This document shows, in pieces, positions 1 through 64,000 of a stretch of DNA of 64,000 nucleotides. The notes under the pieces were generated by a model. It was not told the DNA's origin, ran no database searches, and was given only the letters and a program-made list of their open reading frames with translations. The position numbers and the translations under genes were made by a program. Where the stretch lies: the NCBI GenBank assembly GCA_004764695.1, contig SMSO01000032.1:6728483-6792482 (forward strand), given 5' to 3'. Within the stretch, counting starts at the first letter, position 1. The number at the start of each line of letters is the position of its first letter. Origin of the DNA: Schizochytrium sp. TIO01 (taxonomy: Eukaryota; Protista; Bigyra: Labyrinthulomycetes).

Positions 1-1014
1 TACACAAAATGTTAAAATGTTTACGTTGGTCCATCGTTTCATGACTTGCTTCAAAAGCTGCGTGCGCTCATGGGAAAAGATAAAAGAGGCCTATCTCGAA
101 CTCAATGTACAACTATCCTAGTAAATGCATGCTTAACTTCGTTTAAAAGAAAAGAAAAGGAAAATGATGTAGGTTAAGTCCCGGCAGATAAACGCACGAT
201 GGGATTTTCTTGGCTGTTTTCAAACAGCAAATGATAATAGTGATTTAATCACGAACAAACCTATGAAAAATGAAGATATGAAAAATGAAAAGTTCCTCCA
301 AATACATAATCAATTCTATTGGGTAGAGACCCTGTCGAAATACAAGTGAAATTCATATAACAAGGTGACTGGTAACAATGCCCTGATAGAACATTGATAC
401 GATCTGGCAGAATTATAATTCTTTGTGGCGTAAATTTGCCTATACAGTATAGTGGAGTGGAAACATTTATTCTCTAACGCCCACAATGTGTTTGATCATT
501 TTGATATGATCGCGCAAAATGTATTCCTTAACTGCAAACTTGCCATCGTGCAATGTTGAACGACAACTTGCAAATCCCCTCCATTATTCTACTCTATACC
601 TCCAGCCAGCCAACTCGACTATTTTTTCCATAGCCCTTGCTCGAACTTGAAATCCCTTTTTCGTCTTCTTAACTGTATCTCCTCGACTCCTGTGATTTCT
701 TCACTAGCAGTTACCCTCAATTTTCTTGCCCTGCTACAGCTTGAGTTCAACCCATGTATCCCAATCCTGCGTTTTCCAAATGTGGTAGGTTGTAGAACTA
801 AATTTCTTGACTTGCTTTACTATTTATTACCTAGGTACTTACTAGTGTTTCAAGCAAGGATAGAATTGGGTTGCTGCCAATATTCTTACCATAAAATTTC
901 TCCTCTTCTCTAATTTATTTTTGCCCATCAAGAGTCCGAATCGCAGTCAAAACCAGGTTCGCCAAGTCTAGGCCCGCAGGTCTAGTGATTGGTGATTGGC
1001 GAGCTGCCTTTGCG

Positions 1015-2886
1015 ATGAGCTTGCTGACGCTGAAGGACCCGTTTGCGAGCGACTTCCCGAGCTTTTTGGAGGAGTCGCTGCAGGCGCCGCTCGCATTCCG
1101 CGCGCTGCCGCCGCCGCCACAGCCCGATGGTCCCCCCAAGCGCGGGCGAAAGCGTGTGCGAAAAGACGCTTTACCATACGAAGTGAGCCTGTGTGCCACA
1201 TTTAGTGGAGCAGGATCGTATGTTACCACCGGAATGATGCGATCTGGCTTCGTGGCGGTGCGGGACCTCATGACAAGACACGTCCTTTTAGCGCAACAGT
1301 GTCATGAAGACAGCGTCAACTCCGTTGCGTATGTCCCGCAACAACGAAGTAAATTACTGGTTACTTGCAGCTCAAATGGTGAGTTCGCAATCTTTGACAT
1401 GGATGGCTTTAAGCGCCGCATCAGGTGGCGCCAAGCTCTGCCTGTAATGAGAGCAACAGTCAGCAAACCACTAGAACCAGCTGAAGAAATGCATGTGGAC
1501 GCTCAAGAAAGTGAGCAGCATAATAATGAAAAAGCTTCTAATGATCTGGATCCAAAAGTTAAAGATACCGAAAACAGCGAATCTAAGGAGGACGATTTTG
1601 AGATAGGAAAGTCGAAGAATGAAGACTCTAAAAATGAAGACGTCAAAATGGAAGACTCCGAGAAAGGAGAGTTGAAGAATGAGGACTCAAAGAATGAGGC
1701 CTCAAAGAATGAGGCCTCAAAGAATGAGGCCTCAAAGAATGAGGGCGAAAAATTGGAAGACTCTAGGAATATTGATGTGACTGCCGATGGCAAACCTTCA
1801 TCCACTGGAGCTGCAACTACAAACGCAAGTGAAAATAACCCTAAAGGAGAGCTAGAGAAAAAGTTGAAAGAAGTTGTCGAAATCCCGAATTCTTCTTCTG
1901 CTTCGTCTTCTTCTCCCAAAGAGGGGCCGGCATCTCAGAAAGTCTTAGCTCCTGGGGGGCAATTTGTATTGCTATGCCGTGCACTGCCGTCGCCTCAGGA
2001 GGATAAAGAGGCTGCAGACAATACTGAGGGTAGTAAATTGTTTGCGAGTTCGGTGCCATGGCCACTATTAGCACATGTAGATCTGAAATCAATGAAGCTT
2101 GGGGAGTTCAAGGAGCTCTCATGGCCATTAGAAGCTGGAGACAAAGCACCGAAGGCAATGGTAGCAGCTTTTAGCGCCGAGGGTGACTATGTTTATGTTG
2201 GTGGCGCAGGCGGTGCTGTACACATTTTCAGCACCCGAACTGGCAGGCTGGTGGGCACTGAACGGCCCTTGGCACACGCCAAGCGGTCTGGCTGGATCAA
2301 ACGCATTGTCAGCTCCAAAGCACGAATTGTGCTTGCTCAGACTAGTGATAAGGTCATTCATATGATACGGGCAGATGGGCCTAAACTCATGCATGTGCAG
2401 GATTTTCAAGATAGTGTGGAAAACATCAAATGGGCCTGCTGTGACGTCTCTCCAGACGGGGAGTACATTATTGCAGGGTGTGCTAATGGTCATGTTCTTC
2501 ATGTTTGGAACGTCTTAGGAAGGCACATGGCAAAACTTATGGCACCCGATCGAGGCCTAGTTCGTCAGGTCCTGTGGCATCCTCGTAGACCAATTGTTCT
2601 TTCATTGGGCCGTGATGGTCAGGTCTTGGTTTGGGCGACTCATAGATCTGAGAGTTGGACAGCGTTTGCACCTAATTTCGTCGAATTGGAGGAGAATGAA
2701 TCATACCATGAACGGGAGGACGAGTTTGATCGTAATCCACGTGAAGATGATGCTTCTGCACTTGCCAATGCGGCTAATCGTGGTAGACCTTCCGAAGATG
2801 ACCCTGTAGATCTTGTTTCGGTCCAAAGGGATGCGGATGACCTTGAGTCCGATGAGTTTGTGCTACCTCTCCGTATTGACGAATAA
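1015..2886 (+). CDS. RBBP5: RBBP5/Swd1 WD40 subunit of COMPASS/SET1 H3K4 methyltransferase complex
   Basis: First ATG at 1015 gives N-terminal MSLLTLKDPF; WD40 repeats; C-terminal signature ESWTAFAPNFVELEENESYHEREDEFD typical of RBBP5/Swd1; large charged low-complexity insertion. Confidence 0.9.
   Translation: MSLLTLKDPFASDFPSFLEESLQAPLAFRALPPPPQPDGPPKRGRKRVRKDALPYEVSLCATFSGAGSYVTTGMMRSGFVAVRDLMTRHVLLAQQCHEDSVNSVAYVPQQRSKLLVTCSSNGEFAIFDMDGFKRRIRWRQALPVMRATVSKPLEPAEEMHVDAQESEQHNNEKASNDLDPKVKDTENSESKEDDFEIGKSKNEDSKNEDVKMEDSEKGELKNEDSKNEASKNEASKNEASKNEGEKLEDSRNIDVTADGKPSSTGAATTNASENNPKGELEKKLKEVVEIPNSSSASSSSPKEGPASQKVLAPGGQFVLLCRALPSPQEDKEAADNTEGSKLFASSVPWPLLAHVDLKSMKLGEFKELSWPLEAGDKAPKAMVAAFSAEGDYVYVGGAGGAVHIFSTRTGRLVGTERPLAHAKRSGWIKRIVSSKARIVLAQTSDKVIHMIRADGPKLMHVQDFQDSVENIKWACCDVSPDGEYIIAGCANGHVLHVWNVLGRHMAKLMAPDRGLVRQVLWHPRRPIVLSLGRDGQVLVWATHRSESWTAFAPNFVELEENESYHEREDEFDRNPREDDASALANAANRGRPSEDDPVDLVSVQRDADDLESDEFVLPLRIDE
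1675..1743 (+). repeat. 15-bp coding tandem repeat (KNEAS units) inside RBBP5 insertion
   Basis: aagaatgagg(a/c)ctca, 4 full copies plus a partial fifth. Confidence 0.95.
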
Positions 2887-3233
2887 AAGTTTATAGATAT
2901 ACTCTGCCGTAGATTTTCTCCTGTTGGACCCACATGCACATCATGTGGAAACGAAAACTATAATCTTGGGTTGTGTGTTGTCACAAAATCACAACAAAAC
3001 CTAAGATACAAGCGCCAAGCTCGAGAGAGCTCGCGAGATAGACAAGCTACAAACTAGAGGACAAGATATTTATGCACAAGAAAAGTACGCGTTGATGCAA
3101 GCTGAGAACTGATAGATTTTTCATTTTTATTTTTTTCTTAAAAGGTCAATAAGTACCTATCTAGTGTGTACATAGGTACACTAGTAGGCAGGTACTTTCT
3201 ACAGAAAAGACACAAACACGAATTAGCTGTGTC

Positions 3234-4286
3234 ATGCCAGTACCGTCAGGCCTCCTACGCGGGCTTCCGCGGGCACTAGCGACGCTACGGGCAGAGGCCT
3301 TTGTTGTAGGTAGTCGACCTGTAGCAGTGCACGTGGCGTGCTTATTGCGAGCTCACGGAGGCCGAGTCAACGCCGTGCAAGATGCTCGTGCTCCGCGCAG
3401 TATTGAAGACCTCTTCGTGCTTGCTGCCTCACGTGCTATCTCGCAGCTTACTATTACTTCCGGACGTAATGTACGTAGTGAAATTAACTCGCTCTCTTCG
3501 GAGATCTTACACCCGGACAACGATGCGCGCTTGGTACTACATGACCTTGAAAACCAAATTTCTGAGTTTGATAATCTCCAGGGTACCTCTGAAGACAACT
3601 TTAGCTCTCAAAGTGCAAAGTTAGGACATGAAAACCATAGAGGTATGCACGAAATATATGGAGGTGAGAGTTGGCATCGAGAAAACTTGAAGCAGAGAGT
3701 ATGGGCAGTATTGACAGCATCAGGTTCACTGCCATGGGGGGAGTCAAGGCTGATGCAAGAACTTGTGGAGCAACAACGTTTGGGTATCGTAGCATGCCCA
3801 CTGTTGCAGGTAGATAGTGTTGAAAGGGAGCTTGATGAGATTTGGGGATCGTCGTCAAGAGAAAGAGCATGCTTCAAGGTTGTAGGACTTGATGCACGGG
3901 ACTTGGACCTAGAACAAGCTATGCGGACCATTGCCGACGCAGTGCCCAGGAAACCGCCACGTGTAATTGGATTGGAGGCCGGGCCCAGCACAGCGCAGTT
4001 CTTCTGGCATGAATTTACTAAGAACAGGCTCGCGAAGGAAAAAATAGAACAGGAAGCAATTGATGAGGACATTCATCGAAAAAAGTACGGAAAATTATTC
4101 ATGTTCAGAAGAGCGCTCTTGGCAACTACATTTCAGGGTGAAGTACACGTGAAGCTACCACGGATTGATCCCCCAATCGATGTGGAGTCTATTTCTCAGC
4201 AGTGGGGGCTTGAAGAACGCTTCTCAGATGTCTGGGAGACATCGGATGGGCAGTGGACTGTAAGCTTGCGTGTCGAGTCAAATTAA
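3234..4286 (+). CDS. Hypothetical protein, possibly degenerate ThiF/E1-like Rossmann fold
   Basis: 350-aa ATG ORF; ALATLRAEAFVVGSRPVAVHVACLLRAHGG resembles the first beta-alpha unit of E1/ThiF proteins but lacks the GxGxxG glycines. Confidence 0.6.
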   Translation: MPVPSGLLRGLPRALATLRAEAFVVGSRPVAVHVACLLRAHGGRVNAVQDARAPRSIEDLFVLAASRAISQLTITSGRNVRSEINSLSSEILHPDNDARLVLHDLENQISEFDNLQGTSEDNFSSQSAKLGHENHRGMHEIYGGESWHRENLKQRVWAVLTASGSLPWGESRLMQELVEQQRLGIVACPLLQVDSVERELDEIWGSSSRERACFKVVGLDARDLDLEQAMRTIADAVPRKPPRVIGLEAGPSTAQFFWHEFTKNRLAKEKIEQEAIDEDIHRKKYGKLFMFRRALLATTFQGEVHVKLPRIDPPIDVESISQQWGLEERFSDVWETSDGQWTVSLRVESN

Positions 4287-4608
4287 AAAGAAAGATTCAA
4301 GGGGAGGAAATTTGGCAGGTCTGCCTTTGTTTGTGTTATGATACGTTGGCCAATCCCCTTCCCTTACCCAGGCTGTTTTCCCCTAAGAAGGCAGGGGCTC
4401 TAAATTAAAAAGGATGTGATCTTGTGTTGGTTATTTTCTGTGTTGTTACACTCTCATTCATGCCCTTGTTTGCATTTGTGTGTTTATTATTGTACCTTGG
4501 CTCAGTAGGGATGAATGGAGAAGTGCTATGTTTTTGCTTCCTGCTGGGGCTGAGAAATGATGTTGTTTAAATGCAGTGGAAAGATGCCCAAACTATTGAC
4601 ATCTCTTT

Positions 4609-5550
4609 TTAGTAGTGGCAGTGAAGCTGGCGACGAGAAGCGCGCAAAGCACGCTCGAAGTCATCCTCGTTATGGTCGATGGCAGCAGCTTGAAGAATAG
4701 CGGCCGCGGCGGTGAGAGCGTGATTAAATTCTCTCGGCTCTAAGGAGATGAAGCTCTCCTCGCTAATGCTCCGTACCCGTTGCTTACCGCGCGAATGAGG
4801 TTCACGCTCATCGACGGCAAAGGGGAATAGGAACTCATCTTCATCTTCATCAGGGGTCTTCTCTTCATCATCGGTAACGAAGCGAGTCAATTCATTGATA
4901 CTATCCTCATCATCATGGAGGTCAAAGTTAAGACCCGGGTGCGACGAAAGAGCGTGACGAAGATTGTATTCGCTGGCACTCAGGTAGCTACTACTACGAA
5001 AGCTGCTTCCCAAGCTGCTCGCGTGGCTGGAGCAGATACTCGAGCTGGCGATGTCCTCTTCATTATCATTTCCCTCTAGGCTAAGCTTCCCCTCGAAAAC
5101 ATCTTCATCTTCATCATTCTCTTCAAGATCATCAAAGTCAACGAAGTGAAGATTGCTCGAAGCGTGGTCATCCATGTCAAAGAACATGTCTCCAGCAGCA
5201 TCCACCTCTTCATTTTCTTGTGTGTTTTGCAGCTGCTGTTGCTGCTGGATAAAATTGTTATTCACAACAGGTGCAGCAGCATGAATTAGTGGGGTGGAGA
5301 CTACACTCTGTGTATTGTGGCAGTCTCCGTTAGTGCTGCTCAACGAGCCGCGGCGGCGCTGTTCAACCTTAGCAACCGCTGCAACACCGTTCATTTCGAG
5401 GTTTGAGGCGCTTGAGCCCCTACGCATTGGCGTCTGTGGTAGATGCGGATGAAGGAAGTGCTCAGTCAATTTACGCGAGGACCGAGTGGGAGCTCCGCCT
5501 CCCAGCGCGACCTCGCCATGCCGAGGCAAGCTTTGTCTCGCAAGCATCAT
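4609..5550 (-). CDS. Acidic, Ser-rich disordered protein (paralogue A) with C-terminal UIM-like helix
   Basis: 313-aa ATG ORF; poly-Q and acidic tracts; RRGS sites; C-terminal NEDDFERALRAS; N-terminal motif shared with 11024..11608. Confidence 0.8.
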   Translation of the reverse strand: MMLARQSLPRHGEVALGGGAPTRSSRKLTEHFLHPHLPQTPMRRGSSASNLEMNGVAAVAKVEQRRRGSLSSTNGDCHNTQSVVSTPLIHAAAPVVNNNFIQQQQQLQNTQENEEVDAAGDMFFDMDDHASSNLHFVDFDDLEENDEDEDVFEGKLSLEGNDNEEDIASSSICSSHASSLGSSFRSSSYLSASEYNLRHALSSHPGLNFDLHDDEDSINELTRFVTDDEEKTPDEDEDEFLFPFAVDEREPHSRGKQRVRSISEESFISLEPREFNHALTAAAAILQAAAIDHNEDDFERALRASRRQLHCHY

Positions 5551-6682
5551 GCTCTTTGGTCTGTGGTCCTTCGACGAATGCCTTCACGATAAAAGGTTCT
5601 GAAAGTTGTTTTCTCGCACGTGCGGAGTTCTCGTTTCTGATTTGCTAGTTCCCCTATTCCGTTCCACTCGCTGCTGCATGCAAGCGTTTGTTGTTTTATT
5701 GTATCCCGAAGACTGCCTCGTCCGAAGTTTGGGTTTTGCTGCTCCTGTCGTTCGAGCTTGCTGCAGGCGCTGGGACGCAAGTGATGGACGATACCGATTT
5801 GCCCTTGCTCTGGAACCTTCCACTACCTAATACGGGGAGGTTCGTGGAAGAAGAGATAACCAAAATGGCGGGCAGCAGTAGTGGAAGTCCAGTAGGAAGG
5901 AAGTCACCGGCTTACAGGGGCCGAGAGCAGTTACTTGGAGGAGGACCACTGTTCCAGCCTCAACTAACTCGTAGGTAGGTGCCTGCCTGCCTTCTCGGTA
6001 GTAGGCAACGAGTTACCTGCCTGCTTTGGTGCGCGAAAAGAAGGCGAATCCTCCACGAGGAGCTCTTCCTCCTCCAGTTCTTCTTACAGGAGCCGCACCT
6101 AGGTCTTGCCTTGCGAGGATTCGCTAGACTTGCGCGGCACTTCGAGCTTAGCTAGCTAGCTGGCTGATTGGCTGGCTGACTGACTGGCCAGCTTCGGGGT
6201 TGTCGAATCTGCAGGCTGCAGTAGTGGCTAGCTAGGTAGTGCTTGTTCTCTTCGTTTGACTCCCTCGCTTTGCCGCGAACTTTGAGATTCCCCACTCCCA
6301 GTACACCAACCTGTGAAAGCAGCTGCCGATGAGCTTACGCGTCTGCAGCGAATCTCAAGGCCCCGTCGCTGTGAAGATTAAAGATTCTCTTTCGAGTTCT
6401 CTGATTCTCTTCTCGATTCCTTCGACTCTCTCAGTTCCGGTTGTTATGGTTTTGCTGCTCCCGGCAGCTCTGCGAGGGATGGCCAACTCGAGGCTTTTGC
6501 TTGCTTGCTTGCTCAGCTCAATCTCCGCTGTAGGTTCGAGATTGGAATTAAGAACCCTCCCTGAAGTACGGTAGTAATGGTAGGCAAGCAGGTAGCTAGA
6601 CAGGTACTCTGCACCAAATAAATGATCACAGCCTCGTTTACAGAACCTGCCGGACGTCGAAAGCAGGGCCAGTGCGAATGTA

Positions 6683-6714
6683 GTATGTATGTATGTATGT
6701 ATGTAAGTATGTGT
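6683..6714 (+). repeat. (TATG)n microsatellite
   Basis: gtatgtatgtatgtatgtatgtaagtatgtgt read directly. Confidence 0.9.
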
Positions 6715-8418
6715 GCATGAATCTGCGTATGTGTATCCGTCGATTATCTGTCTGTCGTCAGTGTGTCTGTGTGTCAGCAGGCGGGCGAGTGTTCTACATC
6801 ACGCCGGCAACAAGAATCGAATCAGCTTGAAGGCCTTCAACGACGTTTGCGCCGAAGGCCTCGTTCACAGCCGTACATTTCTTTCTTACATGGACAATAG
6901 AGAAACGAGGATTCAAAGAAAGTGTCTCGTCGTGATTATGTCATGTCTCACGAAAATGTTTATTTGCAATGAAAACTTAAAGGAAAAGAAGGCTGGCTAG
7001 GCCTATATAGAACCTCTCGTAGAACTCGACAAACGTTCCTCTCCCTCCGAGTCTTTTCACGATGCTATTCATTTGTAAAACCATTTTAATTTTCTAAAGT
7101 AAATGAAAATAAAGATTAAGACTTCATGAAATACCAAGATGTCTCTAGCTAGAGTCTTCTTCGATTGCACTTGTTTTATAAATCGGTATTTGCTCAAGTT
7201 CAAAGTTGTAGTATTAGGTGCCTCCTCCTACCACCCAATACGATAAATTGCAGCTCTAAGCCCAAGCACAGCGTCCTTGTCTGCGTCCGTGTGGGACTCT
7301 CTTCCGAAGTGCTTCCGAGTCACGACATAGCGCTGTAAAAACTAAAAGACTTAGTTCCTCAAATGCTCTTCTTCACCACGCAGAACGTGAAGTTCACACC
7401 CCGAGGCGCATTCATTCGTGTGTAGGCAAGTAAGCAAAGTAAGCAAAAACCATGGTGATAGATTCATGGTGACACTCACTCTGCTTCTCATCGTGAGCGA
7501 GACGTATCTAGTGATTTGAGGGAATCTCTCAGGCATCTTTTGCGTCAAGTTTGTCACGTCCACCCTAAACTGTTCCCTCGTCGCACCAAGATTCGACAGA
7601 TTCCTTCTCTTGTTCTCTTCACAGTGCGCAAATCCTCAATTTTCATCTCAACTTTTGCGACTTAAAAGACCAAATAAAACACAGTTCACTTCTTCCCATC
7701 TAGTCAGTGATAGGGAGGCCCTGCTCTTCTACTTGCCGTGAGTTTTGATGGTGCTTGAAAAGAAACTAGCTACTTCTACCTTATGTGTTAGGTGGGTGCT
7801 AGGTACCAACTTTTTAAAAATTTAAAATTTTAATTAAATATTTTAATTCCACCAAAAGAAGAAGAGGAAGTTGAAGAGATTCTTTTATTCTCTCTCTTTT
7901 CTTGCCTTTCAATTCACTGTTCTGCGAATGAATAGAATAGCACAGGTAGAAAGTTTCTTCAGTGCCAGAACGTCTCACCGTTGCTGAAGCGTGCGATGGC
8001 GGGTCTGTGAGGTGCCAATGTCGTTCAATGTCATCGATCACAGACCCTCTGTAACTGGGGCGCTCGAGTTTGCGGGAGTGGTGTATGAGCGAAAGAATGG
8101 GCAAATCTTCACATAGCATTAAAGCCAAGTTATAACGGAGAGAGGTGCAATGTGAAGCAATGTAATACGAACTTGAACTTGATTGAGCTACTAGTTGGAG
8201 TAATCGGCTAATTTGTGGATGAGCGAGTGAGGGGCTGAGGGTCATGGCGCTGAGAAATTGCTCTGTAAGTAATGAAGGATGATAACACATGAAAAAAAGA
8301 AGAAGAAAAGAAAGTCAGAGAGACCAGAGTTTCTTTGCGTGTGAGGTTCTCTGCGCGTTCTTTTGCTCTGACTATTAGGTGGGTAGCCAAATCTAGAGCT
8401 TTTCATCTTGAACTAATC

Positions 8419-8531
8419 ATCGTCCTCTAAACTTCATATGATAATAATCATCATCTAGACATCATCGTCATCTAAATGCTATCATCATCTAAACACTATC
8501 ATAATCTGAACAACATCGTCATCTAAACACC
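8419..8531 (+). repeat. Degenerate 17-bp minisatellite (consensus ATCRTCATCTAAACACY)
   Basis: Five contiguous 17-nt units at 8447, 8464, 8481, 8498, 8515 plus one separated unit at 8419. Confidence 0.85.
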
Positions 8532-11023
8532 GTGAATAGTTTTGATTGCTGTTGACAAGTCAGTCAGATCTTAGTCACCCAGCCGGTCGGTCAGTCAGTC
8601 AGCAAATTGGTCGGTGGCAGCGCTTTTGTTCATTCACTGTTCTCTCGTTCCTCTCTTCAGCCAGACGGTCGTTCTTTTCATTCCCAATTCGTCCGCTGAC
8701 CAATGAGGCACTCTCCTGAAAGAAAGCGCCAGTGGATAATCGGTTGATTTGTTCCCCTCACGAATGAAGATGAACCTTAAGGGACCTGGTCAGTCTGTGA
8801 CGAATTGAATCAATGAATGGCTTCTCTTTGCACCAACTAGTAGCTAGCTAGCTACCTACATATCTAAGATAAGACTCCGGAGTTTTGTTTGCATGTCTTT
8901 GTGTCTTCGCGTATGTCTTTGCGTACCATGCCTATTACTGCCTGGTAAGAAGAGGTGCTGCTGGCGCTTGGCAAATTGGTGCAAGAACGTACGAGCACTA
9001 CTGAAATCGAAAAAATAAACTTGGCTCGTCGAAGCAAACGGCCTCTTCTAGTTTGGCGGGGTCCGATGGAATTGCCATCGTTGTGATTCTATAACTGGAG
9101 ATGCGACCATGCACACGGTGCAGCAGAAGAGCGTAATAACACTCTCTGAGACAAGTCTTCGAAACGATAGTCAAAGCTTGGTATTTTTCACTAAACGCCC
9201 GGCAGAAGGGGACTGACAGACTGACTCGATGGGCTATAAGCTGCGGTGCGATCAACAAGGATCTTTTGAGGGAAATCAATCGTTTGCGTGCCTGATCGAC
9301 GAGTGATAAATATGATCACAGAGTACAAATGTACTATTAGACTTTTAGTGCAGTTTAGTTTGGTTTGTGTAGCTAGAATTAGTTTGTTTTGATAAGTTTG
9401 ATTGTATTTGATTTGATTTGTTTGGCTTGGTTTTGTTTTAGTTTGGATTGAATTTGCGCGATGCAATGTGATGTGGTCTCGCAATCCAAAAGTTAGCGCG
9501 GGCCTTCTTGAAGATGGTGGCGCGGCTTATCCTCATCTGGCCTCGCCTACAGGAACTGGCGTAGGCAAGTTCTGCAAGATAGAATTCGACAAAGGGCTTC
9601 TTCGCTCACGGTCTGTCGTCTCCCCGTGCAACACACACTTTCACAGTGCACACACACACAGAAATAGAATTTCAGACTTCAGACATCGAGTAGATTTCAC
9701 AGATCAAGATCACTCGAGTCCAAGTCAATGCCAAAGAGCGCGGTAGGTAGATCACCGATGGAGAGAAACGAGTGTGCACAATAGTGAATAGATGGATGAA
9801 CGAATGAATGAATGACCTGGCAGGGCAGGCGAGGGCGATTGGAGAGGCCTGGGGTGCTGTCGTAAAAGCAGGCAACAAAGAACCGCCGCGTTCCGCGGCG
9901 AAGCGCGGACGCTTCTTGGTCAACCACGAATCAATGCCTTTGTCGGCTCCCTTCCATCTCGTGCTTTCTTCCCATCACCCCGGTCATCTTCGTCTCCCTG
10001 TTTCAATCGCAGTTCTTTTTTCTTTTCTCTGTTTGTAGCGTAACAGCCTTCTTCTTCCTTTGGCTTTGCTGCGTTCTGCCCCATCATCATTGATCACCAC
10101 AAATCTTGCCTTAACAGCAAAGCGAGACCACTACGGCTGACGATCTCTTGGTGGCCACAAGCGAGGGAAGCTGTTGCCCCGGCGGCATTCAAGCCAAAGA
10201 GATAATTCATTCATAAAGGCTTCGAACTTGTGCTGTGTGTTCTTCTTTGGGGTAAGGAATGGCCATCCTTGTTTTCAACTGGGTGTGCGAGAGAAAGAGC
10301 AAAAAAGTCCATCTGGGTTGGACCTGGCATTGAAGCAGACTTTTGACTTGAACAGGAACGTGGGATACGCACAATGCGGTGGTGACGAAGATTTCTGAGA
10401 AATTGTGCAAACATGAAGAGCGGGAGCTCTTCACAGGCAGGTTCGTGGCGCTTGGTTGAATGGTTGGTCTGCAAAAGTAGAGAACAGCACATTGGAGGTG
10501 GCGAAGCGCAGTTGCACGGGGTAGAAGTAGTAGGAATTGGCGAACTTGGAGGAGCGATTCCACTGTGGGCGCACGGGATAACGGGAGCAGCCACGCTTTG
10601 GGAACCAAGCTAGACTGCAAATTTGGAATACGCGAGCGATTCGGAGGAGGAATGTAGAGAAATATGATAGCGGCACCAAAGGGACGCGCTTGGCCAACCC
10701 TCGCTAAGGGTGGCTTCCATAATAGTTTCTCATAGACTTTCTTGGGAAAACTTGGATCGCGAAATCTTGAAAGAACTTGAAGCAGAGTTGTCGATTGCGC
10801 AATGTAGTTGCAAAAATTAAAAATGTAGACTTGAAGGCTGCTCCAACGCGGCGAGCGGCAGAGCTTTCCCCTGGTGTCAAAAATTGGGCCCTCAAATTTA
10901 GGCAAATGCTTGTCTGTGAAGACAGGAAGAGTTATTTGAAAGACCATGCAATTGAAGAGGCGCCAGGCAGGCGATCTTGCTGTTGCCATTTCGTTTCTTC
11001 CTTTTCTTGCTTTTTCTTCTTTC

Positions 11024-11608
11024 TCAGTAAAAGAGGTTTGCGCTGCTGTCCGCCCGGGTGCTGCGCATTGGCATCTTCAGCTGCGTGAAATCGAGCGAGG
11101 AAGAAATCGAGGCCGAAGTCGAGGCCGGCGAGGTCGCGAGCGGCGGCAAGAGACTGCTGCTACTCGTATCGTTGCTGCGGCTCCCGCCGTCCATAACAAA
11201 CCTGCGCTGCAGTGCTGTCTCGAAGTCTGGAAGACTCGGTGGCAGCAGCTCTGTGAATCCGCCGTATACTGGTAAGGAAGCTTGACTTGTGTTATCCAAG
11301 CCGCCAACGCTCAAATCACTTGAGCTGATGTGGACATCAGTATATATCATGTTGCGGTCACTCATGTCGCTAGCGTTTTCCTGGCCATCCTCGAACTCGA
11401 AAAAGGGGCCAAGGTCAGTTTCGACCAGGCTGTTTTCGCGCTTGAGAACAATTGGTGGCACCTGCTGCAGTCTGGAGACAGGGCTGGCGTCGCGTCCGCG
11501 CTGCTTTGCACGAAGGATCCGCATTGTGAGCTTATTTGCAGACCGAGTCCACGCGCCACCCACGACCAGGGAAGTGCTGGGCATCGGGACCTTACGTTCC
11601 TGCTTCAT
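11024..11608 (-). CDS. Ser-rich disordered protein (paralogue B); ORF can extend to ATG at 11689
   Basis: Open frame 11024..11689; from the Met at 11608 it aligns without gaps to the N-terminus of 4609..5547 (M, P8, GGA17-19, TRS21-23, KLT26-28, L32), which supports real coding. Confidence 0.7.
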   Translation of the reverse strand: MKQERKVPMPSTSLVVGGAWTRSANKLTMRILRAKQRGRDASPVSRLQQVPPIVLKRENSLVETDLGPFFEFEDGQENASDMSDRNMIYTDVHISSSDLSVGGLDNTSQASLPVYGGFTELLPPSLPDFETALQRRFVMDGGSRSNDTSSSSLLPPLATSPASTSASISSSLDFTQLKMPMRSTRADSSANLFY

Positions 11609-12711
11609 GTGTTCTATTTGGGGGGTTGTCCGCAACTTCAAAAGTTGAGGGCTCTGATGTTTGGGTGTGCGGATGCTCACTCGTCCCAATGGGATGCGCT
11701 ACCAAGACGAGCGTGGGTTACTCAAAGCTTACCCAGCAAATGCTCTTGTGAGTCTCGATGAGGATAGTGCCAAGGGCGATATTAGCGCACACGCGTTGGG
11801 ACAGATGGCCCAAGCAGGTTTCCCTCGTGTGTATGGCGAGTCCTATCGAGTGTTTCTGAAGGACAGCACGCAGTCTAGCCTCGTGTTCTTAGCGAGCAAG
11901 ACCTTGACGTCCCGAAGTGGGTGGCGCAGGCGCAGAGTTTGGCAAAACTCGAAACCTGAATGCACTAACTTGTGCTTTCTCGCTTCTTGCCCGCGATCGC
12001 TGTCTTTGTGGTTGGACGGACTTCCTACCCACCCACCCTTGCGAAGCTCGCTTCCTCTCGGGCTCCGCTGTTTCTGCCGGGACTCCTGAGCGAGCGTTCT
12101 TGAGCTTCTGTCCGAGTTGAGTTCTAAAATGTCAGCACTTTGACAACAATTCAATGGCGCTCTCGGGATGCCGGATGTCTCCCAGAGTTCGGGTTTTGCT
12201 TAAAGTCTTTCTCGCTGGCCGCTTTTAAATGTTTTCATTTTATTTTAAGCCTTACTAAGTAGTAGCACCTACCTACCTACCTACCCGTAGAGTGATTATT
12301 CTAGTGATGAAAAGTTTTAAAGTTAAAGAATAAAAAAGTATAGAAAGCGAGGAAATTGCATTCACGACACGAATATTCCTCTCTCCAGCCGCGGCTATAA
12401 AAACGAAGTAGTCTCCTCTTTCCCGGTAGTTCACTTCCTCTCTACTTTCAACCTGAGTATGCATACTCAACTAGTGAGTGGGCTTGCAGCTCCATGCACT
12501 GTCTCGCACCCTTATATAAGTCAGTGCCTACGTGCCTACTATCAAATATCGTAGTGACAGTCCTCCAATTTCGAACTTTCCTATAGGTTTACAAATATAT
12601 AAACAAAATGAGTTTAACCTGAACAATTTAGAATAAACTAAAATTAAAAGTTACAGGCACTACGGGATGCAATTCGCTAGAACGTGTGTGTCTCGCCTTC
12701 ATTCATCCGTT

Positions 12712-12754
12712 CATCCATCCATCCATCCATCCATCCATCCATCCATCCATCCAT
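12712..12754 (+). repeat. (ATCC)n microsatellite
   Basis: catccatccatcc... about 10 units read directly. Confidence 0.95.
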
Positions 12755-14320
12755 CTCCAGAGCTTTGTATATCACCAATCCTAGGCTCTCTTCTGATCCT
12801 GCCTGGCGACAGTCGGTGATCCAAGCTGGAGCCAATGACAGGAGCTATCGATACAAGCTGCTTGCTTGCTGCGCTGTTCGCCTGCGAGTTTCTCCAGGAC
12901 GGCGCGGCCTTACACAAGAATACCGCAGTGCCAGCTTTCCCCTCTCCAGCTTCTTCAAGTCGTCCAGCCTGTGAGCACCGCTAGCTTCGCTTCTGTGTAA
13001 GACTGTGTTCCAGGTGCGTTCGCTTTGCGGTTCTTGGAAAGAAATGTAGGCCTGGACAGACGGGCAAGCAAAATAATTAAAAAACAGCACTCGCCTTGCG
13101 AGGCAAGTCTCGTTTCATGTGCAAAGTCCGTGTGGAAAGACGCAGCGACGTGGGGCCTACTCGTCTACGAACAGCTGAGATCATAGTGCAGGGGAGGTAG
13201 ACGAGAGGGCGGAGACCGTGTCGGTGAAGGGTGCTTTATGGAGCTGCAATCGCTCGAGCTTTATTTCAATTTTTCAATTTTTCATTTTTTCCATTTGCTT
13301 ATTTGTTTATTTTATTATTTTAATTTGTCACTTTAAAAAAAAAATAGGCTCTTTTCAAATAGAATTAGAGAGAACCCAAACCGCGTAAGTTGGAGGACCA
13401 AACTCCTTTTCTGAGCTCTTCTCATTTCCAAGTCATTACCTTTGAAACGAAACCTCCCAATCCATATACACGCCAGGGAACCGATAAGAAGAGCGAGGGC
13501 GGCAGCGGCAATGCTTTCAACCTCGCTCAAGATCCGGGCGACGCCCTGGTGGATCGAGGGCGGTCTATTGTGAGAAGATCTCTTCCCTCTTCAATCTTGT
13601 CTAATACTCAATCCCAATTGAAGGTCAATGCTTACTCGCTCTAGCTAGAGAGTTAGGCATACTTTGTCATTCATTAATTTATGTACTTTCCACCCCAAAA
13701 GAATCATGAATTAATTCACGAGAACCAGAATGAATGAATGAACAAATGAACAAATAAATAAATGAATTCTTTGCAATGCTAATCCAAGCCCGGATCCCGA
13801 TGGAGCAGACGCCGCCGCGCTCTCGGCGTGCTCGCGCTCTCCGGCTTGCTCGTCTCCCTCGCCGCGAGCTTGGCATTTGACGTGCTGTTTCGGGGCGGAT
13901 GGCGTCAGGTTTTTGGCGTCGTGCAACCAAAGGAGCAGAATGCAAAGCCGTGTCTCTGGGACAGCTCATGAAAGAAAATCAAGGCGGCTTCATGCCGGGA
14001 GGGCTTCGCTAACTCGCGTCCGCCCAAGATGATGCCCGGCTGAAGCGAAGCGCGGGTTCCTCGAGGCCAGCTTCGCCGACTGATCTGCGCTGTTTGTAGA
14101 TGGAGGAGACACAGATGCTTTGCATTCTCAGAAGCTCAGTGGATTAGCTAGCTAGCTAGCTAGCCAGCCCCGAGGTCCATGGGTTACGGATGCGATGCCG
14201 GAGCGCACAAGAGAATCAAATTCACCATCAACGGGGACTCCACGAAGGCTTATTGGCGAGCGGAGTGCGTGATGCGTGAGTGCGTGCGTCCGACCGGCCA
14301 CTCGAAAGGCTTACGCGGAG

Positions 14321-14384
14321 GCAAATGCTTGCAAATGCTTGCAAATGCTTGCAAATGCTTGCAAATGCTTGCAAATGCTTGCAA
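14321..14384 (+). repeat. Perfect 10-bp tandem repeat (GCAAATGCTT)x6.4
   Basis: Six exact copies at 14321-14380 plus gcaa. Confidence 0.97.
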
Positions 14385-16816
14385 TGGCTCGTGGAGTGCT
14401 CACCTGCGATGGTTAACAGAGAGCGAAGAAGAGCAGATCGAGGACAACAACAACTTGAAGGGAGTAGGCGATAAGCTTCGCAGAAGGTGCTCACAACGAA
14501 GTGAACAGCCTGCCATGAAATGGAGGCGAGTGGCCAGAGCAATCGAAACCCAGGCGAGAATGCCTTCGAACCCGAGCTCGAACAGGTTAGCTTTCAGGGA
14601 TGTCACTCCTTCGAGTTGGGGAACCCCAATTTTGACATGGGTAGCATCGCGCGCTCCATCGCACTGGCACATGCGTTGCGCTACTTGTCTTGCGTGTATC
14701 GCATTATTACGCCACGGCACCAGTTATTCGCATAGTTGCTGTCAGTATTGCTTCCTCATTTGGGGTACATTTGATTACATTGTTGGGTTGGTTGTCTTTC
14801 GAACATATGAGGCCGATGTGCATGGAGCAGCTGCAGGTTGGCTGGGCTTCAAGCTTCGTTCATTGCGCCTTTCCAAGCTACTGAGTGCTAGATCTACGAG
14901 ATGCCCCAGCCACCCAAGCGAGGTCTCAAGCTAAGAGCTCCTAGGCAGCTTTTTGTCGAGTGTAACTGTGCCTTGATTGTTGGGCAAGAACAGCACGATT
15001 CCTTTTCTCTTTTTTAACCTTATTAGTACCATTTTTATGATTTATGTTTCTTTCCTTAAGTTATATGTTTTTTTCATTATGAAAATTGTAAAAATATGAA
15101 TGCTGATGAAAATCGAATGATAATAATGAAAGGATGATTGGGGCGTGATCGCGATTAGTTTCGTCGAGCGGACTCAGCGCCGGGTCTGCCTCCGCCTTGG
15201 GCTCCAGAGCCATCCGTCTTCGGGAGGGACCACTTCGGGGTCGGGTGTAATGTCGCCAGAAACAAGAATCTCGAGCAGTTGAATGGGGCGTAGTAGAGAT
15301 GCGCAGCAGCCCAAGCTTGGGTAAGCTATAGCGTCGCGAAGATGAGTGAATAAGTAAGATGCTCTTCTATGGGCTTGCTAGACCCACACTGCCCTGCACG
15401 CTGTGTGAATCAGTGCACATTTTGTTGAGGCTGTGGGAAACAAAACCCCACACCTCGGGATCGGCGGTGTGGACGCCCCTCTGCGGAAGGTGCGCAGAAG
15501 TCGTGCTGGAGATCTCGGTGCAAAAGTTGGGTTCTAGCACGCTTGAGCGTGCTAGCGCCGGCTTTTGCAGCTTTCTGTTACAGGAGAAATGTTAGAAAGT
15601 TTTAGAGAATAACGATGATGAAAATTGGTGGCAGGGAACCCTGGAACAGGGAAAGCGAGCTTTGTTTTTGCTATGCTCCACATGATCTACTCCTTTCAAT
15701 TTAAGCACGTAGTACTAAGTACCCATCAGGAAATCGTTGTTCGTTGTTCATATCTTCAGCTCCAGCTAGCTACTACGTGCCTACATCTTGGTAGCTTACA
15801 ACGATCGGATTTCCATCTGTTGAGGCGTCAGCAGAGAATCTTTGATGAGCGTTGAATTCTCGAGACGCACGATGTTGTTTCCAAGGTTTCTGCTCTTCAA
15901 GATATGTATTTATAGATAGCATTTTGGCATCAGTTGCCTGTTTTGAGAGTGCACCAAAACAACGACGTTAGAACATCCCAGATTTCATAAAGACACAGAG
16001 AGAAAGATTTTAGGAAATCAGGGAAAACCACCGGCTGGGTGATGAGAGAAAAAAACTTATATTCTCATCTTTTAAAAGTAATATAACAATACGTACTCGT
16101 TTGGGGAAACAAACTCATTGGAGCGATGTGCGACGCGTCGCCTTAATTCTGCTAACGCTTGGAGGTCGCGAGATCACCGACCAGCATTGCACTGCCGCCC
16201 AGATGCGCGCTCGGCCAGGTGGCCGAAGGATCGAATCTCGAAGGTCAAAGAAATATCTTCGCTGGCGCCTGGGCATAAAGACGGACCCTACCATGTAAAC
16301 TTTTGCTCCGCAGCCTTTTGGCCAGATCTTCACACAACACAGACAGACCCACTCACTATCACCCACAAAGCCTGCAACAGCGAGGATGAAAAGCGTTGCG
16401 GAGGGCCGGCTTGCGAGTGATTCGAACGATGACTATTCCGACTCAGTAGGTGCGTGAGTACCTATCCAGCTAGCCAGTGGTTTCAAGATCGAAATGCAAC
16501 AATGAATCCCAAGCTGTACCTGGCCACGAGGTTTACAAGGGTGCTTGGGCTGGCGAAGGGGCGACACATACTGAGAGCCTCGCCTCCTCAGCGGTAGTAA
16601 TGCTATTTGGTGCTATGGCGACCTTCATCGTATAAGAAGAGGATAGCGACATGAAATTAGACGCAGCTCAAGTGTTTGGAAACATAATTTATCACAAAGA
16701 GGCCTTGGCCAGTGACCTCATGCAAGCGCCCTTGGCTTCACCTCCTCATGTCAATTTAAACGAAGCCCTCGGTTTCAGACCAAGTCATTTAGCTCAGCAG
16801 CATGCTGAAAGATTAT

Positions 16817-19573
16817 TTAGGCTGCTGGTACGATGCGAATTACAGCGACAGTCTCGGCCTCAGATTTATGCATTGGATGTTCATGCAAATCAGCTGCGGC
16901 GCCAGGGACTGAGGTTTTGGAGAGCTTACCTTTCAAACGAAGAGCAGAGGAGCACACGAATTCATCCTCTGAGCTGCGATACACTACACAGCGCAGCTCG
17001 CAAGGAATTTGCGTAGCAGTCGGGCAAGAGGCACCGGAGAAATTTCTTGGGGCATGCAGATCTTCACCAAAATTCTCCAGACCTGGCGAGACAATCAGTC
17101 CTCCCGTGAGTGCTTCTGGTACCAGTGATACTGGCTTGTCCACGAAATCGAGCCCAAGAGTCTCTAAGGAAATTAATACGCGACCTCCCTTGAAATTGTC
17201 GACAAGGTTCACAGACAATGTGCTCTCTGATGCGGTCCAAAAGCAAGACGTTATGCACTCCGGGCACCTACTAAGGAAAACGTCTTCAACATCGCCTACT
17301 TTATGTGTAGAGTTTCTTAGCACATCGTGCAGTGATATCCTCACGAGGAGGTCTTTGTAAGTCAAAACAGGTTTTCTACGTGTTTCCTGAGACTTTTCAT
17401 TTGTTCTATCGCCAGCTTGGGCAATGCTATGCAGCGAGAGAATAATGCCACAGAAATCATCCTCGCGATCTTTACGACCATGGATGATTTCTGCTGTCGC
17501 ATAAAGGGGGACATGCAGTGGGCGCCATTCTGAATGCGACCAGTATAAAGCCACATTCTCCTCGACTCCATCTCCTTTCATGGACAAGTTGCATCTCATG
17601 ATTGTTTTTTTCTGCCCATCTTGTACGAGTTCTGCACATGCAGGATCGACGCGGAAAACAATGTTTTTCTCTTCGTTCTCTTCTGGATATCCTAATTCTG
17701 TGAGATCGATCGTGACACCACACAGAGGAGTCGGATGTGTGGTAGACACATATACTTTGCCACGGACCATGCATTTTGATACCTGCATTTGCGCTATCTG
17801 TTCATCCCAGACACAATCCGCGATTAACTGCTCACGGACGGAAATCTTCAGCCCGTAGTCCTCTGTACATTCAGTCTTTTCTAAGCTGACCATTGGTTCT
17901 TTGGTATCAACTTGGCTTTCCGCATCGCCCAAGTTCAAGTCCTCAGCATAGACCAAATTACTCATTGTAGATGAAGATTCTAGACCCCCTGGAGTCATAT
18001 CCTTGAAGGGATCCCATATAACTTCATTGGTAACCTTGTCCTTATCAATCACAGATTTTGATCTGTTAGACGAAATGCTAAGAGTGATCACTCCATGTTC
18101 TGTTCTTTCTTGTTCTGTTTGGAAAGGGTCCCAGATGACTTCTGGCGAGAGGTCCTCTAGTACTGGAGAAGACTCGAACTCCTTTGTAGTTGTGCTCTCG
18201 CGCTCTGCTAAAGAGCTTTCTCCGTATGGAAAAGTATCATTAGGATAACCAGTACGCTCGCTTAAAGATTTCCTATATTCATATTGAAGTCCCGTTAGTG
18301 GGCCTAAGGTAGTACTCGCATCTCCAGATTCTCTTAGCTCATCTCTAAAAGGGTCCCATGAAACTGAAGAATCCTGCATATCCAGAGTCTCAAAAGCAGT
18401 TGTGAATTCATCAGGGGCAACTATCGATGTGTCCTGGGTGTTCAAACCGTCTTGATGCTGCTGGCGTTGAAAGATTGCTGACATAGCCACGTCAGAGTCA
18501 CTCCCCAGAAATGGATCGAAGGCGACTTCCTCGCGAGTCGAGACCTCCTCTAATGCTACCTCTGCCCGAGCACTGCCCTGCGGCAAGCCGCTTACATGCA
18601 ATTCTTTTTGCCTTGATCCTGCAGGGCGTGTATCCTGGAGCACGGGGCTGTCAAAGACAGGTGGTGATACCTGAATGCACATTTCAGAGATTGTCTCGCC
18701 AAAATCCTCCTCTACCAGAGATTGCCAATACATTGCCGCTTTTCGCTGCTGTTTAGATGCCTTTTTGCGTCGATCACGTTTGGAATTTGGGGATGACATA
18801 CCTGGCTGTGTCTGCACAAATGAGCTGAGGCCAGGGAACACCGTCGCTGTAGGCACGCTGGCTCGCTCTTCAAGGTCGTGGAGGGCAGCCACTTGCATTT
18901 TTTCTTCAAGGAAATCATGTTGCATAGCCTCCCAAACCTTCAGGCGTCGTCCTTCATCGGGATCCGGCTTGCTCAAACGCATTTCTGCAAGCTCTTGTTG
19001 GCTCATGCTTCGCGAAAGGTTTTTATTAGACGAGCCCCTCTCTGGAGTAGAGTTGGGCAAATATGACAGCCCCGTTACTGACAGAGGGCGCTTTATCAAG
19101 TCCATGGCATCTCGACCTGTGCACAGAATTCGAAGCAGAGCGATCAGAATGTCTCCAAAATTCCGGTTCACTCGCTTTGCCGTGACTTTCTGATCGCAAA
19201 GAACCAATAAGTAGTCAAGAACTCGACCCAAAACAACAGCTGTTTCCCAAATCTCGTCAGAAATGTAACTACAACTTACGATCCAAATATGCTGGCAAAG
19301 CACATAGTGCACGCGATAGGACCCAGCAACAATGTAAACATCCTGTGTTCGTTATTAGCTTGTAAGAGAATCCGTTTCTGTCAGCCACTCCACACTCGAG
19401 ACCAATCATAGCTTAAATTGCCAAAATTATACACTCACCTCAGCAGGATCTCGAGGGAACCGTCTGTGCAGAACTTTTGCAAAACCTTGCAGAATTTGCT
19501 CTGCTTTGTTGAGCATAAGTAAACCTATAGCACACAGCCACCCCAGAGGTGCATAGAGTTCCTTTCGCACCAT
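16817..19573 (-). CDS. Medium-subunit-type coat adaptor: N-terminal longin domain, DPF-rich linker, C-terminal mu-homology domain (TCUP/TML-like); exons 19573-19439 and 19342-16817
   Basis: Spliced N-terminus DVYIVAGSYRVHYVLCQHIWIVSCS...KVTAKRVNRNFGDILIALLRIL resembles the longin domain of TML/delta-COP-type medium subunits; LKISVREQL...SKCMVRGKVYVS resembles the start of a muniscin/mu-homology domain. An additional upstream exon is possible. Confidence 0.7.
19343..19438 (-). other. GT-AG intron (96 nt)
   Basis: Donor GAG|GTGAGT, branch-like GCTAAT, acceptor ACACAG|GAT; joins a 45-codon ATG exon in frame to the 831-aa ORF. Confidence 0.8.
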
Positions 19574-20282
19574 GCATTCACCAAAAGTTCAAGGTCTTTG
19601 TCAGGATTTATTCAGGCGTCACCCAAGAGTTATATGTCCTCTCAGAAAACTAGTTCAAGGTACTATGGTTTTGGGACTTGTCTTCCATTCTGCAAACGAT
19701 GCTTACCTGCGTGTTGAAGAGCCAACGTATTTCCCTCGCCACTCACGAGCGCCACAAAGAGCGCAGGCATGTCTCTATGTCTTACCCAGGGCCTCTAGCA
19801 ACACAAGGAGCACGAGTTCTTGGTTTGCTGCTTGATCGTTTTCAGGACAGGTCTTTCCAAACAGAATCTTTTTAGGTTAGTTCTCTATCAATCATCCATC
19901 CCTTCAATAATAGATAATAGAAAAGGGAAAGAGGAGCTCTACCTAGTTAGGTAGACAGGTAATACTCTCTATCATATAGTTCATCATTGAGACTAAGAAC
20001 TTAAAGCAACAGTAAGAAGGGATTAGTGAGTCTTACACACGCAAGAAGTCTTTAAAGCTTTCAAGGACTTCAGTTTTCAATCATTTCTCTTTCCTTTGGT
20101 CCTGAAAAGAGAGGAAAACGAAAGGGAGGAAGAAAAGCAGCCTCTATGACTGTCTTATCTATAGCTAGTCATAACTGCTAGGAGTTGCCCTTTGGTGAGC
20201 GAGCAGGTCTATGGCCAGCAAACTCCGATAGACACCGCGAAGAACTTCTCCTGTAGAGGTCGCACGAAAGCTTTGAGAAAAG

Positions 20283-21268
20283 ATGGCTCCACACTGCTGC
20301 GCCGCTATGATCGGCCCGTCCGTCCTGGACTGTGATATGGTAAGTCTCGGTTTGAAGCTACGCGAGGCAGCAGCGAATCAACTTTGGCATGAACGGAGCA
20401 ATGGTTGAAGTTGAGCTTCTGTCGCGAAGGTGAAGATATCGAAGATGAAAATAAAAAGACCACTGCGATGATTCGCTGAGGGTCGAGAAGTTTGTCATTG
20501 AGAGACTGACCAAGTTCGCAATTCGGAATTTATATCGGGTTGAATTTAACATTGTCATATGACATATCGTGATCTGCTCAGGCCAACCTGCAATCTGAGG
20601 TGGAGCGTGTGCTTGAGGCAGGTGCCGACTACATCCACTTGGACGTTATGGACGGTCACTTTGTGCCAAACATCTCTTTTGGCCCTTACGTTATCGAATG
20701 CCTTCGTCGTCACGTACCGGATGTCCCTTTTGATTGCCATATGATGACCAGTGAGCCTGAGAACTGGGTTGCTGGCGTGGCAAAGGCTCAGGGAAGCAAG
20801 GCTGGTCTTCTCACTTACACCTTTCACTTAGAGACCACAGAGAGCCGTAACAAGACCCAGGAGGTCATTGATTCCATCAAGGCTAACAACATGCGTGTTG
20901 GTCTTAGCATCAGCCCTGACACCCCTGTTGAGGAGCTTCTCAAGTATGCCGACCAGATCGACCTCGCCCTGGTTATGACTGTTCACCCTGGCAAAGGTGG
21001 GCAATCCTTTATGGAGGACATGATGTCCAAGGTCCGCAAGATCCGTGAACTCTACCCGAACCTCGACATCGAGGTTGATGGCGGCGTCAAGCCGGCCACT
21101 GTCGACGCTGCTGCCGAGGCTGGTGCGAACCTTATCGTGTCTGGCTCTGGTGTGTACAAGGCCAAGGATATGGCAGAGAGCATCGCCACGATGAAGCGCA
21201 GTGTCGAGAAGCTTGGCCAGGGTAAAGCTGAGGAGGATCTCTCCCCCTTGCGCTCGGACTCTAACTAG
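20283..21268 (+). CDS. RPE: Ribulose-phosphate 3-epimerase (exons 20283-20339, 20582-21268)
   Basis: Spliced protein MAPHCCAAMIGPSVLDCDM/ANLQSEVERVLEAGADYIHLDVMDGHFVPN; also DCHMM, VMTVHPGKGGQ, IEVDGG and VSGS motifs of RPE. Confidence 0.97.
20340..20581 (+). other. GT-AG intron (242 nt) in RPE
   Basis: Donor GTAAGT at 20340, acceptor CTCAG ending 20581; removal restores the conserved IxPSxL N-terminus in frame. Confidence 0.93.
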
Positions 21269-21513
21269 GCCTAGTAGTCAATCCCCTTATTTTTTTTAAG
21301 TATGTTGGTATTTTGTAGTAAAAGGGAATCTGTTCTGTGAAGTTGTTGCGCTTGTACTCTTGGAATTCTACGGACTTGACAACATTAAACTCAAGGACAA
21401 ACATTGTCTTAAATTACCCCTCCCATGATGTATAATTATGATTGTGTGTTCTTGTTGATTGGAGAGTGAACAACATAGTTGACAAAAATTCTTGATGTTT
21501 ACATTCATTATTA

Positions 21514-22269
21514 CTAAAAGTCAAAATGGCTTATACCCCGCCCCCAGAATGCTATCAACAGACTACTAACCAGGAGCAGAGGCCTCTTCATTGCTGCTAC
21601 CGAATTCACCTTGATAGTTATCTTCTCTTGAAAAATCTTAGTTGTTTCCGATGCTGCTACCTCTATAGCAATCGCCTCGCAACTTGTAACACCTCTCCAG
21701 TAAGCCACAACATTATCATGTTCTTCGGCGTAGATGATTAACTCATAGCCGGTCATCATGAGTGAGAGATCCGTACGATTTAAATCGCATCTCACGATGG
21801 TACGATCATCAACTGTACTGCGTCTGGCAAATCGGAATTCCCATGTTGTTTCATTCAATTTGATTAAGTCCATTGCATCGCTGTTTTTAGTTGCTAAAGG
21901 GTTGCTCATGTCGCATTCTAGCGGGAAGTATAGATCTGATGAGAAGTCAAGCCTTCGATTGTTACAACATGTTAAGCAATACGAAGAATCACCTGTAAAT
22001 GTGGAAGTCCATGAGAAATCAGAAAATACGCCGCTCAAGTCCGACGAATCAGTTCCTTCATCTTCATTATACACACAAGTTGTCATGTTGATTCCTGAGT
22101 AGCATTCTGACAGGAGCCCTTGAACATTGTCTTGTGTTGACTTGTCTACTAGCTGCCCGTAAATATCGCTTGTCTGTTCAATAGCTACTGAGACGCACAC
22201 TTGAGAGGCAAGAGTGCCAATCAGACACACTGCTGCCTTTAGCTTTGGTCTAGGCCGTGGTCGCCTCAT
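21514..22269 (-). CDS. Secreted or surface Cys-containing hypothetical protein (signal peptide, hydrophobic C-terminus, possibly GPI-anchored)
   Basis: Met at 22269 gives MRRPRPRPKLKAAVCLIGTLASQVCVSVA; several Cys and N-x-T sites; C-terminal LLLVSSLLIAFW. The upstream ORF extension runs through a homopolymer tract and is unlikely to be coding. Confidence 0.75.
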   Translation of the reverse strand: MRRPRPRPKLKAAVCLIGTLASQVCVSVAIEQTSDIYGQLVDKSTQDNVQGLLSECYSGINMTTCVYNEDEGTDSSDLSGVFSDFSWTSTFTGDSSYCLTCCNNRRLDFSSDLYFPLECDMSNPLATKNSDAMDLIKLNETTWEFRFARRSTVDDRTIVRCDLNRTDLSLMMTGYELIIYAEEHDNVVAYWRGVTSCEAIAIEVAASETTKIFQEKITIKVNSVAAMKRPLLLVSSLLIAFWGRGISHFDF

Positions 22270-22869
22270 TGAGACCTTCGCCACCACCTGATTCTCATTT
22301 GGGTCAAGGGTTCTGTCAAAGTTTAAGACAGCAACGGTCCTTTTTCTCCCCCCCCTTTTTTTTTTTTTTTTTTTTGTAAAGAAAAACAACATTAACAATA
22401 AATACATGAGTAATGGTACTCCTACAGGAAATCACGAATCATCTTTCGAGTGATCCATTGCTAACACGCACTTGAGCTCGGGGATACACATGTTTGAAGT
22501 TAACATCGAGAAATGTATATTAAGAAACTGTGAGCGAATCAATTGTTAACGCGATTTACTCCAAAAAATGGATTTTTTGCGTTTTTGGTCAATAAAAATC
22601 AAGAAATATTTCAGTCATGGCTTTGCAGAACAATTTGTTGGATTAGTAGTTATAACATAATTTGGGAGCGCCCTCTGGTGTTCTACCTCGGGAAGTATGT
22701 CACGAAAAGTAAGGAAGAAAGGAGGGTGTTTTTAAAAAAAAAGAAAGAAGAAAAAACATGTCATCAACTGATATCTCGATTGATGTGTCGAGAAGATAAA
22801 ACGTTGGAAAGGGTCCAAAGCATTTGACAGACAGTCGCTTCAAATCGCTAGCCGCATCCAGAACTAGCA

Positions 22870-23832
22870 TTAGTCTGATTGTTGAGAAGGGATAAGTGCG
22901 TCTGTTTCCCTGTTTCGCTTGCCAAGCTTGGGCAATATAAAGAATACACTAGTCGTTGCTTTGTAGTTTTCGTAGTCAGGCTGACCTCCCCATTTCTCAT
23001 CAGCTCGTTTCTCAAGAAGAGGGACACCTGAGACAAAATTGAGTAAGCAAAATACAAAGACGGGGGATAGTACGGCTGCCCATTGTGTTCCCTCAAAGCT
23101 GGATGCACAGAAAAGAAACATACCAGTCCATAAAGTAAATTCACCACAGTAATTCGGGTGTCGAGAATAATACCAAAGACCATACTCAATAAACTTGCCC
23201 TTGTTGGCTGGATTCTCACGCCAAACAGATTTTTGATGATCTGCTAGAGCCTCAATGCCCATGCCAAGGACCCAGATGGCCAAGCCAACATAATCTAGCG
23301 GGCCGAGCCCACGTTCAGAGGTAGTTGCATTAGCAATGAGAACCGCATACGCAGTGACAAACACCCAGAGTGCTTGAATGTTCCAGACATTCAAGAATCG
23401 CAGGAAATTGGGCTTAATTTCGTCGAAGCGACCATCTTTGCCGTCGCGTAGAATGCGCCTAAACAAGAAGCTTCCGAGGCGGACGGCCCAAATCGTCACT
23501 AAAATGCTTGCAATGGTCGGCCGCAAGCTCACGGGACCTGATTTGCTTTTGTAGCCCGCAGAAAATGTGTACCATGTGCAGGTGAGATAAGTCAGACTTC
23601 CTGTTAGATCAAAGAATCTCTCGGTCTGAAATACATATGCGTGCACGAAAACCAGAAGATTGATGCCGAAGCTCAAGACTATTGCCATTTGCAAGATTGT
23701 GAGCTTAGGCACGAAAGGATCGTCACGACCAGCACCAAGGTAAGTAAGACCTATTGCAACTCCCCAAACGACTACCAGCGCAACGAGACTTAAGAGGGCC
23801 TTGAGTGCCGGTGAGCGCTCTGCTTGAACCAT
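22870..23832 (-). CDS. DUF1295 / steroid 5-alpha-reductase C-terminal-like multipass membrane protein
   Basis: Motifs ERFFDLTGS, WAVRLGSFLFRRI..DGKDGRF, EALADHQK, GLWYYSRHPNYCGE, SGVPLLEKRA; first ATG at 23832. Confidence 0.92.
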   Translation of the reverse strand: MVQAERSPALKALLSLVALVVVWGVAIGLTYLGAGRDDPFVPKLTILQMAIVLSFGINLLVFVHAYVFQTERFFDLTGSLTYLTCTWYTFSAGYKSKSGPVSLRPTIASILVTIWAVRLGSFLFRRILRDGKDGRFDEIKPNFLRFLNVWNIQALWVFVTAYAVLIANATTSERGLGPLDYVGLAIWVLGMGIEALADHQKSVWRENPANKGKFIEYGLWYYSRHPNYCGEFTLWTGMFLFCASSFEGTQWAAVLSPVFVFCLLNFVSGVPLLEKRADEKWGGQPDYENYKATTSVFFILPKLGKRNRETDALIPSQQSD

Positions 23833-24607
23833 GACGGCTACAAGCGAACAGGTTTTACGATGATAGATTTGATCAACGAGATGCGTCTCAAACAATTCTT
23901 AAGCCACGACAACCACAACAACGCTACGACAAGGATAGAATGGGTATCAGACTACGCCACTCTTGGTCTTGAGCGTGCTACGATATAGGATTGGTCTCTG
24001 CAGATGTCTCCAACTCAAGGTTTCAAGGAGATCGTGAAGCGGAGTATTGTGTTCTGAAGGCGTACAAAGAATGGAGTCGCTGGAGAAAATGCCACCGTGC
24101 TCTAAAAGAACTACTGCTTTAGTTTATCTTATGTACCAGTAGTATCAAGTATGAGTTCCTTTACACTGTGTTCCACAGGCTTTGTACTTTATGTACGCAT
24201 CGCGATGAAGTACGCAAAGTTCATCCTGAGCTGGACGAAGAGTGAGGCACGAGAAGAGGCTGAGCCCGAGCAAAGTAAATTCGCTGGCTATCTTCTATAA
24301 GAGATGAAGAAAAAGGGGGTCATATTATTTTCTCTCACGGACGAAGTTCAAGTTGTTTCCGCAGATTTTTTAAACTTCATGACCATTGATATTGGCGCAT
24401 CTGAAGCTTCGTTGAGGATTTTGAAAGATCAGAATGTACCGAAATTTGCTAGATTATGTCTCAGCTTTTCGATAAGTTGGCCATTTAGGCAGGAATAAAC
24501 CAAATACATCTAGTACTCCTTTTCGCTACTATTTCTTTTGGCAAGCGTGATTTATGTATACTTTATATTTAACAAATATCTAATTGTGCATATCAAGAGT
24601 GCAGTAC

Positions 24608-27600
24608 CTACTGCGACTTTTGCTTGTTTAAGGCTACAGCTTCTACATCTTGGAGGTCGCGCTCCAGCGATAGTCGTGTAGTCTTTCGATGATGACCAGA
24701 AGCAGTTTGAGTTGCTCTTGCACGAAGCTTCTTTGTAACCCGACGCACGCGAGATGTGGCAATGTCTCGAAGCCTGGAAAAAATGTCTGGGAAATCTTTC
24801 AGAGCTGTCAAAAGAGCATCGCGATCTAGCATGTAAAGAATTGAAACTGCAGTTGCCTTGGCTGAAGCCGTGCGGCGCACAGGGAGCACCAGTGAAACTT
24901 CTCCAAAAAAAGAGCCCGCTGAAATACTTGCAATCGGGACCAGCTTTGGTGCGAGCCAACTATCATCTTCGGATACTGTTGATGAATTTCCCCGGGGTTT
25001 CGGTACGCGTTTCGAACTGGAGTTAGAATTGGGTATCGGTGTATCTTCTTTGGTAAACTCTTCGACATAAATAAGAATTTTTCCAGAAGATATAAAAAAC
25101 ATGGAATCCCCAGTTGTGCCTTCCTCAATAATAATATCATCTTGGAATGCAACCATGGGGGTGAGAGAGGTGGCTAGACTAGAAATAAAACCATTTCCAG
25201 TACAATCGCGAAAAAATGGCACTTTGAGGAATAGCTCCCTTGATGTGAAAATCATGATGTCCCTTCGTAACGAAGGACTCAGATCTTTCATAATAGCTTC
25301 CTCGTTGAAAATTTTTCCTTCTGAATAGCGGAGAGCAAAATAGTCCCGCACTCTATCTCTCAATGGTGGAGGAAGGCGCTTGCTGCGCATATATTCGTTA
25401 AGCTGCTGTGTTTTCTCCTGATACAGGCGTGAGGCCATATTCATACTAAATATTATAGAGCTGATATTTGAAATCATGATGGCATAAAATACTGAACCAA
25501 GGTACATACTGCCGAGAGTAATCCACATTTCCACAGCACACCAAGAATCATCGAGGTCGCTGCAGTTCAAATTTGTGATTGGGGGCGTCTCAAAGCCAAT
25601 GCCAATCATTTGGCCAAGGGCTTTGAAAAACGCCCACATATACTGTTGTCCTTCAGACTTATCCTTAAGTCCAGACATGACAACCCAACTCGATTCTGGA
25701 AAATCCATAACTCTGCACATCATGAATTGTAAGCAACCAATCCAGTGTGCTAATACGAGCAAAAGCATACCCAGCTTGACCATTCTCATGGTGCTATCGT
25801 GAATGCGCACCTTTAGCTTGTCTTCAAGAAACCGCCGCCAGAAAGAAAAGTACTTTGCGGCGCGGCCCATCCGTAGAATACGTACTAATTTGGCGATCCT
25901 AACAAGGCGGATCAGCTTGAGAGTTTTTGTTGACCTTGTTAGAGCGTCTTCCTCTACACCGCTTATATGACTAATTATCACATCAATAGGAAACGAAGAA
26001 ACTAAGTCAGGAAAGAACCATGTCCACAAATAATGAGTGATAACGTCACTTTTGTGGAGGTGCGTAATCCCATCTGCATCGCAATAGCCTGTGAAGAAGT
26101 TTTTCACTATGTCCAGGCAAAAAATAACATCAACAGCAAGATTGAAGGATGCCATGTGGTCATTGAGATTCTCAAAAGCGAGGGATAGTGGTAGTGAAAT
26201 AACGGTGATAATCAGAATTGCAGAAATAGAAAGGTCCCAAGTGATATGAAATGTACTGTAAGGATGAATAATCCAATTACTTTCTGGTTCCCAATCTTCA
26301 AACTCCACTAGCGGAGTTCCAGTTGTGGCATTCGCAAGTCCCGGATTACGTATTGACTTTGCAATGTCTCCAATGTGAAATTTGGTCACATCAAAAATTC
26401 TTCCAACGGTTACTCCATGTTGGGCTCCTGTATTCATTTCCAAAGAGTTTACAATCGAGTGATACCAATCAGCTAATTCTTTGAAGGAAACAGATCCATC
26501 TCCATTGGCATCGATAGCCTCAAAGAACTTTTGAATATCCTCCAAAGCGATTTCTGAACCGAGCTCTACTTCAAGGTAATTCCCTAACTCTTCGCAAGAA
26601 ACCGTCCCATTTCCGTCCATATCGTATCGCCGGAAAGACTCCCAAAGATCTGGGTAAAGTTTGCGCAGTTCACTCTCGGAGTAGTTATTCTGCTTGTATG
26701 CGCTATCCTCAACAGGATTGGCTGCAGAAGACATATCTTGCTCCTGAAGGTTTCGCTGTGCGCCTTTCTTAAGGTCATTAAGTTCGTTAAGATCCTTTAG
26801 GACGGAATCATTTGGTTTCATACGTTTCAAGCTTGACAGAGGAGTTATTGACCCGGATCGAACTTTCCCGCCAAAGCCTTTAATAAGATTGCTAACTTGT
26901 GCAGATTTGAAAAGGGTGGCACGAAAATTAGACCCAAATTTTCCTTTTGTTTTAACATCTGTCTCTTGCGATGGTGGTTTGTACATCGAAGACCTTCGTA
27001 TTTTATCTCGCGTACCATAGCTCACGCTCTGACGAGTTTGAAAATCTGATATCTCTTTTAATAGCCCTTCAGTTCCTGATGGATTGGTTGGGGACGTAGG
27101 TGTCGTCGGGGTGCTTCTTTGTCGCAACGGGTTTACAGAGGATAACACATCTTGGATACCAACGTCTAGTCCCGCCATTGCAAGGCGTGACCGGAGCTGT
27201 TGCGGAGCAGTGGATAAAGCCCGAACGAGCTCAGATACAACCTGTTTGGTGGATTCTTCATCAAGTGTGATACGCTGTGAAGCCTGGGACTCCAAGGTTT
27301 CTCTCGTACTTTTTCTATTTGCAGTTTCGTGATACTGAGAAGCATCCTGTGTGTAATCATCCTCTTTGTAGTCTGGCCTGGATAGACTGTTCTGGTGATC
27401 TTGTTGTGAGTAAATTGTTGCTTGATTCGTTTCTATGTAAGTGGACCAATCAGCTCCAGACGATCGCATACTACTTTGTGGTGCATGTGCTTGTAGTTCT
27501 ACCGAATTGTAGGTGGGGAATGAGCTGTCGCCAAAATAAGTTGCTTTTGGCTGAGGTGAACTGAATTCGATTTGGCCTGTAGCTGTCGGATTTTGGTAAT

Positions 27601-27895
27601 GCTCAAATGACGGAGTCACAGCACTATATCCTGTTTTCTGCAAAGGGGGTAAAGTTGATCGAGGTGGTGGCGTCCGTCGTAGTCGCGTTTTACGAGGCCT
27701 ATCTGAAGGTTGATTCATTGTTTGTACAGGTATTGAAAGTCTCTTATTCGCCTGGGTACTTGTCCTTTTTGTATTGAACGAATGCTGATATCCTGGAGCC
27801 GTCCATTGCTCCTCTGCGTCTGACTGGGTTGTCTCATATGTGTATTTGTTGCTTCGGTCTAAACCTTGATATGTGTTGCTTTCATCAGTTGGCAT
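24608..27895 (-). CDS. HCN-like cyclic-nucleotide-regulated cation channel with N-terminal EF-hand pair
   Basis: WIIHPYS before S1; S4 KTLKLIRLVRIAKLVRILRMGR; pore helix FFKALGQMIGIG; C-linker YQEKTQQLNEYM..KRLP; CNBD FGEVSL..RRTASA; EF loops DMDGNGTVSCEE and DANGDGSVSFKE. Confidence 0.93.
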   Translation of the reverse strand: MPTDESNTYQGLDRSNKYTYETTQSDAEEQWTAPGYQHSFNTKRTSTQANKRLSIPVQTMNQPSDRPRKTRLRRTPPPRSTLPPLQKTGYSAVTPSFEHYQNPTATGQIEFSSPQPKATYFGDSSFPTYNSVELQAHAPQSSMRSSGADWSTYIETNQATIYSQQDHQNSLSRPDYKEDDYTQDASQYHETANRKSTRETLESQASQRITLDEESTKQVVSELVRALSTAPQQLRSRLAMAGLDVGIQDVLSSVNPLRQRSTPTTPTSPTNPSGTEGLLKEISDFQTRQSVSYGTRDKIRRSSMYKPPSQETDVKTKGKFGSNFRATLFKSAQVSNLIKGFGGKVRSGSITPLSSLKRMKPNDSVLKDLNELNDLKKGAQRNLQEQDMSSAANPVEDSAYKQNNYSESELRKLYPDLWESFRRYDMDGNGTVSCEELGNYLEVELGSEIALEDIQKFFEAIDANGDGSVSFKELADWYHSIVNSLEMNTGAQHGVTVGRIFDVTKFHIGDIAKSIRNPGLANATTGTPLVEFEDWEPESNWIIHPYSTFHITWDLSISAILIITVISLPLSLAFENLNDHMASFNLAVDVIFCLDIVKNFFTGYCDADGITHLHKSDVITHYLWTWFFPDLVSSFPIDVIISHISGVEEDALTRSTKTLKLIRLVRIAKLVRILRMGRAAKYFSFWRRFLEDKLKVRIHDSTMRMVKLGMLLLVLAHWIGCLQFMMCRVMDFPESSWVVMSGLKDKSEGQQYMWAFFKALGQMIGIGFETPPITNLNCSDLDDSWCAVEMWITLGSMYLGSVFYAIMISNISSIIFSMNMASRLYQEKTQQLNEYMRSKRLPPPLRDRVRDYFALRYSEGKIFNEEAIMKDLSPSLRRDIMIFTSRELFLKVPFFRDCTGNGFISSLATSLTPMVAFQDDIIIEEGTTGDSMFFISSGKILIYVEEFTKEDTPIPNSNSSSKRVPKPRGNSSTVSEDDSWLAPKLVPIASISAGSFFGEVSLVLPVRRTASAKATAVSILYMLDRDALLTALKDFPDIFSRLRDIATSRVRRVTKKLRARATQTASGHHRKTTRLSLERDLQDVEAVALNKQKSQ

Positions 27896-30800
27896 GCTCG
27901 CCAAAGGCAAACTTTAGTTCTGCGCTTGGCAAACTCCAGCGTTGCTTCAGTTTTTTAAAGCAACGCCTGACAATCACTCTACGTTGGAAGACTATTGTCA
28001 CGCCATGAATGGCGAACGTACGATGCAATACTGAGCTCGCGTAGCGTTATTGTTGAAAGTTGGTCCCCAGTAAACCCTTTGTCGCAACGTTGTGCAACCA
28101 AGAGCGAGTTTCTTTGTTCTAGCACACTGCAGCATTTATTGTCCAGTTATGATTGTACCAATCGCCAAGTACCCAGAGTCAATGTAAAACAGGCCACATT
28201 GAAATAATAAAATTTGCTTTTGGAATATAAGGACAAGTTGAATAGCAGTTCTCTCCTTTTCGCACACCTTGTTTCCTAGAACGATGCGAGATTATAGTAC
28301 TAGTAGATAGTGATTAGTATGATATGGCTTGTTATCTGATGGACTGGCTGTTCCAGTCGTCGTTTGGGAAGAATTCGTTATTGAATCAAGCACAGTACCT
28401 AACACTAGTAGGTACCAGTCAACGAATGCGAATGAATAATATGCCATTTGGCGGGTGAGATATTATCCCGGTTCGGTGGTATCTATCATGCCTGACCATG
28501 TACACACAGGGACGTTTGCCTACTTTCAAGACTCTAAGCTTTATAAATCAACAACGGATCTCTGCCAATATACCTTTACAAAATCGTTCTTTTTTTCCCC
28601 CAGTAAAAACAAAACTAAACTAATTGAGATAGAAAGAAGGGGAAGACTCATGTAAGGAAAACTAAATTAACCACTTCAACGTTGCTATGCATTGTCGACT
28701 TTGATACCAAATCCATAGAAACTGATTCTTCTCAAGAGGATTCAGAGCTGAGTACTCCAGGCTGAATGATTATGGGCGATTTTAGCTGTGGTATAGACAA
28801 CATCACAAAATCTAAACGCCGCAAGTATTCTCAGTCTTTCTTTTATACATCGTTCTTGAGAGAACTAAAGCAGATCAAGGGACAATCAAGAATTTATCGG
28901 TAAGCAGCACTCGTGCCTCATCGATTCGCTTAGACGCTGGTGTAAAACCAGCGCTTCACTTCTCGGGCTGTTGCGGAAATAAATACATTTTTTTTTCAAA
29001 TAGTCGGAGTCAACATGCATTGACCACGAAACCGAACGCTAAGAAGCAAGGCCCCAAGTTACGCGCCTTTTTTATCATCTTCGGTTTTCGCAAAGCCACG
29101 AAGCACGAAGTTTATGTGGAGAAACCCTGCACCTTTCCAAATGCTTAAAACAAATTTAAATTAAAAATATTTACAGTCAATGGAATCCTATGATACGGTT
29201 TGCCGAAGTGCCGTAGTAATACGCAACATATCGTTGTATTTATAAAAAGCTCATCTGACATTCTGATAATAAACACTGGAAAGTCCGACACCCCATTCAG
29301 ATCCAGACTTTAAACTCATCATTGAGGTGAGAAAACAGATCCTGGACAAGTTCTGACTGCGTGCCAGGAGTGGTCACCAAAGTGCTATCATCACTCTATC
29401 CTTTGCTCCGCTCTCTGTACTTCTCTCTGTCTTGAAAATTTCGCTTTCAAAAGGGTTAGATACCAGTCCGTGTTTATATTTTGGGACTATTCTTGACTTT
29501 CAGACCTGTGTTTCTAAGCGAAATGCATCTGGGCCTCTTGAGCTTTTGCGAACCAACACTGTTGCTTCTTTTGTATAGCTTTGCAGATGTGCCTCAAAAC
29601 AACTTGGAGTCTGCCATCAACACACAGAAGGTATATGTCAATTTGGTTTAGGTATTGAATCGGTGCGGGATGAGACTTTAGGGTCAGAACCTTTCCATTG
29701 TTGGGGTAGGACAGCAATAGTTTGCTCCTGCTAGCCCTATCAAGTTTTAGATCAGCACCGAAGGTCGCAAGCAGTCTAGAGAGACGCTTGTGTTCGCTGC
29801 CTTTCATGTTTCGCTGCATGCGATACTTTAGTACTTTGGACTCATCTGAAGTGAAGTGTTGCTTACTATCTTGACAGTCAGCACGCTCGCGACATCACGT
29901 CTTGCTCTTCATTTATTCGTGACACAATTGCAATTAAATGTTTCAGATATAGTCCACGGAGTGCTTGCGAAGACGCCAGCTTCGCGAAAAGCATGGCACC
30001 TTCGCGGCACATTCCTCCACACCCCAACCAGTTTCATTCAGACAAAGACAAGCCTGACTAACTTGAGTTCTTTGTGCTTTACCAGCGTCGTTAAGATAGT
30101 TAGATTGGTTTACCCTAGGGCAAGTTACACAATTCCCAGGTGTATGTACTAAGGATACCTTAGTGGTCTCTGCTCTGCTCTGCTCCTGTGTTTCTGGCTG
30201 ATCCCAATAGCTTCGCAGCATTGCTGTCATTGCTCGTGTCCTTGAGGGTGCTTTCCTTTGCCCTTTGCTGCCAGAATCGATCGTATGGATGCGTGTAAAC
30301 AGAGAGGCGATTTCCAGTGGCATTTTCGTGAAGAATTGCTTACAAATAATAAGCAAGCGTGAAAAGCACTACCAGGTATACATACATACATCATACAAAA
30401 GAATGACAACACAAATCAGGAACTCTCGAACAGTGGCCCATGTCTCGATCTGCTTGAGTTCTTCGTGCGCAGTTAGATTCTATAACTGTTCCTCTTCAAT
30501 CGACCTCTTCCGAGCACTTCAAGGGTTGAATGTTTGCGGGGTATACACTCTCACGTGAACACCTAAACACGGCCAACTCCTATTCCACTATAAGGAAATA
30601 CAAGCGCCTCCAAATGCAATCTGATCTTGAGGAACTGAGGGTTCTATCAAAGAAGCCCTTCAACAATGCACTAAAGAGAGTGGTATACGGATTCCTTTCA
30701 AAGACATTGCGCAATTCCACGGCATCGTTTCGAGCAAGAATGTGAATCGAATGAATTCCAGAATTATGACAGCAATTAGTCTACTAGAAGGTGTTAACCA

Positions 30801-31151
30801 GGTAGGTATTAGGTAGAAAAAGATTAGATTCTGAACTGAGTTTGTTTTTAGTTTTAAAACAAAAATTAAAAAAGCTTAGTAGTATGTACTACCCTACCTA
30901 TTAATGCTAGTAGGACTCAGGCGCACTAGTAGGTAGGTAAGGTACCTACTATGATGTCCGTAGGGATTTATTTTAGTTTGGCTACAAACATTTGGAGCAA
31001 ACCTGGATTGCGCGAAGGCTCTCCAGCTACGGCAGGGATCGTTCGCTCGTCGCGCTGCTCAGCTTGACACTGGGTGCTTAAGCTCTTGCTGGGCTCCCAG
31101 CTGAGAAGATCGTGCTATTTAAACTGTATCTACGTCTCGCCTCGGACTTTA

Positions 31152-31375
31152 GTAAGTGAGGACTGTGTAGTCGTCATCTGGCGATAGTCTTGCGTCAAGC
31201 CTTGAGCCTTGATATTCCTGTTAACAGGTGCTGCAAACCGAGTCTACAAAACATAGGCAAGGTGGATTCCAGACCAGGAATTAGATTGCACTATATCTCA
31301 ATCACCCTGCAGCAACACGCTGCTCAACTACTTCAACTTTGAACTAACTAAATTTATTGATTGGTTCAACTGTAG
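31152..31375 (+). other. Probable 5'-UTR intron of the MAPR-CBR gene
   Basis: GTAAGT at 31152, branch ACTAAC at 31343, TGTAG ending 31375, 23 nt before the ATG at 31399. Confidence 0.7.
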
Positions 31376-31398
31376 GATTGATAAGTTAACATTGCAAA

Positions 31399-32928
31399 AT
31401 GACTCAAAACTCTTTGCTCAACGTTGATACCCTGCTTGGAATGGGTGTCGGTGCAGCTGCTATTTGGTTTTTGTGGAATAAACTAGATGACTGGACGTCC
31501 GGAAACGATAACCTCCCTACAATTCGCTCGGACCGCAAGTTTTCAGACAGCGACCTTGCCCTGTACAATGGCGCAGACGGTAAGCTCTGCTATGTTGCCC
31601 TTCAGGACGGAACTGTCTTTGATGTTTCTCATGAGAAGGAGACTTTCAGCAAGGTAGGAGGTCGCCAGCTCACCGAGGAAGAGGAGAAAAAATTTGATGC
31701 TGAGAAGATTCGTCTCAGTGCACGCAAGGTGGGTGATTTGATCGTCCCCCAGTTTTTCACGAAGGAAGAGCTTGCCAAGTACGACGGTAAGGACGGAAAC
31801 CCTGTGTATATCTGCGCAAAGGGTGTCGTTTACGATGTGGACCCTGATTTCTACGGCGCAGGTGGACCTTATGAAATTATGGCTGGCAAAGATGCCTCCA
31901 GAGCGCTTGCTCTGGTCTCTCTTGACGCTGCTGACTTTGAAAACACAAGCCTTGAGGGCCTCACTGCAATGGATCTGAACACCCTTAACGAGTGGATTGC
32001 AAAGTTCGAGGCCAAGTACACTCGTGTTGGATACCTTGTTGACCCCAAAACTGGCGTTGCACCTGCCGCTCCCGCCGCGCCAGTTGCTGAAGTGCCCAAA
32101 TTTCTCAACAAGGAACGTCAGCAAGTTGAGGTTGCCGAGAAGACAATTCTTTCTCACGACTCCTTCATCCTCCGTTTTCGCCTCCCCGAAGAGGACATGA
32201 TTCTTGGACTTCCTGTGGGTAAGCACATTAAGTTTTGGTGCCCAAACCCATCGCCTAGTAAGGAGGGTGAATGGAACGGACAACCCGATCCTGAGGCAGG
32301 CAAGAACGAGATTGAGCGCAAGTACACCCCTAGCTCATCTGACGACGATGTTGGCTTTCTCGATGTCGTTATCAAGGCATACAAGAATGGTCATGAGCGC
32401 TTCCCGGATGGTGGAAAGATGTCCCAGTATCTCGATTCTCTAGATATTGGTGATAAGATTGACATTGCTGGCCCCTTTGGCCGTATCGAGTACCTTGGCA
32501 AGGGCAGCATTCGAGTTGGTAAAAAGGAAAAGAAGGTGAAAATGATTGGTATGATGGCTGGTGGTACTGGAATTACACCTATGTTGCAAGTTATCCGTGC
32601 TATTCTCAAAGATCCAGAAGATGACACCAAGATCTCTCTTATCTTTGGCAACCAAACTGAGGAGGATATTCTTGTTCGCGACATGCTTGAGGCCGAAGCT
32701 GAGCGCCACCCTGAGCGATTCCGCCTTTGGTATACTCTTGACCGTCCTCCTCAAGAGTGGAAGTATTCCACTGGTTTTATCAATGAACAAATGATTAAGC
32801 GCCACATGCCCCCACCAGGTGATGACTCTGTCATCCTCATGTGTGGTCCTCCGCCAATGATCAAGTACGCCTGCAAGGAGAATCTGAACAAGCTTGGCTA
32901 TGCCAAGGATGCACAAATCGAGTTTTAA
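31399..32928 (+). CDS. Membrane-anchored fusion: two MAPR-type cytochrome b5-like heme/steroid-binding domains + NADH-cytochrome b5 reductase
   Basis: N-terminal TM; FSDSDLALYNG..VFDVS and FTKEELAKYDG..VYDV..FYGAGGPYEIMAGKDASRALA (MAPR); LGLPVGKH, RKYTP, GGKMSQYL, GMMAGGTGITPMLQ, CGPPPMI (CBR FAD/NAD domains). Confidence 0.95.
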   Translation: MTQNSLLNVDTLLGMGVGAAAIWFLWNKLDDWTSGNDNLPTIRSDRKFSDSDLALYNGADGKLCYVALQDGTVFDVSHEKETFSKVGGRQLTEEEEKKFDAEKIRLSARKVGDLIVPQFFTKEELAKYDGKDGNPVYICAKGVVYDVDPDFYGAGGPYEIMAGKDASRALALVSLDAADFENTSLEGLTAMDLNTLNEWIAKFEAKYTRVGYLVDPKTGVAPAAPAAPVAEVPKFLNKERQQVEVAEKTILSHDSFILRFRLPEEDMILGLPVGKHIKFWCPNPSPSKEGEWNGQPDPEAGKNEIERKYTPSSSDDDVGFLDVVIKAYKNGHERFPDGGKMSQYLDSLDIGDKIDIAGPFGRIEYLGKGSIRVGKKEKKVKMIGMMAGGTGITPMLQVIRAILKDPEDDTKISLIFGNQTEEDILVRDMLEAEAERHPERFRLWYTLDRPPQEWKYSTGFINEQMIKRHMPPPGDDSVILMCGPPPMIKYACKENLNKLGYAKDAQIEF

Positions 32929-33278
32929 ATGACACTTTTGAAAACACAAATTATCACATAGATTAAATCCATCTTTACAATCCATTTGACGATTGGTTTT
33001 CTTGTTCTTTATTAAAGGCGCTTCAGGCTTGCCTTTCGTCTTCCTGGGTGGGAACTTTGCATCTACAAAGTCAAACCGCCCGAAGAGTCAAAACTATTTG
33101 CACTAGACCAATCCTGGAATTCTGTCTTTGATTTCTTACTGTTTCGTACCTCGTTTAAATTCCTAAGTTTTGGCAAGCTCTTTTTGGTGTCTTGTCACAA
33201 ACGCGAAATTAAAGTTTTGTTCAATAGATGAAGAATAATCGTGTCAACATTTTAATATGCTCGCAGATTCCTAAAATA

Positions 33279-35240
33279 TTAATCATCGCGAGAAAGGTGT
33301 GGTCTATCGATAGGTCCTAACTCAACTGCTTGGTATTGAAGATCATCAGCTCGGCGGCGCAGTCGTACAATTGCGAAGCATGCGCAAGCTCCGGTCACCA
33401 AAGAAACTATTGTAATGAGCATCGTTGGGTGAGCATAGACGCTATCAGTCAATTGTTCAAAAGAAGATTGTGCTGAAGGTTTTGTTGCATTTGGAGAAGG
33501 GGATGGTGCTGGAGCTGCTTTGGTTGGTGCTCGTGTCTGAACATCTTGAATAGAGCAATATTCATGCGAGGCAGGGTATCTACGTACATACGCACTTGGG
33601 CCAGTAAGTTCTGGAGCGGTTTCTTCCTGTTTCAAGCTATACAAATCAACTGCTACGTCGTAAATAATACAGTCCTGATTGTCTGCAATTCCAAATACCC
33701 ATTTCGCAGATGACAATGGGAGCAGTGCAGCACGTGGGAAACTGAGAGTCCCAGAACCTGTGGCATACTTGGCATCTAGGGAGTCCAGAGTGGTGGCAAC
33801 TGTGGTGACCTTTGGTTCGTAGGTATTTTGCATGAAAATTCGAACGCTACCCCATGAGTGCCACAAACCAGCGTTTTCCACAGTGAGATCAACTTCGACT
33901 CGATCCACCAGTGGCCTAATCCGAATATCTGCAAAGCGGAGGTAGCTGCCAGCTGCGAGAGATGCCTGGAGTAGCATATCAATATTCGCTACAGCAAGAG
34001 ACTCTACAATGTTAGAGTCAGGCCAAAATCCGTCACGACCGCGCTTTGCATTTACCCAGGCATCTCCTGGACCAACCTCTGGAGACATGGCATAGATTCC
34101 ATGAGTATCATACATCCAGTCTGCTGCGTCTCCATCTACAGCATAACCGATCATTTTATAGGAATGGCCAGTTGTGAAATGGTTCTTTCCAGAAAAGTCA
34201 CGTCCCAGCCTAAGGTAGTACTCTGACTCTTTGGAGGTCATATCCTTGTTTTTGCAAGACCATGGCAAAAGCAAGAACTCTCCAAAGGAATGAACGTTCA
34301 GTGCTGTTGTAAAATTAGAGCTTTCAATGAGGTTCTTGACTGCTATAGTCTCCGGTTCTGAAAACGGTGCTGTTCCTTGGTAGTCTTCATCACAAGGGTT
34401 GAGACTCGCGCCACGGGTTCGCGGGTCATTCTTGTCATCTTCAAAAAAACAAGTTGCATAGTTGCGATTGAGATCAACGCCCACCCTCTCGCTAATGCAT
34501 GAGCTATCACTACTTGCTCTATTTTTCCGCTGCATGGCGTGTCGCAAAGTCAGACCATTTACCATTAGTTGTTGCTCATTATAAACATATCCATCAGGAT
34601 TTACTACTGGAACAAACCAAATGCGTCTCGTTCTGACGAGGTCTTGCGCCCATGCTGAGTCCTCATTAGCAGCATTGGCGAGCCCTGTGAATATCTTTTC
34701 TAGAGTCTTAATTATGGTCATGAGCGATACGCATTCGCGGGAGTGATGCATTCCATTAAGAAAAGCCTGAGGCACATTCGTAGCTTTGGATACCTCGTTA
34801 CCATCCTCATCGATAATAGTTTCACTCTCACTACACCTACCAACGCATAGTGCTGTGATCGCGCGATTCTCCACGGTCTTACCAATTTCTTTGACTTCAG
34901 TAATTTCTGGAAATGCCTTCGCAAGGCCACGCACATATTCCTCAGACGCATCCCAGTTAAGGCATCCTCGCAAGGTTCCTGCTGGAGCTTTTGCTGCATC
35001 CATGCGATCTTGCAAGCTCACCGTTGAAGTTGATGTCGGTGGTTTTGTGGAAGAAGCAATTGTCTTCGATGAGTTTGCAGCACGAGGTGCGGCGTCTTGC
35101 GACTGCACACTCAGCGCGACGCCATCTTGCAAGATTCGCTCCGGTGCATGCCTCAAATAGTCACCATCGACAGATTGTGGCGTGGCCAGGGCCAGCACCA
35201 AGACCAGCAGCAGAACTGCAACGTTCATTCGCAGATCCAT
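33279..35240 (-). CDS. M14 zinc carboxypeptidase (CPT-like), type I membrane protein
   Basis: Signal peptide; HSRE, NPDG, RKNR, GVDLNRNY, HSFG and PEVG catalytic motifs all present; C-terminal TM followed by YQAV, a YxxPhi-like motif. Confidence 0.93.
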   Translation of the reverse strand: MDLRMNVAVLLLVLVLALATPQSVDGDYLRHAPERILQDGVALSVQSQDAAPRAANSSKTIASSTKPPTSTSTVSLQDRMDAAKAPAGTLRGCLNWDASEEYVRGLAKAFPEITEVKEIGKTVENRAITALCVGRCSESETIIDEDGNEVSKATNVPQAFLNGMHHSRECVSLMTIIKTLEKIFTGLANAANEDSAWAQDLVRTRRIWFVPVVNPDGYVYNEQQLMVNGLTLRHAMQRKNRASSDSSCISERVGVDLNRNYATCFFEDDKNDPRTRGASLNPCDEDYQGTAPFSEPETIAVKNLIESSNFTTALNVHSFGEFLLLPWSCKNKDMTSKESEYYLRLGRDFSGKNHFTTGHSYKMIGYAVDGDAADWMYDTHGIYAMSPEVGPGDAWVNAKRGRDGFWPDSNIVESLAVANIDMLLQASLAAGSYLRFADIRIRPLVDRVEVDLTVENAGLWHSWGSVRIFMQNTYEPKVTTVATTLDSLDAKYATGSGTLSFPRAALLPLSSAKWVFGIADNQDCIIYDVAVDLYSLKQEETAPELTGPSAYVRRYPASHEYCSIQDVQTRAPTKAAPAPSPSPNATKPSAQSSFEQLTDSVYAHPTMLITIVSLVTGACACFAIVRLRRRADDLQYQAVELGPIDRPHLSRDD

Positions 35241-37027
35241 CTTCGCATGCCACCAGCAGCGAAGCTGACTTGCATACGTCAGTCGTGTTGAAGTTGTTAT
35301 TGTTCAAGTATGCCTGCTGCTTTTGTTTACCTCATCTGCGGATCCGACCTCATAAACTTGAGTAGTGCTACTTATGTAGTTTTTTAAATTAATGTAATTT
35401 AAACTAAAAACCAATAACTAAGAAACTTAAGATCGCTCTAGTGATAGCTAGCTAGCCATCGCGGATTCACATTGACCGCCGCAGAAGCAAAAAGCTACGC
35501 ATGGTCACAGTTTATTGCTACCGCTATTAACACCCCAAGAAGCAACTAGTATAGGTAGTATCTACCTACTCGTTGTATTCATTTATTACTTCCCTCGTCA
35601 TAGATGAGTAAAACTTTCATAACTTGTGAGCTCCGTGCTGTAGTAAAAGAGTGACTTAGAGAACAAGGTGGCCGTTCCTACCTAACAGCAAGAAGAACTT
35701 GTGGAGATTAGACCAAGATCGTCGAAGATGCTGCTGCTACTGCTGCTGCTCTCCGTATGAAAGACATTCTCCAGGTCCACGAGGTCGAGTCAGGGGAAAT
35801 GAGCGAAAAAAAGGTTGGGTTAAAATACTCGGTTAAATTACATATAATCAGAGCTCCTGAAGAAGGTTTCGTAGAGGTTGGAGCTTAGAAGCATTGAATT
35901 GCAGTTGGTTGCGGTATAGAACCATGCTGAATAGAGGAGATGGGCAAGGAAGGACGTTCTCAAGTCAGTGTTATGTTTTGAAGACGGGGAGGACCAGTGG
36001 GGCAGACATGGACGTTAAAAAAGGCAGGTTTATGGAGCTGGTGATGGGGGTGAAACTAACGATTGTGATGAACTTCGGCAATGCTAACGTACAGAATTGA
36101 CGAGAGTGAACAATAGCTGGAAGCATTCCCTGCGGTATCTCCGTGAATTGGCACATCTGGAGCATCTGTCTGCAAGCTAGTCATATAGCTTTGCCGAGGG
36201 TAGGCTTTTGCCCAGCGGTTTCTGATTGAAGGGCTGTTAAAGACGCACATGTAGCAAAGTATAGCAACGCAGCTACCCAAGGATGGAAAGCGAGCACCTT
36301 GCGCGCAAGAGGAAAGGAAGCAGTGACGTGCAGAAAGCAAACGGCAAAAAGCAGGAAGAGCTAAGCATAAAGAAATATTGGTAATCAAAGAAAAAATCAT
36401 TCATTGTACAGCATGCGTGAATGTCGCATAAGAGTACCAAATCATGTAAAAGCCAGACTCGAGTAACACGAGGAAAGAGAAACACATTGTGGAATGTTGT
36501 CTCGAGTCGCGAAAATGCAAAAGTAAAATTTGACGAAGCAACAAATTAGATTGCTCCCATGCAGAATTCTTATCTTCGCTCCCTATAAGAGTCGTCGCAT
36601 CGTCTAGCAATAGAAAGAGAAGAAGTTGTCATTCGCTCCAGTGATGAACTCTGCGAAAAATAAAATCTGGATGATCCCAGATCGATATAGCCTACCTACG
36701 CAGTAAATCTTAACTTGGGCGCTGCAAACGACAACCACAGTTGGACTTATTAAAGGCAAGACCCTTAAAAGCAATTCCCAGCAGAGAAAACACGAGCGTA
36801 TCAAAAAAGCATCCAAGCGCACATTATGGCCGCATGTGGCAATCTAAAACCACACTATCGCTGCAACATGATCAACTGGCATTGGACGCCTGGTTCTTAG
36901 TGCGAACTGAACCTAATATTGGTAGGCTTCAGCAATTTGCTGGTTCACTAATAATATCCAAGCCACTTACAGGTATGCACACGCGCCTTCAGAGACGCAA
37001 GTAATTAAGATTGCCTTGTTGGAGAGC

Positions 37028-38112
37028 TTACACGTTCCAGCCAGAAGTAGGGCGCTCCACCGTGGGGGCGGAACTTGGGACGTTTGTCGGTGTTGATGTT
37101 GGTTTCAAGGTGGGAGCCATAGTAGGCGAGTTGGTTGGTGCCTTTGTTGGTGCGTCAGTAGGCAGAGGAGTAGGGAATTTAGTGGGACGAAGCGTAGGCA
37201 TCGATGTCGGCGCACCAGTAGGTAGCGGGGTAGGTTCAGGAGTGGGGGCGTCTGTGGCCTCAGCAGTTGGCGAGGTACCCCATCCGTAAGAGGCAGTGGT
37301 GGGTTTCTTCGTAGGCTGCTTAGTGGGTGCAGCAGTAGGGCTTTCCGTAGGTTCTAGGGTCGGGGCGGCAGTAGGAAACGAGGTAGGGGCTTCAGAAGTC
37401 TTTCCCTCAATACCAGCAGGAGAGTAGGTCGGGGCATATGTGGGCCATGTTTCCTCTTCAACCCATTCAGTAGGCTCGGAGGTGGGCCATGTTTCCTCTT
37501 CAACCCATTCAGTAGGCTCGGAGGTGGGCCATGTTTCCTCTTCAACCCATTCAGTAGGCTCGAGGTGGGCCATGTCTCCTCTTCAACCCATTCGGTAGGT
37601 GAAACAGTGGGAGAGTCCGTGGTGTCACATTCCTCAGTCAAGAGGCACTGCTCATCGTCCTCATTGTAGTAGCATGCCGCAAAAAGGTTGCAGACGGACT
37701 CGGAAAGATCATCACCAGCACAACCGTTGGTGGGGAGATCATAGCATGTGCAGTTGCTAGTTGCATAGCATGCAAAGTCATCGTCATCCCAGAGGCAGCC
37801 GTCCGCAATTTCACAGCTCTCGGAGTCATCACCAAATTCACTGCATGCAGTGTTGCCGCCAAAGTTACATTCATCGGGGCGGTCCGAAGAAACTGTGCCA
37901 ATCTCAAGCTGGCTGGAGGAATCATCTAGCTCACCATCAGCACTGCTAACAGAGGTTTTGTTCGATGCTGAGACGCCAGCGGCAATTGCAACGACAGCGA
38001 CGATACCGAGCGCAGAGCCAATAACAATAGCTCGTCTTGCCTTAGTTGAGAGGTTGTACCACCAAGATCTCGTGCTGTCCGACGCGTCATGAATTGCGGC
38101 AAACTCGGGCAT
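37028..38112 (-). CDS. Type II membrane Cys-rich / PT-repeat mucin-like protein (paralogue 1), interrupted by a 1-nt frameshift near 37562
   Basis: ORF 37354..38112 (TM, Cys-rich) and ORF 37028..37573 (PT repeats) join if one G is restored in repeat unit 3; homologous throughout to 47967..48839. Confidence 0.8.
37440..37599 (-). repeat. 42-bp coding tandem repeat (PTEWVEEETWPTSE), about 3.8 copies
   Basis: Units start at 37440, 37482, 37524 (41 nt, lacks one g) and 37565. Confidence 0.95.
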
Positions 38113-40782
38113 GGTTCTGTTTGTTTAGTCTAGTCTAAAGTTTGTCTGGCGAGCTGTGAATATGTACGCTACTCTTCAGAGCGGTGTATTTAGCACACCC
38201 AGAAATGGACCTGTTCGCTTGATTGTTCACGTGACGATCGTTCGAAGCTCTCGCTAGCTTTGGTATGATGCCACTGTGACTACGCTGTGCTTGCTTGCAG
38301 CTAAACCACAGCACGAAGAGGTTCAGGATCTAGCTGCAATGTCTTTCTGCTCCAGATCCTGATCTATTGATCGACCACTTTTCTACTCGCTCAATCCAAC
38401 AATGCTTTAATGAATGAACGAATAAAAGAAGATAATACCTTCCTTCTCCACAAAAGGAAGCGAGTACCGTCCTGCTGCTGTCAACGGGGTGGCTGCTGCC
38501 TCCTGCTGCTGAGCGATTTGGGGTTTGCTTGCTTCTTCCTCGGTTGCTCTGGAGAACACTTAAGAGATTAAGTGAATGAATGGACAAATTCCTGTGCTTC
38601 GTATAAAGTAATATTCACGTGCCACACTTGGTCGCGTGCACGAGGTGCAAGAGCGAATGGGCTTTTCTTTCTTTCTTCTTTCTTTCCTTTTTCTGTGCAA
38701 GTGCCGCTGAAGCGAAGAGAACACCTTCTGACAGGGAAGAGAAGGGGCGTGCGCAGCAAAGCCTGGCTCTAGCAATGGATGTGGGCGACCTCAACGGCGG
38801 CGATTATCCATTACTGTCAGAGCGCTGATAGTTGGTGTCACAGCGTCTTCTTCTCCTTTTTCATCTCTTCTTCTTGTATCGATCGACTCACGAAGCCTTT
38901 TAAAAAGAAAAGAAAATGTTTTCCTCTTTGTTGTTTTTTTAAATAAAGTTTTTATAGTTCCTTCTTCTTTCTCACTCTCGGCTCTCTCATACTCTTTTTT
39001 TTTTCTTTCTCCAAATCTAATATAAATATAGTATTCTCTATTAAGGTATTTACACTTCACGTCACCTCAAGCAAGAAAGAAGAGAGAGAATAATCCTTTT
39101 CTTCTTAGTGTGCTTATTTTTTAAATTCAGTCACGGTCGCTTGAATATTGGATTCCTATCCGACCTCAACTCAGAGAATGCAACCCCGGCCTTTCATCTT
39201 CAACCCTTTCTACAATCATAATCCTGCAACTCCGCTCCTTCATCGCCGCCCAACTGCTGCTCGCTTCGAAAACAGAGGCTATTCTTTTGTCAAGCGAAGC
39301 CTTCTTCAGTAGACTTCATAAACAAAATAAAACACACTACTACAATAATTCTCGTGACGACGGTCCTCTCTGAAATTTTATTTTCACGTTTTCCTACTCA
39401 TGGGCTATATCTGAGTCAGGAGCCTCTGATCATTCTAAATTTGAGGGAACGAGAAATGGGTGATAGCTACTTATGCTTTTAAAACTCTGTAGTTAACTAC
39501 TTGATTTGTGTTCAACATAGATTTTAGAGTACATACAAAAAGAGTCTCCTCTGATTTGACAAGGTCCTCTGCACGCGCGCCCATAGAGGCCAGAACAAGA
39601 CTCCTGTCAAAGCCCCACCAAAAGCAGGAGCCTTCAAATGCTTCTTTCATTGACTCAAAATACAGGGGCAAACAAGGAGAAGTTGAGTCCTGCGACTAGG
39701 TTGGCGCCGTGATTGATTGACTGATTGATTGAATCATCGATATTTTGATTAGTATTAACTTATTCTTTCTAGTGTTTTCTTTTCCAGTGGATTTATTTTT
39801 AACCATGTATATAAAAAAGAATGTTAAAAACATACGTTTGTACATTACCATACCTTTTTTTAGCATTAAAAAAAGTATCAAAGATGGTATTTTACTTATA
39901 GACAACTTGCTTGAGTCATGTATCATTTTAATAATAATAAAAAATTCACGCGCTGCACAACTTAAGGACCGTGTTTTATTCTATTACCTTTGCTGTGTCT
40001 TATAAAATAAGGATGGATTGTTTTAGCCTAACCTTCTCCATAGGTTTTCTGTAAAGAGGTGAAAACAATAGGAAAAGGTTAAGGAATGCTATATGTAGAT
40101 TGGAATTTTAAACTTAAGCCCAACTTGGCTTCCTGCCATAGAATCGCATTGTTGCTCTCTTGAAGAAAAACAAATTTGTTATGCTGATTATTTCAAAGTT
40201 GCAAGCAGCCCACTGCTGAACTGAACCGATACAAGAGGTGGAAGGATTCCAAGAAGGGAGATCCTCGATACAAGGTGCTTTCCCTGTGTTTCTAGTGAAG
40301 ATCGAAAATGACAGCTCTCGCTATTTTTGTTGCGAAAGAGGATCGGAGGAAAACCAAAAGCGCCCGTTCAACCCCCAACTGTTCGATTTGGACTTGCTCG
40401 AGGGAAAATAAATTCTCAATATTTTTATTACCTTTTGAGGAAAGAACCATCTCTTCTGCGAGATATGGTTTTAGTATTATTACAAGCACGAACGCAAGCT
40501 ACCCCAGGAATAATGAGCGATGTCATCTTGGAAGCCCTCCAGTACTACAAATATGAAATGACGCCACAATTAGATCGTTGAATGGAGCTAGCTAAGAACC
40601 TTGATTGGCTAGCTGGCTGACTGGCTGGCAGCTGGCTGGCTGGGTATGTCTTCCTGAAGTCATTCCCTTATATCACTGCTTTATCTTCATCCCTCAAAGC
40701 AATTCACTCTTTCAATCAAGTATGGGAACATCGTATGTAATAGTGATACACTTCTTCATACAATCAAATCTTGAATACTTAG

Positions 40783-40805
40783 ATATATATATATATATAT
40801 ATATA
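40783..40805. repeat. (AT)n microsatellite
   Basis: atatat... 23 nt read directly. Confidence 0.95.
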
Positions 40806-43800
40806 GTATGTTTTTAATGAATCAAAATAATATATTATAAAATCACATTCTTTTCTACATCTTAGAATTACAAGTCATTTATAAATAATGAACTCCTTGC
40901 ATAAATGAACTCTGGGCCCCTGTCGGCACCAACTCCATAGGTGAGATCCTTGGTCAATGGGGCGGTCTGTGATCCCAATGCTTCTTAATCCTAATTGAAG
41001 GCAACCCACCTCGGGGCTACGAGCAGATTGGTGAACTCAGTTTTCACCACGCAAGAACAAGATCTACCAACGCAACAGGCCTCGAATAATGGTGTGATTA
41101 TCAAGCGCACCTCTGATTAGTTTCATGACTGAAATGAATTATCATATTCAGATGCTCAGTTGACCAGCATTCCATTGCAGTCAAAAACCCCAATGCAGGA
41201 AACTTATTTAAGTAAGTTTTGGGTGATTGAATTGTTCCGACTTTCTGGTGCCCTCAAAATGTCAAAGAACTCGGTAAAACGACATAAATTCTCTTTCTAG
41301 GATACGTGGGACGGCTCAAGAACCAAGCCTACTCAGAAGCAGCTCGCGACCACTAAACACTTGGCATCAGCAACTTGACATTATGACAGTTTTTTTGGCC
41401 TCTCTGTCTGACTCCGTCAGTTCGCATGATCGTGAATAAAAACTATCGGGGAGGTTCTGAGGGTCTCTTTTGAAACTCGACAAGGCGCGTGAATAGCTAG
41501 GTATGCATGCAAACGAATAATTGAACGAACTCATAGAAAGTGAATGCATACCTTAGATTAGTTCATGTAATGTTTTCGACCCTTATTCACGCAGTAAGCC
41601 CAGTGCTACGCAATAAGAGGTAAAGGACGACGACAACATCAACAGCCCATCACAAGAATACCTCGAACTTCTCCCTTGACCCACATCCGCTCTCCTTCAC
41701 GCCGGGATGCCTGGTCCTCCAGCTGTCTAGCGCTTCTCATTTTGCAGAAGCTGGCTGGCGGTATTTATCAGCACTTTTAACTTTTACAACATGGATAAAT
41801 CGGTTGCGCGTGCAAAAAAAAAAAACAAGCAGAGAGCTCTTATTTTCTCTCCTCTTTCTTAGGTATTACATGTATAATAATTTATCATTGTTTTTTTAAA
41901 TAAATAAAATAAAATGTAAAATAGTAGTCATCATCATGACTTTCTTGGTAGGCATCTCTTCAGCAACTTAAGTCATGGTGCTTCAATAGAGCGATCCTGA
42001 AATGATCATTATGATTGGAAGGCTCCATTGCTGTTACATAAGGCGAGAACCACCATGTTCAAGTTTGCAAGTTATTTAGCTTGAAGGACTGCGCACCTAA
42101 GCGGACCAGAATGCTGCTTTGTGATGGCGATCACGGATACACGACATTAAAAACCGAATCGAAACAGTGCACCACTGGCATAATTTTAATCGATGATGGT
42201 CCTTCTTCAAATTCCGCGGGTAGGATTTACGAGCCAATGGAAGCGGAGTGGTCGTTCGGCAGTAAAGACTTACACGGATCTGTAGGATTTTGCGATTAGG
42301 CCTGGACAATTTGGAGTGATGATCGTCGATGCTGACACGGCACAATAGTTCATCTGAAATTCCAAGTACACATTAAAGTTGAACTACAGAAAAACAAGAT
42401 GGAGGGTCAAATGTCCCATACCAAGACATTATTATAATGACTTTAGTTGCCATGTTAAGTGTTGAATTTCGAATACTGTGATGATCGAGCGAACAGGTTG
42501 AGTTAATAGCTATTGACAGCAGCTATAGCGCGCCCTGTTCATGATTCTCGACTGCCTCAGAAGAACGGAAGATCCTGTTCTTCACGTCGGATTGAAGATT
42601 TGCAGTGCTTCACTCCAAGTCAACAATTCACCCCGTTAGTACTCAGATCGCAGTTTTAAGCGAATGAAGGTGGCGTTTTCTTCGAATACCGTCTTGATGG
42701 ATCGAAGATTTGGCGTTCCGTACGTCGTGCAAGTCGCGCCGCTCTTTTTTTCTTTTCTTTTCTTTTTTTAAATAAAATATTACAAACATTTTTTTATTTT
42801 TTTATTTAATATTTTATTTTAAAATATTTTATGAAAAGATGCAGGTTAAAGAAATAAAGCGAACTGAGAATTTCTTTCAACTCAAGATGGTTTAAGGCAG
42901 CTAATATATCCGCAAGGACTTGCGCAGGTCCTTTTTGAACTTCTGTGTGCAAAGTACAGGCGATATTGGACTGCAGTTCTGATTTCATAGCACATCATCA
43001 TCGTGTTCAAGACTAAATAATAAACATCAGTATCTATACAATCATATCAACTTGCACCAAGTATAAATAACAAGCTATCCGCAAACGATCGATCCAAGGC
43101 AGCTCAAGACATTAAATGATCATCTGTTTGAGCCCAGCTTGTGCTCTCATGTTTATGCATATCTACATAATGGTGCATATACCACCATGGCTTCACAGAT
43201 AATTTAATGGAATAGAAGGTAGGTAGCATAAGTAAAAGCGTTGCAACACATTCCTACAAAGAAGTCCAGGTTCCTTCTCTCATTCGCTGCCTGCTTATTT
43301 TAATAATAATAAAATAGCACGTTTAAAGGATGTACTTTCTTCCTAGCAGTCTCTCAAAGATTGCGCCTGCCTTGTGTAATAACCCTTCAGCTTCTAATGA
43401 TCATTATAAACTTTTTCTTCTTTTTTTTAAATTTAAAAAATAAAGGAATTAGTCTGTTGTGTGTAGCGCCTCTACGAGACTGCAAGAGTGCACTTATGTG
43501 ATGCGAATTGGTTTTTTGATCTTGGGCCTTCCAAGGCCGCCTAAGAAGTCTGTGCGATAAAGGATGATCACGCTGACTCCAGTTCGCTCCGCTCAGCATA
43601 TGTCATGTGCTTTAGCACTAAAGATTATAACCTCTCAGACAGACTTGAACAACTCATTGGTTTCCAGAACACCTGTATTTCGTGTACTCAGAGTGTTATT
43701 TGCACGTGCGTGAAGATGATTTGGCTTTTGACACATTATAAAAAGGACCACGAAGCGAAGGATACTAATTCGCGGCGCAATGTTAATTCATTAGGCAGTA

Positions 43801-46800
43801 CACGATTATAGCAGGCGCCTAGCTAGATTGAGTATTGGCTTAATACTATGTAGTTACTAAGTATGCAAATGAATTTGAGGCAGACCACTCTCACCACATA
43901 AAGGCTTCTCCTTTTTTCTTTTTTTTCTTTCTTTGCTATCTTTAATTGAAAGAGTCTTTTACCTGGGCTATTAGACACTCAGGTTTTCGGAATGATGTGG
44001 GCTACACTTGAAACGCAAGTTTTGCGGTGGGTGGGCGACGGTAGCTAGTATCCGCCTAGGTAGATCATGATCTAGTAGGCCCATTACTTTAGTTTCTATG
44101 TTTTTTTTAAGTTTCTGTTTTTTTCCAAAATCATGATAAAATAATAAAGAAGGTAATAGAGGTGTAATGCGAAGTAGTTCCCTTTAGTCTATGAGTCGTG
44201 AAAGTGGGTGGTGGCGGTAGATTAGAAGACTATTTCTACCATCATCCCAAATCTCGCTGTCTCCAGCTGTTCATGACGCAACAACGGAGGAACCAACGCA
44301 TTTTCTAAGACGTAAATATGTAGATCTCTAGTTTGTTTGTGGTCGAACGAAAAATCAAAAAACATTCTGGCATGGTTAGTTGAAGTGAATTTAAGCTGAC
44401 TACAGGCAAACTTTCGATCTTACGCTAGCATCCTCTTGTAGAGTCAAGCTTGAATATGAATGGTTCCTATTGTTTTTCTTCTTCTTGACTGCAGCAATTC
44501 TTCGCGCCACAGACACTGACGACTCTGTGACGAGTAGCTATTTCCATGGAGGATGACGATGGTGGCCAAGAACCTGCCAACTTGAAAGCAAGGAAAACAA
44601 AAACCATCCCAAGAATAGCGTAGTGTAGCGAACGCATACACTGAATGTAATTTGTGGAGTTCTCAGTAGCATATATGCAAATCCTTGAGATCGCACTTGC
44701 AAGGTGCAACGAAGAACTTCCCCTTGAAGAAGAAGAAGACTCACTGGCAGACAATATCAGTGCCTACTAAATCTTACATGTTCCATTATCACGAATTAAA
44801 CTTGCAAATTGAGATGGAACGCTAGGCGGTCCACACAATGCTTAACGCGCTGTATTCCAATGCATCACGACGACTTCCTTGATTTGCAACTCTGATATAG
44901 CAGCACTCGCATCAGTCAGAGGCTATCTCTGTAAATCACTTTCCTTTTATCTCATCCCTCGAATAAGCTACTATACCAATCAAGTTGTACATTGGAGATA
45001 TGAGCTATTCTGATGAAGGCGCCGTTCTTACCTTTGACACTTGCGCTCCTTCCGTCTTGGTTACACTATCATTGCCATCACTGTTTTGATCAATGAGCAT
45101 TTTCATCAAGGATGATGACTAACATACTTCACACAAGCATAAGAACTGAACAATCCATCACATCGAACGGTTGTCTCAAAGACGCGTGTCTTCAGCAGTT
45201 ATCAGTGTCAGCATTGCTTGAGACAGCTGCTTGGAGGTTGCATGGAGCAATAAATCATAATCGGGAGACTTCATATCAGTGGGTGTTTTGAAGCTTTCCT
45301 CCACATATTGCTTCCACGCGTTACCTTGATGTAGAACAATACCCATTTGAAGGTTGGTCTGGGCGGTCGTCTATGGCCCAACCCGTTCAATGATGTTGTA
45401 CAAAGTTAAATATCGTCCAGAACCACGATGATCTCGTAATGCTTTCGTCTTAACAACTTGCGTAAAATTCTATATTCTGTAAACCCCCTTTCGCCCATCG
45501 AGGACTCACGATTTGCGCTTTTGAGGCTCTCCCTAGAGGTACCCACCCTAGCCCTCCTGAATCGCCGTGCAGAAGAAACAGACTAAAAACCTATTCCCTT
45601 TTACCAAAGAAGCGTTTCCTCTTTCTTTGTATGTGTAACAACTATTATCATAGAGAAAATCAATAATGCGCTTAATGATTATGGAAAAATCATTTTTTCT
45701 TTAAAATATTCGTTTGATACGAAAAACTCCGCATGTACTCTGCACGTGCAGCAAGCAAGCAGGCGGTCAATCCACATGCCCGGGGGCATCTGAAACGTTT
45801 TTCAATCGCCCCCATTGAAGCTGCCTTGAATGACAATATAATGGAAATGTATACGGTCTAAAGGGGCATTGTTGATGTCTGTACTTTGCTATGTCGAATC
45901 AAATCAGCACGTGAATGAACAGCAGAAACGGCACATGCAGCGGCACTTTTCTCGTACTCAGCGTCTACAGACGCACTGCTGCAGTGCAACTTTGCGCAGC
46001 GAGACTGTAATCAAAAGCATCAATGTAAAGTGAATATCGGCTTCTGAGTCCTATTCTCTGCAAGAGAGCTCACTACCACCGGCATTAAATGAAGAACTCA
46101 AGTAGGAGGTAAGTGGTGCTAATCAGTGTTACAGTTGATCAGGGGGAAGACCACGAAGTGCATACGGGCGCTACTAGCAAAAAGTCAATTCTCTTCACTA
46201 CTTCGATACATCATTTAAGGCTTGCATCATACTATCTATATCTTCAGGTTTTCTGCATATTCTAGTTACTCTCCCGAAATCGGCTTAAAGTAGTTCAGGC
46301 CAAGTAACTTTCGGGCGTTTATCCATCTGAAATTAATTCTTTCAGGTGTATTACTATTGGCAGCAGTCACTAGTGGAAACTTGCAACTTGAAGAATATAT
46401 TTTCCACCTATGTAGGTTCCTAGAAGGGCCTTAATATCTCTGCATACTAAATCCACTTTTGCAATTTAACAACGGCCACTCATGATATGCTTTGCACAGT
46501 CTGCTCATAGGTAGGCAGATAGTACTTCATAATGAAATATGTGCTCACTTAGTTTGTGCACAAGCTGAAGATAAATACTGATGTCCTTACACAAGAGCTA
46601 TTCGGGATGTGCAAAGAGCCGGAGAAAAAAGGCTATCGGATAAACTTAATATATTAAATCCCCGTTGGACTAGCCGGAGTATCTCACTTTCTTTATAATT
46701 CTCCGAATCAATATTTTGCTACTTCGAGGCAAATTTTACCATCAGCATCTTCGAGCCTTCCTCAAACGCCTGTGTAGAATTGCTTTTTAATTTTATGGGG

Positions 46801-47966
46801 ATAGCATAAAACATACGACAAATTTGACCCTCAGAAAATTGACATCGCGTAATATTGTATCTGAGCCATATTAAATGTGAGGCGCTTCATTCAAAGTATC
46901 AAGCCACAGCCATAGCCATTCGATGCTAGGAATTTGAATAAATTCCATTGGGACATACGAGGCATTCTATTAAATAGTGCTTCGGAATATGAACTATTGA
47001 GAGCCTCGGATAGTCTTAGAAGTCAACGTTGAGCAAACTTGACAATATAACTCAATGCATTTGGACCTGACGTTCCAATGCCAGGTCATGTCCAGACTAT
47101 CGAATTATCGAGGAGTCTAGTTTCTTTATAATGCACTTCTCTTCTATCACCAAGGTTTAATCTCATGTCGTCTCCACCACAGAGTTAGAATATCCCAACC
47201 TATTTATTATCTCTAACACGAGATATCATCATATACCTCAGGCTATCATGTGCACTATAGGATTCTTGTCATCACTTCTTTCTGTTTTAAGTGTTCTATT
47301 GTAGTGTTATCATTCTCGATAACTGGAGTCCTAACAGATAGAAAATGGCAGCGCGTTCTCGTTATTTCTACGAAATGCTACTGTTTACGCTATTGCCAGT
47401 AAGCATCCTTCCCTTTTTGAAGTACTTTCCTAAGTGTTGGGGCCCGAATACACAAAGTACCCGGAAGATCTCTTCTTCGCAACTGTTGCGAGAGTTACTT
47501 CTGCGCGGAGACGCTTCGCTGCCGGCCGCTGGTCATCTGCCTATTCAGCGCCAACGAAACATCCGCATGCGCGACCGTTGGCCTCTCATGCTGCTGCCCT
47601 CAATCGGCTGCTCGACTGGAGCTAGGAATGTAAATATTGTGTCATTAACTCCACAGAAGTGGGCGTCACGTGCCGGGGGTTGTTTGTAAGTGAGCAATTT
47701 TTTAAATGAAGATTTAAAAAAGCGTGCGTCAACCCACTTCTTCTACTCTTTTAAAAAGGAACTCTTGGTGATAAGCTGTGCATCCATACCCTCTTTCGTA
47801 GCGTCCCGTGGCAGATTGTCATCGCGTTGAGGATTGAGGACGGCGTGGCCTTGACAGTCTACGAGGCCAATTCATTGGTGGGGAGTTGGTCTTTCTGAGG
47901 AACATACAAAGTATTTGGACACGGCTGCAATTTGGGAATAGGAGTTCTAAAGGGTGAACGAGCGAG

Positions 47967-48839
47967 ATGGCGGGCATGACGGCAGCGATTGAGGACGTGG
48001 AACAGGATGGCCAAAGCAGACGAGGCTCCAACATCTCGCACAATGTGCGATCGTGGTGGACTTACCAACCGTATAGGGCAAAACTTGCCATGATTCTTGG
48101 CGTCGGTTTCCTTGCCATTGCAGCAATCCTCGCCATTGTCAATACCGTGGTCCTCACCAACAAAAGTACCAGCGTTTCTGCTGACTCCAGCTCCACTGAG
48201 AGCGAGAGTACTCTGGAGATCGCCGATGGAATTACATACGACGATGACCCTACCTGCATTATCCCAGAATCCAAGTGCGTGATTCCGGAGAATACCACGG
48301 ACCCAAGCGAGGCCTGCACGACTCTTATTGACATTGGATACAGCGCTTGTGAGTTTGTCGATAACTCTTGCTCTATACTCCCAGAGTGCGAATGTGAGGA
48401 TGTCCCAATCACTGGATGTGGTGCATTTAGCGGCAACCGCACAGGCTGCTTGACGTTTCTCGGCTGCACCTATGACAGCTATGAAATGTGTATAGAAGTC
48501 GAGTGCAAAACTGCTAGCCCTACCCCTGCTCCGACTACAGCATCGCCTACTACGTTCAAAACAAAATCGCCAACTTTTCCTACCCCTCCCCCGACGATGA
48601 TGCCTACGACTACCCCGACAACGGCGCCGACAACAGCACCAACGACGGCTCCGACACCGGCGCCAACAATGACTCCAACAGAAGCTCCAACTGAGCAGCC
48701 TACTCTGGCACCGAGTACAACAGCTGTCCCAACTGAAGCCCCGACTTTGGAGCCTACAGCTATGCCAACTGCAACACCCACCGCTGAACCAACTTTGGCG
48801 CCCACGCCGCTCCCAAGCAGCCCAGGCTGGTCGGTGTAA
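47967..48839 (+). CDS. Type II membrane Cys-rich / PT-repeat mucin-like protein (paralogue 2)
   Basis: 290 aa: RSWW, TM, NKSTSVSAD, Cys-rich CECEDVPITGC, xPTx repeats, ends GWSV. Confidence 0.88.
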   Translation: MAGMTAAIEDVEQDGQSRRGSNISHNVRSWWTYQPYRAKLAMILGVGFLAIAAILAIVNTVVLTNKSTSVSADSSSTESESTLEIADGITYDDDPTCIIPESKCVIPENTTDPSEACTTLIDIGYSACEFVDNSCSILPECECEDVPITGCGAFSGNRTGCLTFLGCTYDSYEMCIEVECKTASPTPAPTTASPTTFKTKSPTFPTPPPTMMPTTTPTTAPTTAPTTAPTPAPTMTPTEAPTEQPTLAPSTTAVPTEAPTLEPTAMPTATPTAEPTLAPTPLPSSPGWSV

Positions 48840-51800
48840 ACAGTTGTTTGCTGACATTCGATGGCACATTTTCAAGGTTTGTCATCTGACCTCTTGAACC
48901 TTTGCGGCGCCCTTCTCCGCAAAGTTCCTTTAATGATTGGCATACGACTGTGTTTTTGACTATTTGCTTTAGTGCTGTACAATTTTAGGTCAAAGCCTCT
49001 GCTTGTCATTTTCAATTGTTTCCTCTTTTTAGTTATGTTGCTTTTCACATTTATCATTTCTTGAACCATGTGCAACTGGCCATCATGATGCCTTATAGAG
49101 ATTGCGTACAACGCCCCTGCTTTTCTTGCTCATAGTTTAAAATTCCACATCGAAAATATCTTCCGCATTCCAAAAGTATAGCGCTTGCTACATTCTAAGT
49201 GATCATGCCGCTGCAGCACCCTCCATTTTCGCTCTAAGAAGGCTCTCCAAAATTTTTGATACCATACTTAGAAACTATGTTGGAAGATTATATCCCAAAC
49301 AGCAACACAAATCATAGCTACTATAGTTCGTCTAATGACGAATTATGTCGACGAATATATTTCTGAAAAACAGTTCTTAGTAAAATAAAGTAAAGAACTC
49401 TAATAATTGTAGCCAGAAACCATCTACTCAACCAATTGTGTAGCTACGTCAATACATGTATCAAACTCCTCTAGTTTACTTTTTCAATAGATGTCTTTAT
49501 TGAAATAAGCACACAACTTTGAGAAAGTTTTCCTCTTGTTTTTCTGTATGTTTGAGTTGTATCACCAATGGGCCCTTTTATTATAATCTGTAAAACTACA
49601 GGCTCGCTGAGCGGGACAACTACGTCAGGAATAATATGGTTCGGGTTCTGTTCATCAGTCTCGATTTCTTTGTTTTGCAAAACAAGAAAACAAACACTAT
49701 TTTTCTGGGTTTCATTACTAACCTCTTGACAATGGTGGTGCTTGCTGGAATGAAAACCATATAATTATACTCTCCTATAAATCCTTCTTCCTGATAACAC
49801 AGATAAAGCTAGCTACATGGTAAAGATCGCGCACGAGTGCAGAAGCTTTCAAAGTACCAAAAGGACATCTTACTTGGAGTGCCCCCATGCACAGGCTCAG
49901 GTAGAATGATCTTTTTCAGCTCGCCTTGTAGAGAATATTACTTAAAGACGGGTCCAAACCTTCTTGCGTTTTCTTCTACTTTTCTGATGGCCAGAAATGC
50001 GATGCAAAACTGCTCTATTTAACCACTATTACCAATTATATGCAGTTTCGCTAGAAAACTCTTGAAAACCGTATTATTTCGAGGATGTTGTGTTTTACTT
50101 TGACAAAGCTAAGGTCTAACTACGTCCCTGAACTGCAATGCTCCAGGCGTTTGACCGACCGTATCGTTGTGCCTTGTGTTTTCTGATCGGTTTAATTTTT
50201 CTGACTGGACGGTGTCATGGTACCGAGTAGTAAATGATGCAAATTATGCGTCTCGAAGCGCGATGTAGACTTTCGCGTCGAGCCGTTGCAGATTGCAGAT
50301 TGATACCAATGCCAAATTATGCAGTTTGGCGTTTTCTCTTTAGTAGCAACAACAAGCTACCGTGGTACCCAGCAATATTTTTAATGATCTAGAAGAAAGT
50401 TCGTACTAGCGCTGCATACCTTCTCGCTTCTGCAGTAGTGGTTGTACTTTGGACAACAAAGCCTAACCGTGGACACCTTTGGCGATTCCTAAGAAACTGT
50501 GACATCTCCCCTCCATAGCTCTTGCTACTGTGATCACATTGGTCACACGCTAAACAGAATATTCCTTATTAATTTTTGACTTCCTGATTTTTTTAATAAT
50601 TAGGATTTATGGTATTGTACTATTTTCTATAAATTTTAAATATATATTCTTTCTTCTATCTTTGAGGAAACCAGTTACTACCTGCGTAAGTACCTTCTAC
50701 CTGCCTTCTACCTGCCCACCCACCCACTGAGTGGCAGATGTTAGAAATATAGCAGAGAAAATGTGCCTCAAAGTACCATTGCATCTATTTCGCTGAGGAA
50801 TGCGTTGCTGAAACAAAAGTCGACTGCCCATGAAGAACCAAGCCCTCTCTCTAATTTAGAGATCCTCGCTTGTGAACCAGTATGACAGTGACCCAGAGGC
50901 GACATGATGAATGAATCGAAACTCGTTCAGCGATCAAATAATGATCCGTTTAGCGAACCGATGAGGAACCCATGAAGAACTACGACATTTCTTGCTGCAA
51001 GTACTGTGTAGGTAGGGATCTAGTCTTCCAAAGTGGGCGGATATGTTCAAGTTTGCACAGGCCTAAGGCTAGGAATTACAGTTGTTGGCCTACTGACGAT
51101 GAGTGCTAGCTCGTGTACTGGGGTTTGGGTAGGGACGCAAGGCAAAGACGAACCGGTACAAGAACTGCCCATCCACATAATAAATGAAGTTTTTTTGTTT
51201 AAACTTTTTCTAAAGCACGGAAAACGAGAAATTAACCTACGTTCTACCTCATAAGACTTCTACACTTTGACACCATATGAACCAAGCCAGGCACCTGGCA
51301 CCTAGCACCTAGACTAAATGTACTCTAAAAACAATATACAAATAAAAACTCGGTACAAAACTGTAGACTAGCACTTCTTATAGGAGTACGTTATGAATGC
51401 GTGTAGAATCAGGGAAACGAATCTCTATAAGGCAAACATAAAGAAGAAACAAACTTTTACAAAAGCTAGAACTTACAGGCAACATCTTAGTAGTGTTCTC
51501 AAAAGCCATTGAAAAGCATAGCAACATCCAAAATAGAAAGCGTCTTAGCACAAATACAAAATAAGCCAATTGAGTGGTTGATTGGCGATTCCAACTGGGC
51601 CCTGACGGAAGATCAAGACGAGCCTTTCGGTGATTCATCCAGGGTTGTTTCCGTACAACATCGCGTCCATATCACAGGTGCGAAGTTCGAGTGCACTCGA
51701 AGGGCTTATTTCTAACAACATTTACAGGGTTTACGCAGTACAGGTTTAATTAATCTTAATTCCAAGGTCAATATAGTCTTCATAAGGCAAACCTTGTTCT

Positions 51801-51885
51801 ACTTGCCACGCTCGGAGCCAACCTCTTGCTCATGATATAAAGGCTATTCGACATTGCATTGTAGAGAACCTCGCTGCTGTTGTAA

Positions 51886-54800
51886 ATGGTTTTCTACACA
51901 GGAGGAGGCGGGGGTGGAAAAAAAGATGGAAACACGGGTGCCACAGTACAAACTCCACCAAACGTAGCAATTGAAAATGAGCAGACGTCTGCCCGTTTGC
52001 GGCAACTCTCAAATCCATCTATACAACGACAACGATCGTCTGACCGCAATCTCAACAGACAATCAAATTCAGTTGATGAGATCAAGTCTGAATCATCAAA
52101 ACTCAGTCGGCGCTTACCAATGTTCCTTAAAATAGGGTTCGGATTAGCCAGAAGCCGCAGTCTAAGCCCCAAAAAGTCATCAAAGAGAAGCCGTGCTTCG
52201 ACACTGGACTCAGCAACCATGGCAAGAAACCCAATTACGCGCATGCCGTCTTCAAGTATAAGCTCATCGCCTCCTGGCCTTGATACCTCCACTTCTGGTC
52301 TTGACTTTGAGGAAGATGAAGCTGATGACGACGAATCTCCTTCACCCTTGCCTTCAGCATCACCTTCATCTCCACCTTCCTCCTTTGATTCAGGCAAGGC
52401 AAAACCACGTTCAAGAGGATCCTTCTTTTTTGCTACTGGTAAACGTAGTCCAACATCTTCCGACCAGGCAAGGCGATCGAGTGGTTTTGGCATTCTCGGA
52501 AACTTGACTAGTGCCAGTTCTGATGATATAGTGCGCGCACCACGATTATCAAGCTCTCTTCAAGAGACTTTGCTTGAACGGTTCGAGCATGCAGAGGAAC
52601 TTCGCCTTCATCGAAACACAAAGCAGTGGTGCTATTGGGGAATGTCAAAAGAGCATAAAGAACTCGATTTTATTCGCAACTGGAAAACTCGTCTCATTAC
52701 CCGAACGGCAGGGATACGCCAGACATGCCGTCACGGTTCCCTTGACAGTGCAGAACGCCGAAGTGCATGGCTTTCAATGGGAGGAGTTAATGTAATTTCG
52801 AATACATTTCGAAATTCAATCTCCACCTATGAGTACATTTTCAAGAACCAAGTCGCAGCTTGTGCGGGTTGCCAAGACTTACACATGAACCATCTGCATA
52901 CTTTTGGTGCGCGCTTTCTTCGCAATGGTGGGGTACTATGGACCGAAAACCTTTTTGACAAGCATTTGCTCTCTAAAGATGGTATCAAATGTGCGAAGCG
53001 TTTACTTCTTGTTCTCCATGCAAAGTGGTCCATTGAGCACTGCCCCGAGCTCCCAGATTTGGTCTGTATATGCCTTCTGTACATGACTGAGCTTGAAACA
53101 TTCGCTGTAATCGATGGAATATTGAAGCGATCTCGTGAGTCCAAGCGCTGGGTAAATGATGCTGACACTCAAAGTAATCCTGTGATCCTACCAGTTGGGA
53201 AGGCAGATGCTTTAGTCTTCGTGCGAACCTTTGTTTCTCTCTTCAAAGAACGATTGCCAGCTCTACATCGAAATCTTGAAGATTTGGCGCGTGACTCGGA
53301 CGAACTAGAACATGTGTTTCTTACTTGGTTTGAGCGGTTTTATGTAGGTGTATTCCCTCTACGGTTTGTGGTTAGAATCTTCGACTGCTACATGGTGGAA
53401 GGACCAAAGGTCTTATACCGTATCGGCCTTACGTTGCTCAGCAATGCTCGCTCGCAGCTTTTAGGTGAATGTGCAAAACGCAAACGAGGCGAGGTAGCTA
53501 TTTCAGAGGTTTTCGACTCTTCGTTTCGCTCAGTAGGCATTTTTCCGGATCACCAAGACCAGCATTCCCGATCTGCTGTAAATCTTACGAAAGAAAGCAA
53601 TGCAGTCACCAAGTCAAAGCGGATAAATCGCAAAAGAAGTTCTCTTCCCGGAAGTCAAGGTGAAAATGCCGAGGCAAATGCAACGTCGCGCCCAAGCCTT
53701 CGAGACTTATTTGGAGGACCAGGGCAGGGGATCATTGATAATTTTATTGACAACGATGACATTGATGATGAAGAGGGAGTCAGTGTGCACAGCGATTCTT
53801 CAGACAAGTCTGAATCTGATCAGGTTGAAAAACCTAACAGTCTATTTCCTATTAACAAAGCCCTGAGTCAGAGTTTCAGTGGCAAGGTATCTGAAGGTGG
53901 TGGGTTCGAGGACGAAGATCTGGATCGTGAAGAAGGTCTTCTATCGCCACGCTCGCCATGGAGTCAGAGGTCATCAACACATGACTCGTCGCAGAACATC
54001 ACAGTACCCAAACTTTCTGCGAAAGAAAAGGAAGTCGATGATTTCGAGGACACTAGTTCCCCTTTATCTCCAAGATTTCTCAAGTCAGTTCAGCTTGAGC
54101 CGACTATGATGATCGATGGAGGAAAGACGTCTGCTGAGTATAACATTGCAATAAACAATCTGACGCTACGTACGCGGCGCCACTCTGCTCCACGCCACAA
54201 TCTTTTGATGGGCGGAGATTACGAAGCACCAAATCCAGATCCAAAAGAGAATCAAGTAATTGTCGTAGAGAAACGTTATGGTTCCAAGGCCTTTTATAGT
54301 GAGAGCAGTCTCTTTAAGTCAGACACAGCAGCTGGTGCTGCACTCATGGAACGCATGTTTGGCACTACTGATGTCTCTACGACTCGATATGTGCAAGCCC
54401 CTCAGCAGGACAGTTTCGAGTTCAAAGTATTCCTTGCATCTGCGTTTTCATGGCGAAAGCTTTACCGAAAAACTTTGGCAAAGAGGGACGAAATTAATCG
54501 CCGTGCTGTCTTTGCAGACCCCTTTGCAAGAATCTCTGATCCAATTCCCCAACTTCACTTTCCACATCGCTTACTTCAGGATTCCACAATTCTCAACAAC
54601 GTTGACGCAGCCACGCAACTTATATCTTGGCTTCCGCTCAAAGTCCAACTCAAGGTTTTTCGTCATATTCGTCTGATTTATACTACGAATCGAGATGGTC
54701 GAAGTCTGTCCTCTCTATATGAGGCATGTGAGAAGTCAAAATTAACGAATATGATACTTCTTCTGGAATGTATCCCACATGGCAATGCGAGCCGGGAAGG

Positions 54801-55725
54801 AGAAAGTAAACGCCAAAAGCCTACAGTTATAGGTGCCTTTTCATCTTCTGCGCTTATCCTACCTCGGCGTAGTCGAATCGGATTTCATGGCGACGATAAT
54901 TGTTTCCTCTTTCGTCTAGAGCCCAAGTTTGCATCAAAATCCTGGAAACCACCTTCGGTTGCTCTGGCTTCAGTCATGGCTGTTTCTCAAGTCTCTAACA
55001 AGCTTGAGCAGAGCAACTCTCGCCAAAAGTCGGGCGGGTCTTTGAAGACAACTGATTCAATACGACAGGGAAGTGTTCGCTCTGCAGACCTCCTGAGTCA
55101 AAGTGATTCAGGGAAGGATTCAATGTTCAGCAGGATAATGAGCATGCGAAGCTTTCGAACGGTAATCTCATCCGAGTCTTCAAATCAATCTCCCATTAAT
55201 TCACCCAGGTCTCCGTCTACACCGCCAGACGGAGCAGGTCTACGTCAAAGAGGTGAAGGGGCACCGGCTAGTAATATTTCAGCATCCGGAAAGGCAAGTC
55301 GCATTTCACAATCCCAAACACTCATCTCCTTACCTATGAGCGAGAGGCTTTCATTTCTCAGTGAGGGTTTTGATGAAGTTACTCAAGCTAACGAATCCTC
55401 ATCACGGACCCGTTTTGTAACATGCGGCCCTAAATCAATCGAATTTGGAGGCCGGTCATATGCATTTGTGACAAAACATGGCAAACGAATCACACGAGAA
55501 GAAATAAATGACATTTCTGATGATCAGTTTTTGAACTTGCAAATCAGGACAGAGCTTGCTGGGCCAGGTTTGGCCCTAGATAACCTTTTGGATAACGCCA
55601 CAACAAGTTGGTGTAGTGCATATGATAATCGACCTTTGTGCATGTCTACAGATGTGATTCCGGGCCTTTCTGATGATTTAATTCGAACATTTCGCATTGG
55701 ACAGGTAGAAGTTTTCGGTGTTTAA
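51886..55725 (+). CDS. TBC + TLDc domain protein (TBC1D24/Skywalker-like)
   Basis: IEHCPELPDLVCICLLYM and VRIFDCYMVEGPKVLYRIGL (TBC); LIYTTNRDGRSLSSLY, VIGAFS, GDDNCFLFRL and terminal VEVFGV (TLDc); long Ser-rich insertions. Confidence 0.9.
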   Translation: MVFYTGGGGGGKKDGNTGATVQTPPNVAIENEQTSARLRQLSNPSIQRQRSSDRNLNRQSNSVDEIKSESSKLSRRLPMFLKIGFGLARSRSLSPKKSSKRSRASTLDSATMARNPITRMPSSSISSSPPGLDTSTSGLDFEEDEADDDESPSPLPSASPSSPPSSFDSGKAKPRSRGSFFFATGKRSPTSSDQARRSSGFGILGNLTSASSDDIVRAPRLSSSLQETLLERFEHAEELRLHRNTKQWCYWGMSKEHKELDFIRNWKTRLITRTAGIRQTCRHGSLDSAERRSAWLSMGGVNVISNTFRNSISTYEYIFKNQVAACAGCQDLHMNHLHTFGARFLRNGGVLWTENLFDKHLLSKDGIKCAKRLLLVLHAKWSIEHCPELPDLVCICLLYMTELETFAVIDGILKRSRESKRWVNDADTQSNPVILPVGKADALVFVRTFVSLFKERLPALHRNLEDLARDSDELEHVFLTWFERFYVGVFPLRFVVRIFDCYMVEGPKVLYRIGLTLLSNARSQLLGECAKRKRGEVAISEVFDSSFRSVGIFPDHQDQHSRSAVNLTKESNAVTKSKRINRKRSSLPGSQGENAEANATSRPSLRDLFGGPGQGIIDNFIDNDDIDDEEGVSVHSDSSDKSESDQVEKPNSLFPINKALSQSFSGKVSEGGGFEDEDLDREEGLLSPRSPWSQRSSTHDSSQNITVPKLSAKEKEVDDFEDTSSPLSPRFLKSVQLEPTMMIDGGKTSAEYNIAINNLTLRTRRHSAPRHNLLMGGDYEAPNPDPKENQVIVVEKRYGSKAFYSESSLFKSDTAAGAALMERMFGTTDVSTTRYVQAPQQDSFEFKVFLASAFSWRKLYRKTLAKRDEINRRAVFADPFARISDPIPQLHFPHRLLQDSTILNNVDAATQLISWLPLKVQLKVFRHIRLIYTTNRDGRSLSSLYEACEKSKLTNMILLLECIPHGNASREGESKRQKPTVIGAFSSSALILPRRSRIGFHGDDNCFLFRLEPKFASKSWKPPSVALASVMAVSQVSNKLEQSNSRQKSGGSLKTTDSIRQGSVRSADLLSQSDSGKDSMFSRIMSMRSFRTVISSESSNQSPINSPRSPSTPPDGAGLRQRGEGAPASNISASGKASRISQSQTLISLPMSERLSFLSEGFDEVTQANESSSRTRFVTCGPKSIEFGGRSYAFVTKHGKRITREEINDISDDQFLNLQIRTELAGPGLALDNLLDNATTSWCSAYDNRPLCMSTDVIPGLSDDLIRTFRIGQVEVFGV

Positions 55726-55996
55726 GAACTTTGCTTGCTACCAATCAATTCTATTTCAAACTTTCTCATATATTTATTTTTTACCCTTTAACTTCAGAAC
55801 ATTTTTTTCTAAATGTAAAAGTGATTGCTAAAAAAAGTCTGGTGCATACCTTGACTAGACTCCCAGGAAGTATAAATCGTGCTACATCAAATTGACATCA
55901 CAGGCCTCTAGATAGTCAGTCACCCCTGGTACATTTCAGATTGAAGTGGCGGAATCTCAACTCGATTGATGACTAAACATACGAAGAGGTCTAGGA

Positions 55997-57325
55997 TTAG
56001 TAGAGCTGGGCAAAAGAATGAAGCTGCACCTGAGAGGAGGTATCATAGACGAACCAACGCTTGCCTTCACTTGTCTCGTCCGTAAGAATGCAGACAGCAT
56101 TTGTTTGAGGAGGAAGATCTGCAGGTATGTGTGCCATTTCTTTGATACGCTCGGACGGGCCGAGGGCAAGATGCACACAAATCATATACAAACCACTTGC
56201 CTTTGTAAGCGAAGACGTTTTCTGATGGTGCCTCATAGCATCACCAGGGTTCTCGAAGAAAGATACATATCCCCTTTGGATTCCCAGGCAACTAAGCGCG
56301 GATGCTCGAGGAGGAAGCACGCCCCGTCGTAACACACTTGCCATCGCACAAGCTGGGCGCACGGTATAGGCGACGTGAGTAGGGCCCATTTGTTTCCATG
56401 AGTCAAAGAGAAGTGCGTTTTGTGGATTATTAATACGGAATGAGTCTCCGACTGGAATGTCCTCTTCAACAATCTCCCAGAACTCGCGCATACCCTCATC
56501 ACTAGTCTGCACTTCTGTAATACCCTGAGGGTCAAGCAGCAATTGTTTGATTTTCTCGAGATCTTCATCAGTTCGTACAATTACAGCATCCATGTCGCGA
56601 AAATTGTCAAGGCGGCACAGAGTCTCAAAGCGACGATCTAAAGCTTGTTGATTATCAAGTTTCAGATCCTCGTTTGTGCAAGGGACGATTTCGTGGAATT
56701 TAACACGCATTAGATCAAAGAATCCATGTCGCTGATTGCTAGCCATGGTTTCCCGCTGTTGCTCCTCAGTTTCTTGTTGACCAGATCCAACCTCCTGCTT
56801 TGAGGTTTGGTATTTCTCTTCCTCTACGAGAGTGCTTAGAACTCGAGCAATAATACCAAATGCGTTTTCAAAGGTCGCGTCCGTAACATCTTGTACTCGG
56901 AGGCTGTTCAAGTCCAATTGCAAAGATGCAGACGTGAGAGTAATGGTACCCCTAGAGCCAATATTTAGAGCAAGATTTTCCAAAGGCGTTGCAGGATCGG
57001 CACTTGGAGCTCTCTGACGTCGCTTTGTCAAACGCTTCCGTTTATTGGCCTTCTTACGGCGCTGAGGCCGCTCTTCTTCACTGCTCGAATCATCTTTGTC
57101 AGCTGGGTTGTCAGACTCTGAGGAGGAGTTTTCTTCTTGAATCTCTGCGCAAACTTCTTGAAAAATCTTCACCAGTTTTTTTTTTGAGATTTTCACTTCA
57201 GCATCAGGCAGAGCTTTCTTGACAACCCTTGGGAGGTCTCCAACTTTAATCACCTGAAGCTTGTCTGCATCTCTTGCTAACTCGCGAAAGACCTCCCTGA
57301 TCTTGCCATCAAGCTCACTGTTCAT
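55997..57325 (-). CDS. Divergent, probably catalytically inactive PARP-fold protein (helical regulatory + ART domain) with DEK-C-like N-terminus
   Basis: First ATG at 57325; KFHEIVP resembles PARP regulatory FYTLIP; VLRRGV, ICVHLALG and WFVYDTSSQVQL parallel PARP1 ILSQGL, LGEVALG and YIVYDIAQVNL; basic NLS-like stretch. Confidence 0.7.
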   Translation of the reverse strand: MNSELDGKIREVFRELARDADKLQVIKVGDLPRVVKKALPDAEVKISKKKLVKIFQEVCAEIQEENSSSESDNPADKDDSSSEEERPQRRKKANKRKRLTKRRQRAPSADPATPLENLALNIGSRGTITLTSASLQLDLNSLRVQDVTDATFENAFGIIARVLSTLVEEEKYQTSKQEVGSGQQETEEQQRETMASNQRHGFFDLMRVKFHEIVPCTNEDLKLDNQQALDRRFETLCRLDNFRDMDAVIVRTDEDLEKIKQLLLDPQGITEVQTSDEGMREFWEIVEEDIPVGDSFRINNPQNALLFDSWKQMGPTHVAYTVRPACAMASVLRRGVLPPRASALSCLGIQRGYVSFFENPGDAMRHHQKTSSLTKASGLYMICVHLALGPSERIKEMAHIPADLPPQTNAVCILTDETSEGKRWFVYDTSSQVQLHSFAQLY

Positions 57326-58175
57326 TTTGCCTAACCTTCTACCTTCAGGCAAGCCCACCCAGGCTACTACGGCCACACTGAGCCGATCTCGGTCTAGCCT
57401 CGCAGCACTGGTTTCCACTCTGATAGTCAGAAGTTCCTTTGATCTCTTTCCCTCTTGTTTTCTCTAACTTATCATCATTGCTCATTCATCGTTAGGTCAT
57501 TCGAAACCTATACAAGCTCCGTCGTTAGACCCACAATAAGGATAATTCTCAGTGGCGGTAAAACTTTTAATTAATTTAGTTTACAATATAAATTTAAGGT
57601 AGCTAATATATTTTGCTTGGACTACACTCAAATATACTCGATCGCTCTCTCGGGGAATTAGTAGTTTCGGAGTATCCAGGTGCACACCTTGTTCTTTTCG
57701 TTCAATTTAATGTTCTTGTTTAGGCATCAGCCCACTCACTCAAATATTACAACAAAACAACAAACAAGTCGCACGCGCGTGCAGCAAAACCGGGACTTCC
57801 GTTGTTGATCTCTGCCCTTCTCGTGGCTAAGTCTCTAAAGGAGGGAGTTGCTTCTGTAGAGCACATTCGCAGGTCTCGTTGATTGCCTTGGTGCTGGGTC
57901 TTTACCACTCGCGAGAGTTGCATGCCAGAGGTGGGCTTGCTAGCTGGACTCACATCGAAATCAATTGATCCTCGCACGTGAACTAAGCTAAAAGAAAGGT
58001 GCGCACGTGCACCGAAGCGAGAAGGTTCTACGAAGACTGGTGTTGCAGTGCGTAGCAGGCTTGGCTCAACGAAGCCTAAGCCGTTCTACCCTCGTCTGCT
58101 CTGGCAGAGCTTCTGCAGGTTTGAACGTGGGATAAAGTCTATTGAGAATATCACACAAGAATAATAGATTGCAAA

Positions 58176-59012
58176 ATGGTTGCTATCATCCAAGGTTTTC
58201 TGAAAAAGCGTGCCATCAAGAGCGGCAAGAACTGGAAACGTCGATATTTTGTGCTGACAGATGAAGGTATTCTGCAGTTTAGTGATCGCAAGGGCGGGCC
58301 AGTCAAGGGATCTATCCAAATTACACAGCTTACCAGCATTAGTGTGCTTCGCGAGCTGAAGCATGATGGAGGCATTTGCATTACAGGCCCCGATCACTCG
58401 CCGCTGTACCTACAGGCTGAAAGTCGTGAGGTTGCCGAGGGTTGGATCCAGGCCATGGAGGTCATAAAGGCTGGAGGTTCGAACAAACTTCGTGCGAAGG
58501 AACACCAGATGAAAGGTGATGACCTCAAAGATGCCTTCGTCAACAAGGAGGCACTTGGCGGGGATGGTCGTGGACTCCTTCAACACACCCTTGGGCGTCG
58601 TAAAGGCACCCTTGATCGCAAGAATGGTACCCTTGGACGTCGCAAGGGCACGCTTAAGCGCAATGGAACTGGAAATACAACACGCAGCACACTTGAAGAA
58701 GTGCCACGTCCTCCACCTGGGCTTACTGATGAAGAGGACAACGAGTCCTTAGGCACTGACGAAGACTATGATGACATGCCTCCTCCCATGTACATGTCAG
58801 AAGATGAGCACGTGGGAGAGAGTGATGGTGAAGTAGAGGATTTAGAGGATGATGAGCTCCCTGATAATGACTTTGGCGATGGATTTATCATGCGCGTTGG
58901 CAAACGAGATTACTTTGTGGATGCTACCAATTGGAATTACTATAAAGACCGTGCTGCTTTCATTAATGGAAAGAAACCAATAGGCAGAGCTGTTCTCGCT
59001 AACCTTGTATGA
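58176..59012 (+). CDS. PH-domain protein with basic GTLxR repeats and acidic tract
   Basis: QGFLKKR..KNWKRRYFVL...LYLQAESREVAEGWIQAM is a canonical PH domain. Confidence 0.92.
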   Translation: MVAIIQGFLKKRAIKSGKNWKRRYFVLTDEGILQFSDRKGGPVKGSIQITQLTSISVLRELKHDGGICITGPDHSPLYLQAESREVAEGWIQAMEVIKAGGSNKLRAKEHQMKGDDLKDAFVNKEALGGDGRGLLQHTLGRRKGTLDRKNGTLGRRKGTLKRNGTGNTTRSTLEEVPRPPPGLTDEEDNESLGTDEDYDDMPPPMYMSEDEHVGESDGEVEDLEDDELPDNDFGDGFIMRVGKRDYFVDATNWNYYKDRAAFINGKKPIGRAVLANLV

Positions 59013-62000
59013 ATTAAACGTTTGTTCTAAAAAATCTCATTTGATCTCTCCCCATGGAGAAATCAAATTCACTAGAATGCGTGCTCTCATGTAGTTTTCA
59101 TCTTGTGAAGACCATTCGCAGGTTTAAATTGTTTATCGATTTTGTTTGTTGTTTATTACCCCTCCATACCAGCGATTTCCGACTTTGCCTTTTTAGCACA
59201 GCTTTTTATTCGGGAGCGTACTCGAAGGTCTCATAGCTATATTGTAGTAGTATTGTAGTACAGTTTTTCAAACTGCACAGACTTGAATTATCCTGTAAGG
59301 TTTCCAGGCTGATCTTTGGTAAAATCTGCAAAGAAACATATTGTTGATATATCATAATTTGTGGACTCCTGATCTCGATCATAAAAAAGGGTTTGGAAAA
59401 ACCAAAACTCAAATGCTATTCTTCCTTACCACATCAGCGAGCCCTCCAAGTAAAACCTCAATGTTGCACTAGGAGCATCGGCTGATCAGTGATGTTGAGA
59501 TCCAGCTGTTTATTTCGCCAGCTGGCGCGCGCCTGATTTTGCCTGCCGTACTGCCCAAGCTGGTTAGGTTCATATCTTGTGTATTCATAAAGTTAATACT
59601 ATTATTATCATTCTCGTAAGCTTTACTAAATTGAAGGTACCTTACCTTCTATTCCAATAATGCCTCGGAAGCAATTGTTTTGGCTTGAGCTTTTCCCAAG
59701 CTAAAAGGTCCAACTCACTATCTCTGACTATTGAAAGTGATATTGCCTGCGCAACTATTGTCGCTAGGAGCTAAGCAGAAATATCTTTGCTTCTCTTTGA
59801 GTCATAAATGTTAGGCTCATCCTGCTGCAAGGTAAGTATAAGAAGGTATATCACGACCTTTCCAATCTAGTTTGAATAAAAAGGGTTTATAACCATGGAC
59901 CATCGTTGACACATTCTAAAAAAGGAGAACTCGAATATCGACAGCGCAGCTGGTCCAAGTTCAAAGCGGATTTCAACCAAAGAATAGCAATAAAAGTTAA
60001 CTTAATTATTTTAGTCCTGGAAATTAAACAAGCAATGGGCGTGTAGAGCCCCTTATATTAATTATTCATTAGCAAATAGAATTAATAGAACCTAGGTTGA
60101 GGGTGAATAGTTAAAGGTTCTTTGTCGCCTAGTAGCTTTAAATCCTCCCCCTTTTAGTTCTTTCCTCCTTAAACTTCAAGGACGCGTGCACATTTCTTTT
60201 GATATTTAGCTCGTTCGCCATTGAGGACGCACGCGCTCAACCCACACAAGCCCAAATCCTCTGCACCTGCAGGAAGGGCTTCTTCAATGAAACTATTTTA
60301 CGGGAACTGGGTGCTCCAAGGTAAATAGCCATTTTGTTGGAGTACCTAATCCTCCAAGTTCGATCAGCCAGCACAGATGACCTCGCTCACTGGTCATTTC
60401 AGATGCCACGCGAGATCATCTTACATGTTTTGCTTCTATCACTTGAATGGTTGTGTGCTTAGGTGCCGTCACTCAAGCATCACGAAGCGAAGGAGCTTGG
60501 CAGACGCATTTTGTATGCGCGGGAGCAGCATAGTTTGAAGGAGCTGCAACAGAACTAATTTCAATCCGTTCTGCAATTTCTGCTCCGAGGGCCTGTCGTT
60601 TTGGCCTTAGCAGCATCTCGAACACGAGTGGGCGTGCGCCCAAATTGACTCATTTTCCTACACAAGCTTGTCGGATGATGCGTTTCTTCCCACGTCCATA
60701 CCTTTGCACAGTTGTTGTGGGCTTGGTGATGATCCTCGGCTAGCGAGCAGTGAGTAGCGAGTCATCACACAGCTTTCAGTGCTGTTTACTTCTACTTCGC
60801 GAGCCACAACAACCATGGTTGCCCTGGAGTGCTTTTCGAAAGCTCCCGCACGAAACTAGCAAATTTGCATTCTGCTAAAGTGTTATTTTCCGATCAACTT
60901 TGAAAAGCGAGACTTCTTGACAGCTACCTAGTCCCAGTGGCTTGACATCTTCAACTTATTGATTGTTTAATCGAGTCAGCACTGGCAAGACTCTAGCACG
61001 CCGACCTTGTTTCGAGCTTGAAACTCGGACTTTCCATAATTGACGTGCCAAAAATCAAACCAATGCAACTTAATTGGATTGATTCTTCATGAAAAGAGAA
61101 GGTACCTGAATAAAATACTAGGTAGAAGTTAGTAGGTACTGCCTACCTACCATGGTGATTTTGGCCTTGAAAAGGGAAGAGTTTGCTACCTCGCTCAGGT
61201 GTGCACTCCAATGCTAGTGCAACACTTCTGAAGACCTTGAACTCGCATGTCGAAGAATTATGAAGTAAGCTTGAGACATCGCTTTGACCTGAAGTTGGCA
61301 GGTATAAAAGCTTTGGTTTTCTATGAATCCCCTGGTTTATACACTGATGAACTCCAGCGACCTATGCCATTTTTGCAAGAGGTGGCTGGAAGCACGCGAG
61401 GGAGGGATTGCTCGGCCAAATGGGTTTTATTAAACTCTTCCGAGATCTTTATCCAGCACAAAGTAGATCTAATTAATGTCTTCAAATATAATGCTCCTCA
61501 GCAAACTTTAGAGAGCCTGAGCTGAGTTGCCTGGCAAGCCGAGGGATTCGAGAGGGCATTCCCGTGTTCTGCAAATAGTAAACTGACTAGCAAAATGCTA
61601 TTTTTACTTCCCACAGAAAGTAGGAAGTTAACAGAGGTGAATAAAATGAACAATAGTGATCTGTGCGTGCGTCCGAGATTATCAATCGAAGTCCTAAGGC
61701 AGTTTCTATGCCTTTGTATACATTCTTCCATTGCTCAAGACGCGCGGCGACGTGTACCAGGTCGTGCTATGTATGACTAGTAGTTTGAGTGAAATAGGAA
61801 CGCGGTAGAAAACAAATACTGGTTCATAGCCGCTGTGCTTGGCTGAACAGAAGGTTTACAGCCCCTTGGAAAGAGGGCTTCGATAGCAGAAGCAAACATG
61901 GAACTGTAAAATTATTAGTTGGGTCAACTGCGAGTGAGTACTGCAGTGACAACTGGTGGGTAGTCGCCAGAAGCTTGGCAGTTCGATCGCAGTTGGATTG

Positions 62001-62102
62001 TTGTTGTTGTTGTTCTTCTTCTTCTTCTGATTGTGAATTAATTTAAAGAAGCAAGTTGTCCGTGGGCGTGGAACTCGCTATTTGATACGCTCAAAGAACA
62101 AC

Positions 62103-64000
62103 ATGAGCGCCGTAGGGATGTCCAAGAGTGATGCTCGGGCCGTAGAGGCACAGGAATGGGTTGAACGGGAGTTGGACAAACTCTTGCAAGAAATTGAAAT
62201 GATTGGCGAGCATGTGAATGGTCAATTCCGGGTGACATTTGGAGAACTTTTCAGCGCATATGGAGATATCTCAGACACTCTAGTAGGAATTTTGATGAGA
62301 GCTCAGAAACGAGGTCTGGTGGACTGGAGAGGACCAGACGCACCCTTTGCTGGTCGCGATGATAAAGTTATGATCTATTTGCTTAATGGCAAACCTATGC
62401 CAAGCCAGGGCATGATGGACCGTGCTAGGCAATCGATGAAGCGTATCATGAGTTTTGGAAAGTCTTCTACACCTCAAGGTGGTGGCGGTTGGGGTAATGA
62501 TGACCAATATGATGCAGGGTATGGCGAGGAAGATCAAGACCCTGAATATGTAGAGTCTCGTTTAGCTACGTATCGGACAATGCTTAAAGCTGGAGTTGCG
62601 GAACCAGCTGTAAGGCAAAAGATGGTTTTAGATGGTGTTGATGAGAATCTTTTGTTTGGCCCTGGCGCCAGCGGAGGCGGTGCTGGAGGTGGTGGCGGGT
62701 TTGGCGGAGGCAGTTCTTACCATGACGACCCGTATGATATCCCCCCTCCACCACCCCTAGACTTCGAAGAGCCTTCACGGCCGATCCCACCTTCACCCAG
62801 AAAAGCTCCTCCTCCACCAGTGCCGGCAAGAGTTAATAGAAACGGAAGTGCATATGGTGCAAGCGCACCGTCCATGATTGAGGAGAGACCTTCAATTCAT
62901 AAGCCAACACCCCCGCCGAAACCTACGCCGCCGCCGAAGAAGTCGATTGTCAAGCCAGCGCCCCCTCCCAAGAAACCTTCATATACTGCTCCTCAACGAA
63001 CTTTCACTCCTCCATCGACGCCATATACACCCCCAGCAAATTTTCACCGCGACAGTGATTATGATACCCCTTCTTCTCCACGGAACTTTGTAAGAAGAGA
63101 ATCATCTGAAAATGATGGGGGTTACCAGGGCCCAGTCGGAGAGCGAAAGCATACGCCAATGTCAATGATGCGTCATCACGGCTACACTCCAGCAAGTCCA
63201 AATCAGTCATTCATTCCAAAGCCCGAAGATGATAAACAGCAGCCCACCAATACCAAGAACGGAAGCATCTTCAAGCGGTTTTCGGGCCAGCGTCCTGGCG
63301 GTGGCCAACTTGGCTTTTTTGGGACTGCTCAGAGCGATAACCCTCGTTGTCAAGCTGGAGGTGGTGGCAACCCAAAACGATTTGTTGGAGGTGGAGGTAA
63401 CCAACGCAAAGAAAGTAAGCCTTTTGTACCTATGCCAGCAGAATCACCTTGGGCTGTAAAAAAGTCTCAAGAAGAAAGTCGCGGGGGAGGATTTCGGAAA
63501 TCCTTGCGAAGGTCTCTTGGCGGGAAAAAAGATCAACAAGCTGGTATGGCAACCCGAATTCGCCAATTTGATCAACCTGGTGGTGCTTCTGCTTCTTCAG
63601 GACCGTCTCGCAAGCCATCAAGCCCGGGTCACTCAAACGTACAGGCGAATGCAGCAAAGTTTGAAACCCCTCAAAGGAAGGAATCCCACGCTCGTGCAGC
63701 AAGTATCCGAGGGGGGCAGGACTTAGGCAAAGCCTATAACAAATTTAACAAATCACCAGCTACTGCTGCAGATACGAGCAAGGGACGTGCTAGTGTGCAG
63801 AGATTAGCGCAAGATCGTGGTCATATCAACAACCTTAAAAATGCACTTTCGGCTATGCCTGGATTCTCAAGTGAAAGTAAACCGACTCCAAAGCCATCCA
63901 TTACAGGCGGTGGTGGATACGGAGGAGGCGGAGGAGCAAGTGCCCCCTTTGGGTTTGCTGGCGCAGCCGCTGCTACTGGGGGTAGCAGCTATGGTGTCGG
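62103..64000 (+). CDS. Costars-domain protein with CCDC53/WASHC3-like motif and Pro/Gly-rich tail (3' end outside window)
   Basis: My translation from ATG 62103 has no stop to 64000: RAVEAQEWVERE...VTFGELFSAYGDISDTLVGILMRAQKRGLVDW...GRDDKVMIYLL (ABRA/STARS-type Costars), then LATYRTMLKAGVAEPAVRQKMVLDGVDENLL, then PPPP runs. Confidence 0.9.
   Translation, partial: MSAVGMSKSDARAVEAQEWVERELDKLLQEIEMIGEHVNGQFRVTFGELFSAYGDISDTLVGILMRAQKRGLVDWRGPDAPFAGRDDKVMIYLLNGKPMPSQGMMDRARQSMKRIMSFGKSSTPQGGGGWGNDDQYDAGYGEEDQDPEYVESRLATYRTMLKAGVAEPAVRQKMVLDGVDENLLFGPGASGGGAGGGGGFGGGSSYHDDPYDIPPPPPLDFEEPSRPIPPSPRKAPPPPVPARVNRNGSAYGASAPSMIEERPSIHKPTPPPKPTPPPKKSIVKPAPPPKKPSYTAPQRTFTPPSTPYTPPANFHRDSDYDTPSSPRNFVRRESSENDGGYQGPVGERKHTPMSMMRHHGYTPASPNQSFIPKPEDDKQQPTNTKNGSIFKRFSGQRPGGGQLGFFGTAQSDNPRCQAGGGGNPKRFVGGGGNQRKESKPFVPMPAESPWAVKKSQEESRGGGFRKSLRRSLGGKKDQQAGMATRIRQFDQPGGASASSGPSRKPSSPGHSNVQANAAKFETPQRKESHARAASIRGGQDLGKAYNKFNKSPATAADTSKGRASVQRLAQDRGHINNLKNALSAMPGFSSESKPTPKPSITGGGGYGGGGGASAPFGFAGAAAATGGSSYGV

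Follow-up and report, generated by a model that had tools for sequence, protein, structure and literature searches.

An HCN-like channel gene of Schizochytrium with a predicted Ca2+-binding EF-hand pair and a GF-ETPP selectivity filter

Introduction

The window analysed here, a stretch of 64,000 nucleotides from Schizochytrium sp. TIO01, carries on its reverse strand an open frame in which an EF-hand pair precedes an HCN-like channel whose filter departs from GYG, and the question it raises is what such a channel would conduct and sense. A preliminary description had proposed a channel integrating voltage, cyclic nucleotide and Ca2+, with selectivity altered by a Gly-to-Glu replacement. The reading that we favour, at a probability of about one half, is a cyclic-nucleotide-regulated, non-selective and Ca2+-interacting cation channel with built-in Ca2+ feedback.

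The papers cited by PMC number are drawn on in part, and what is said of them holds for those parts. The closest named relative is Hond7007 of Hondaea fermentalgiana (GBG27007.1; 73% identity over residues 400–1060). Pozdnyakov, Safonov and Skarlato (2020; PMC7576140) grouped Hond7007 with metazoan HCN at 100/1, described the S4 segments of such protist channels as being without Ser/Thr, and tabulated its filter as “GIGF-”; the S4 Lys and the HCN placement are already published for this orthologue. Filter deviations are put down there to single channels, and metazoan CNG is named as the sole exception at the level of a clade. The terms “EF-hand” and “EF hand” occur 0 times in the main text, and no function is reported for Hond7007 in the parts of the paper drawn on or in term searches of text and supplements. 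The main text of a survey of diatom Ca2+ channels (PMC11085791) has no occurrence of HCN, CNBD or “cyclic nucleotide”. A literature search, with subscription journals and bioRxiv supplements outside its scope, found no paper on EF-hand HCN-like channels, and a motif search returned the longer filter motifs 0 times among the matches listed, which were to an unrelated word.

The gene and its layout

The EF-hand, S1–S6, C-linker and CNBD architecture is present in a single frame, with the following features (all on the minus strand).

24608..27895, minus: whole open reading frame, a channel subunit of 1095 aa with EF-hands, six transmembrane segments and C-linker/CNBD, in one open frame
26687..27895, minus: N-terminal region, residues 1–403, predicted disordered (pLDDT <50) and unconserved in the alignment
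26435..26677, minus: EF-hand pair, residues 407–487 (Pfam EF-hand_7, E 1.7e-12), modelled as a helix-loop-helix pair
26276..26434, minus: linker from EF pair to S1, residues 488–540, in the place of the HCN domain of HCN channels, pLDDT <50 over most of it
25994..26254, minus: S1–S3 of the voltage-sensor domain, from HCN4 alignment and model helices
25814..25936, minus: long S4, from HCN4 alignment (K669 codon 25889–25891)
25709..25798, minus: S5, from HCN4 alignment, with K707 at the HCN S5 Asn position
25604..25654, minus: HCN-like pore helix, from HCN4 alignment and model
25580..25603, minus: selectivity filter GIGFETPP, lacking one residue relative to the GYG register
25529..25567, minus: post-filter insert with Cys778 and Cys786, then Glu789; predicted extracellular, with a putative disulfide
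25205..25546, minus: S6 and C-linker, from HCN4 alignment and model, with N819 at the HCN S6 Asp position
24710..25204, minus: cyclic-nucleotide-binding domain (Pfam cNMP_binding, E 1.2e-9)
24950–25051, minus: disordered insert inside the CNBD, residues 949–982

Pfam, PDB alignment, model and fold search all place the protein in the CNBD channel superfamily (six-transmembrane subunit, C-linker, CNBD), and the same layout is present in 12 aligned relatives. The sequence itself is sound: four runs from four studies extend across the whole stretch with no difference or indel in the filter codons, in two of the four the contigs span it in one piece, the contigs list no joints across the frame, and the filter recurs unchanged in the Hondaea protein. 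None of the listed sequencing runs is recorded as RNA; four that are presumed to be RNA (three studies) cover the gene in parts and list no joints, which hints, weakly at best, at a transcript without introns. Strain differences in the N-terminal region alter the residue in 7 of 13 cases; by structural class, 9 are silent against 1 changing in the core and 7 against 8 in disordered parts (p 0.04). One run, X2, matches the window letter for letter and may be of the same strain.

Relationship to HCN channels

The closest relatives in both sequence and fold are HCN channels, in line with the kinship first proposed: a PDB sequence search places HCN4 and HCN1 first (255–269 bits, with CNGA1 and Eag at about 103), the best fold match is HCN4 (Z 25.4, rmsd 3.6, 470 aligned), and a search with the pore only returns HCN chains in 15 of 15 matches at E<0.001. 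ESM Atlas matches, all <0.9, are generic CNBD channels. In trees built without the filter and turret columns, the gene lies within a clade of 62 rows at support 100 in three trees (one of them a quick mixture-model tree), nested among GYG-bearing HCN-like rows, and clade and HCN-like rows together split from the GYGD outgroup, at support 100 in one of the trees and likewise in the other two. By these sequence comparisons the gene belongs to the HCN lineage in the broad sense, protist relatives included. Descent from CNG was considered and rejected on the 269 bits for HCN against 103 for CNGA1 and on the nesting, in trees whose rows include none recognised as animal CNG or KCNH. All named members of the clade are stramenopiles, and the gene is part of a broader family found in diatoms and related lineages.

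With metazoan HCN1–4 and spHCN the channel shares S1–S6, the long S4, the pore helix, the C-linker and the phosphate-binding residues of the CNBD. The FGE...RTA motif of the latter is intact, as claimed (FGE at 24899–24910, RRTA at 24866–24877), with G998-E999 and R1008-T1009 in the nucleotide site and the C-helix Arg kept as R1049; across the 62 clade rows the site has Gly in 57, Glu/Asp in 56, Arg in 57, Thr in 53 and the C-helix Arg in 55, with 4–7 rows gapped. The modelled C-linker/CNBD superposes on spHCN 2ptm with Z 24.0 and rmsd 1.2 over 192 residues. What sets the clade channel apart from metazoan HCN1–4 and spHCN is the lack of CIGYG, of the S4 Ser, of QWE and of an HCN-domain match, the altered S5 Asn and S6 Asp, and the addition of the EF pair and the Cys insert.

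Voltage sensor and closed-state contacts

S4 has a basic residue at each third position, ten in all from R654 to K681, in a run without a gap, and K669 aligns with the HCN4 Ser, so that the Ser/Thr break in mid-S4, a strict holozoan HCN trait, is absent; both features had been noticed before. Lys occupies this position in 60/62 clade rows and also in 5/48 of the GYG-bearing HCN-like rows, and therefore says little about gating polarity. Hydrophilic residues at the break favour hyperpolarization gating (PMC6904216), and on this and the comparator rows the Lys was rejected as a sign of reversed polarity. The closed-state S4–S5–S6 contacts described for spHCN (PMC7078272), namely QWE, the S5 Asn, and the S5 Arg with the S6 Asp, are here FWR, K707, and a retained R704 with N819. 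Across the clade, the S5 Asn position is Arg/Lys in 48/62 rows and the S6 Asp position Asn in 44/62, QWE is absent, and S4–S5 is mostly 2–6 residues longer (43 vs 37 or 41). At E<=0.05, Ion_trans_N (the HCN domain) finds no match in linker 488–540, and matches 0/24 clade proteins against 3/6 GYG HCN-like ones, a weak test in which the Pfam model misses half of the comparators.

These observations bear on the alternative that survives best, which we nevertheless think unlikely: an ordinary HCN channel, opened by hyperpolarization, conducting K+ and Na+ and shifted by cAMP, in which the Glu is merely part of the outer-mouth lining and the EF pair serves to tune gating or trafficking. The nesting among HCN-like channels, the HCN-like pore helix and long S4, the hydrophilic break residue and the kept S5 Arg would all suit it. 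Against it stand the filter, which is GYG in 48/48 HCN-like rows (selected by that motif) and GYG or GFG in 0/62 clade rows, the altered contacts of S5, S6, QWE and S4–S5 length, and the missing HCN-domain match in 24/24 scanned clade proteins. Two partial proteins nested in the clade carry GFG, a point against the favoured reading.

The pore

The filter (GIGFET at 25586–25603) and the Cys-flanked insert behind it (25538–25567) are present as first described. In the survey of conservation that had been called for, 32/62 clade rows have a filter of the G[FY][EDQT]xxP type, 18 of them exactly G[FY]ETPP, while the other 30/62 are very divergent, which may mean that constraint on the pore is weak in some of its members. 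The Cys pair follows the filter in 62/62 rows, being the pattern by which these rows were labelled, with a spacing of 6–7 residues in 57/62. The structural model is least certain at the filter and the turret, where the pLDDT block means are 83 and 67.

The preliminary description was right that the filter is not of the K+ type, and the replacement of the last Gly of GYG by Glu gives way to another register. On unique motifs, a one-residue deletion scores 6.5 vs −2.8 with HCN as the reference (best in 495/500 bootstraps) and 2.4 vs −7.4 when GYGD channels take that place (best in 500/500), in a test of four positions whose score is driven by prolines; replacement as the best register is thereby rejected, and the filter is better read as the loss of one residue. 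On this reading the Glu shares its register with the GYGD Asp and with the Glu in CNG ETPP, not with the last Gly. The filter is neither the strict CIGYG of HCN (it reads GIGFETPP) nor the CNG filter TIGETPPP, which is two residues shorter than GYG: the aromatic is kept, and a register with one residue lost scores better than one with two lost. ETPP after the filter Gly is shared with metazoan CNG channels (CNGA1-4) and with the NaK2CNG-E mimic, and the intact CNBD is shared with CNG; the channel here differs from CNG in the extra aromatic before Glu, PP instead of PPP, a first filter position without Thr, and a highly charged S4, besides the gap between about 103 bits (CNG) and 269 (HCN), and metazoan CNG is a separate clade in the published tree (PMC7576140). 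GF-ETPP is intermediate between GYG and CNG TIG-ETPP, likely by convergence.

It is rather improbable that the central pore conducts nothing, or conducts only in heteromers, the protein being a regulatory subunit or a sensor of voltage, cyclic nucleotide and Ca2+. In zebrafish HCNL1 the pore is reportedly degenerate and protons pass through the voltage sensor. In favour of such a role, filters are strongly divergent in 30/62 clade rows, paralogues occur within one organism (two Triparma verrucosa proteins, two in Aureococcus), and a Cys-bridged insert could cap the mouth. Thraustochytrids, diatoms and bolidophytes, on the other hand, all retain the motif G[FY]ETPP at an overall identity of about 35–39%, which points to constraint on this filter, and the gapless basic run of S4 likewise speaks against a non-conducting pore.

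The EF-hand pair

Both canonical 12-residue loops lie where they had been reported, at 26588–26623 (residues 425–436) and 26477–26512 (residues 462–473), and in each, positions 1, 3 and 5 carry acidic or amide ligands, position 6 a Gly and position 12 a Glu. The Pfam match is better than the family cut-off, and the pair is modelled at a pLDDT of about 78–92. This is a canonical EF-hand pair, predicted to bind Ca2+. EF-hands are found in 33/41 scorable clade rows and are absent in 8/41; 25/33 EF-bearing rows pass the two-canonical-loop pattern and 8/33 fail, per-position loop counts being circular as the search pattern itself demands those residues. They occur in 24/24 clade rows with a GFE-type filter and in 0/29 GYG HCN-like rows, an association with filter type that is not significant, with only 3 independent pairs. 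When the EF pair was modelled in complex with the C-linker/CNBD, Ca and cAMP, the score was 0.00 (mark 0.34), a result that counts neither way.

Less probable again is a cyclic-nucleotide-regulated non-selective channel in which the EF-hands, being either structural or constitutively occupied, do not provide Ca2+ feedback. The 8 scorable rows that lack them, the 8 in which the two-loop pattern fails, and the roughly 50 low-confidence linker residues between the pair and S1 would be in keeping with this; that both loops are canonical here and in 25/33 EF-bearing rows of distant lineages argues the other way. Lastly, nothing was found in favour of an error of sequencing or assembly, or of gene decay, behind the GFE or the EF fusion; this reading is refuted by the identical letters in contigs of four studies, by the 12 relatives with this architecture and by the mostly silent core differences, and we give it practically no weight.

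Proposed mechanism

For the favoured reading, a cyclic-nucleotide-regulated, non-selective channel with Ca2+ feedback, we envisage a tetramer with a fold as in HCN, following the model. K+ selectivity would be lost because the filter lacks both the TVGYG Thr and one residue of the GYG turn; in NaK/MthK, a filter with fewer than four contiguous sites is non-selective, as three-site filters show (PMC3082925). By analogy with CNG ETPP, Glu769 may bind or pass Ca2+, giving block or permeation. In CNG, the Ca2+ block is due to the TIGETPPP Glu (PMC4555469). In NaK2CNG, Ca2+ is not coordinated directly by the side chain of this Glu, and one Pro-to-Thr change weakens the block in the fly channel (PMC4555469, PMC3082925). 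Since the filter here keeps the aromatic that CNG lacks, the Glu may point away from the pore. If joined as a disulfide, the Cys pair would make the outer mouth more rigid.

Ca2+ that comes in through the pore or close to it would feed back by way of the channel's own EF pair, which would sense cytosolic Ca2+ and play, within the channel itself, the part that calmodulin has in modulating CNG channels. Plant and diatom TPC1 likewise have a built-in EF-hand pair in a channel of the voltage-gated family, and Ca2+ gating of plant TPC1 depends on the second EF-hand (PMC11085791); TPC1 differs in having two repeats, with the pair between them, and no CNBD. Regulation by cAMP/cGMP and by voltage is predicted, and we infer the integration of voltage, cyclic nucleotide and Ca2+ from domain content.

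Significance

The step from GYG to the Ca2+-binding CNG filter has been studied mostly in engineered mimics such as NaK2CNG (PMC4555469, PMC3082925), and a natural, conserved family with a one-residue intermediate in an HCN background makes it directly testable. The filter deviation treated as a single case for Hond7007 is clade-wide here, which contradicts the published claim that metazoan CNG is the only such clade (PMC7576140). Furthermore, an S4 charged at every third position without the Ser break offers a natural test for models of HCN gating polarity.

A broader and distinctly tentative reading joins these features: stramenopiles may have derived a second CNG-like Ca2+ channel, independently, from one of HCN type. 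In this view a one-residue deletion would have given the GF-ETPP halfway state, an insert held by a disulfide would have rebuilt the outer mouth, and the place of the HCN domain would have gone to a fused EF pair serving as built-in Ca2+ feedback sensor, the filter then diversifying widely. Such a channel could be a cyclic-nucleotide-to-calcium converter in flagellated cells (zoospores, bolidophytes, centric-diatom sperm). The family adds a candidate cyclic-nucleotide- and Ca2+-linked channel for centric diatoms, bolidophytes, pelagophytes and thraustochytrids.

Gene, protein and sequence reliability

The channel occupies one open frame, in which every motif named in the preliminary description was found in place; it and its neighbours in the window are as follows.

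24608-27895, minus strand: channel ORF, 1095 aa, in which Pfam recognises paired EF-hands (E 1.7e-12) and a cNMP-binding domain (CNBD; E 1.2e-9)
24950-25051, minus strand: low-confidence insert of ~34 residues within the CNBD beta-roll, at the same position in the related proteins P0003 and P0004 and missing from most other relatives
22870-23832, minus strand: DUF1295 gene (Pfam), 776 bases downstream of the channel ORF, in the same orientation
16817-19105, minus strand: ORF of 762 aa without Pfam match
21514-22407, minus strand: ORF of 297 aa without Pfam match, Cys-rich with a hydrophobic C-terminus
55997-57325, minus strand: ORF of 442 aa without Pfam match
37440-37611: tandem repeat of a 42-base unit, ~3.8 copies, 97% identity, within ORF 37354-38112 (minus strand)

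HCN4 and HCN1 are the top solved relatives (255-269 bits; Eag, hERG and CNGA about 95-104), and residues 400-1062, modelled by AlphaFold2 with 47 sequences (mean pLDDT 82.8, pTM 0.63), have a predicted fold closest to HCN4 (Z 25.4, rmsd 3.6, 470 aligned), as against Z 22.0 for CNGA1. Residues 1-403 are predicted to be disordered. The closest named relative, at 73%, is from the thraustochytrid Hondaea fermentalgiana, which makes a thraustochytrid source of the window likely. In this protein (GBG27007.1, P0003) DUF1295 is joined to the channel C-terminus, replacing the end of the C-helix; in the window the two are separate ORFs, with the channel stop at 24608, and no contig from the four runs guessed to be RNA connects them. 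The joined form in the Hondaea record probably reflects a faulty gene model.

A sequencing error in the filter can be set aside: its codons carry neither substitution nor indel in four runs, each from a different study, whose contigs cover the whole stretch, two of them in one piece; X2 is identical to the window and may come from its own strain. Strain comparison within the ORF, pooled over these and the RNA-like runs, gives 25 differences, silent:changing 9:1 in the folded core vs 7:8 in disordered regions (Fisher p 0.04).

Place within the HCN lineage

Relatives were pooled from several sets of hits, giving 235 domains of at least 330 profile positions from 185 matching proteins (P0002 and P0019-P0057 excluded as near-copies), and trees were built without the filter and turret columns. 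All 62 rows in which a Cys pair follows the filter fall together in a single clade (support 100). It lies within a group of 110 rows (support 100), of which the other 48 carry HCN-type [CSG]IGYG filters. IQ-TREE recovers the clade at 100 with a subset of 75 rows and with one of 40, with two GYG rows branching outside and the clade joined with the other GYG rows at 96 and 86; in one of the two trees only, four thraustochytrid-like rows branch as sister to all other clade rows, at 94. Because the clade lies among GYG rows, the GYG filter was likely ancestral and the clade's filter derived. In membership tests the channel falls outside both strict HCN and CNG.

All named members are stramenopiles: Hondaea, Thalassiosira profunda and sp., Conticribra, Triparma, Cyclostephanos, a bolidophyte and Aureococcus. 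Most rows lack names; among the named ones pennate diatoms, oomycetes and brown algae are missing, which is a hint only. The finding extends beyond the single gene to a branch of HCN-lineage channels in stramenopiles, marked by an insert with two Cys, by the loss of the GYG motif and by an EF pair that most members keep.

The observation itself is confirmed, and part of it is already in print. Pozdnyakov et al. 2020 (PMC7576140), in the portion consulted, include GBG27007.1 as Hond7007, grouped with HCN at 100/1, describe an S4 without Ser/Thr, tabulate the filter as 'GIGF-' and regard such filter deviations as marking single channels, not clades; EF-hands are absent from its main text. HCN and CNBD do not occur in the consulted part of a diatom Ca2+-channel survey (PMC11085791), nor 'EF hand' and 'selectivity filter' in that of a 623-genome channel survey (bioRxiv 10.1101/2025.02.15.638427), supplements aside. 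Our literature search, whose coverage stopped short of subscription journals and bioRxiv supplements, found no paper on an EF-hand HCN-like architecture. The Triparma clusters P0060, P0062, P0287 and P0291 are channels named 'Calmodulin' in UniRef, which would conceal them from name-based surveys.

The selectivity filter

GYG or GFG occurs in 0/62 clade rows. Exactly G[FY]ETPP is found in 18; the others are G[FY][ED]xxP (12), G[FY][QT]xPP (2), GE[EDN] (10) and diverse (20). A pore-region search seeded by these words added 33 proteins (27 GFETPP, 3 variants, 3 without match). Two partial proteins outside the 62, P0119 and P0171, have GFG with the Cys insert and nest within the clade, possibly a secondary return to Gly.

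The preliminary description took the Glu to replace the last Gly of GYG; a one-residue deletion fits better. Counted from the first Gly, Pro stands at +6 in 47/48 and at +5 in 30/48 HCN-like rows, and at +4 and +5 in clade rows. When each motif is counted once (15 clade, 44 HCN-like, 99 from GYGD outgroup-type channels), the deletion register comes out best with either comparison set (495 and 500 of 500 bootstraps), and GYDVAP in one close relative is a GYGD-type motif minus one Gly; the Glu is therefore in register with the GYGD Asp.

CNG channels, in which Ca2+ block rests on the Glu of TIGETPPP (PMC4555469, as far as consulted), share ETPP with the clade, a likeness that is likely convergent, given the channel's descent from the HCN side. 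In the channel the first filter position is Gly, and across the clade mostly Met or Gly, instead of Thr; since NaK2K and MthK turn non-selective when their first filter site is removed (PMC3082925, part consulted), the predicted loss of K+ selectivity is well founded by analogy. Ca2+ permeation is plausible, a weaker proposal. As an alternative, ordinary HCN behaviour is rated unlikely.

Several sub-branches (P0068, P0073, P0079, P0087, P0090, P0102, P0207 and others) have very divergent filters (GGEEM-, AYEYP- or AFAEP-like) with S4 charges and CNBD kept, several without EF-hands, and are candidate non-conducting or differently selective subunits. For the channel itself, with GIGFETPP, a non-conducting or regulatory role is improbable.

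Ligand sites and voltage sensor

The intact nucleotide site proposed for the channel holds clade-wide (Gly 57, Glu/Asp 56, Arg 57, Thr 53 and C-helix Arg 55 of 62 rows). The Thr after the Arg and the Val at the C-helix specificity position, both of which we take to have roles in nucleotide choice, suggest that cAMP and cGMP could both bind. In CNG channels cGMP preference is conferred by a C-helix Asp, whereas the channel has Val there.

At least 100 residues precede S1 in 44/62 rows, of which 3 were too short to call absence. EF-hands, surveyed as the preliminary description had proposed, are present in 33 of the 41 scorable clade rows and in 0/29 scorable GYG rows. They occur in 24/24 rows with GFE-type vs 9/17 with other filters, an association of only 3 independent pairs and not significant. 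EF-bearing rows are spread across the clade, a distribution that four changes explain and that is consistent with ancestral fusion followed by losses. That such retained EF-hands are inert, as the rows lacking them might allow, seems a poor bet.

Where HCN channels have the Ser break in S4, Lys is indeed present in 60/62 clade rows, but it is not distinctive, being found also in 5/48 GYG rows; P0081, from the holozoan Chromosphaera perkinsii, is HCN-like with SIGYG, an Ion_trans_N match and Lys instead of Ser at the break. Hydrophilic residues there favour hyperpolarization gating (PMC6904216, whose main text, as consulted, does not mention lysine). The closed-state contacts described for spHCN (PMC7078272, part consulted) are altered in the clade, with S5 Asn changed to Arg/Lys in 48/62, S6 Asp to Asn in 44/62, and the S4-S5 stretch lengthened.

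We give roughly even odds (about 0.5) to the reading that the protein is a non-selective channel regulated by cNMP, which would interact with Ca2+ and carry its own Ca2+ feedback. Its filter is a natural intermediate and as such directly testable.
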